A DNA stretch of 41,752 nucleotides from Ignavibacteria bacterium (GTDB lineage: Bacteria; Elusimicrobiota; Endomicrobiia; PHAN01), in contig JBGFRZ010000056.1 of the NCBI GenBank assembly GCA_041694835.1, forward strand, positions 1 to 41,752, in the 5' to 3' direction. The translations under genes were made by a program, and so were the position numbers. Of the stretch, positions 1 to 41,752 are shown one piece after another (positions within the stretch are counted from its first letter, which is position 1; every line of letters starts with the position of its first letter). The notes beneath the pieces are model-generated. The model worked only from the letters and a program-made list of their open reading frames with translations. It was not told where the DNA came from and did not search any database.

Positions 1-116
1 TTGAGAGAAAATTCAGAAATTGAAAGAACTGTCAGCAATTTTTCAAACATAAATTGCTAAACCTACCGGCTAAATGGCGCTGGCTTTGCTAAATACTGAC
101 TTTTTCAACACTCTCA
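1..116 (+). mobile_element. Possible right end of an IS/MITE: terminal repeat ACTTTTTCAACACTCTCA (99-116), preceded by an open frame ending at TAA
   Basis: The 18-mer resembles the right end GGTTTTTCAACAATTTCA of the element at 16021-16198. The window edge hides the rest. Confidence 0.35.
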
Positions 117-142
117 TTATTAAATTAGTCCGCATATGGCGA

Positions 143-1516
143 TTAACCTATCATCCTACGAGAAAGTTTATTCGCCTTTTCGAAGAGTTCTTCCTCGCTT
201 ATGTTGACGAGACTTCCTTTTTCTACAACTATTCTGCCGTTAACTATGACTTTATCCGCAATGTGGCTGTCGCCGCAAAAAACAAGCGCCGAGAGCGGCT
301 CGTGCAAAGCGCCGGCATATCCTATTTTTCTTATGTCAAACAAAGCGATATCCGCCGCCTTGCCGACCTCTATCGAACCTATGTCGTCTCTTCCCAAAAC
401 CTCCGCTCCGCCGCGGGTTGCGATGTAAAAAACATCTTCCGCCGGCATCGAATCGACGCCGGATTTGATTCTATGAACAAGGAGGCACTGCCTCAATTCG
501 CCGAGCATGTCCGACGAGTCATTGGAAGCCGCTCCGTCGACAGCAAGTGAGACGGGGACTCCCGCGTCCATCATTTTTCTAATGGGCGCAATCCCAGAGC
601 CGAGCCGAAGATTTGAAGTCGGACAATGGGCGACTCCTGTTTTTGTTTCTGCCATAAGTTTGATTTCATCGTCGTTCATGTGGACACAGTGAGCGTACCA
701 GACATCGGAGCCGAGCCATCCGACTTTTTCCATGTACGCAAGCGGCCTTGTGCCGTGAAGTTCTTTGCAAAACTCTTCTTCGTCGATAGTCTCGGCAAGA
801 TGCGTATGCAGACGAACTTTTTTCTCACGCGCAAGTATTGCCGTTTCCTTAAGCAACTCGCTTGTAACCGAAAATGGCGAACAAGGCGCTAGCGCCATTC
901 TTATCATCGCATATTTTGAGTCGTCATGAAATTTTTCAATCAAACGTTGACTTTCTTTTATGATTACGTCTTCCGTCTGAACTACGCTATCAGGCGGCAA
1001 TCCACCTTTTGACTTCCCGCGCGACATAGAGCCATGGCAAGGATGAAATCTTATTCCAAGTTCCTGTGCCGCTTTCACTTGTTCATCAATCAGGTCCTTC
1101 GGCTGGCCTTGAGGAAAGACGTAAAACTGGTCGACCGCCGTCGTGCAGCCGGTAAGCAAAAGTTCTCCCAATCCCAATTTTGTGCTCGTATAGACGACTT
1201 CGGGGCCGAGTTTCGCCCAGACATCGTAAAGATATATAAGCCAGTCGAAAAGTTTAGCGTCCTGAACTTCTTTCACATTGCGTGTCAGCGTCTGATACAG
1301 ATGATGGTGGGTGTTTATAAATCCTGGCACGACGACGCAACCCGAAGCGTCGATAATTTTTATTTCGCCGGCCGATTTCCCGACAGTGGACAAAAGATTT
1401 TTTCCAACTTTCTTAATGACATTTTCTTCTATATAGACGTCTCCGCCGTCGATTTTTGTCCTTTGAGCATCCATCGTTGCGATAAGCATCGCGTTTTTAA
1501 TCAATATTTTTGACAT
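143..1516 (-). CDS. Amidohydrolase, 8-oxoguanine deaminase / AtzB-like
   Basis: PGFINTHHHLYQ metal-binding motif, LHTHLAE, AHCVH, HCPTSNLRLGSG and LAVDGAASND; 457 aa. Confidence 0.85.
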   Translation of the reverse strand: MSKILIKNAMLIATMDAQRTKIDGGDVYIEENVIKKVGKNLLSTVGKSAGEIKIIDASGCVVVPGFINTHHHLYQTLTRNVKEVQDAKLFDWLIYLYDVWAKLGPEVVYTSTKLGLGELLLTGCTTAVDQFYVFPQGQPKDLIDEQVKAAQELGIRFHPCHGSMSRGKSKGGLPPDSVVQTEDVIIKESQRLIEKFHDDSKYAMIRMALAPCSPFSVTSELLKETAILAREKKVRLHTHLAETIDEEEFCKELHGTRPLAYMEKVGWLGSDVWYAHCVHMNDDEIKLMAETKTGVAHCPTSNLRLGSGIAPIRKMMDAGVPVSLAVDGAASNDSSDMLGELRQCLLVHRIKSGVDSMPAEDVFYIATRGGAEVLGRDDIGSIEVGKAADIALFDIRKIGYAGALHEPLSALVFCGDSHIADKVIVNGRIVVEKGSLVNISEEELFEKANKLSRRMIG

Positions 1517-1539
1517 ATGGATGTGGTTCGTCGCTTGTT

Positions 1540-1885
1540 AGAGCAGTATCGCAGTAGAGCATGATTGAGTAATGAATAGTAACGAGTAGCGAGGGTTGTT
1601 CCCCCTATCTACTATCTACTGCTCTGTAACGTAAGTTCTTGATAGTGAGCGCATCGAATAGTAAATCCCCATATATTCCCCCTTTAATAAAGGGGGGAAG
1701 GGGGGATTTTTCGTGCCCGTGGTTGCAATGAGAGCAGGGTAGCATTATCAAGGACTAACTTAACAGAACGCTAATTTCTATCAATTTCTACGAATTTCCA
1801 CTTATATCCATTTATATCTTTTTCTATCATCTCTATTTATTCGCTACTATCTACTTTTTGTCATTCGCTATTTGCTAATCGCTGT
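1540..1885. repeat. Intergenic mosaic of 7-mer arrays, a CCCCCTTT-AAT-AAAGGGGG hairpin and 9-mer arrays
   Basis: ctatcta/ctatcta repeats; ccccctttaataaagggggg near 1677-1697; aatttctat/aatttctac/aatttccac repeats near 1773-1800. Confidence 0.6.
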
Positions 1886-1889
1886 CTTT

Positions 1890-3158
1890 TTACGGATAAA
1901 CTCCTCTTAATCTAACCGCTGTTGCCACACGGTTTACCGCAAGAATGTAGGCGGCAAGCCTCATATCGCATTTTTCCTTCTCGGCAATCGCCGCGACGTC
2001 GCTAAAACTTTTTGTCATTATTCTTTTGAGTTCGTTGTCAATATCTTCAAGCCGCCAGAAATGTGACTGCAAATCCTGAACCCACTCGAAATAAGACACC
2101 GTCACACCGCCTGCGTTTGTGAGAATATCCGGCAGAACCATCACGCCGTTGTCGTAAAGTATTTTATCCGCATTGGGAGTGGTCGGCCCGTTGGCGCCTT
2201 CAGCGATGATTTTCGCTTTGATTTTCGCTGCGTTGCGGCTGGTTATTTGATTTTCAAGAGCGCAAGGTGCGAGAATGTCTACTTCCAAACCAAACAGTTC
2301 CTCGTTGGCTTTTTCCGAACCCGCGACGAAATCTCCGACGCTAAAACCTTTTATGCTCTTTGAAGGATTTGTCTTTACATGCTCAAGGAGTTGCGGGATA
2401 TCTATACCTTTTTTGTTAAATAAGCCACCGGAAATATCGGTGACTCCGACAATTTTACATCCAAGTTCGTGCAAAAACTGAGCGGTGGCGCTTCCGACAT
2501 TTCCGAAGCCCTGAATTGAAACAGTGCAGTCGGACGGTTTTATTTTTTTATATTTTAACGCCTCGTTGATGACAAACATGGCGCCTCGTCCTGTGGCTGT
2601 CAGACGCCCCTCGCTGCCGCCGATGTCAATCGGTTTGCCCGTCACGACGCCCGGAGCGGAGTAGCCGACATTCATAGAATAAGTATCCATTATCCACGCC
2701 ATTACCTGTGGATTGGTATTTACATCTGGCGCGGGGATGTCTCTCTCGGGTCCTATTATGATTGAAATCTCGGACGTGTATCTGCGGGTGAGTTTTTCAA
2801 TTTCATAAATAGACATTTTCGTCGGGTCGCAGACGATACCACCTTTCGCTCCGCCGTACGGAATACCGACGACCGAGCACTTCCATGTCATCCACATCGC
2901 AAGCGCCTTTACTTCGTCAAGCGTGACATCGGGATGGTATCTTATTCCGCCTTTGGCCGGGCCTCGTTCTAAATTATGCTGAACGCGGTAACCCTCAAAG
3001 ACCTGCACCGAGCCGTCGTCCATCCTTATCGGAATTGAAACAATCAGCGACCTCTTGCAATGGCGGAGTTTAGCGTGGATGTTTTTGTCGAGATTTATTT
3101 TCTTTGCCACAGCGTCTAACTGCTGGCACGCCATTTCCCAGGGATTGAATTTGCTCAT
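1890..3158 (-). CDS. gdhA: Glutamate dehydrogenase (Glu/Leu/Phe/Val dehydrogenase family)
   Basis: GPAKGGIRYHP, GGAKGG, DIPAPDVNT, GFGNVG, EGANGPTT and NAGGVTVSYFEWVQ motifs; GGAGG RBS. Confidence 0.93.
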   Translation of the reverse strand: MSKFNPWEMACQQLDAVAKKINLDKNIHAKLRHCKRSLIVSIPIRMDDGSVQVFEGYRVQHNLERGPAKGGIRYHPDVTLDEVKALAMWMTWKCSVVGIPYGGAKGGIVCDPTKMSIYEIEKLTRRYTSEISIIIGPERDIPAPDVNTNPQVMAWIMDTYSMNVGYSAPGVVTGKPIDIGGSEGRLTATGRGAMFVINEALKYKKIKPSDCTVSIQGFGNVGSATAQFLHELGCKIVGVTDISGGLFNKKGIDIPQLLEHVKTNPSKSIKGFSVGDFVAGSEKANEELFGLEVDILAPCALENQITSRNAAKIKAKIIAEGANGPTTPNADKILYDNGVMVLPDILTNAGGVTVSYFEWVQDLQSHFWRLEDIDNELKRIMTKSFSDVAAIAEKEKCDMRLAAYILAVNRVATAVRLRGVYP

Positions 3159-3176
3159 TTCTACCTCCGGTGTTAT

Positions 3177-3315
3177 TCACGATAGAAATTCTATTTTATG
3201 TTTTGATTTTTGCGGCGGCGCCATTAGTTGACATATCGCCTCAAAAATAGTTTGGATTTCTACATCATGCTTTGCCATTTTTCTTTCAATGTGCAAGTTT
3301 TTTATGTGTTGAAAG
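3177..3315 (-). pseudogene. Frameshifted C-terminal remnant of an ORF6N-domain protein
   Basis: Reads LSTHKKLAH / IERKMAKHDVEIQTIFEAICQLMAPPQKSKHKIEF*, matching the typical ORF6N protein tail (..LERK..HD.EI..IFEAI.QLM.PP...K..IGF); no 5' part present. Confidence 0.6.
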
Positions 3316-3501
3316 AGCCGTAAATATCCTTTAATTTACCTCAATAGGTTTTTTCTTCTAAAGATTTTATAGGGTCAATAAAAATATCACAATGGAACTC
3401 ATTAATATCTCCCAATAATAAGGTGTCCACATCCCCTTCTTACATCTTTTTCAGTACAAAATGGACATTTATTTTCCATAAAATCCAACCATAGATTAAC
3501 T

Positions 3502-3783
3502 TTATTTCCCAGCGAATTTTAGTTCATGTTTGACACGTTCAGCAAGGTATACTTTCATCAATGACTGATAAGGTATGCCTATCTTGTTAGCAAGCAATTT
3601 TAATTCCTGCATTAGATATACCGGCAATCTTATAGAAGTTGTTTTTTCCGTCGGTTTTAACCTTGTAAAGATAACTCTTTTTCCTTTTGAAATATCAACA
3701 AAATCTGTTAAATTATGTGTTGACCAGAATTTAAATTCTTCACTTCTACTTTTGAATTTGGGTACTCTCTTTAAGTTTTGCAC
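3502..3783 (-). CDS. BrnA-like / CopG RHH antitoxin
   Basis: PKFKS..EE..FW.TH motif and TSIRLP...LK..A...GIPYQSLMK; overlaps the toxin gene. Confidence 0.8.
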   Translation of the reverse strand: MQNLKRVPKFKSRSEEFKFWSTHNLTDFVDISKGKRVIFTRLKPTEKTTSIRLPVYLMQELKLLANKIGIPYQSLMKVYLAERVKHELKFAGK

Positions 3784-4075
3784 GATATGCCTCTCTTTCT
3801 TTCTTACTCATCGGTCTTGCGGATATAATCCGTATTTTATCTTTTCTCATAGTGAATATTACTATAAGTTCTTTTTGTATATCGGTAACACCAAACGCAT
3901 AAAACTGCCTCTCTTGATATTTTTTTTCTAAAATTATTACACCAGCTATGGGTTTATTGAAAAATACTTGTTCACATTCCAGCCATGCTATTTTGTGTTT
4001 GATAAGATTTTTTTCAATATTCCATTTGTCCCAGTCAAACGCTAATGGCAAAGGCGTAATCTCTTTTATGTCCAT
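3746..4075 (-). CDS. BrnT family toxin
   Basis: FDWDKWNIEKNLIKH...ECEQVF...IRIISARPMSKKER. Confidence 0.85.
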   Translation of the reverse strand: MDIKEITPLPLAFDWDKWNIEKNLIKHKIAWLECEQVFFNKPIAGVIILEKKYQERQFYAFGVTDIQKELIVIFTMRKDKIRIISARPMSKKEREAYRAKLKESTQIQK

Positions 4076-4083
4076 ATATAAGC

Positions 4084-4112
4084 ATTATATACAAAATTCA
4101 AACTTTTGTCAA
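4084..4112 (-). promoter_or_regulatory. Consensus sigma70 promoter for brnT-brnA (near-leaderless)
   Basis: TTGACA (4112-4107), 17 bp spacer, TATAAT (4089-4084); ATG at 4075. Confidence 0.75.
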
Positions 4113-4170
4113 GAATGTAAACAATCTATTGAGATTTTTTCGGTGTTTTTTATGGCCGAATTTTTGTTTT

Positions 4171-5544
4171 TTATTCTTTTACAATTTTTGCCCAGAATTT
4201 TTTGGCAAGTTCGCGGGATTTCTCACAAATTAGTTCTTCATTTATGCCTTCAAGTTTTTTCTCTCTCATCAACGTTTTGCCGTTGACGATGACGGTGTCC
4301 ACGGTCGCATCTGCCATTCCAAAAATCAGATGGCCGAGAAAGTTGTCTTTTGTGAGCGGTGTCGGTGGCGTATAATCAAGGACAACCAAATCAGCAACGG
4401 CGCCGACTTCAATTTTACCTAAGCGAACATTTGTTCGGGGCGAACATTTGTTCGGGGCGAACATTTGTTCGGATATTTTTGAGTTGTTTTCGAGCAACAT
4501 CGTCGGAGCTTCGACGAACGCCACTCGCGGGTCTTTTTTGTTGTGCCTGTGAATGAGATAGGCGCATCTCATCTGACTGAGCATGTCGGAAGACATTCCA
4601 TCCGTCCCCAGTCCGACGGTAATGCCTTTTTTAAGCATCGTCAAAACATCGGCACAACCGACGGCATTGTTCATGTTGGATTCAGGGTTGTGGACGGCGT
4701 TTGTGCCTGTGTCTTTCATTATGTTCATCTCTTTTTCGTCGATATGAATGCAGTGGATAAGCGATGTTTTTGGTCCGAGCGCTCCGAATTTATTGAGCCG
4801 TTCTACAACTCTCATTCCATATTTTTTGATGGAGTCATCTTCGTCAGCCATGTCCTCGGCGCAATGGATGTGAAGTCCCACATTGAATTTTTTTGCAAGT
4901 TCTACATGTGCTTTTAGTGTGTCATTGTTGACGGTGAAAAGGGCGTGGAGTCCGACCATCCCTGTAACAAGTTGAGAGTTTAGAGTTGAGAGTTTAGAGA
5001 GAAAACGCTCATTTTCTTTCAGTCCTTCTTTGCCTTTGTTATATCTGTCCGAACTCCCGAAACAGAGGCAGGCGCGGATGCCTATTTCTTCGACGGCTTT
5101 TTGAATCGGGTCAAGCGAGCCGACTTGAAATCCCTGCGACTCGTGGTGGTCTATTATCGCGGTTGTTCCATTTTTGACGCATTCAATCAAGGGTATCAGT
5201 GATGAATAATAGATGTCCTCTTCGGTTAAAATTCTGTCGAGTTTCCACCAGAGTTTTTCGAGAACCTCTGTGAAATTTTTTGCTGGCTCGCCCGGTATAT
5301 ACATCCCGCGGGCGAATGTGGAATATAGGTGATGGTGTGCGTTTATGAAACCGGGGAGGATTATTTTTTTCTTTGCGTCTATGATTTTAAGATTGATTTT
5401 ATCGGCTTCAGTTTTGAAAACTTTAGACCTCACATCGTCGGTTTTGCCGATGTCTTTTATTAATCCGTCCCCAAACAACACTCCGCCGTTTTCAATGACA
5501 TCCGACGGCGTAATCACCGTTCCGTTGCACAACAAAGTAAGCAT
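4171..5544 (-). CDS. ssnA: Putative aminohydrolase SsnA
   Basis: PGFINAHHHLYSTFARG, LEKLWWKLD, IIDHH, HNPESNMNNAVG, GLGTDG; ATG at 5544 follows GGAGG. Confidence 0.85.
   Translation of the reverse strand: MLTLLCNGTVITPSDVIENGGVLFGDGLIKDIGKTDDVRSKVFKTEADKINLKIIDAKKKIILPGFINAHHHLYSTFARGMYIPGEPAKNFTEVLEKLWWKLDRILTEEDIYYSSLIPLIECVKNGTTAIIDHHESQGFQVGSLDPIQKAVEEIGIRACLCFGSSDRYNKGKEGLKENERFLSKLSTLNSQLVTGMVGLHALFTVNNDTLKAHVELAKKFNVGLHIHCAEDMADEDDSIKKYGMRVVERLNKFGALGPKTSLIHCIHIDEKEMNIMKDTGTNAVHNPESNMNNAVGCADVLTMLKKGITVGLGTDGMSSDMLSQMRCAYLIHRHNKKDPRVAFVEAPTMLLENNSKISEQMFAPNKCSPRTNVRLGKIEVGAVADLVVLDYTPPTPLTKDNFLGHLIFGMADATVDTVIVNGKTLMREKKLEGINEELICEKSRELAKKFWAKIVKE
4424..4471. repeat. Three tandem copies (17 bp period) of the palindrome CGAACATTTGTTCG inside ssnA
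   Basis: Copies at 4424-4437, 4441-4454 and 4458-4471, separated by GGG. Confidence 0.9.
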
Positions 5545-5720
5545 AAAAACCTCCGATTGCAATCAAACTTTCTATATATTAGACTTCATCGCAATTTTAC
5601 TATTTTTTGCATTTTTTACCACTTGCCGAATTTTTTAACAGCATTGCCACACACAATTATTTTGTCATTATATTGCTTAATGCTTTTTATTTTGTCAAAA
5701 AGCAAACCAATCACCTAAAT

Positions 5721-6479
5721 TTATTTTTGTCTGTATTTAGCTACTCTTGAAGCGATTAAAAAAGCCAAAGCGGCGGCACCGAAACCATTGTCTATATTGA
5801 CCACGGCAAGACCCGGCGAGCACGACTGCAACATCGTCAAAAGCGGCGCAATTCCACCGGCGCCTATTCCGTATCCGACCGAAGTCGGCACGCCGATGAC
5901 CGGCAAATTTACCAACCCTTTGACTGTAATCGGAAGGACAGCATCCATTCCCGCAACTACTATGATGACATCGACCTCTTTTTTGAGCATCTCTTTCAGT
6001 GGCTCTATCGCCCGATGGGCGCCCGCGATGCCCACATCGTAGGATGTGAGTACTTTGCATCCCATTTCTTCTGCTATAACGCGCGATTCTTCCGCCACGC
6101 CGATATCAGCGGTGCCGGCAGTAATTAGACCTATTTTTCCGTCGATTTTGCAGGTTTTATATCCTTTCTTTTCGACTATAACCACGCATGCTTCGGGATA
6201 AAACCTAAAAATAAATCCTTTCGGAATGGATTTCTTTATTTTTTTTGCAAGTTTTTCGTCAACCTTTGTGGCGATTGCCCTGCCTTTGCTCGTCGCCATA
6301 CGGATTATACATTTAACCGCCCATGACGGTTTTTTACTCCCGGCAAGAACCACTTCGGGAATGCCTGTTCTTTCATCGCGACAAACATCAAGTTTTGCTA
6401 AATTATCTATAAACTCCAATTTGAACTTGTCGAGTATTTCCGGGATTTGGTTTTCATTTTCCATTTTTTTCGTTTTCAT
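5721..6479 (-). CDS. larB: Nickel-pincer cofactor biosynthesis protein LarB (PurE-like)
   Basis: R..RTGIPEVV, AGTADIGVAEE, DVGIAG, VAGMD, VIGVPTSVGYG, VVNIDNGFGAA. Confidence 0.88.
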   Translation of the reverse strand: MKTKKMENENQIPEILDKFKLEFIDNLAKLDVCRDERTGIPEVVLAGSKKPSWAVKCIIRMATSKGRAIATKVDEKLAKKIKKSIPKGFIFRFYPEACVVIVEKKGYKTCKIDGKIGLITAGTADIGVAEESRVIAEEMGCKVLTSYDVGIAGAHRAIEPLKEMLKKEVDVIIVVAGMDAVLPITVKGLVNLPVIGVPTSVGYGIGAGGIAPLLTMLQSCSPGLAVVNIDNGFGAAALAFLIASRVAKYRQK

Positions 6480-7911
6480 CGATTATATCCGTAATCTCCT
6501 TTTTAAACACTTCGCCTCTGTGTTCAAAACTATTGAACATATCAAAACTGGCGCAAGCGGGCGAAAGCAACACCACGCCACCCGCCGATGAATTGGACAC
6601 TTCTTCAAAAGACACGCGAACCGCTTCTTTCATATCGGCGGCTTTTTTTACCTGCACTATTCCCCTTAACGCCGAGCCAATTTTATCGGTTGCTTCTCCA
6701 ATCAAAACCACAAGTTTAATTTTATTTTTTATCGGAGCCAACAATTTTGAAAAATCGCCGCCCTTGTCCTTTCCGCCCATTATCAGTGCCACTTCTTTGG
6801 AGGAATTGAGAGACATTATCGCCTTTAACACAGAGTCAACATTGGTCGCTTTTGAGTCGTTGATAAAATCCACTCGGTTAAAACTTGCCACTTTTTCCAT
6901 TCTGTGAGGCAATCCTTTGAAACTTTTTAGCCCCGAACGGATAAGAGAAATGTCCAGTCCTTCCAGCAAAACAGGGAGTGACGCTGCAAGAACATTTTCT
7001 ATGTTGTGAAGTCCAATTAAGTGTAAATCCGCTAAGTTAAAAAATGGTAAAGTTGTTTTTCCGTCGTGAAAAATAAAATCGTCGCCTTGCAAAAAAGTTC
7101 CATTCGTCACCTGCGTCCTTCGGGAAAACCAATACTTTTGTCCTCGCTGTATATTATGAAAATATTTTTTTGACAGAGCGTCGTCAAAATTCATAATGAC
7201 TTTGTCATCTGATATGAGATTCTTAAATATATTTTTTCTCGTCTTAATATACTGAGCCATCGAAGGATAACGGTCGAGATGGTCCTCGCTTATGTTTGTA
7301 AGAATGACATAATCACTTCTAAAAGTTTTTATTTCTTCAAGTTGAAAACAAGAAACCTCAACTACGGCATAAGAATCGGGCTTGATGTCCTCGGCAAAAC
7401 TTATAAACGGCACACCAATGTTTCCTAAAAGATAACTCTTTTTGCCGGCAGTTGTGAAGAGATGATGGACGAGTTCTGTGGTGGTTGACTTTCCATTTGT
7501 GCCGGTTATGGCGACGATTTTCCCTCTACAAAACCTGAACGCCAGTTCAATTTCGGAAATAACTTCTTTTCCGTCGCAGTCAAGCTTTTTAAACTGCGGA
7601 TACTTAAATCTGCTTATGCCGGGACTCATTACAATAAGAGCCGAACGAGCAATCTCATTAAAATCAAAAGGGCCAAAGTTATATTTCACCCCGTTAGAAG
7701 TCCGATGTAGTTCAAGAACTACATCGGCATCCCGACTTTTGTCGGGATTACTTCTAACGGGGCAAGCTCCTTCTTTTAACTGCCCGTGGGCACTTTTCGG
7801 TTTTTCGTCGAAAACTGTGATGTTCGCTCCCTTTTTCAGGAGAAAATCCACCACCGCTTTACCCGTCAAAGCAAATCCTATAATTGATATTTTTTTACCT
7901 TTTAATTGCAT
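6454..7911 (-). CDS. murD: UDP-N-acetylmuramoyl-L-alanine--D-glutamate ligase, with an in-frame palindromic insertion
   Basis: SPGI, SEIELA, AITGTNGKSTT, GNIG, DHLDRY, GLPHRME, NDSKATN, GGKDKG, LLSPACASFDMF. Confidence 0.95.
   Translation of the reverse strand: MQLKGKKISIIGFALTGKAVVDFLLKKGANITVFDEKPKSAHGQLKEGACPVRSNPDKSRDADVVLELHRTSNGVKYNFGPFDFNEIARSALIVMSPGISRFKYPQFKKLDCDGKEVISEIELAFRFCRGKIVAITGTNGKSTTTELVHHLFTTAGKKSYLLGNIGVPFISFAEDIKPDSYAVVEVSCFQLEEIKTFRSDYVILTNISEDHLDRYPSMAQYIKTRKNIFKNLISDDKVIMNFDDALSKKYFHNIQRGQKYWFSRRTQVTNGTFLQGDDFIFHDGKTTLPFFNLADLHLIGLHNIENVLAASLPVLLEGLDISLIRSGLKSFKGLPHRMEKVASFNRVDFINDSKATNVDSVLKAIMSLNSSKEVALIMGGKDKGGDFSKLLAPIKNKIKLVVLIGEATDKIGSALRGIVQVKKAADMKEAVRVSFEEVSNSSAGGVVLLSPACASFDMFNSFEHRGEVFKKEITDIIDENEKNGK
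7685..7766. mobile_element. Palindromic mini-element (CCCCGTTAG...CTAACGGGG family) inserted in frame in murD
   Basis: Terminal inverted repeat CCCCGTTAGAAGT / ACTTCTAACGGGG enclosing two hairpins; translates as ACPVRSNPDKSRDADVVLELHRTSNGVK. Confidence 0.85.
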
Positions 7912-9113
7912 AAAATTTTTTCAAGCAACTCTATTCGGGGTTCTATGGAGATACTTTCGTCGAGCACTTTCATAGCGGAATCTATGTCTTTGAGCCCGCT
8001 GCCAGTTATCAAACAGACAACTTTTTCGTTGTCTTTGATTCTGCCCGCATCGTACAATTTTTTATATCCGGCATAACTTGCCGCCGCAGCAGGCTCTGTA
8101 AATACTCCTGCTTTTTGGGCAATAATTTTAATTGCACTCAATATCTCTCCATCTGAAACCTCAACCGCTTCTCCACCCGACTCCGTTACCGCTTTTACCG
8201 CAGCAAGACCGTCTCGGGGCATGTCAACGTTTATGGAATCCGCTACTGTGGTCGCTTTTACGGGTTTGATTTTTTGTCCTGTTTTGATTGCTGTCGCTAT
8301 GGCATTGCTTAACTCCGACTGAACCGCTATCAACTGCGGAAGTTTGTCTATCAGACCAAGCATTTTTAAATCCCGAAAACCTTTTCCTATTCCGCTGATG
8401 ATATTGCCATCACCGACGGGAACAAATATTTTATCGGGAACACTAAATCCGAGTTGTTCCCATACTTCATAAGAACCCGTCTTCATTCCTTCCCGCGTGT
8501 AAGGGTTGTATCCTGTGGAACGATTATACCACTTATATTTTTCCGACGCTTCCAAGCAAAGGTCATAAGCATCATCATAATTTCCTTTCACCTTGATTAT
8601 CTTGGCGCCGAATATGGATATCTGCGCCATTTTTGCTCTTGGGGCGTTTTCGGGGACAAAAATCACTGCTCTTATTTGAGCGTTTGCGGCAAGGCACGAC
8701 ATTGAGGAACCGGCGTTTCCCGTCGAGGCGCAGCATATAACTTCATGTCCTTCTTTTAAGGCAATCATTAACGGAACGGCGCTTTCTCTGTCCTTGAAAG
8801 AACAACTCGGATTTCTCCCGTCATCTTTCAGATATAAATTGTTTCCCAATGATTTCGCTTCGTATAGCGGCGTCCATCCAATTTTAAGTTTAAGCGATGA
8901 AACGAATTTTTCATCGACGGGCAAAATAGGAAGATATCGCCATATGGAGTAGTCGGTGTTTTTAGCGAGATAAAATTTGTTGAATATTTTTTTTATTCGT
9001 CCATAGTCGTAGAGCACATCCAAATTTTCTTTGCACTCGGGACAATTATAGAGATTTATTTTTTCATATTCTTTACCGCAACCGATACACTTTAAAATTT
9101 TTACTTTACTCAT
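7902..9113 (-). CDS. thrC: Threonine synthase-like PLP enzyme (fold type II)
   Basis: N-terminal CxxC..CxxC, NPSCSFKDR (PLP lysine), ASTGNAG, VPVGDGNI, EPAAAA, ITGSGLKD. Confidence 0.75.
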   Translation of the reverse strand: MSKVKILKCIGCGKEYEKINLYNCPECKENLDVLYDYGRIKKIFNKFYLAKNTDYSIWRYLPILPVDEKFVSSLKLKIGWTPLYEAKSLGNNLYLKDDGRNPSCSFKDRESAVPLMIALKEGHEVICCASTGNAGSSMSCLAANAQIRAVIFVPENAPRAKMAQISIFGAKIIKVKGNYDDAYDLCLEASEKYKWYNRSTGYNPYTREGMKTGSYEVWEQLGFSVPDKIFVPVGDGNIISGIGKGFRDLKMLGLIDKLPQLIAVQSELSNAIATAIKTGQKIKPVKATTVADSINVDMPRDGLAAVKAVTESGGEAVEVSDGEILSAIKIIAQKAGVFTEPAAAASYAGYKKLYDAGRIKDNEKVVCLITGSGLKDIDSAMKVLDESISIEPRIELLEKILCN

Positions 9114-9156
9114 TTTCGTATAGTGTCTATTGAGTTTTTCCTCGTTTTATACGCTA

Positions 9157-11094
9157 TCATTCTTGTAACACTTTTACATAATCGAAGGAAAAGTTAGGCT
9201 TATCACCCACAACAATGCGACTGGCAACGAACCACCGCGAGTCCCTCTCATGGGCAATTTTACTGCCTTGCAACTTAAAAACAACTTCTCTGATTTCTCC
9301 CGGTGAGAGTCGTTCAATTCTTTTATTGTTTTCTTCTAACGAGACAACGCCTCCTTCGGGAAGCACGAGATGTATGTCCAGGTCTTTCAACTCATTGCCA
9401 CCTATATTTTCCACTACGACCGAACATTCAAACGATTTTCCTATTAAAACACTCTCGGGCAACTTTATCTTTGTCTTGATTGGAATTTTCCGCTCCTGCT
9501 CTCTCAATCGCGAGAAAGCAGCGCCCGACGCAACCACCCATTCCTTGACGGAATATGGTCCTTTTGTCCCCTAAAACGCCCTTGATAGGTCATTGATAAA
9601 TAATCCCCTAACTCTGCCGTCACGATGCATTTCGTTTATTCCTCTTATGAGACGGGTATAAAACTTTTGTGGCCCCGGAGGGTCTAAACTATTCTGATGC
9701 CAGAACCAGTCGACCTGATTTCCCGCGACGATGTTGACATCATCTTTGCCGACATAACTACTCCAGTGTTCAAGCAGAGCGTTAAACTGCGCACAATTTG
9801 CCTGATAAAGCATCACTGCGTTGATGTCAACCCCCGCGTCCTGAAACATGAGCGGGTCCTGTCCGTGTTGCCACCCTCTTTCCCACGACAGAAGAAACGC
9901 CCATAGCGGTTTTTTTATTTCCGCTCCATCCTTTATTTTTTTGACGATTGAAGATATTCTGTGCGCCCTCCACCAGTTCCATTTATCTATCAGGGGAATT
10001 TCTCTGTTTTTTGTTCTCTTAATGATTTTTCCAAGCCAGTTCATCCGCTCCATCAAACTGAACTGAGTCCATCCGTCGGGAACTTCTACATTCATTTCAG
10101 ACACAAACGCATCCACTAACTCTACCCCTCCGTAATCGTCGGGGATATAATCCAAACCGACATAATCAAGTTCTTCTATCTGGTACAACTTCCTCGTAAA
10201 TTCAATAATCTCCGAGAGACGTTTTTCGTCAAGAATTGATATGGCTTCCGTCTCAATTGAAGTGTCCTGACTTCTTTTGTAGTCCCATCCAAATTTGTAA
10301 TCAGGATGATATTTTTTAGGTCCAAAAGTATAGTAACAGGCAACCCATGCTCCGCTTTTTATTCCTCTTTTTTCTGCCTCCCTTGCCATGTCATTGAGCA
10401 ATTCAAGATTGTCCTGATTCCACGGAAATGCGGTGGATATTTTTTTTGTATACGCCGAGGTCTGACCCGCGATAAACCACAACGCGTCCGCTCCGAGCCA
10501 CTCCAACCAATCAAAAATTTTCGTCCAGTCGCCCATTTTCCCGTCGGGACATCTCAATCTCAAGCTTCGAAGAGGTCTCATATTTTCCCAATTTACTACA
10601 CATAAAGCGGGTTCCACTTCTTGCGCCTCGCGTCTTACAATTTCAAAACTTGTTGTCTTTACTCCGTTAGAGATAGGACGCCGAAGGCGTCCGTCGTCCC
10701 GATATCCATCGGGACCATCTCTAACGGGGTGAACCTCTGGATGATTTTCATTCTCAGGAATTGTTAGTCTTATGGTATATTTTCCGGGGGCGGGATTCCA
10801 AGGGACGGGCCATTTGCCTTCCCATTGGTTCGTTTCGGCGATGTATTTCATTCTTACTTCTTCCTGAGCGCCAATGGTTGTGATTAGCATATCGTTTTTA
10901 AGAACCACGACACTAAAATTCACCTCTTTCAATCTTTCCCCGCCGTCGATATATACATCGACAAACTCATAACTAAAATACGAGTCCTTTCCCGTCGTAA
11001 TAACGGTGGCAACGGGTGCTTGGCAGGAAACAAAAACTATTCCCGCCAAGATAACTACTGAAATTTGAGTGAGGGTTTTCATTGTTTCAGTCAT
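9157..11094 (-). pseudogene. Lipoprotein with a probable glycoside-hydrolase-like TIM barrel and a C-terminal Ig-like domain; interrupted by an in-frame TAG at 9571-9573
   Basis: Lipobox VFVSC. ORFs 9571..11139 and 9157..9537 share a frame and read ..SRAF*GTKGPYSVKEWVVASG.. Confidence 0.6.
10658..10733. mobile_element. Second CCCCGTTAG/CTAACGGGG mini-element, in frame in the lipoprotein gene
   Basis: TTTACTCCGTTAGAGAT ... ATCTCTAACGGGGTGAA with two inner hairpins; peptide HPVRDGPDGYRDDGRLRRPISNGVK. Confidence 0.85.
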
Positions 11095-11163
11095 AATACT
11101 TCTTCCTGTCAGAACTACATCTTGGCAATGCCCGAACATAGAGAGCGGTTTCCCGGTACTTCT

Positions 11164-11568
11164 TTACTGCTTAAATGTCTTCCGCCAGAATGCTCTCGGA
11201 GTTAATATCGGAATGCGAGCATATTCTTCAAGCGAAAGCAAGTCATCGTCTCCGGTAATTATGCAATCTACTTTCAAAAAAACGGCTGCTGCTAAAATGT
11301 GATTGTCGCTTTTGTCTTTGCAGATATTAGGGATATCCTTTTCTTTATAATCCGCAAGTAATGAAATTTTTTGCAGGAACCCAACAGCATCTTGTGTATA
11401 TGACATTGGAAATCCGAATTTATTGTGTAGTTTTTCTTGGAATTCACCAAGAATAAATTCTGAAATGCATATTTGATGTTCTGCGGCACAATGTTCCATC
11501 ACATCTAAACATAATCCGTGTGATATGAACGCAGATATCAAGACATTTGTGTCTAATAGAATTCTCAT
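11164..11568 (-). CDS. PIN-domain toxin (VapC-like)
   Basis: MRILLDTNVLISA, CKDKSDNHIL.AA, IITGDDDLL. Confidence 0.88.
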   Translation of the reverse strand: MRILLDTNVLISAFISHGLCLDVMEHCAAEHQICISEFILGEFQEKLHNKFGFPMSYTQDAVGFLQKISLLADYKEKDIPNICKDKSDNHILAAAVFLKVDCIITGDDDLLSLEEYARIPILTPRAFWRKTFKQ

Positions 11569-11801
11569 GAGACGATTTTAAAAATGTCCTCGTCTGTATA
11601 AGGCCCTTTGCCTGTTTTTTCCACTTGTTTAAGCATTTTTCTGCGAATACTACTAAATTCATCAAGCACAATATATTTTCGCAGCGCATCTCTCAAAATC
11701 TCGCTTAATGTGAGGTCTTTGCTTTTAGCAATACGGCGCAGTTTTTTCACGCTTCCTTCAGGTAAACTTAAACTTATAACCTCTCGCATTTTGCCCTCCA
11801 T
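11565..11801 (-). CDS. RHH/CopG antitoxin
   Basis: ISLSLP...L..IAK....TLSEILRDALRKY; 4-bp overlap with the PIN gene. Confidence 0.82.
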   Translation of the reverse strand: MEGKMREVISLSLPEGSVKKLRRIAKSKDLTLSEILRDALRKYIVLDEFSSIRRKMLKQVEKTGKGPYTDEDIFKIVS

Positions 11802-11861
11802 TCATCTGTATGAATAGATATTACAAAATTAGATGCTTTTTCAACAAGCCCCTTTTAATTT

Positions 11862-12086
11862 TCAGATAATCTCAAAATTTCCAACCCCCCAAGCGTGACA
11901 TTTTGGACAACCGACTGGCTTACCGATTTCTGCATCACCGCCACCACATGTCTGTTTGTCAACCCATTTTGGATAATGCTCTAAATATTCTGGTTCTTCC
12001 GAGTTAGTGGCAACACAATAAGTGTAATCGTTAAATTGAAAAACAAATTTTTTTCCTTTATAGCCACAACTTAGACATTTATACAT
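11862..12086 (-). CDS. Small Zn-ribbon hypothetical protein
   Basis: CLSC and CPKC motifs; GGAG/GAGG RBS upstream; 74 aa. Confidence 0.6.
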   Translation of the reverse strand: MYKCLSCGYKGKKFVFQFNDYTYCVATNSEEPEYLEHYPKWVDKQTCGGGDAEIGKPVGCPKCHAWGVGNFEII

Positions 12087-12177
12087 CTCTTTACCTCTCC
12101 CATTTTATATGGTAGTTTATATTGTGAGATATTGAAAAACACTGCTACTAAACAAATTTTGATTAAACCATTCGTTG

Positions 12178-12594
12178 CTATACGATTAACAATTTCCAAT
12201 TATTTAAATATTTTTGACCTTCCTTTGTTATTTTATGCCTATCTATTACTTGCCTATTGCCTTTCGGGTTGATATAAAATAATTTTCTTGCTTCCAATGA
12301 TGGTAATATCCAACATTCGGGAATTATTTTATGGTTACTTATTTGATTTAAAAAGCTGACTAAAACGATAAAGTGATTTTTTTGTTCTTTTTTAAAATTG
12401 TCCATAGGCCAACAAGTTTTGCCTGCTAATCCTTTAACATCAATTGTTAATATTTCGCCGTTGTTTTTTTCAACAACTATATCCACAGATTTTTTATTTC
12501 CGAGCGTTAGATACGCATTAACACCTTTCCTATACAACATCGAGAGAACATAGTATTCGGAAGCAAGGTTTGTGTTATATTTGACAGTACTCAT
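12178..12594 (-). CDS. PD-(D/E)XK nuclease-superfamily protein
   Basis: SEYYV..L, VDIVV and IDVKG pattern (E..PD..D/ExK); AT-rich. Confidence 0.6.
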   Translation of the reverse strand: MSTVKYNTNLASEYYVLSMLYRKGVNAYLTLGNKKSVDIVVEKNNGEILTIDVKGLAGKTCWPMDNFKKEQKNHFIVLVSFLNQISNHKIIPECWILPSLEARKLFYINPKGNRQVIDRHKITKEGQKYLNNWKLLIV

Positions 12595-12692
12595 ACTTTC
12601 CCCATTATTTGAAAGCGTCCCCTTTTTCTCTTAATTTCTAACGGGGTTTACTGACGATGGTTAAATTTTAAGCGGACAGATATGCTTTATCA

Positions 12693-12734
12693 CTAATCTT
12701 CTTTTAGTCCCGCTCTTTCTTCGGGGGTTCTGTC
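12693..12734 (-). repeat. Displaced duplicate of the 3' end of the preTA-like gene (att-like)
   Basis: Encodes DRTPEERAGLKED* versus DRTPEEKSALRED* at 13391-13432; 19 bp identical core TTTCTTCGGGGGTTCTGTC. Confidence 0.8.
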
Positions 12735-12778
12735 GCAGTGCGAATTACAATACCAATCGCGCTTATCTGAATTTGCTA

Positions 12779-13021
12779 TCAAGTGGGGGCTGTCTCCAGT
12801 TCGGCAAAACTTACAATTTCCGTTTGATATTTTTTCGCTCTCGCTTCTTCAACAATTCTTTCCAATTCTTTTGCCACATCCGGCTTAATCCATTCTTTCC
12901 CGCATTGAACACAAACCAAGCAAGGAACCCGCCTTACCACGACCACCCCTGTTTCAAAATCAACTGAATAAGTGGTATTCCCTTTTTTCTTTTTCCCGCC
13001 GCAAATTGGACATTTTATCAT
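12779..13021 (-). CDS. YgiT-type zinc finger protein (MqsA-like antitoxin)
   Basis: KCPICGG...VPCLVCVQCGKEW; TAATG coupling to the upstream gene. Confidence 0.82.
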   Translation of the reverse strand: MIKCPICGGKKKKGNTTYSVDFETGVVVVRRVPCLVCVQCGKEWIKPDVAKELERIVEEARAKKYQTEIVSFAELETAPT

Positions 13022-13335
13022 TATCCTTTCCTCCTTGTTTTGAAATCCGATTGAAATTCCATCAAAGTCGGTTCGTATGCGGTTATTATGTGGACCTTCT
13101 CGGTTAATTCATCAAAACATATCACCACATGGACGGGTTTTCATTTAATCATGGCAAATATTAGACAACTGGGAAAATATCTATCTTTGGGATAATGTTC
13201 AATCGTATCTCCCTGCAGTATAGCGTCAATTATCGTTTCTTGTTTTATCTCTCTTTGCGCAAGACGTATAAGGGCATGCTTTTTCCACTCAAATTGTCCA
13301 TTTCTAATTGCGTTTCTAATTTTTTTTAAAATCAT
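13021..13335 (-). pseudogene. DUF4258 family protein (putative toxin) with an in-frame TGA at 13141-13143
   Basis: HALIRLAQREI...IEHYPKDRYFPSCLI..MIK*KPVHVVICFD...IITAYEP...DFKTRRKG*. Confidence 0.75.
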
Positions 13336-13390
13336 AAGTCAATTCAACACACTTTAATTTGTCTGCCACAACGACTGTTATCTGCTGTTA

Positions 13391-15967
13391 CTAATCCTCT
13401 CTCAGAGCGGATTTTTCTTCGGGGGTTCTGTCCCGCATTGAAAGCGCTCCCGAGAAACATTTCTGCGCGCAGATGCTGCAACCGATACATTTTTCGGCGG
13501 CGGTAACGGGATGTTTATCTTTGTCAAGAGAAATCGCTTGATAAGGACACCTTGAACAGTTGCCGCAAATCAGACATAAATCGGTGTCACATGTAGAGAT
13601 TTTTTTTACGGGCGACAACTCCATAAATCCCGTAATCGGTTTTGGCAAAGCTCTCCCGATAAGTTCCTTCATCGACTTAATTCCCCGTTCTTTCATAAGG
13701 TGACTTGTGCCGCTGACAAGTTCGTCGAAAATTCCGTATCCGTGTTTTGTCGCTATTGTGCAGAACTGAACGGTCTTTACCCCAAGCGCGAGAAAATTCA
13801 TAGCCGCTTTGTAATCCATCGGTCCGCCGTTTCCCGAGACATGAACGCCCAGAGAAGAGACATTCGCCAGAGTAAGATAACTGATTGGCGCAACACCATC
13901 GCCGCTCATTCCGACGACAATACCTTCTTCCCATTCAGTTTTTTTGCCGGGTCTAAAGCACATCGTCGGAAAAGTGTTGGCGAGAGTGATACCCGCTTTT
14001 TTATCGGGATATTTCGCTAAAACTTTTTTGATTGCGTTGACAATCGGGACTATTGATGTTACGGCCGCGGTGAGTTTGAAAAGTTTCGGTATTTCGGGAT
14101 TGCCCGCTTCCATTATCCAGTTAATTATCTTGGATGTCAGCACGGCGTTTTGAGAGACGATGTCTCCTTCCGTTCCGTCGCCTCCCTGAGGACAGGATAG
14201 CGAATACTCAATTCCCATCACACCAGCCGCTTCAAGTTTTTTTGTGTTCGACTGCCATCCCTTTTTGTCGGAGTCGTCGTTGCCTGTGACGGGGCCGCCG
14301 GTGGATGCCATTGTGAGTCGGTCGGGAAATTCTTTTACGAGTTTTTGGACTTCCTTGCAGACCCTCTCAAGCGAATGACCCGAGACATTGTCGCAGTTTC
14401 CGTAAGTGAGTTCGTTAAATGCATGCATATACTCGCCGGGAATGTGTATCGGCACATTGTCAAACGATGTCTTCATAATTGCGCCCGACCATCCCGCCTC
14501 ATACGCTTTTTTGAGCTGTTCATATCCGTCCGACGGAGGGGCTGCCGAGAGCAAAAACGGGGTTGATATTTTCCTATCAAAAAAGTCGGTCTCAAGAGAT
14601 ACGGGCGAATGAACATATCCCTTAAGCGCCACATCGCTTTTAATGGTATCCCCTCCGATGAATTGGGCGATTACATTTTGGTTTAAACTTTTATTCGCTG
14701 CGCTCATCGCCGAATGAATTCGGGAACTGCCGTTTATATAAGCATCGACCTGAACGGCAACATTTTTTCCGGCCGCGACGGCTTCGACGACCGTCGTGGG
14801 TCCTTGGATGCAGTCGCCGGCGTAAAATACAGACGGATTACCTGATTTTTCTTTTTTGGAACGTGCACCGATTGCTATAATTACCGACGAGATATCGTTT
14901 CTTTTCTGTTCTGTCCCGGGCAGGTCTTTTATGTCCTTCAGGTTGAATTTCGCACCTTTCGCAAGAGCCACTTTTATGGTTTCCAGTCCGCAAATTTTGT
15001 CGCCATTTTTTATTATGGATTTCACTCTGGTTCTTCCTGTGATTTCTATTTTATTTTCCAAGAGTTCGTTGAACTCTCGGGATGTAAGCGGCATCTCTCC
15101 AACACTTTCTAATGCGAACATCTCAACATTGTCTGCACCGTTTAATTTTGCTGTCATCGCACAATCGGCCGCGGTTGCTCCGCCACCGATGACCGCAATT
15201 TTCTTATTCGCTTTACTCGCCTCACGATTAAATTTATATTTTTTTGGCTCTTTTAGGTACTCCAATCCGATGATAGCAAATTCTTCGTTGTCTATACCGA
15301 GCTTGATTGGTTCAGTTAAACCAGTCGCAACTATTACGCTGTCATATCCTTTTAGAAGAAGCTCTTCGGCGTTTTCTATTTCAGAGTTTAGTTTAATTTC
15401 AATTTCACCAAGCGACTCAACAAACTCAACATCTTCTTTGAGAAATTTTCGGGTCAAGCGGTATTCGGGGATGAGATTGCACATTCCTCCCGCTATTTTT
15501 TCCTTTTCGTAAATATCCACTTTATATCCGAGAGAGCCGAGAACCGAAGCGGCGCCCAATCCCGCAGGTCCCGAGCCGATAATCGCAACTTTTTTTCCGT
15601 TAGATTTCTGTTTGGTAAACTCCGCTATACCGCCCGATTCTCTCGCTTTTTTGACGAGCGTCGCCTGAACTGCGGGGATATTCACCGCAGAGTCGAATTT
15701 TTTATGAACGCATGCGTCCATACAAAATCTGTCCGGACAGACGAGCCCGCAGACGCCTCCAAAAGGATTATTTTTCATAATTTGCGCTGCAGAACGTTTT
15801 ATGTCAGAATCGCCAAAAACATTCGCTGCCATCACGAAATCGGCCGCCGAACAATCGCAGGGACAGGCAACTTTGCAGGGTTTTTCCTCGCAATACTCAC
15901 ATTTTTCAAACTCGTTTTTTAACTGCGCATCTGTCAGAAATAATTCTTTCTCAGATTTAACCGTCAT
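13391..15967 (-). CDS. Fused dihydropyrimidine-dehydrogenase-like oxidoreductase (PreT/GltD-like FAD/Fe-S domain + DHOD-like domain + 2x[4Fe-4S])
   Basis: CEYCEEKPCKVACP, CGLVCP, GSGPAG, GGGATA, LSCPQG, KLT, ANT, CLICGNC and CIGCSICAQKC. Confidence 0.8.
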   Translation of the reverse strand: MTVKSEKELFLTDAQLKNEFEKCEYCEEKPCKVACPCDCSAADFVMAANVFGDSDIKRSAAQIMKNNPFGGVCGLVCPDRFCMDACVHKKFDSAVNIPAVQATLVKKARESGGIAEFTKQKSNGKKVAIIGSGPAGLGAASVLGSLGYKVDIYEKEKIAGGMCNLIPEYRLTRKFLKEDVEFVESLGEIEIKLNSEIENAEELLLKGYDSVIVATGLTEPIKLGIDNEEFAIIGLEYLKEPKKYKFNREASKANKKIAVIGGGATAADCAMTAKLNGADNVEMFALESVGEMPLTSREFNELLENKIEITGRTRVKSIIKNGDKICGLETIKVALAKGAKFNLKDIKDLPGTEQKRNDISSVIIAIGARSKKEKSGNPSVFYAGDCIQGPTTVVEAVAAGKNVAVQVDAYINGSSRIHSAMSAANKSLNQNVIAQFIGGDTIKSDVALKGYVHSPVSLETDFFDRKISTPFLLSAAPPSDGYEQLKKAYEAGWSGAIMKTSFDNVPIHIPGEYMHAFNELTYGNCDNVSGHSLERVCKEVQKLVKEFPDRLTMASTGGPVTGNDDSDKKGWQSNTKKLEAAGVMGIEYSLSCPQGGDGTEGDIVSQNAVLTSKIINWIMEAGNPEIPKLFKLTAAVTSIVPIVNAIKKVLAKYPDKKAGITLANTFPTMCFRPGKKTEWEEGIVVGMSGDGVAPISYLTLANVSSLGVHVSGNGGPMDYKAAMNFLALGVKTVQFCTIATKHGYGIFDELVSGTSHLMKERGIKSMKELIGRALPKPITGFMELSPVKKISTCDTDLCLICGNCSRCPYQAISLDKDKHPVTAAEKCIGCSICAQKCFSGALSMRDRTPEEKSALRED
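14650..14730. repeat. REP-like palindromes inserted in frame in the PreT-PreA linker
   Basis: CCGATGAATTGGGCGATTAC and GCCGAATGAATTCGGGAACTGC; peptide SSRIHSAMSAANKS..VIAQFIGG. Confidence 0.7.
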
Positions 15968-16020
15968 TTTTCCGCCTCCTGTCCTATTTATAAGCAGTAA
16001 GCAGTAAATAGGTAGTAATA

Positions 16021-16198
16021 TGAGCTCGTTGAAAAACCTTAATCTTTTGAACGATTTGGCAGTTTCAGGTTAAAAGTTGAAATCGTTTAGACCGCAATGT
16101 CTGACGAGCAAAGCGAGGAGTTTTGCGGTCTGATTGAAACTTTTAACCGTTAAGAAACTGCCCTTTAAGTGAAAAAGATGGGTTTTTCAACAATTTCA
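16021..16198. mobile_element. 178-bp MITE with imperfect 18-bp terminal inverted repeats and an apparent 3-bp ATA target duplication
   Basis: TGAGCTCGTTGAAAAACC / GGTTTTTCAACAATTTCA; long internal self-complementarity; near-identical copy at 41625. Confidence 0.8.
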
Positions 16199-16246
16199 AT
16201 ATGGTAAATGTTTAGATACTTGCCGCTCATTACTTACCACTTACTA

Positions 16247-16867
16247 CTACTTGCCACCCGCCAAATTCTGTTTCGGTTTCATCTCAAGAAGCTCGTTTGC
16301 GCACCTTTCAATCTCAAGAGAGAGTCGTCCAACTCTGTAGGTAAAGTAGTGATAAAATATCAGAGTGGGTATCGCAATTATAAGTCCCGTGGCGGTAGTA
16401 ATCAACGCTTCGGAAATTCCAGTGGCTACGACGTCCGGGGAAGAAACCCCCGATTCTGCTATCGCACTGAACGCTCGAATCATTCCAGTAACCGTCCCTG
16501 TAAAACCCATGAGAGTTGATATCGACGCTATTACCGCCAATCCGGGGATATATCTTTCGACCTTAGGCATTTCGTTTAAAATCTCCCGTTCGAGTATTTC
16601 TTCTATCTCCTGATGCCTTAAAGCGAAATTTTTTATCGCCGCCTGCATAATTTTTGCGAGCGGACCCGGGTGTTTATCACATATACCGAGTGCATTTGAG
16701 AAATCCCCATTTTTTATCTCTTTTTTCAACTTCGCCATAAGAAGATGTTCGTCAATTGTTATCTTGTGAAAGAAAAAAATACGGTCAATAACGATAGCAA
16801 GGGATATTATGGAACAACCCAGAAGCGGCCACATCATAAAACCGCCTTTTAATAAATAAGTAATCAT
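16247..16867 (-). CDS. MotA/TolQ/ExbB proton channel protein
   Basis: GG.MMWPL, GFTGTVTGMI.AF, GISEALITTATGL.IAIP. Confidence 0.9.
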   Translation of the reverse strand: MITYLLKGGFMMWPLLGCSIISLAIVIDRIFFFHKITIDEHLLMAKLKKEIKNGDFSNALGICDKHPGPLAKIMQAAIKNFALRHQEIEEILEREILNEMPKVERYIPGLAVIASISTLMGFTGTVTGMIRAFSAIAESGVSSPDVVATGISEALITTATGLIIAIPTLIFYHYFTYRVGRLSLEIERCANELLEMKPKQNLAGGK

Positions 16868-17008
16868 ATTGTGCCCTCATTTGTTAATATTGAACTTCGC
16901 ATAAATTATTGTATAAAATATCAGAAAATAATTCAAATTTCGGGTTGGGTATTTGCAGATATAAAAAAATCGTGGATGAACTTAATCCTGCGTTTCATTG
17001 GTGTGGGG

Positions 17009-17037
17009 TTGACAAAAAAGACAGGAATTGCTATAAT
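17009..17037 (+). promoter_or_regulatory. Perfect sigma70 promoter for the tRNA
   Basis: TTGACA, 17 bp spacer ending in TGc, TATAAT (extended -10). Confidence 0.85.
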
Positions 17038-17042
17038 GGAGT

Positions 17043-17116
<74 letters not shown>

Positions 17117-17117
17117 T

Positions 17118-17150
17118 AAAAAATCCCACAAAAGTGGGATTTTTTATTTT
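17118..17150 (+). terminator. Intrinsic, probably bidirectional, terminator
   Basis: AAAAATCCCAC-AAAA-GTGGGATTTTTTATTTTT between the convergent tRNA and porV-like gene. Confidence 0.8.
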
Positions 17151-17170
17151 TGGCGATGATTCCGTTTTCT

Positions 17171-18106
17171 CTAAAATTTCATGCTGAATGAAGCGCGATG
17201 GGTGTTGCCAAGATCTCCGAAGGGAACGAATGCGTAATCAACTCCGGCTCCCCAGATGCGAAAGCCAAGTCCAGCCGCAAGACCAACTATGCTTCCGAGC
17301 GACGACGTGTCATAGCCGTATTTATATCCCAGGCGCAGGGCGAGTTTTCTATCAGCAAGCCAGTATTCGCCGCCCAGTGAAGCGTAAAATTTTGCGTCGA
17401 TGAGATACTGATTGATGTCAAGGCCGACTTTCAGATTTTCGTTGAGCGCATAAGCGCCCGCTAGTTTTAAATTGAGCGGCAGTGGGTCTGTCACTTCTTT
17501 GAACCTGATCCCCCATGAGATATTTTCAACGGCAAGCACTGTGGTTATTTGAGGGTTGGGCAAATACGAAGCCGATAAGTCAAGCGCCGCGGTGTATGCC
17601 ATCGTCTGGTCGATTTCGGAAGAAATCAATTTCATCGCTCCGCCTACAGACAAGTTTTCCATCACCGACGGCAAAGCGTCTTTTTTCGCATATGCAAACG
17701 TTAACGCAATGTCTTTTGCATTGAATCCACCCGGAATTAACATCTCTTTAGCATCCCGTTTTTCCATTTTGTCAACTATCAGATATGTAATGCCAAATCC
17801 TATAGCGCCCACTTTTGTTTGCGGGTCCACATAACCTATATATCCGAAGTTGACATCGGCAAAATAACTTAAATAAGTTGCTGCCAATTGAGCGGATTCA
17901 AGTGAAGCCAGACCTGATGGGTTGTAGGAAATTGCAAACACATCGTCGTTAAACGCCGAAAACGCCCCGCCGAGACCCGATGCTCTCGCCGACGGACTAA
18001 TTTTCAAAAACTGGGCGCCGGTAGTGCCGACACCGGCATAGATACAGGTAGAAAGGTAGAAAGGTAGAAAGGTAGAGGATAAAACAAAACATAAAAACTT
18101 TTTCAT
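17171..18106 (-). CDS. PorV/PorQ-family (UPF0164) outer-membrane beta-barrel
   Basis: GTTGAQFLKISPSARASGLG, YNPSGLA, DYAFVPFGDLGNTHRAS, C-terminal Phe. Confidence 0.85.
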   Translation of the reverse strand: MKKFLCFVLSSTFLPFYLSTCIYAGVGTTGAQFLKISPSARASGLGGAFSAFNDDVFAISYNPSGLASLESAQLAATYLSYFADVNFGYIGYVDPQTKVGAIGFGITYLIVDKMEKRDAKEMLIPGGFNAKDIALTFAYAKKDALPSVMENLSVGGAMKLISSEIDQTMAYTAALDLSASYLPNPQITTVLAVENISWGIRFKEVTDPLPLNLKLAGAYALNENLKVGLDINQYLIDAKFYASLGGEYWLADRKLALRLGYKYGYDTSSLGSIVGLAAGLGFRIWGAGVDYAFVPFGDLGNTHRASFSMKF

Positions 18107-18204
18107 AAAACCTCCAATATTAAGGAAAATTACTAATTGCCAAAGGAAAATTATCGCAATCTTCCTTCAATTTTCCTTTTTCCTTTGACAATTTTCCTCC
18201 ACGA

Positions 18205-18282
18205 ATGCCGATAAATCGACAACTACATTGCGGGATACAATCCCGCCGCTACAATTCGTCCCGTATAAAACGGGGCGCTACA
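18205..18282 (-). repeat. Three tandem GTAG-type REP hairpins
   Basis: Each unit ends in CTACA on + (TGTAG on -) next to a GC-rich hairpin. Confidence 0.75.
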
Positions 18283-18321
18283 TTGGTCATCCGTCCTTTA
18301 CTATTGCCTATTCCCTATTGC

Positions 18322-21300
18322 CTATTTTATTATTGCCATCTTGTGCGGTTTGGAATTGAGTTTTTCGCCATCTTTTTCCGCTATAAGGAAATAAACGCCG
18401 CTGGCGCAATCGTTGCCTCTGTCGTTTTTTCCATCCCACTCGATATACCAGTATCTCCCACCAATTTTGTCACCTTCGTCGATTGTTCTGACGAGTTCAC
18501 CAGCAAGATTATAAATATAAAGTTTTATTTTCCCGCCTTTATTCGCAGGTAAAGCATATTTTATGACCGTACCTTTTACCGCCTGATTACTGTTGCTGGT
18601 GACATCTTGAAGCACAACCGATTTTGTTTTTAAGTCAAACGGATTCGGGAAGTTGTAAATAACAAATTCCTTGCCGGCGTAAGCCGCGGCGGTAGCGGGG
18701 TCCTGCGTAAAGACCACAAAGACGCCTTTTTGAGAAGTGGGGGCGGCTCTGTTTATTGCAAAGACGCCGTTTTTAACAGCGGATTTCGGTGCAGGTTTTG
18801 ATTGCGTTGCAGTCGCTAGAGAGTCGGTTTCCAGCGAAATAATCCCGGCAAGTGGGTCAACGGTTACGACGCCTTCGAGCGCCACCCACTTATCGCCGGC
18901 TTCGTTGTATCTGTATATTTTGAGGTCTTTCAATTCCTTGTCGCCGACTTTAGCGCGGTCAAATTTTAGCGCCACATCGAAAGATTTGTTCACCTGGGCT
19001 CTGTCAAGAGATATATCATAGACGTCGCTTGCGACGATATCTGACATCGCTGTCTCTACAAGGCGAGATATCTCGCGGCTTGTTTTTGTTATTTTGATGT
19101 TCGGCAGCGCGGAGAGAAAACCGCCCAGGGGCATAGCCGCCATTTCTTCGGAAGTAAGCGTGCCCGGAGTGAGTTTTAGTTCGGTGTTGTCATCTCGCTC
19201 ATCGTCTATGAGTATTGCACCGCCCTCGGCAAGTTCGTCTGCAACTTCTTTTTTGGCTTTCATGAGTGATTTCTGGCTGAATGTAAGCGTTTCAGTCATA
19301 TATTCATTCATACCATACTGACCCTTAACCCGAAGAGTGTAGTTTTCTTCATTACTGTCTCGCGGGGTTTCAACATCAAGAGCATAAGAGTTCTTAACCC
19401 CTTTTGTAGGAAGCGCCCTGACTTTTTTAGTTTCATCGTAGGTAGCACCGGGAGAATAATAGCACTCAGGGGTTGTGACCAGCGGCCTCGGTGATTCAAT
19501 AATAAACCTGAATATATAAGGATTCTCTGTTCTTTTCATACTGATTTTCAAAGTCGGCGTAGAAGGCTTAATATCAAAATCAATATCCGCCATTGTATTT
19601 GTACTTACATAAACCCGCTTGTAATACACAGGTCTTTCAGGGACAAAGGCATAGACATAGTAAGTGTTGTTCAAAATTATATCGGGGATTAAGTAAGAAC
19701 CGTCATTTTCCGTCTTTAATGTCGTTGCGGGCAGATATTTTGCCGGATTTATGACATTTTCTGTCTCATTGTATGCAACAACTTTTGCCCCGCTATATAC
19801 ATTTTTTTTGCTCCAATCGCTTTCACGGACATATATTTTACCGGAAATTTTTGCTGATGCAGTTTTTAGTTTTATGGTTATTGTTCTGTCCTCTTTACCG
19901 AGCGAAATTTTGTCGCCACCTGTTGCATATCCGACCTTTGTAACATCTATTTTGTAGGCACCCGCCGGAAGACCGGGGACTTCAAATTTTCCGTCTGACC
20001 CAGAAAGGACTTTGTCGGTTATCAAACGATGCGTAAGGATAATGTTCGCTTCACTGAGCGGATTATTGTTTTCGTCCGTGATAAGTCCTGAGATTTTTGC
20101 GCCCATCATCGCATCTTTGTCAAAATCAATATTTAATGTAGTGGTGCCTGTTGAAATTGTAATTATTTTTGTAGCCGGCGGATAATTCTCTGTTTCACAG
20201 ACCAGAACATATTTCCCTGCTGGCAGGTTGTCAATATAATAATGAACATGAGAACGAGCTGCCGTGTCGTCACTGTTTATCATATTGTTTATTGCGTCTA
20301 CATTGCCGGCCATAATTGCAAAAAACCATCTGAGCATGTGTTCTAAAGGCGGTCTTACACCAGAATACCCGCGCCAGTTGCCTTCCATGTCATAGAGCAT
20401 TACCGTCGGGACATAATTTAAAAACTCATTGAAGTTACCTTTTATTTTTTCACCATCTGCTGGACGAAGAATATTTTTGCCTTTAACCCGTCCTGTTATA
20501 ATACCTGAGCCCATAACACCGGCACCCATTTTGATTTGAAAAGTTGCCCCGGGTGCAAGGTCGTCTGGTTTAACATTCACATTTTCTGCCCTGCTTACGA
20601 CTGTCAGGTATTCGTCAGGATTGTTGCGCGGCAGACCACCAAGCTGGGGATCATATGGTTCAACCCCAAACCTTCTTAAGAATACCATATAAAAATTGTA
20701 TTTGCCCGGAAGAAGTTTCTCTGTCTGCCATTGCCTTCTTACAGGGTCAAAACTTAAAGATGGGACCCGAATGTCTTCTAACATTCCCTCATTGTTTATT
20801 AACAACTGTAGCATTGAGCCATTAAGCGAGAGAGCAGACGGAATGACAATTATGCCATAGACTCCAGCACCTTGTGTTGACCTGCTTGTGTAATCAACTT
20901 CTGGTTTATCCGGTGGAATTGGCGCCAGGGGTTCGCACATAATACCATCTTTTACTGTCGCTTCTACAAATGTTACCTGGTCAGCAGAGATACGAACATT
21001 TGAAATTACGGTTGTTGGATAGAGTTCTGTGACACCGCCACCGGAAGATTCTTCTCTTATGTGTATCCATAGGTTATATTTGCCCGGGGGAAGAGATTCA
21101 AAGATAAATTTTGTTGGGTCCTGTGACCAAGTCTCCAACCTCTCCTCTCTTCCAAACTCAACATCAATTCCACGAACGCGAACTTCTGCTTTTGTCCGCC
21201 ATAAGCCGGTGGCAACCGACCTTGCCTGAAAGTAACTGCCATCGGGGAGTTTTATTTTGCCTTCAAGTCGGCCTGCTTTGACCATTTTGATATCTGGCAG

Positions 21301-23235
21301 TTGAAAGATATCGCCCGGAGCATTTAATCTGGCTTCGGTGTTATACCATCTCGCTAGAATCCACTTATCTGACTTTATTTCAACAAAATAAGCCCCTGTT
21401 GATACATTGATTCTGAAATTCATATCATGTCGTGTAGCACTTTTTGTGTATGAAGCAACAAGATGGGCGCTGTCAGCATAAAACACAGTCCCCTGACCCT
21501 TATGTTCTATCCATTCACGAGTATCCGGGTCCATAGGACGGGCGATAATTTTAAACTTGCTTACATCAATAGTTGGTGCATCAAGCGAGAAATAAATCAT
21601 ACCGCTTATACCGGCATTGGTTGAAAGAGGCACATTAAAGTCTATGTTAATATCAGCATTCTCACCAACCAATACAACTCCGGCAGTGCTATAAACAATT
21701 GATTTTATGGTATCAGATGTGATTACAATTCTACGGTCATCAGTCAACCTATAATACTCAGAAGGGAGCGAGCCGGGTCCGTCAGGGTCAAATGCAGTGG
21801 CTGACTTTGAAGATACATGGTCTCCACCGTAGTTATAGACATATCTCCAGTTCCATGGCTGAGCTGGATTTGGAGCACCACCACCTTTCCAGTAAATTGT
21901 TGACCCCTTGCTTAAAGTATTGTGATTAATTTCTAAGTTGTATTGTCCCGGAGCAAGACCTTTAAGTTCATAAGAACCGTCACCCTTTGTAGTTGTGTTG
22001 AACCAGCCACCCTGGTCTGGTTGTTTTGGATATGGGCCAACAAACCAATCCCATTCTGTTTTAAGATGAACCCACGCATCAGGAAGACCTTTGTTGTTTA
22101 GTGTAATCCTGCCTTTTATAGTTCCTGTTGCCTCATCAAGAAAATATTTTGGAAGAAGAACTCTGTTGCCCGCATAATAATAACCTTTGCCGTCAGGGTT
22201 ATCAAATTTTGACTTATAGCCCAATTTTGATATCTGAACCGAATAAGAAGAAATACTGACTGGGCTATGGACAACAAACTTACCAGAAACATCTGTTAAT
22301 GTTCTAAAAAAATTCTGACGTCCATACGTCGGATCCATATCTCTGATTTCTACAGAACAATTTGCAATTGGCTGGCTGGATTTGTTAACAACGATTCCTT
22401 CAAAAGCAATTTTTGAAACATCAACCGTTGTCGTTACATCAGAACGGGTGCCTGAAATAAAACCAAGTCTAACATCTTGAAATGTGTCCTGGTCGTTATA
22501 AATTGCTGTTGAAACAATAACTTCCGCTCCTTCCAGAGTACCTGCCCGCATCACAAAAAGACGATATGTGTTTGCGGGCGCCGGTGGAACATTATATATC
22601 TGTAACCCAAATTTTCCTTCCAAATCCTGACCTATCTTTGGCTGCAATGCAACACTTACAGATTCGTCAGTAAGATGATGTCTTAAATCAAGAAGAAATA
22701 GTGTCCCATCAGTAATCCCCGCAGTAGAAATTTTTATATTTAACACCCCTGCTTTAAAATCCGATGGGGTGGGGTTCATAATGAACGGCGTCCTTGACAA
22801 ATCTATGTTCCCATTAGCGGCAGCTGAATCCGAAAGGGGCGGTGTTGGATAAACAGTATCGGGAGAAAAACTCACACGAGGTATGTTCGGATTGTTGATT
22901 TGCTCTTTTATTGTAGGTAGATATTTTTGTTTAACAAAACCAATTTTATAGGTAATTTTTTTGCCAGAGACAGCATCAGTTGAGGAGATATTGATAAACT
23001 CCGCTTCACCAATTGGTAGTTGACCGGTTCCACCGGTTGATGTCTTGGCAACATACAGATAATCTGATGGTTCTCCACTACCTTCTATAAATCCAACAGC
23101 AAGAACTACCGCATCTGGTAATGCCGCTGTTGGTGAATTAACTTTTACTTTTAGTGTAGCGGAAAACAAACTTACTGAAAAAAGCAAAACAGCAAAGAAT
23201 GCAGCAAATCCTTTTAGAAAAAATGTTTTAACCAT
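18322..23235 (-). CDS. Large secreted protein (~1637 aa): tandem carboxypeptidase-regulatory-like beta-sandwich repeats and a C-terminal FlgD-Ig/T9SS-CTD-like domain
   Basis: Signal peptide after AAGGAGG; repeated I.G.I...G.F...GL.PG.Y units; tail YNFPNPF..IYNLAGELVR..WDGKND.G...ASGVY..KMAIIK. Confidence 0.8.
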   Translation of the reverse strand: MVKTFFLKGFAAFFAVLLFSVSLFSATLKVKVNSPTAALPDAVVLAVGFIEGSGEPSDYLYVAKTSTGGTGQLPIGEAEFINISSTDAVSGKKITYKIGFVKQKYLPTIKEQINNPNIPRVSFSPDTVYPTPPLSDSAAANGNIDLSRTPFIMNPTPSDFKAGVLNIKISTAGITDGTLFLLDLRHHLTDESVSVALQPKIGQDLEGKFGLQIYNVPPAPANTYRLFVMRAGTLEGAEVIVSTAIYNDQDTFQDVRLGFISGTRSDVTTTVDVSKIAFEGIVVNKSSQPIANCSVEIRDMDPTYGRQNFFRTLTDVSGKFVVHSPVSISSYSVQISKLGYKSKFDNPDGKGYYYAGNRVLLPKYFLDEATGTIKGRITLNNKGLPDAWVHLKTEWDWFVGPYPKQPDQGGWFNTTTKGDGSYELKGLAPGQYNLEINHNTLSKGSTIYWKGGGAPNPAQPWNWRYVYNYGGDHVSSKSATAFDPDGPGSLPSEYYRLTDDRRIVITSDTIKSIVYSTAGVVLVGENADINIDFNVPLSTNAGISGMIYFSLDAPTIDVSKFKIIARPMDPDTREWIEHKGQGTVFYADSAHLVASYTKSATRHDMNFRINVSTGAYFVEIKSDKWILARWYNTEARLNAPGDIFQLPDIKMVKAGRLEGKIKLPDGSYFQARSVATGLWRTKAEVRVRGIDVEFGREERLETWSQDPTKFIFESLPPGKYNLWIHIREESSGGGVTELYPTTVISNVRISADQVTFVEATVKDGIMCEPLAPIPPDKPEVDYTSRSTQGAGVYGIIVIPSALSLNGSMLQLLINNEGMLEDIRVPSLSFDPVRRQWQTEKLLPGKYNFYMVFLRRFGVEPYDPQLGGLPRNNPDEYLTVVSRAENVNVKPDDLAPGATFQIKMGAGVMGSGIITGRVKGKNILRPADGEKIKGNFNEFLNYVPTVMLYDMEGNWRGYSGVRPPLEHMLRWFFAIMAGNVDAINNMINSDDTAARSHVHYYIDNLPAGKYVLVCETENYPPATKIITISTGTTTLNIDFDKDAMMGAKISGLITDENNNPLSEANIILTHRLITDKVLSGSDGKFEVPGLPAGAYKIDVTKVGYATGGDKISLGKEDRTITIKLKTASAKISGKIYVRESDWSKKNVYSGAKVVAYNETENVINPAKYLPATTLKTENDGSYLIPDIILNNTYYVYAFVPERPVYYKRVYVSTNTMADIDFDIKPSTPTLKISMKRTENPYIFRFIIESPRPLVTTPECYYSPGATYDETKKVRALPTKGVKNSYALDVETPRDSNEENYTLRVKGQYGMNEYMTETLTFSQKSLMKAKKEVADELAEGGAILIDDERDDNTELKLTPGTLTSEEMAAMPLGGFLSALPNIKITKTSREISRLVETAMSDIVASDVYDISLDRAQVNKSFDVALKFDRAKVGDKELKDLKIYRYNEAGDKWVALEGVVTVDPLAGIISLETDSLATATQSKPAPKSAVKNGVFAINRAAPTSQKGVFVVFTQDPATAAAYAGKEFVIYNFPNPFDLKTKSVVLQDVTSNSNQAVKGTVIKYALPANKGGKIKLYIYNLAGELVRTIDEGDKIGGRYWYIEWDGKNDRGNDCASGVYFLIAEKDGEKLNSKPHKMAIIK

Positions 23236-23353
23236 AACCACCCTCCTTATGAAATCCTTGCCGTGCCTGACGCCAGACAGGCGGATTTCATCCCTGAATG
23301 AACTCTGGGTGCTTCGCAAATTTATTTTATCTCTTTTGTTTTCCACGCTCAAC

Positions 23354-23382
23354 CTTATACAAATTTATCAAAGTGCTGTCAA
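23354..23382 (-). promoter_or_regulatory. sigma70 promoter for the large secreted protein
   Basis: TTGACA, 17 bp spacer, TATAAG. Confidence 0.6.
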
Positions 23383-23440
23383 GTGTTTTCTTGAAATCTC
23401 ACTTTTTCAAGCAATGTCTTCCGTCGGAAAAATCCGAAAT

Positions 23441-23456
23441 TGTGATTTTTGTCACA
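23441..23456. promoter_or_regulatory. CRP/FNR-family binding site
   Basis: TGTGA-TTTTTG-TCACA, a perfect TGTGA-N6-TCACA. Confidence 0.65.
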
Positions 23457-23507
23457 TCCCGGTTTATCTTACCCATTTTCAATGGTCTCATTGTAAAGTT
23501 AAAATTT

Positions 23508-24824
23508 TTACAACTCCCAGTTTATGCCCAGAAAGTAGTTAAAGACAGAGTAGTTGTATTTGTAATTTCCTTCGTATTTCATATTAGAAGACGTCGTTCT
23601 ATAACTTGAAGTAAGTTTCGCCGAAAGCCCCTTAAAGAGCGGATAGTTCAAACTTATTCCCGCCGTCTGCGTCGACTGATGTGTTTTTTCAGACAGATAC
23701 TCGCCGGAAGAATTTTGAGCAAGACGTTCTAAATAAAACCTGTTTGAGAACTCCGTAAAAAGCGAAAGTGCGGTATATGGTTCAAACTCTCCGAGATAGA
23801 AAGTTAAAGATGGAATGAATAAATTTTCGATGAAATTATAATGAGACGGAATATACTTCGTTCTCTTTGCGTCGTAAGAGTTCTGGTTGGAGTAGTGAAA
23901 CCGTATTGAGTCGGCAATCGACATTCTTAATCTCGAAAAAGATAGGTTGTATGAGCCGCCGAGCGTGTTGAGCATATCCGTTCTGAGAGCGTCTGAAAAC
24001 GAACCGTCGTCTTTTACAACTTTCTGGTCCATAAAATTTTTGTATATAAAGTCGTTTGAAATTCTCCAGTGCGACGACTCGGAAATCGCTCTTAACCATG
24101 AGAGTGCGAATGAGATGTTTGAGGTGTCAAGAACATTTTTTCCGGCATTGGTGGAAAGTTCGCGATATGTCGTCGTGTCAAGAGATATTTTAAACGCATC
24201 TTTTGAAATCAGCGACTGATAGTTCGGGTATGTCATTATTGAGTAATCCAGCCCCGCTTTAAGTGAATTTCCGCCGAAAATTTTCTCAAACTCGACACCG
24301 ATGACGGGGCGGGAGTAATCAAACAGCCCTTTTGCCCATCTTTCGTCTTTTGTCTCTTTCAGATATTCGAGTTTATAACCCGCTCTCGCTCCAAACTTTA
24401 ACGTCTCGGAAAATTTTGTGACAAACTTTAAGTTGACATTATGATTCTGGACTTCCTGAGTAATCGTCCCGCCGCCGACAAGTTCCCGGACATCTTTTGT
24501 GCCACGATACGAGCCGATATACATAGGAAGGAGCGCTGTGTCTTTTGAAAAGTTAACTACGGGACAAAGATATAAATCAATATTCCCGCCAAAGGAATTG
24601 TTGTTTTCCAGAAAATACTGACCGCCGCCCAAAAATGCAGAGGCGACAGGCGTTACTTTGACTTCAGAAAATAGAGCGCAAGTGCACAAGAGTATAAGTG
24701 CACAAGAGTATAAGTGCACAAGAGCAGAAGTGCGCAAAGATACAAGAGCTGTGGTTGCCGACCATGGTCGGCACAAGAGGTGCGTAAGTACGGCAGTAAA
24801 ACTAATTTTTTGTAGAGCAACCAT
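23508..24824 (-). CDS. Hypothetical outer-membrane beta-barrel with a repeat-expanded signal peptide
   Basis: Alternating aromatic/hydrophobic beta-strands, C-terminal YFLGINWEL; AGGAGA RBS. Confidence 0.65.
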   Translation of the reverse strand: MVALQKISFTAVLTHLLCRPWSATTALVSLRTSALVHLYSCALILLCTCALFSEVKVTPVASAFLGGGQYFLENNNSFGGNIDLYLCPVVNFSKDTALLPMYIGSYRGTKDVRELVGGGTITQEVQNHNVNLKFVTKFSETLKFGARAGYKLEYLKETKDERWAKGLFDYSRPVIGVEFEKIFGGNSLKAGLDYSIMTYPNYQSLISKDAFKISLDTTTYRELSTNAGKNVLDTSNISFALSWLRAISESSHWRISNDFIYKNFMDQKVVKDDGSFSDALRTDMLNTLGGSYNLSFSRLRMSIADSIRFHYSNQNSYDAKRTKYIPSHYNFIENLFIPSLTFYLGEFEPYTALSLFTEFSNRFYLERLAQNSSGEYLSEKTHQSTQTAGISLNYPLFKGLSAKLTSSYRTTSSNMKYEGNYKYNYSVFNYFLGINWEL

Positions 24825-24849
24825 CTTTTATATCTCCTATGATTATTTT

Positions 24850-25200
24850 AGGACGCAGATTTTCGCAGATTAAATGGATTTTAAAAACATCTGCGTCAAT
24901 CTTACCAAATCTGCGTTTATCTGCGTTCCATTTGTAAATTCCCCTTTACACACCCCTGTCCCCTCTTAATAGAGGGGATGCCCCTTCCCCATTTTCCACT
25001 CTATGAAAGAGTGTTTAGGGGTGTGCCAAGGGAATTAAAGGGGGATTTTATTATCATCCTGCTACACTCACTTCCTCACTTAATCGCTTCATCGCTCCAC
25101 CCACCCGCCTGCGCTCGGGACAATCCTCGCAATGACATCTGCGTTTATCGGAGCCTGTCCCCGAATGTCTTCAGAAGGCTGAAAGCCGACGAAAACTGAC
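24850..25200. repeat. Intergenic mosaic: CGCAGAT/ATCTGCG inverted arrays, nested CCCCT..AGGGG hairpins and a GTCATTGCGAG-type palindrome
   Basis: ggacgcagat..atctgcgttcc at 24851-24929; aaattccccttta..taaagggggatttt; tcctcgcaatgaca. Confidence 0.65.
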
Positions 25201-25212
25201 AACTTCTGCCAC

Positions 25213-26145
25213 TTAAAACTTGGCACCAAAAGAGATGCGGTGGGAGTTGCCTAAATCGCCGAATGGTGCAAACGCATAGTCCAGATGATACTTCTTGTAT
25301 TTTATTCCAAACCCGGCGGTTAATCCCGCCAAACCGGTCAGATTGGTATTGTTAATTCTGAATTTGTAACCCAGGCGGGGACAGAAAATTTCGCCCAATT
25401 TATATTCTCCGCCAACGCCCAACGACATCGTCCCGTCGGCAATCCCTGTGTATAAATCGCTAAGCACTATCAATTTTTCATCTATGAGTTTTTTTGAAAC
25501 GCCAAGACGAACATTCACAGGCAGCGGGTCTTTATTGTCGCTGTCCATATCAGTGCCAATGTTCTGAAGCGACAGTCCCGTATCCAATGTTTCAGATACT
25601 TTGTATATGCCGCCGAAATCAACTGCCAGCCCGGTATTGCTCTTGGCGTGCAAATTTTCACTGAGTACTTTCATTGTTGCACCGATGTTAATTTTCTCTG
25701 TCATTTTTTTACCCCAGGCAACAGATATTGCAAAATTTGACAGGGTCACTTTTTCATACTTAAAATCACCTTCAACCATTCTCTTCTCAAACGGCACGCC
25801 GACATAATTAACCGCCAAACCGAGTGTTCCGAACCTGAATGGTGGATGGACATAACCGATATACGATTTATTGATGTCTTCAAACCACAAAGTATAATTC
25901 GTACTAATTTCACGGGATGAGAGTTTTGCAAGACCCGCAGGGTTAAAATACACCGCATCGACATCGTCAGCAAGAGCGACATAGCATTCGCCCATCGCAA
26001 CCGCACGAGCACCCTGGGCTATTTTAAGAAATGAGTAGCCGGTGGTGCCGGATTTGTTAGAAATACTTGTGGCATAAAGCCAGGAAGCGAAAAGTAAGAA
26101 GTAGAAAGTTGTAACTGTTAAAACCAAAATTAAATACTTTTTCAT
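25213..26145 (-). CDS. PorV/PorQ-family (UPF0164) outer-membrane beta-barrel
   Basis: GTTGYSFLKIAQGARAVAMG, YFNPAGLA, DYAFAPFGDLGNSHRISFGAKF. Confidence 0.85.
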   Translation of the reverse strand: MKKYLILVLTVTTFYFLLFASWLYATSISNKSGTTGYSFLKIAQGARAVAMGECYVALADDVDAVYFNPAGLAKLSSREISTNYTLWFEDINKSYIGYVHPPFRFGTLGLAVNYVGVPFEKRMVEGDFKYEKVTLSNFAISVAWGKKMTEKINIGATMKVLSENLHAKSNTGLAVDFGGIYKVSETLDTGLSLQNIGTDMDSDNKDPLPVNVRLGVSKKLIDEKLIVLSDLYTGIADGTMSLGVGGEYKLGEIFCPRLGYKFRINNTNLTGLAGLTAGFGIKYKKYHLDYAFAPFGDLGNSHRISFGAKF

Positions 26146-26164
26146 AACAGCATCCCCAAAAGTT

Positions 26165-28540
26165 TTATTTTCTATATAGTACAACTTTTGTTCTTGCAGT
26201 ATCCAGATTGGAAGCAAACACTACTATATACACTCCTTCGGCACATTTTTCGCCATGCTTATTTTTGCCGTCCCAAGCGTAATAATAAGCGCTGCCGCCT
26301 TGTAAATTAGTATCGTCAGAAAACTCGTAAACAAGTTCACCGGCTATATTGTAAATGCTCGTTCTTAACGATGTCACGGTTTTGCCTTGTGGAACGATAT
26401 ACTTCAAAACGGTGTAACTATGGGATTTCGCATTAAACGGATTGGGGAACGCATACACTTGTGGTTTGCTGACTGTTAAAGCCAATCCACCGGTAGTTGG
26501 CGTCCAACTAAGTTTATAAAAACCGCGTGACGCACCTGTATACATAGAGCCGATTACAAGGCATCTCGGGGAACCTATGTCTTTTTGCTTAGCGACTATT
26601 GAAAAGGTCAATCCCTTATTGCCGGAAGCCCATACGCCAGACCACGTGCATATATAAATGATGTCACCGAAACATTCTATATCTATTATGCCGCTACCCA
26701 ACTCATCCCGGCCGGTTTCACTAATAATCTGCACTTTATTCCATTTCGTGCCACCATCCTTTGAAACATATACGGGACCCATAGTTCTATCAGATGTTTC
26801 AACGCAGGCGGCATAAATCACGCTCGCTGTGTCAACGACTATTCTATATGGCGCTTTATTTTCAAGTCCTATTCTACTCCAGGAAACTGATATGCCGTCA
26901 TCAACTATCTTCCAGAGTCCACCAAATGCATGTGTCTGCCCCTTCCAGTTAGCAATTTCGCCCAAACCGGCATAAAGAATTGTTGGCTTTTGTGGGTCAA
27001 TCGCAAGCGACTGTACCGACATCCCCTCCAAATTAAGTTGAGTCCATGTTGCGCCGAAATTAGTTGTTTTATAGAGATATTTCCTTGAAGTAGCAGCGAT
27101 GGAATTAACATCGCGAAAACCAGCGTAAGCAATTGCGGGATTATCAGGCCGGTAAACAATTTTGCTTGCCGGCAAATAGCCGTTTGACAGAACTTCGTTC
27201 CAGGTTGTTCCGCCGTCAGTGCTGTTCCACATTTTACCGGCGCCAGCAAGATAAACATAATTGGTCGTCGCCGCGGTTATGACCCCGGCATCAAACTGAA
27301 GTGTCCGGCCATAAGCCATTGATGGGTTGTATATTTCTTTCCATGTCTTACCCGTATCCGTGCTTTTGAAAACCCCCGCACGACCTAATACATATATATT
27401 GCCGCCGGGGTCTTTACAGCCGTTATAAACAACCAATCCGCCAAGACCCATATTTGACACTCGCCAGGTTACCGCTGTATCGGTACTTTTGTAAAATGCG
27501 TTTTCATACCAGTCGGAAAGATACATATTATTAGGATTTATCGGGTCAATTAAAAATGTGTACGACCAGATATGCCTTTTACCGTTTAGTGCACCGGTGG
27601 ATATAGCGACAAAATCACTCCAGGTTGAGCCGGTATTGGAAGAAACGGTCACAAAAAAAGTGCGCTGCAAATAGTATATCCTGTTTCCATCTGGCGTAAC
27701 TGCTAACGCCGTTCCCATAGTAGAACTCGCACCGGATTTGAAAACGAAACTCTGAACATTGTTCGTGCTTATATAAATACCGGCCCAGAAATCACTATTG
27801 CAGGTTGCCACAGCAACCGTGTTTGATGATGATACAACATATCGTGGCGCAGCATCAAAAGTTCTGACGGTTGTCCAGGTGAGTCCACTATCTGCACTTC
27901 TATAAAGCGCTCCATTTGTTACACCACTTTCAAATTTCAGAAACATAGCAGGCTTTTCGTTAGTCGCTGTAACATACATAGTATCATTTATATCCACACA
28001 TAAATCTGTTACCGCTTTCCCGCCGCTTGTAAAACCTGTTTTTGTCCAGGTTACACCTCCATCGGTTGATTTATAAACAACACCGTCTGAAGCAACAAGA
28101 TTGTTTCCCAACAAATAAAAAGTACCTGGATTTTTTTCAGACGCAACTATTTTTACGATATTTGGATTATTGTAAGCTTCAAAACTGCCGACAGCGGTCC
28201 ATGTTTGTCCGTAGTCGGTTGAACGATACAATTTATTGCCGCTGTTGCCCGCGCGGGCAATGACTATGTTGGGCTGTACTGGATGAACTACAAATCTGTC
28301 AGAGCCAATAGAAGTTGTGTCATAAAAATTAGTGGCTTTCCATTTATCACCGCCGTCTTTAGAAATCCAGAAACCGGCATAAGCGCTTCCTGCATACATA
28401 ACTGACGGGCTTGATACGCACAGGGCGATATGGTCTACTTCGCCACCATATATCGGCACTTTCACGAAATTCTGAGCGAAAGAAGTGCTTCCCATTAACA
28501 TCAAAAATAAAATTACGGATAATACTTTTTTCAATTCCAT
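26165..28540 (-). CDS. Secreted BNR/Asp-box beta-propeller protein with a C-terminal FlgD-Ig/T9SS-CTD-like domain
   Basis: Many S.DGG.TW Asp-boxes; tail YAFPNPFN..IYNIAGELV..WDGKN..G...AEGVY..KVVLYRK. Confidence 0.82.
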   Translation of the reverse strand: MELKKVLSVILFLMLMGSTSFAQNFVKVPIYGGEVDHIALCVSSPSVMYAGSAYAGFWISKDGGDKWKATNFYDTTSIGSDRFVVHPVQPNIVIARAGNSGNKLYRSTDYGQTWTAVGSFEAYNNPNIVKIVASEKNPGTFYLLGNNLVASDGVVYKSTDGGVTWTKTGFTSGGKAVTDLCVDINDTMYVTATNEKPAMFLKFESGVTNGALYRSADSGLTWTTVRTFDAAPRYVVSSSNTVAVATCNSDFWAGIYISTNNVQSFVFKSGASSTMGTALAVTPDGNRIYYLQRTFFVTVSSNTGSTWSDFVAISTGALNGKRHIWSYTFLIDPINPNNMYLSDWYENAFYKSTDTAVTWRVSNMGLGGLVVYNGCKDPGGNIYVLGRAGVFKSTDTGKTWKEIYNPSMAYGRTLQFDAGVITAATTNYVYLAGAGKMWNSTDGGTTWNEVLSNGYLPASKIVYRPDNPAIAYAGFRDVNSIAATSRKYLYKTTNFGATWTQLNLEGMSVQSLAIDPQKPTILYAGLGEIANWKGQTHAFGGLWKIVDDGISVSWSRIGLENKAPYRIVVDTASVIYAACVETSDRTMGPVYVSKDGGTKWNKVQIISETGRDELGSGIIDIECFGDIIYICTWSGVWASGNKGLTFSIVAKQKDIGSPRCLVIGSMYTGASRGFYKLSWTPTTGGLALTVSKPQVYAFPNPFNAKSHSYTVLKYIVPQGKTVTSLRTSIYNIAGELVYEFSDDTNLQGGSAYYYAWDGKNKHGEKCAEGVYIVVFASNLDTARTKVVLYRK

Positions 28541-28778
28541 AACGAACAATCCATCCTTTGAGTTTCCCTCACAAAACCAAACGTGTCCAATTAAGACATC
28601 CGGTTCTTCAATATATACTCCAAAATAATCCACGGGTGGGGTTTCTCATCACTCTAATTCTTCTTTGGTAGTTAGCAGATTTTCCAGCCGACTTTCAACA
28701 ACCTTTTCTTTGTTTTCAGTTCGCTTTTCGATTTTTGTCTTCAGTTCTGCACTCCATCGCTCCATCGCTTCATCGCTC

Positions 28779-30341
28779 TCAATACGCCGGGGCGGTATAA
28801 TTTTGCGGATTCGGCAGCGACAAAATCCCCGAGTCAACAAGGAGTTTCGAACTAAATACAAGGTCTATTGTAATTTCTCCTTTGTCATTTTTAGCATTCT
28901 GATTCGTAAAAGCGCTTGAAGTATATGTTCTTTGGAGGTTGAGTTTGTAAGCATAATCCCGCAACTCTTCCGGTTTCTTGTTTTTAAGGTCCGCTATCGT
29001 TATGATTTTTCCGTCGTCATCGGCAATGTAGTCGCTTGCGGCAATCCACTGGTTCTTTGAATAATTATTTCTCTGGTAAAAGTGAAACACCTCGGGGCCG
29101 CCGGGCTGGGAAAATTCGTTAAAATATACCTTTCTTTCGCCGTCAAGGAAATAGTATTTGCCGAGTTTAGAATCGTATTGAAAGTCGGTCCTGAAATTGA
29201 GCGGCAAGCCGGTAGCAATGTTGTAATACAAAAGTTCGCCCGAATCCAATCTACCGTTTTGATTACTATCCGTGAAGTCCCACCACTTCTTGTCATTTAC
29301 AAGAAATTTGAATTCATTAAACATAAGATACCACGACTTCGGATTCGCGGGGTTATCAGCGTACATATTTCCACCGGTGGCAACTTCGTTTACTTTGTCA
29401 ACTGTGTTCGACATAACGGAATCGACGCCGGTAAGCCAGTTCGACGGCTTTGTGACGCCGTCATAATAAAACATATTTTTCGTGGCTTCGGTCAAATCTC
29501 TGGGAAGCGCGCTGTTGAACGTAAACAGTAACTTCCCAAAATCAAATCTGTTTTCGCGGGTATTTAAGACGACATATTTGAACTGGTTTTCGGCGGGACG
29601 CACCACATATTCTTCCAGACGCACCCTTTTTCCGTGAACATCAATTATCGCTTTTCCGTTCTGAAACTCGGCGAGTTTTATTTCGGCGGCGGCGCGGGAC
29701 AAGACGGCGTCTTTCGATATTTCATCAAACATCTCCGCTTGCACAACAGATTTTATCCGCTCCGTCTCGGGTATCTCTGTTTTTTCAATGTCTAATTTTT
29801 CAGGGGCGGACGGCGGAGTATTTTCTATTATAGTGGTGGAATGTCCCTCGGGAATCTCGATTTCAATCCCCGTCATTTCTTCTCTCGCAGCGACAATTCC
29901 TTCATAGACTTCGACCCTGACTTTATTCGCCTCATCAACCGAGACGGAAAAATCGGTTCCTCTGACTGATATCACGGATACAGGAGTTCTTACATGATAT
30001 TTGTCAATGGGACGGAGTCGTTTGACCCATGAACGAATTTTACCAACCATCATTGAAAATACGTTCGCATTTTTGCTCGCTTCATCTACGGCAACAATTG
30101 AGTTTTCGTCGATTTTGATTTTGTGATTTTGAATTGTTACCCCTTCAACAGATGAACGGCGGGATGTTTTAATCTGTGCTCCTGCAGAGATGTTTTGACC
30201 TCTTGAGACCGTCTGCCATTCCATGGTGGCATCATCTCTGGCTTTTACTTCCCCAACAACCCTCGTGACCTTGAGCTGCGCCGACAATTGAGGAATGTTG
30301 AGTATCAGACAAGAAACAAAAAAAATTGAAATTTTTTTCAT
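28779..30341 (-). CDS. FecR-domain exported protein
   Basis: Signal peptide; IKT...S, VRTPVSVISVRGTDF.V..EVYEG.V FecR motif; GGAGG RBS. Confidence 0.78.
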   Translation of the reverse strand: MKKISIFFVSCLILNIPQLSAQLKVTRVVGEVKARDDATMEWQTVSRGQNISAGAQIKTSRRSSVEGVTIQNHKIKIDENSIVAVDEASKNANVFSMMVGKIRSWVKRLRPIDKYHVRTPVSVISVRGTDFSVSVDEANKVRVEVYEGIVAAREEMTGIEIEIPEGHSTTIIENTPPSAPEKLDIEKTEIPETERIKSVVQAEMFDEISKDAVLSRAAAEIKLAEFQNGKAIIDVHGKRVRLEEYVVRPAENQFKYVVLNTRENRFDFGKLLFTFNSALPRDLTEATKNMFYYDGVTKPSNWLTGVDSVMSNTVDKVNEVATGGNMYADNPANPKSWYLMFNEFKFLVNDKKWWDFTDSNQNGRLDSGELLYYNIATGLPLNFRTDFQYDSKLGKYYFLDGERKVYFNEFSQPGGPEVFHFYQRNNYSKNQWIAASDYIADDDGKIITIADLKNKKPEELRDYAYKLNLQRTYTSSAFTNQNAKNDKGEITIDLVFSSKLLVDSGILSLPNPQNYTAPAY

Positions 30342-30372
30342 AACGCACCTCCGCGCTTGTTTCATCAATATG

Positions 30373-30401
30373 ACTATACCAAATGCGGGCAAAAAAGTCA
30401 A
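30373..30401 (-). promoter_or_regulatory. sigma70 promoter for the FecR-protein gene
   Basis: TTGACT, 17 bp spacer ending in TGG, TATAGT. Confidence 0.65.
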
Positions 30402-30405
30402 GGGG

Positions 30406-30421
30406 TGTGACAAAAGTCACA
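30406..30421. promoter_or_regulatory. CRP/FNR-family binding site
   Basis: TGTGA-CAAAAG-TCACA immediately upstream of the -35 box. Confidence 0.65.
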
Positions 30422-30526
30422 AAAGTGGATGGCATGGATCGAAGGTTAAGAAAAAACACCAGGACAATGTTTCAGACGGAAAATTCGAACAAATGTTCGA
30501 ATCGGCATCTTGCCTATTCCACAAAA

Positions 30527-30542
30527 TGTGACAAAAATCACA
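30527..30542. promoter_or_regulatory. CRP/FNR-family binding site
   Basis: TGTGA-CAAAAA-TCACA; exact reverse complement of 23441-23456. Confidence 0.65.
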
Positions 30543-30549
30543 GTTTATT

Positions 30550-30918
30550 TTAGCGACATTCGCATTTTATAATTTTTGATTTGTTGGCTATGAAGCCGGC
30601 GGCATCTATGACGCGCACCTGCAGTTTATGGAAGCCGGATGGTATGCGATGCCAATCGTACCACCAAAAGCCTACGGCCTGACGGCATGGGTGCCAGGTT
30701 TTGCCGTCAAGTGAAATCTCAACACTTCCGAGAGCGTCGGTGGATATTCTTACGGCGTAATGATGAGCCGCTATTATCTCCCCCGAAACGGGATGGTCTA
30801 CCTTTATATATGTGTTCGGTTGGGTCAAAACGGCTTTCTTTACGGGCGGTTTTTTTGTGGGCGGCTGTTTTATTCCTCTCGCCGTCGGTGAGTTTTTTGC
30901 AGTCTCTTTTCTTACCAT
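30550..30918 (-). CDS. Hypothetical protein: Lys/Pro-rich N-terminus and an Ig-like domain
   Basis: AAGGAGGA RBS; VEISLDGKTW..C...GFWWYDW...PSG.H.L.VR. Confidence 0.65.
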   Translation of the reverse strand: MVRKETAKNSPTARGIKQPPTKKPPVKKAVLTQPNTYIKVDHPVSGEIIAAHHYAVRISTDALGSVEISLDGKTWHPCRQAVGFWWYDWHRIPSGFHKLQVRVIDAAGFIANKSKIIKCECR

Positions 30919-31015
30919 AGTTTCATCCTCCTTTCCCAACCTGATGTCGGGATAAATTAAAGCACTGCCACATTTGAGTTGGTGTAAGAGTATAATCGCG
31001 CCATCGTATAAGCGA

Positions 31016-31585
31016 TTAGTGGTTGCTTTTTATTTCTTCTACTATTTTTTTTACTTGTTTTCTTAAATCCCCCAGACCCGCCACGTTTAATATCACCTTG
31101 TCGGATAGTTTTCTCTTAAAATAAAGCGGCATCTGGGAAGAAATCCTTCTGACAGCGTCTCTTTTTTTTATGCCCTGTTTTCCAAGCCGGGCGATCTGAT
31201 GCTCTTTTGTTGTCCAAACCGTAACAGTCATATTAAACAATTTTTTTAATTTTTTTTCAAATAGAAGCGGCGCTTCAACAACTACGAGTGGCGAGCGGCG
31301 GGTTGAAGCGGAGAAGTTTTTAATTTCTTCAATAACGAGCGGATGAATTATTCTTTCGAGTTGTTTTCTTTTTTTTGCGGCGCTGAAAATGAGCATGGCT
31401 ATTTTTTTTCTATCAGCGGTGCCGAATATTTTTTTTATTTTTTCAAGAATTTTCGGTTTATAAAAAACTTTTTTCGATATTTCATCGGCATTGTGCGTTT
31501 TAAATCCATACTTTTTAAACTCATTCAATACGGTCGTTTTGCCGCTGCAGACGCCCCCTGTTAATCCCACCACAATTTTTTTCAT
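31016..31585 (-). CDS. coaE: Dephospho-CoA kinase
   Basis: GLTGGVCSGKTT, ADEI, LE.IIHP, EAPLLFE, RISSQMP; downstream of polA. Confidence 0.92.
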   Translation of the reverse strand: MKKIVVGLTGGVCSGKTTVLNEFKKYGFKTHNADEISKKVFYKPKILEKIKKIFGTADRKKIAMLIFSAAKKRKQLERIIHPLVIEEIKNFSASTRRSPLVVVEAPLLFEKKLKKLFNMTVTVWTTKEHQIARLGKQGIKKRDAVRRISSQMPLYFKRKLSDKVILNVAGLGDLRKQVKKIVEEIKSNH

Positions 31586-31664
31586 ACTAAGAAAATGTAA
31601 ACTCTTTGCCCTTCTACCTCTCTACCTTTTTACCTTCTACCTTATATCATGTTTTTCAACGGAC

Positions 31665-34409
31665 TCATAATACCAGAGGCTTCATCTCGTCCCAGTTTTT
31701 TCCGCATTTCAAATCAACCACGACGGGAATATCAAGTTTTATCGCTTGCTCCATCTCTTTTTTTATCCATGCCGCCGTCGAGGCAAGCTCCTTTTGAGAT
31801 ATTTCGAACAATAGCTCATCGTGAACCTGTACAAGCATTTTTATATCTTTCAACTTCCCGCCTTCATCTTTTAGCTTTCTATGAATATTTATCATCGCGA
31901 GCTTTATTATGTCGGCAGAACTCCCCTGGACGGGGGTGTTTGTGGCTACCCTTTCGGCGGAAGTTTTTATCTGGTTGTTTGAAGAGTTTATCTCGGGAAT
32001 ATATCTGATTCTGTTCAGAAGCGTCTTGACATAACCGTTCTTGCGCGCTGCGGCAATGTTTTGCTCAATCCATCTTTTTACGCCTGAATACTTCGAAAAA
32101 TAATTCTCTATGTAAGATGCGGCCATCGACTGATCTATCCCGAGAGATTGTGAAAGTCCGTAGGCGCTCATTCCGTAGATTATCCCGAAGTTTATCGTTT
32201 TTGCAACGCTCCTATTCGCTTCGCTTTTATTCGCGGAGTTTATCCTGATGAAATCGGGACTCGCCCCCGAATAAATTCGGGAGCTGCATTTATCATCGTA
32301 TTTTCCAAAAAGTTCCATCGCTGTACGAATATGGATATCCTCCCCTTTTGCGAAGGCGTCGCACATATTCTCGTCTCCGGAAAGGTGAGCAAGGATTCGT
32401 AAATCTATCTGCGAGTAATCGGCGGAAAGCAAAACAAAGCCGTCTTCGGAGATGAAACCGCGTCTTATCTTTCTTCCTTCCTCGGTTTTTACGGGGATGT
32501 TTTGAAGATTTGGGTCGCTTGAAGAAAGTCGACCGGTAGCTGTAACCGTCTGATTAAAGGAAGCGTGAATTCTATGGCTTTTTTCATCCGCCAGAGGCAG
32601 CAGAGCGTCGATATACGTGCTTTTTAGTTTCGAAAGCTCTCTGTGCAAAAGCATTTTTTGGGGAAGTTCATGCTGTGTGGAAAGAATCTTTAAAACCTCC
32701 TCGTCGGTAGATAGCCCCGTTTTTGTCTTCCTAACGGGGGGCAGTTTCAGTTTTTCGAATAAAACAAACGAAAGCTGTTTGGGTGAATTCAGGTTGAATT
32801 CCTCTCCGGCAATATCGCGAACTTCCCTTTCAATTTGCGATATCCTACTGCCAACTTCCATGGAAAGCTCCTTGTAGTACTCCACATCTATCTTTATTCC
32901 GAATTCTTCCATCCTTGAGAGAACTTCAAGAAGAGGCATCTCGACATCGAAAAATAAACCGGAAAGTTTCTTTTCATCAATCTCATCAGAAAACTTCTCG
33001 GCGAGACGTAAGACATAATGGCTATCGGCCATGGCGTAGTCGGCGGCGGATTCTACGGAAACTTCATCCATCGTTTTTTGACTTTTTCCTTTTCCAAGAA
33101 GTTCCTCTATCTCAACCATCCTGTCGCCCAAAACCTCAAAAACCACATCTTTGAGGCCGTGGTACTGCCGTGAAGGATTCAGGCAATATGAAGCAATCAT
33201 CGTGTCGAAGTAAATTCCTTTGAGATTCACACCGTGCTTTTTTAGGACAAGCATATCGAATTTCAGGTTGTGGCCGTATTTTTTTATTTTTTCGTCTTCA
33301 AGCAGAGGCTTTAATTTTTTTAATACTAACTCTTCTGAAAGCTGCTCCGGCGAACCCAGATATTTATGCCCGATAGGTATGTAGAAAGATTGGGCTATGT
33401 CCGTCGAGACTGATATCCCCACGATTTCAGCCTTCAGGAAATCTATTGAAGTCGTTTCAATATCAACTGAAGCGGATTTTACCCTGTTTATTTCGTCCAA
33501 AAGATTGTCTAAAGAGTTTTCGTCAAAAATTATTTTTTTAGAATACCCGGCCTTCGGCGAGACGGCGGGCAAAACTTCCTTCATAAGAGTCGTAAATTCG
33601 TATTTTTTCAGAAGTCCTGTTAGTTTTTCGTAATCAAAATCTCTCCTTTTTAAATCTTCTAATTCCAAATCCAGCGGCACCTCGCGGTTTAGCGTGGCAA
33701 GAAAACGGGAGTTGTAGGCGCTCTCTTTTTGAATTGAGAGTCTTTCTCTTATCTTTTCCGGAATTTTCCCGAGGTTTTCGTATATTCCATCAAGAGTAAC
33801 GTAGTTTTTTATCAGAGTGAGCGCTGTTACCTCACCAACGCCTTTCACACCGGGAATATTGTCAGATTTATCGCCCACAAGAGCGAAGTAATCGACAAGC
33901 CCCGAAGGAGGTATCCCGTATCTTTTTTCAACCTTGATGCTGTCGTAAAGCGTTTCTTTGAGTTCGTCTAAAACTTTCACGTTTCCGCCAACTATTTGGA
34001 GCGCATCCTTGTCGCCTGTCACTATTATTATCTCGCAGGTTTTGCCGCCGAATTTCTCGACGAATGTGGCTATTATGTCGTCGGCTTCGAAGCCTTCCAT
34101 CTCGATGAGCGGCAAATTAAACGCCCTTACGAAATCCTTCACTATAGGAAACTGATGCTTCAGTTCCTCATCGGCTATTTTTCTTGTGGCTTTGTATTGG
34201 GCGTAATTCTTATGCCGAAATGTTTTGGCGGGATAATCGAAGCAAACAGCGACATATTCGGGGGAGTATTTTTTCAGTATTTTTAAAAGCATCCTCGCCG
34301 CGCCGAATACCGCGTTTATCTGCTCGCCCTTTGAAGTAGTAAGCGGGGCGATGGCGTGGTATGCCCTGTGAACGATGTTATTCCCGTCGAGCAGAAAGAG
34401 TTTTTTCAT
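31665..34409 (-). CDS. polA: DNA polymerase I, with an in-frame repeat-derived insertion before motif B
   Basis: LLDG, YKATR, EADD, GDKSDNIPGV, DIET, TGRLSSSDPNLQNIP, ADYSQIDLR, AKTINFGIIYG, QVHDEL. Confidence 0.97.
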   Translation of the reverse strand: MKKLFLLDGNNIVHRAYHAIAPLTTSKGEQINAVFGAARMLLKILKKYSPEYVAVCFDYPAKTFRHKNYAQYKATRKIADEELKHQFPIVKDFVRAFNLPLIEMEGFEADDIIATFVEKFGGKTCEIIIVTGDKDALQIVGGNVKVLDELKETLYDSIKVEKRYGIPPSGLVDYFALVGDKSDNIPGVKGVGEVTALTLIKNYVTLDGIYENLGKIPEKIRERLSIQKESAYNSRFLATLNREVPLDLELEDLKRRDFDYEKLTGLLKKYEFTTLMKEVLPAVSPKAGYSKKIIFDENSLDNLLDEINRVKSASVDIETTSIDFLKAEIVGISVSTDIAQSFYIPIGHKYLGSPEQLSEELVLKKLKPLLEDEKIKKYGHNLKFDMLVLKKHGVNLKGIYFDTMIASYCLNPSRQYHGLKDVVFEVLGDRMVEIEELLGKGKSQKTMDEVSVESAADYAMADSHYVLRLAEKFSDEIDEKKLSGLFFDVEMPLLEVLSRMEEFGIKIDVEYYKELSMEVGSRISQIEREVRDIAGEEFNLNSPKQLSFVLFEKLKLPPVRKTKTGLSTDEEVLKILSTQHELPQKMLLHRELSKLKSTYIDALLPLADEKSHRIHASFNQTVTATGRLSSSDPNLQNIPVKTEEGRKIRRGFISEDGFVLLSADYSQIDLRILAHLSGDENMCDAFAKGEDIHIRTAMELFGKYDDKCSSRIYSGASPDFIRINSANKSEANRSVAKTINFGIIYGMSAYGLSQSLGIDQSMAASYIENYFSKYSGVKRWIEQNIAAARKNGYVKTLLNRIRYIPEINSSNNQIKTSAERVATNTPVQGSSADIIKLAMINIHRKLKDEGGKLKDIKMLVQVHDELLFEISQKELASTAAWIKKEMEQAIKLDIPVVVDLKCGKNWDEMKPLVL
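32209..32288. repeat. Composite palindromic insertion in polA
   Basis: CCCGAATAAATTCGGG and TCCTGATGAAATCGGGA hairpins, plus the 17-mer CTCCTATTCGCTTCGCT shared with 39868-39884. Confidence 0.82.
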
Positions 34410-34695
34410 TATTTTTTTTGAAGAAAAGCAGGCAGTGGCATCGTCCATCTCTTTCAATCTCTTCTTTGTGCCATTTGCAGGGACATACTTTGGGGCGGTC
34501 TTCGTCGGAATTGCCGGAAACCATACGACATGGACAGTACTGCTTGCCGTATTTGTTCTTGTTTCTGACGAGACCTTCTATTACGGTATTTAATATGTTT
34601 TCATCGGGGTTTAAATCGAAGCCCTCTTTTGCGGCGTATTTGAGAGCATAGTTTTTGACTTTCTCAAATTCTTCTTCGAATTTTTGAGTTTTCAT
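34378..34695 (-). CDS. Ferredoxin:thioredoxin reductase catalytic subunit
   Basis: YCPCR, CPCKW and CHCLLF motifs. Confidence 0.88.
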   Translation of the reverse strand: MKTQKFEEEFEKVKNYALKYAAKEGFDLNPDENILNTVIEGLVRNKNKYGKQYCPCRMVSGNSDEDRPKVCPCKWHKEEIERDGRCHCLLFFKKNNEKTLSARRE

Positions 34696-34718
34696 AATAA
34701 TTTCCCCAAATGAATTTT

Positions 34719-34840
34719 AGGACGCAGATTTACAGGATTGTCGCAGATAAAAAACCTCTTAACCACTCGGATTAAGTGGTGAGAATTAAGAAAAAAAATT
34801 TGATTCTTAAATCCGTTTTTTCTGCGTTCATCCGCGTCCC
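34719..34840. repeat. CGCAGAT 9-mer inverted-array element
   Basis: aggacgcagatttacaggattgtcgcagat ... tctgcgttcatccgcgtccc; related copies at 24850, 38644 and 38722. Confidence 0.7.
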
Positions 34841-34885
34841 ATTAGAAATCCATCGAATAAATTCGAAGTATTCCGCAAATTCATT

Positions 34886-35434
34886 TCATCTTCTTCTTCG
34901 ACGGCGCGCGGGAGTTTTCGGTTTCGGTTCTTTTATAACTTCGGCAAGCGCTTCATCGATGCTCTTTGTCCATTCGTCATAAATCGAATCGGCAAACCCC
35001 ACCCAACGTCCGACGATATTTCCTCTTTTGTCGATAAGTATAAACGTCGGAATGCCTCTGACCTGATAATTTCTGGCCGTGATATCATCGCCAATGACGT
35101 TCAGGTATTTTATGTCTTTTTGCGATATGTATTTTTGGGCATCAGATATGTTCTCCATATTTATGCCTATGATAACGAAGTCTTTGTTTCCTTTATACTT
35201 TTCATAGAGTTTCGAAACAAATGGAATTGAAGCCTTACAGGGAGGACACCAAGAGGCCCAGAAATCGAGAAAAACAACTTTCCCTCTGTAAGGCGAAAGT
35301 TCGACTTTTTCCCCTTTCACCGATTTCAGCGAAAACTGATAAGCGGAAACTGACGCCTGAGCGCAAAGATTCTTTGAAAAAAAAGAACCCATAAACAATA
35401 AGCTTAAAAAAATAAACTTTTTTCTGTAACTCAT
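34886..35434 (-). CDS. TlpA/ResA-like thiol:disulfide oxidoreductase
   Basis: GKVVFLDFWASWCPPC, RGIPTFILIDK.G; signal peptide. Confidence 0.88.
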   Translation of the reverse strand: MSYRKKFIFLSLLFMGSFFSKNLCAQASVSAYQFSLKSVKGEKVELSPYRGKVVFLDFWASWCPPCKASIPFVSKLYEKYKGNKDFVIIGINMENISDAQKYISQKDIKYLNVIGDDITARNYQVRGIPTFILIDKRGNIVGRWVGFADSIYDEWTKSIDEALAEVIKEPKPKTPARRRRRR

Positions 35435-35456
35435 TTGCGATAACCTCCAAAATATT

Positions 35457-36158
35457 TCACGGATTAAAAATATCGGGTGGTCTTCTTTTATGCTCGGAAC
35501 GGACTATCATCTTTTTTACACGAAAATCCGCGATCATTTTACCCGATTCATATATCCTGAGAATCTTTTCAAGCTCAGGATAAGTGATGCCAATTTCTCC
35601 TTCATCCGTCTGACCCGGCCACAATCCGGCGGCGGGAGCTTTATTTATAATTTCATCCGGCACACCGAGATATCTGGCCAGTTCAACTACCTCGCTTTTG
35701 TAAAAATTTCCTATGGGAAGTATGTCGACTCCTCCGTCGCCGTATTTCGTGAAATAGCCCACAGAAAGCTCGGATTTATTGCCCGTTCCCACCACAAGAT
35801 AGTTCAGATTGTTCGCAAAATAGTAAAGGGTGAGCATTCTGAGTCTCGGCTTTATATTCGCTGCGGAAAGCATCTTCCCTGGGGGCAATATTTTCATCAT
35901 AGCGTCGTAGATTTTCGTGATGTCGACTATTTTATACTTTAGTCTGAATTTTTTTGCGAAAGATATAGCGGCGGCGATCTCGCCTTTTTGAGAGTGGCAT
36001 GGCATTATGAGACAAACAATATTTTCCCCGAGAGCTTTTTTGCAAAGGAGAGCCACGACAGCCGAATCTATACCCCCGGAAAGACCGATTACGGCACCGG
36101 CCGCCCGGGAGCCATTTACTTTCTTTTTAATCCAGCCGGCAATTTTCGCCGAATTCAT
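35457..36158 (-). CDS. nadE: NH3-dependent NAD+ synthetase
   Basis: GLSGGIDSAV, NIKPRLRM, GTGNKSE, GYFTKYGDGG, GQTDE, SEHKR. Confidence 0.95.
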   Translation of the reverse strand: MNSAKIAGWIKKKVNGSRAAGAVIGLSGGIDSAVVALLCKKALGENIVCLIMPCHSQKGEIAAAISFAKKFRLKYKIVDITKIYDAMMKILPPGKMLSAANIKPRLRMLTLYYFANNLNYLVVGTGNKSELSVGYFTKYGDGGVDILPIGNFYKSEVVELARYLGVPDEIINKAPAAGLWPGQTDEGEIGITYPELEKILRIYESGKMIADFRVKKMIVRSEHKRRPPDIFNP

Positions 36159-36182
36159 GCAATCTCCTCGCCGGAAACTAAC

Positions 36183-36218
36183 AAAAAAAATGCGCCCTAG
36201 TGGGGGGAACTAGGGCGC
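36183..36218 (-). terminator. Intrinsic terminator in the nadE 5' region
   Basis: GCGCCCTAGT-TCCCCCC-ACTAGGGCGC-A-TTTTTTTT on the minus strand. Confidence 0.75.
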
Positions 36219-36237
36219 GTAGGATATACTAGGTGAA

Positions 36238-36267
36238 ATTTTACAAAAAATAAACAAGGTCTGTCAA
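36238..36267 (-). promoter_or_regulatory. Candidate sigma70 promoter upstream of nadE
   Basis: TTGACA, 18 bp spacer, TAAAAT. Confidence 0.5.
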
Positions 36268-36277
36268 GTTTTTGCTA

Positions 36278-36481
36278 AAAAATTTTGGCTCTTCTCCAAA
36301 TGTTGTTGTAACATTGGGTAAAAATTTTGCAATACCGCTATGTAAAAACAAAGTATTTTCGCTCATTCTCGTCCCGATAAATCGGGACTGCGAGGTAATC
36401 AAGTGTTCACACTTGATTAAACCCGCTCAAACACTTTGTTTTTATACGCACAACAAAAAATGGAGAAGAGCCAAAATTTTT
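36278..36481. mobile_element. 204-bp foldback/MITE-like element
   Basis: Perfect 21-bp inverted repeat AAAAATTTTGGCTCTTCTCCA; inner arms AAAAACAAAGT/ACTTTGTTTTT; hairpins GTCCCGATAAATCGGGAC and TAATCAAGTGT-TC-ACACTTGATTA. Confidence 0.7.
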
Positions 36482-36507
36482 ATAAAGCGATGCGACTTGA
36501 TTTAATA

Positions 36508-37593
36508 TCACACTTTGCTCGGCGATGATGCCATCCGCCTTTCCAAGACATGAACGCTTGTAGCTTTGAAAGTAAGATATATTTCATCGCCGACTTTTAA
36601 GGCCATGGAAACCACAGAACGTTTCGTTACGACGGAGGTTATGAATACTCCCGAACAATCCGCCACAATTGAACAAATCGGCCAGGCGGGTTCGATGTGC
36701 TTTATCACACCTTTGAAGCAGTTGCGGGTGGATGATTCTATCGGGGTTTTTGAGAGAATTATATCTTCCGGTCTTATTATGCCGGCGGCGGCGCCAACAA
36801 AACCCGAGACGACATTTATTCTTAAACCTTCCGACACAAGATAACTTTCCCCGCCTTCCAGGAGCACCTCGCCATAAATCACATTCTCGGAGAGAGAAAA
36901 CTCGGCGACATCTACAGATACGGGACGCAGAAAAATTTCATCCGGGGCTCCCTGCTGTATAATACTGCCTTCTTTTAAGAAAAATATTTTTTTAGAAAAA
37001 CCTCGGGCTTGGGTTAGATTGTGAGTTGAGAGTACAAGTGTCTTTTCGGAAGTTGCAAGAGTTTTTATGAGATTTTCGAGTTCTTTGGAACTCAATGGGT
37101 CAAGATTAGCGGTCGGCTCGTCTAGAAATAAAAGAGTTGTGTCAAAAAGAAGAACCCTCGCGACTTGAAGTTTTTGTTTTTCTCCGCCGGAAAGGAAGCG
37201 GACGTCGGTATTTATTTTGTCTAAAAGTCCTGTCTTAAAAAGCGTCTGTTCGATTTTTTCTTTGTTGGGCGTCAGTCCCCTTATTTTAATTGCGTATGTT
37301 AAATTTTTAAGAACGCTGTCATTTAGAAACAACGGATTCTGGAATACGAATCCGATTTTTCTTCTGATTTCGGTTTTTTGTCCGGAAGTTAAACAGGATG
37401 CGGATTTGCCGTCGTATAAAACTTCCCCTTCTGTGGGCGAATCGAGAAGAGCAAGAATTTTAAGAAGGGTGGTTTTACCAGCGCCGTTTGGACCGATAAA
37501 CACATTTACGCCATGAACAAGAGCGACGCTTATGTCTTTCAAAATCTCGCGTTGGTCTATTTTTTTTACGACATTTCGCGTTTCTATTTTCAT
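36508..37593 (-). CDS. tupC: Tungstate/molybdate ABC transporter ATP-binding protein with a TOBE domain
   Basis: GPNGAGKTT, LSGGEKQ, LDEPTANLD, STH; C-terminal SSTRN..G.I...TOBE. Confidence 0.8.
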   Translation of the reverse strand: MKIETRNVVKKIDQREILKDISVALVHGVNVFIGPNGAGKTTLLKILALLDSPTEGEVLYDGKSASCLTSGQKTEIRRKIGFVFQNPLFLNDSVLKNLTYAIKIRGLTPNKEKIEQTLFKTGLLDKINTDVRFLSGGEKQKLQVARVLLFDTTLLFLDEPTANLDPLSSKELENLIKTLATSEKTLVLSTHNLTQARGFSKKIFFLKEGSIIQQGAPDEIFLRPVSVDVAEFSLSENVIYGEVLLEGGESYLVSEGLRINVVSGFVGAAAGIIRPEDIILSKTPIESSTRNCFKGVIKHIEPAWPICSIVADCSGVFITSVVTKRSVVSMALKVGDEIYLTFKATSVHVLERRMASSPSKV

Positions 37594-37605
37594 TCGCGGA
37601 CACAA

Positions 37606-37890
37606 TTAAAAATTCAAATTAAAAATGCGAAATTGTAGCGGGCGAATTGTATTCGCCGAACATTTTGCGGGATAGCAATCCCGCCGCTACATAATTTTTA
37701 ATTTTACATTTTTCATTTTTCATTGTTCGCCATTCACCGATTACCCATAACTGATTACCGATTACCATCCGTCACTATTTGCTCCTTCGGAGAAGTTAAA
37801 GGTAAAAAGTTAAAATTAAAATTACGACCAAACATTTTAACCTTTAACCTTTGACCTTTAACCTTTTAACTATTCACTATTCGCTATTTG
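37606..37890. repeat. Inverted REP doublet (37634-37691) nested in inverted 7-mer arrays, plus further 7-mer arrays
   Basis: TGTAGCGGGCGAAT..ATCCCGCCGCTACA; attttta/atttttc, accgatt and tttaacc repeats. Confidence 0.72.
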
Positions 37891-38577
37891 CTATTTACCT
37901 TGCAATGCTTGAAGACATACATTGATGCCGACGGCGACGAAAAGTAGAACCATGCCGAGCGCTATGCCGAGTTCAAAGTTGCCTTTCGTCGTCTCCAGCG
38001 CTATCGCCGTAGTCATAACGCGAGTCATTCCTCTTATATTGCCTCCGACCATCAGAGCCATTCCCGTCTCACCCACCACTCGGGAAAATCCCACAATCAG
38101 CGCCGACAAAAATGCAAACCTTCCCTGATAGAGCAAAGCAAAAACCATCTGCGAACGATTTGCACCCAATGAATAAGAAAGAGCTCTGGTGTCTTTTGAG
38201 ATATTTTTCAAAGCCGAATGTGTCAGAGCCGTTATTATTGGGGCGGCCAAAATGCTCTGGGCGATGAGCATAGCGTAAGGCGTGAACAACATTTCAAAAA
38301 TTCCCAATGGGCCTCGACGGCTCACGAGCAGATATACAAGAAGTCCTATTATTACGGGCGGAACGGCGAGAGCGGTGTTTATGACGCCTACAATAAACCG
38401 CTTGAATCTGAAATCTTTGAGCGAGAGGTAAATACCGACGGGGACGGCAAAAAAACTTGAAATGAGCGTGGCAGATCCGGATACGAGCAATGACAACAAC
38501 ACAATGCCCTGCAATTCACTGTCGAAAGAAACGAGCAAAGCCAGTCCTTGTTTTATCCCGTCAATTATATATCCCAT
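37891..38577 (-). CDS. tupB: Tungstate ABC transporter permease
   Basis: SL.VSG.AT, PPVIIGL.VYLL.SR.GPLG, GGNI.G.TRVMTTAI.LE. Confidence 0.88.
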   Translation of the reverse strand: MGYIIDGIKQGLALLVSFDSELQGIVLLSLLVSGSATLISSFFAVPVGIYLSLKDFRFKRFIVGVINTALAVPPVIIGLLVYLLVSRRGPLGIFEMLFTPYAMLIAQSILAAPIITALTHSALKNISKDTRALSYSLGANRSQMVFALLYQGRFAFLSALIVGFSRVVGETGMALMVGGNIRGMTRVMTTAIALETTKGNFELGIALGMVLLFVAVGINVCLQALQGK

Positions 38578-38619
38578 TATATTTGCCTGCTTAAAATTTG
38601 CAGCAACAACATTTATACC

Positions 38620-39022
38620 ACTGATGAACACGGAAAACCAATTGGACGCAGATTTACAGGATTGTCACAGATAATTCTTAAATCCTGTTTTTCTGCGTTC
38701 ATCTGCGTTCAATTATTTTTTAGGACGCAGATTTACAGGATTATCGCAGATTAAAAACTTTACCACGAAATCACGAAAATTAGAAATCACAAAATTCTTT
38801 ACAAGTATTTTCGTGTTTTCGCGCTTTCGTGATTCAAATCTTTTTTCTTCTGTGTCCATTTGTGATTTCAATCTTTTTAATCCCATCAGAACCTGATTTG
38901 AATTTGCGTTCTGTATCGGTTTCTATCTGACCTCTGTCCTCTCATCTCTGCCCTCTACTGCTCTTATGCTCTTGTGCTCTTGTGCTCTAATGTACTTGCG
39001 CCAACCAGGGTCGGCGACTACA
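38620..39022. repeat. Intergenic mosaic of 7-9 nt arrays ending in a GTAG REP
   Basis: cgcagat arrays, cacgaaa/tttcgtg inverted arrays, tgctctt arrays, ccaaccagggtcggcgactaca. Confidence 0.65.
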
Positions 39023-39023
39023 A

Positions 39024-39947
39024 TCACTTTCCCGTTATGACATCGGGGTGAAAAAGAGGGGCGCCAAATTTGTCCACACCGAATTCTCCGATGATTCTCT
39101 GCCCTTCATGGCACCTTATGAACTCTGCAAATTTCTGAGCCAAATCATACTGCACCCACGGAAATCTAACGGGCGAAACGACGATTACCGAGTAAGGATT
39201 GTGAAGGATGGAATCGCCTTCTGCAATTTTTGCAAGGGCGTCTATTTCTTTTTGAATGTATAGCCATGTGCCGCTGTCAACGAGACAATACGCTTTTTTT
39301 TCGTTAGCGATTCTTAAAGTGGTTTCCTGCCCGGAGCCGCTCTCTATATACCATTTGCCCCCGGGTTTTATTCCGGATTTTTCCCATATAGAGATTTCTT
39401 TCTTGTGGGTGCCTGAGTTGTCGCCGCGGGAGATGAAGGGTGAATTCGTCTCGGATATTTTTTTGAAAGCGACTGCCGCGTCGTCAAGTCCTTTTGCGTT
39501 TGCGGGGTCATTTTTGGGACCAACGAGCAAAAAGTTGTTGTGCATAACATCTAATCTTTCGACCCCAAAACCGTCCGCAACGAATCTTTCCTCCGCAACT
39601 CTATCGTGAACGAGCAACACATCAGCGTTGCCGTCTCTTGCAAGACGTATCGCATGGCCCGTGCCGACGGCAATTACCCTTACGCGGCAGTTATACTTTT
39701 GTTCAAACGTCGGGATGAGCACATCGAAAAGCCCCGTGTCCTGAGTAGATGTCGTCGAAGCAAGGGTAAGGAGGGGTTTTCGTCTTGCTTCAACAACACC
39801 GCCGGCAAATAAAAAAATCCCGATTAACATAATTAACCGGGAGAGACGCAAAAAAAATATAACACACCTCCTATTCGCTTCGCTCTCCCCCAGTTGAAAC
39901 TGAGGGCTTTTTCGGGCAGTAGATTCGTATTTTCCCTCTAATATCAT
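39024..39947 (-). CDS. tupA: Tungstate ABC transporter substrate-binding protein
   Basis: STTSTQDTGL, AVGTG.A, DVLLVH, FISRGDNSGTHKKE, L.NPY.VI. Confidence 0.88.
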   Translation of the reverse strand: MILEGKYESTARKSPQFQLGESEANRRCVIFFLRLSRLIMLIGIFLFAGGVVEARRKPLLTLASTTSTQDTGLFDVLIPTFEQKYNCRVRVIAVGTGHAIRLARDGNADVLLVHDRVAEERFVADGFGVERLDVMHNNFLLVGPKNDPANAKGLDDAAVAFKKISETNSPFISRGDNSGTHKKEISIWEKSGIKPGGKWYIESGSGQETTLRIANEKKAYCLVDSGTWLYIQKEIDALAKIAEGDSILHNPYSVIVVSPVRFPWVQYDLAQKFAEFIRCHEGQRIIGEFGVDKFGAPLFHPDVITGK

Positions 39948-39968
39948 CCCACTCTCCTGTTTTTATAT

Positions 39969-41567
39969 TCATATACCTGCAATCTGCCTTATCGCTTTTA
40001 TGGGTATCGCTGCCCACTCCGGCCGATTATTGAGTTCGTATCCAAGTTCGTATACCGCTTTTTCAAGGAGGAAAACTTTAAGCATGATTTCAAGTTCCTC
40101 TTTTTCCTTCGGAATGAACGCAGCACCCGAGGTTGTCTTAAGATAAGAGTCCAAAAATACACCACCTATATATTTCGCCCAGAAATCGGCCCAAGGCTCC
40201 AATGCTACACGATGCTCGGTTTTAAATGTCGAGCGATTCAGTAAAATGTTGTAAGCGGCGTAGTGAAAAGATCTTATCATGCCGGCGACATCCGTTAGCG
40301 GCGATCTTTTAAGCCTCCTTTCGTCGAGCGGGCGCGCGGGCTCCCCTTCAAAATCAATTATTACAAAGTCCTTGCCGGTATAGAGCACCTGCCCAAGATG
40401 GTAGTCTCCGTGTATTCTTATTTTCGCCGCTGTAATCTTTTTTTTTAGTATGTTCTTGAAGTTGTCATTTATTTTTTCCCCGCTTTTCAAAATTTTTTTG
40501 GCATCTTTTATCACCTCATGAGGAAGTGATTTTATGTTTTTTGATAGTGCTCGGAAGAGCCGTTTGGAAAGACCCGTCAGCGACTGATATATCAATCGCT
40601 GATAAAAAACAGAAAATGGTTCGGGCGTAAAAGAGGGTTCTTTGAAACTCCCCGACAGCGCAAGGTGCAGTTCGCCCGTTCTTTTTCCAAGCAGCTTCAC
40701 CATCTCTATGTAGACGCCGTCGAGAATATCAGCGATTGGAGGCGACAATCTGTATTTTCCGACATCAAAAATCGAATGCGGGAGATCCGTCGGAAACGGG
40801 ATTTCGCTTGTTTTTGAAAGCACTCTTTTGTAACATCTTGCGATAACATCGAGTGTATACTTCCACGCATCGCCCTGATTTTTGACCGAACCCTGCAGTA
40901 TGCCGATGACGATATTTTCATGACCTTCCCGCGAATATTCTAACGCCCCCGCAAAAGGTGGGACGTTTTCGAAATCCGCCGCTTCCGTCAGAAACCTGCC
41001 CATTTCAAGATCCGGATTCATCCCCTTTTCAAGTTTCCTGAATATCTTGAGAAAAAACTTGTCCCCGTAAAGTATCGATGTGTTACTCTGTTCCGCTTCA
41101 AGTATCCTTGAGTTCTCAAGCGTAAATTTTTTCGCTCTCATTTTTTTCAGAAGTTCACCGGGATAGCATGACAGCTTTCCGTATATCCCTCTTGCCGAGC
41201 TCCGACTGACAATCATTGAAAAAATTTCTCTTTGAAGCTTCGCATTGAAAATCCCATCATACACTATTCCTTTGACTCCGTCGACGTTAAGGCGGGAGAG
41301 CACCGCACCGGGATTTTCGCTCAAAATCTTTTTTGCCGACGCCCCCGACGCAAACGACACGGGAAGAAGATATGTCTCCGATGAGTCATCCGTGTATCTA
41401 ACCCCCAGAAACAATAGCCGGGCGGCGGATTTTCCTTCGCCGAGTGGGATATCCTCCATTATTCTTACTTCCCGGATTTTTCTCGATTTTGATGCGAACC
41501 ATCTTCTCTCTTTAATGTAAGAAGGGAAAACTTTATTTTCGAGTTTTTCCCTAAATCTCCAGAGCAA
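39969..41567 (-). CDS. Maltokinase (TreS-fused type C-terminal part), apparently 5'-truncated
   Basis: RRWFASK, EQSNTS, NPDLE, RTGELHLAL, RIHGDYHLGQVL, IDFEGEP, DVAGMIRSF.YA, KAVYEL.YELNNRP. Confidence 0.82.
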   Translation of the reverse strand: MLWRFREKLENKVFPSYIKERRWFASKSRKIREVRIMEDIPLGEGKSAARLLFLGVRYTDDSSETYLLPVSFASGASAKKILSENPGAVLSRLNVDGVKGIVYDGIFNAKLQREIFSMIVSRSSARGIYGKLSCYPGELLKKMRAKKFTLENSRILEAEQSNTSILYGDKFFLKIFRKLEKGMNPDLEMGRFLTEAADFENVPPFAGALEYSREGHENIVIGILQGSVKNQGDAWKYTLDVIARCYKRVLSKTSEIPFPTDLPHSIFDVGKYRLSPPIADILDGVYIEMVKLLGKRTGELHLALSGSFKEPSFTPEPFSVFYQRLIYQSLTGLSKRLFRALSKNIKSLPHEVIKDAKKILKSGEKINDNFKNILKKKITAAKIRIHGDYHLGQVLYTGKDFVIIDFEGEPARPLDERRLKRSPLTDVAGMIRSFHYAAYNILLNRSTFKTEHRVALEPWADFWAKYIGGVFLDSYLKTTSGAAFIPKEKEELEIMLKVFLLEKAVYELGYELNNRPEWAAIPIKAIRQIAGI

Positions 41568-41624
41568 AACTTCCTCCCATTCTCCAGGTTATTAAAAAAT
41601 TAGAGTTTTTGAATGGCTTAATTA

Positions 41625-41752
41625 TGAGCTCGTTGAAAAACCTTGATTTTTTGAACGATTTGGCAGTTTTAGGTTAAAAGTTGAAATCGTTTAGACCGCA
41701 ATGTCTGACGGGCAAAACAAGGAGTTTTGCGGTCTGATTGAAACTTTTAACC
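41625..41752. mobile_element. Second copy of the 16021 MITE, cut by the window end
   Basis: Aligns to 16021-16148 with about 6 substitutions (counted by eye). Confidence 0.85.

Follow-up and report, generated by a model that had tools for sequence, protein, structure and literature searches.

The polA gene of this genome contains repeat-derived DNA inserted in frame, which adds about 20 residues to the fingers loop directly before the O-helix, where the incoming nucleotide binds. The segment is probably a short composite repeat of REP/BIME-like type that has been tolerated in the gene, with an enzyme that is most likely active.

In the window, that is, the whole stretch of 41,752 nucleotides analysed, polA is located on the minus strand at 31665–34457, its longest form comprising 930 codons (ORF list, Pfam and NCBIfam). 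Translation probably begins with the ATG at 34409 (minus strand; MKKLF...), and M1 of P0002, a PolA from another assembly, aligns to the same methionine. The gene was the single DNA polymerase I match in this genome (G000). The source is a groundwater-type member of the Elusimicrobiota, and its genome is a draft in 89 contigs with many short repeats. Pfam (PF02739, PF01367, PF01612 and PF00476) identified the 5'-3' exonuclease, 3'-5' exonuclease and DNA_pol_A domains, the protein scored 1076.6 bits against NCBIfam NF004397 (cut-off 720) and 964 bits against TIGR00593 (cut-off 600), and the Pfam and NCBIfam scans listed polymerase and nuclease families only. Neither stops nor frameshifts were found over the 930 codons. 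Motifs A (SADYSQIDLR), B (RSVAKTINFGIIYG) and C (QVHDELLFE) are present in the ORF; R230, K234, F238 and Y242, in the numbering of a 411-residue fragment, are invariant across an alignment of 61 sequences, and the polymerase domain is 53–72% identical to the 60 database PolAs aligned, the nearest at 72%. The product is a full-length DNA polymerase I, with the three-domain architecture, motifs A, B and C and the Pol I fold.

Between ELFG and the arginine equivalent to R754 the protein has a loop of 30 codons, K719–N748 (32214–32303, minus strand; pLDDT 52–72, versus about 90 or higher elsewhere). It reads ELFG-KYDDKCSSRIYSGASPDFIRINSANKSEAN-RSVAKTINFG, which confirms the 30 residues counted in a first-pass annotation of this DNA. 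Bst Pol I has 10 residues at the same loop, and the HMMER alignment opens gaps of 8 + 12 = 20 residues. The O-helix with motif B follows at codons R749–Y761 (RSVAKTINFGIIY; 32175–32213, minus strand), as placed by the alignment and by the helix modelled at residues 225–241 of the fragment. The AGG codon of R749 (32211–32213, minus strand) is the first position of R-x3-K-x3-F-x3-Y, a spacing read directly in the PolA sequence; the corresponding O-helix residues of E. coli Pol I are R754 and K758. From DIH to K..NF the distance is 46 here, versus at most 30 in 50 other Elusimicrobiota genomes (58 loci) and 22–27 in 117 of the 118 other database PolAs carrying the motif. The loop is of standard length in all 50 of these genomes and in 117 of the 118 database PolAs, with nine residues in the same-family genomes G001 and G002. 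The comparison of PolA with relatives that had been proposed as a check returned an equally long loop in none of the 50 genomes, so the refuting condition did not hold and, among the Elusimicrobiota genomes compared, the long loop is specific to this one.

The stretch matching dispersed genomic repeat modules extends over 32209–32290 (blastn-short, sequence contexts and nhmmer), and an nhmmer profile built from five intergenic copies, with polA excluded, matched 32227–32294 (E = 3.6e-10). It comprises a REP-type tag in degenerate form (32282–32289; coding strand ATGCAGCT, family consensus ATGTAGCC); hairpin 2, CCCGAATAAATTCGGG (32266–32281; CCCGAAT AA ATTCGGG), which encodes S-R-I-Y-S-G; hairpin 1, CCTGATGAAATCGGG (32244–32258; CCTGAT GAA ATCGGG, with one T-G pair), which occupies the composite's variable hairpin position; the 18-mer linker module TATTCGCGGAGTTTATCC (32228–32245); and the 17-mer module CTCCTATTCGCTTCGCT (32209–32225), which on the minus strand is AGCGAAGCGAATAGGAG and reads S-E-A-N-R-(S). 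The 18-mer and the 17-mer each have three exact genomic copies. Both hairpins of the earlier description were thus recovered. Nested element insertions, as it had proposed, were not borne out: tag, hairpin 2, linker, hairpin 1 and TAAACTCCGCGAATA share their order with five intergenic copies (tag, hairpin 2, linker, hairpin 1, TAAACTCCGC...), and a single composite with the adjoining GCGAA-rich 17-mer module accounts for the layout as well as nesting does. The element is a REP/BIME-like mosaic composite, built of two hairpins, their linkers and a degenerate tag of GTAG type.

Folded as RNA, a 91-nt stretch had a minimum free energy of -27.3 kcal/mol (z = -2.27; 3 of 200 shuffles were equally stable), and the centroid fold contained both hairpins. 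The plus strand was unremarkable under DNA-energy folding (z = -1.1), and Rfam families were absent from 32100–32400 at E ≤ 1. Of the element's three coding-strand frames a single one is stop-free, and it is the frame that polA uses, so about 26 residues of the loop are repeat-encoded, for a net gain of about 20–21. The candidate net insertion, placed from the sequence and the loop length of relatives, is 63 nt long and covers codons C724–K744 (32226–32288, minus strand). Its removal leaves KYDDKSEAN, a nine-residue loop as in G001 and G002; ATAAA directly precedes the 63 nt and also forms its last five bases.

Across the genome the 17-mer has three copies (0.00027 expected), the 18-mer three (0.00011 expected) and the 16-mer of hairpin 2 four (0.0034 expected). 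The hairpin-2 class, CCCGAAT[AGT]AATTCGGG, comprises 10 genomic copies. In five of them GTAG is exact and stands two bases away from the stem; in three, including that of polA (GCAG), it is one base off. The composite gave 12 nhmmer matches at E ≤ 1e-7. As expected of REPs, hairpins 1 and 2 are short imperfect palindromes able to form stem-loops and the location is mainly extragenic, 30 of the 33 profile matches at E ≤ 0.05 being without a spanning open frame of at least 250 codons. The high copy number of REPs was not observed (10 copies of the hairpin-2 class), nor was a cognate RAYT flanked by the same REPs (REPtron) found in this genome. Hairpins and fixed linker motifs stand in a conserved order, as in BIMEs. 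By inspection, the ends ATGTAGCC... and ...GCGAATAGG lack the inverted match that terminal inverted repeats of a MITE would show, and no consistent target duplication was seen in an unsystematic inspection, GCGAA flanking two of five intergenic copies and ATAAA the 63 nt of polA. A single gene for a Y1 transposase is present, with 48.5 bits to PF01797 and 62.7 bits to NF047646, where the cut-off is 80. This RAYT-like gene is flanked by a different inverted repeat, AATTGAGGACCGTCCCCAATT (four copies), and not by hairpin 1 or 2, so a role in moving these hairpins is not claimed for it. Many other hairpin families were observed in the genome. The sister genus has related mosaics, with 31 matches in its genome G001, of which 24 are at 95% over 22 nt that include the 18-mer module.

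At least three genes besides polA carry in-frame repeat inserts in this genome, the three being those compared with relatives. dapF has 24 residues without a counterpart in five of five relatives; an amidohydrolase has a net nine additional residues from three 17-nt repeats versus three of three relatives; and a YHS-permease linker has 19–20 extra residues, holding hairpin 2 and a GCGAA module, versus two of two relatives. A GT4 gene (C80) and a thioredoxin-reductase-like gene (C70) are candidates outside that comparison. Other candidates were discarded: a 14-nt GGGATAAACTCCGC match in a 319-codon ORF (HPr kinase by eye) lies in uninterrupted coding sequence and is apparently a chance match and not an insertion, and many in-ORF copies of CGAACAAATGTTCG resemble, by eye, ordinary coding sequence (e.g., NIEHLFG), the tandem array at 4423–4473 of the window being the one in-ORF case kept. 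A 12-mer screen of long ORFs for repeats was too permissive, its output consisting mostly of common A/T-rich words.

The AlphaFold2 model of the 411-residue fragment had a mean pLDDT of 89.9, with low values only in the insert (52–72) and in one other loop; the O-helix was modelled intact and the insert as a low-confidence loop. Structure prediction, which had also been suggested, thus retained the Pol I fold, with a Foldseek TM of 0.88 and an rmsd of 2.5 Å to the Bst Pol I large fragment. Most likely the added residues are a flexible loop on the surface, and the enzyme most likely still works, because the O-helix, motifs A and C and the overall predicted fold are untouched. The insert ends one residue before the triphosphate-binding arginine, which makes a change or cost in function quite possible. 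A composite palindromic repeat, otherwise intergenic in this genome, has become an in-frame part of polA in the fingers-subdomain loop that connects helix N to the O-helix, presumably as selfish or passenger DNA tolerated by selection and not as a designed feature. It may have arrived by REP-type single-strand transposition or by repair templated by an intergenic copy.

The 17-mer bears on the origin of the arginine codon. On the minus strand it is AGC GAA GCG AAT AGG AG and reads S-E-A-N-R, as first described, with the Arg codon at 32211–32213. The stretch 32209–32225 is identical to 39868–39884, and none of 100 shuffles reached two matches; the third exact copy is on contig C70. The identity with a 17-mer annotated in tupA is therefore exact, but that copy lies within the longest form of ORF 39024–39947, upstream of its TupA-homologous part, the TupA match beginning at residue 60. 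Because of this upstream position and its AGGAGG end, 39868–39884 is probably leader or ribosome-binding-site DNA and not TupA coding sequence. Of the further claim, that the repeat supplies the R754 equivalent, the supported part is that AGG lies inside the repeat match; an Arg already occupies this position in every relative read. If the net insertion is the 63 nt at 32226–32288, the SEAN-R codons would, under that reading, be older than the insertion. GCGAATAGGAG has seven copies versus 0.8 expected, the other six directly upstream of start codons, and several class-level relatives have AAT-xxx-AGA-AGC (N-x-R-S) at this site.

The equally distant P0002 carries another, longer insert here, which likewise ends in SEAN-R. 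This ending was found in the present PolA (P0001) and in P0002 but in none of the 117 other database PolAs, and the two inserts differ except in their last residues. In a loop-masked tree of 11 rows from the careful search (P0008–P0035 left out except four outgroups) P0001 and P0002 were not sisters, P0002 being basal with moderate support (88/92). The insert of P0002 could reflect an older, remodelled insertion instead of a recent one. Two exact and two degenerate pattern scans of JGI metagenome contigs and GTDB species genomes gave no match to its DNA.

These data leave room for a tentative and rather unlikely alternative, that the loop before the O-helix is a hot spot where hairpin modules have landed recurrently in this Elusimicrobiota family. 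The terminal module AGCGAAGCGAATAGG, elsewhere an AGGAG ribosome-binding end, would have replaced the end of the loop and been co-opted, its AGG encoding the catalytic, triphosphate-binding R754 equivalent, in at least two lineages independently. Such exaptation would suit an AGG inside a 17-mer with three exact genomic copies, the occurrence of GCGAATAGGAG elsewhere as repeat or leader sequence before start codons, the confinement of SEAN-R to the two insert-bearing PolAs, their separation in the tree, and a repeat match of about 80 nt against a net gain of about 63 nt, as though some original codons had been replaced. It is weakened by the Arg already present in all relatives, by the exact nine-residue loop of the same-family genomes that removal of the 63 nt alone restores, and by the moderate node support; part of AAT AGG AGC could also be ancestral, given the relatives with N-x-R-S.

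That the insert alters the enzyme in a selected way, through fingers closing, dNTP access or fidelity, giving a putative mutator or altered repair polymerase, is improbable. The N-terminus of the O-helix does follow directly on the insert, an insert is also retained at this place in a second lineage, and the available text of PMC3733652 speculates on mutator states arising from REPs in repair and replication genes. However, the insert was modelled as a low-confidence loop, the P0001 and P0002 inserts differ apart from their last residues, and similar inserts in linkers and loops of unrelated housekeeping genes fit passive tolerance.

An assembly artefact or a rare population variant, with the contig joining polA reads through the repeat, is very improbable, even though the draft genome, in 89 contigs, contains many short repeats and a public run (X1; 7% of sampled words) gave, at 80% likeness, six short pieces and none over 32206–32473. 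A typical read is longer than the insert, which preserves the frame and uses the only stop-free one; polA is in frame on both sides, three other genes have the same kind of in-frame insert, and P0002, from an independent assembly, also carries an insert at this codon position. In several bacteria the essential part of Pol I is its 5'-3' nuclease, and the insert abuts the active-site helix; nevertheless, a decaying polymerase domain, disabled by the insert with the 5' nuclease function alone retained, is the least probable reading of all, against 930 codons free of stops and frameshifts, conserved polymerase motifs, 53–72% identity to the 60 aligned PolAs and a whole protein far over the equivalog cut-off.

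The preferred reading, that of a tolerated composite repeat, has parallels in known systems. According to the available text of Di Nocera et al. 2013 (PMC3733652), REPs tagged with GTAG or CGTC are mostly extragenic and sometimes in frame inside genes, many of them genes of DNA synthesis and repair, with DNA polymerase I named; REP dimers or grouped repeats encode 20–30 residues, and those authors suggest neutral placement in loops and linkers. The present element is likewise of a short palindrome type, mostly extragenic and in frame in a Pol I gene, but its tag is degenerate (GCAG), and it has a 10-copy hairpin class and no linked cognate RAYT. Going by that text, intragenic REPs, including those in Pol I genes, are already in print and polA here is a further case. 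The main text of PMC3733652 has no occurrence of 'Elusimicrobi', and a position adjacent to the O-helix with an Arg codon inside the repeat match was not found in the text available.

RPEs (Ogata et al. 2000, via the available part of PMC10969869) are selfish palindromes in frame in unrelated housekeeping genes of Rickettsia, apparently compatible with protein fold and function; they are about 100–150 bp long, have a conserved peptide per family and are Rickettsia-specific. The in-frame repeats in at least four genes here (polA, dapF, the amidohydrolase and the YHS-permease) are likened to them by behaviour and not by sequence; compared with RPEs as that part describes them, they are shorter, modular and in an unrelated host. 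In the available text of PMC2817692, REPs usually exceed 100 copies per genome. The ordered hairpin-linker mosaic and the single-copy RAYT-type Y1 transposase recall the BIMEs and REP/RAYT systems outlined there, whereas the copy number is low and the RAYT-like gene scores below the cut-off (62.7 versus 80 bits) and has a different flanking repeat. The lineage-specific insertions of family A polymerases covered in the available portion of PMC10201439 are structured, of about 50 residues or more and subfamily-defining, some of them in the fingers. Here, too, an extra segment is grafted onto a conserved PolA fold; in contrast to those insertions, it has about 20 residues, is predicted to be floppy, occurs in one genome and is traceable to a DNA repeat.

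Should the less favoured exaptation be true, an essential polymerase would owe one of its catalytic residues to selfish repeat DNA, independently in two lineages. Practical interest is modest unless the enzyme proves to have altered properties. As a tolerated insertion, polA is a natural test of whether REPs inserted in repair genes alter fidelity, an idea already in print but still speculation in the available text of PMC3733652, and of how much extra loop a family A polymerase can carry at the hinge from helix N to the O-helix. For this little-studied phylum, it is a clear case of mobile palindromic DNA within a core enzyme of replication and repair, bordering the active site, in a genome where several housekeeping genes are affected, as with RPEs in Rickettsia.

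The complete DNA polymerase I gene, polA, is located at 31665-34457 on the minus strand (Pfam, NCBIfam) and is the sole DNA polymerase I match in the genome (1.9 Mb, 89 contigs, 97% complete). Judged by the sources named for its closest database proteins, the organism belongs to Elusimicrobiota/Endomicrobiia. Its product carries 5'-3' exonuclease, 3'-5' exonuclease and family A polymerase domains (Pfam), and scored 1076.6 bits against NCBIfam NF004397 (cut-off 720). The 30 residues that the first-pass annotation had counted from ELFG to the motif-B Arg were confirmed in the 930-codon ORF: the loop, KYDDKCSSRIYSGASPDFIRINSANKSEAN, is bounded by ELFG (715-718) and R749-SVAK-TINFGIIYG. Bst Pol I has 10 residues in its loop, and the HMMER gaps against it were 8 + 12 = 20 residues. 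The R-x3-K-x3-F-x3-Y spacing was read directly in the sequence; these O-helix residues are presumably R754, K758, F762 and Y766 in E. coli numbering.

Loop length was measured between the conserved DIH and K..NF; this distance was 46 in the PolA of the window and 22-30 across 58 loci of 50 other Elusimicrobiota genomes (1 of the 58, mis-anchored, gave 13). Of the top 120 hits from a search of 5.8 billion proteins, 119 carried the motif; besides the window's own, the distance was 22-27 in 117 of them, and the sole other long loop was that of P0002, a PolA from another assembly (distance 58). In the two same-family genomes (G001 and G002), 68% identical in the polymerase domain, the loop is ELFG-DKKEDF(D/E)SL-RR, of 9 residues. 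Since relatives have these shorter distances and loops, the refuting condition named in the first-pass annotation, an equally long loop among relatives, does not hold.

The region 32190-32310 gave separate exact matches of 15-27 nt elsewhere in the genome to three consecutive parts of the insert (blastn-short). Relative to a first-order Markov model of the genome, the 17-mer CTCCTATTCGCTTCGCT (32209-32225) occurred 3 times (0.00027 expected), the 18-mer TATTCGCGGAGTTTATCC (32228-32245) 3 times (0.00011 expected) and the hairpin core CCCGAATAAATTCGGG 4 times (0.0034 expected); two copies of the 17-mer were found in 0 of 100 shuffles of the window alone. The full composite is present at five intergenic loci (contigs C70, C27, C81, C71 and C86), in the order, on the polA coding strand, ATGTAGCC, hairpin 2 (CCCGAATT[T/C]ATTCGGGGG; in polA at 32266-32281), TGAGC, hairpin 1 (variable; in polA at 32244-32258) and (G)ATAAACTCCGCGAATAGG. 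An nhmmer profile built from these five copies, polA left out, matched 32227-32294 (E=3.6e-10); an open frame of at least 250 codons spans 3 of its 33 matches at E<=0.05, polA among them. Judged by these sequence matches, the polA insert is derived from repeat DNA, as had been claimed. The nesting of several insertions proposed with it is unneeded, because the polA modules follow the usual order of the family and one composite insertion explains the layout.

In the sister genus, G001, the same 18-mer module is likewise abundant, in mosaics with TTCGCTTCGCT: the search yielded 31 matches, and 24 of these spanned 22 nt including the module at 95%; no match was obtained in the other 19 relatives searched (E<=0.01). 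The mosaics at loci L080-L085 of G001 consist of GAGATTCTTCGC|GGAGTTTATCCTGAG... units that have been inserted in TTCGC-TTCGCTCAGAATGAC, and the junction TTCGC|GGAGTTTATCC is identical to that in the window's polA.

The R749 codon AGG (32211-32213, minus strand) lies within the 17-mer, which reads AGC GAA GCG AAT AGG AG on that strand. This part of the earlier proposal stood, but that the codon is itself repeat DNA, supplied by the element, has about one chance in four. In its favour, the genome has 7 copies of GCGAATAGGAG where 0.8 would be expected; an ATG follows within 5-11 nt in 5 of the other six copies and the sixth is in the leader of a TupA-like gene, so that elsewhere it is a junction of repeat and ribosome-binding site. 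The loop of P0002, different and 42 residues long, also ends SEAN-R, and SEAN is found in no insert-free PolA among the 119 motif carriers. Three points favour codons older than the insertion. An Arg stands here in every relative, and AAT-xxx-AGA-AGC is the reading at the site in several class-level relatives. Deleting 32226-32288 alone, a candidate 63-nt insertion in the minus-strand polA with ATAAA on its flanks, leaves KYDDKSEAN, whose 9 residues match the loop length of the same-family genomes exactly.

The sharing of the 17-mer with tupA was correct in that a second copy exists, but this copy sits in the leader of the TupA-like gene. The longest TupA-like ORF begins 60 residues ahead of the TupA-matching part; the 17-mer and AGGAGG inside this extension (39868-39947) suggest that the real start is a downstream TTG or ATG (MRLSRLIMLIGIFLFAGG...).

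According to excerpts of PMC3733652, a GTAG tag defines GTAG-type REPs. Hairpin 2 resembles them in having GTAG two bases from the stem in 5 of 10 copies; in a further 3, polA (GCAG) among them, the tag deviates by one base. The single RAYT-like Y1 transposase gene (contig C41:8790-9122; locus L061, ORF 1468-2178) is a further likeness, but its best NCBIfam match, 'REP-associated tyrosine transposase', scored 62.7 bits, below the cut-off of 80, and its flanks are inverted copies of AATTGAGGACCGTCCCCAATT (4 in the genome), different from the polA repeat. Neither terminal inverted repeats nor a consistent target duplication were seen for the polA-type element, and no Rfam family matches it. As some REP features are present and several defining ones are lacking, the element is called REP/BIME-like.

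When the loop was masked, a careful tree grouped P0001 (the window's PolA) to P0007 in one clade (100/100), with P0002 as first branch (88/92) and P0001, P0004 and the rest unresolved; given this topology, there may have been one old insertion or two independent ones. In P0002 another insert, KVKGERLKVKSQKFNVKDVADSSEAEGERLKD, of ~21 residues and with a GERLK duplication, precedes motif C (residues about 862-882). The PPIHRG peptide in the loop of P0002 might come from a perfect hairpin (back-translation only).

Only the used frame of the insert is stop-free on the coding strand; 1 of 3 is open on the opposite strand. Motifs A, B and C are intact. The AlphaFold2 model of the polymerase domain (61-row alignment) had a mean pLDDT of 89.9, with 52, 54 and 72 in the insert-bearing 10-residue blocks and an O-helix beginning within SEAN. 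Its superposition on Bst Pol I by Foldseek gave a TM of 0.88 and an rmsd of 2.5 A. Both claimed hairpins can form locally in the mRNA (MFE -27.3 kcal/mol, z = -2.27).

The genome is crowded with short hairpin families and 7-8-nt tandem repeat families, most of which avoid long ORFs. In dapF (contig C83:211-1125), 24 in-frame residues, AKPVNSVRSNPALSGCRPDLSGRT, around the abundant hairpin CCCGATAAATCGGG separate the two epimerase halves and are missing from 5 of 5 relatives. Three tandem 17-nt units GCGAACATTTGTTCGGG (4423-4473) in an amidohydrolase ORF (4177-5562, minus strand) read SEQMFAPNKCSPRTNVR, a different frame for each; the corresponding segment in three of three relatives (84-85% identical) is AERVFGK or similar, so the window gene has gained 9 residues net. 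The genome contains 49 copies of the 14-nt palindrome CGAACAAATGTTCG. The YHS-domain/ArsP-type permease (contig C66:31345-32622) has 19-20 extra linker residues, absent in both same-family genomes, containing GTGAGCGAAGCGAA (GCGAA module) and hairpin 2, of the same family as in polA. Two candidate cases are a GT4 glycosyltransferase (contig C80:20118-21464), whose interdomain linker is unusually long and contains the hairpin CCCTCTATTAAGAGGG, and a pyridine-nucleotide disulphide oxidoreductase (contig C70:7171-8187), where the 17-nt unit gives RTNVRPEQMFG inside the domain.

Within the window, tandem arrays of 8-nt units of GCACAAG[A/T] and CATCGCT type are located at 24673-24752, 25069-25105 and 28742-28778; arrays of this 7-8-nt kind, CGAATAG/CAAATAG and CAGAGGAC included, supply some of the most frequent 12-14-mers in the genome. 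Copies of TTTTAGGACGCAGATTTACAGGATT... lie at 34714-34758, 38639-38758 and 24845-24862, and the genome has 75 copies of TAGGACGCAGATTT. A 130-nt direct repeat (16019-16148 and 41623-41752, 95% identical) may be the one that broke the assembly, as its second copy reaches the contig end. Contig C89:2-19099 holds a 6,366-codon open frame, a would-be giant protein (ORF scan).

On the evidence available, the polA insertion is real and repeat-derived, and it most probably survives as a surface loop tolerated by a polymerase that still works. In-frame repeats in genes are already known, and polA is a further example. The inserts of this genome follow the pattern of Rickettsia RPEs (excerpts of PMC10969869) and of intragenic REPs, which, in the excerpts of PMC3733652, occur in DNA synthesis and repair genes, 'DNA polymerase I' included, and as dimers encode 20-30 residues. 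Three features of the polA insert recommend it as a test case: its position at the O-helix, a repeat match that takes in the Arg codon, and the insert that a second lineage has at the same place.
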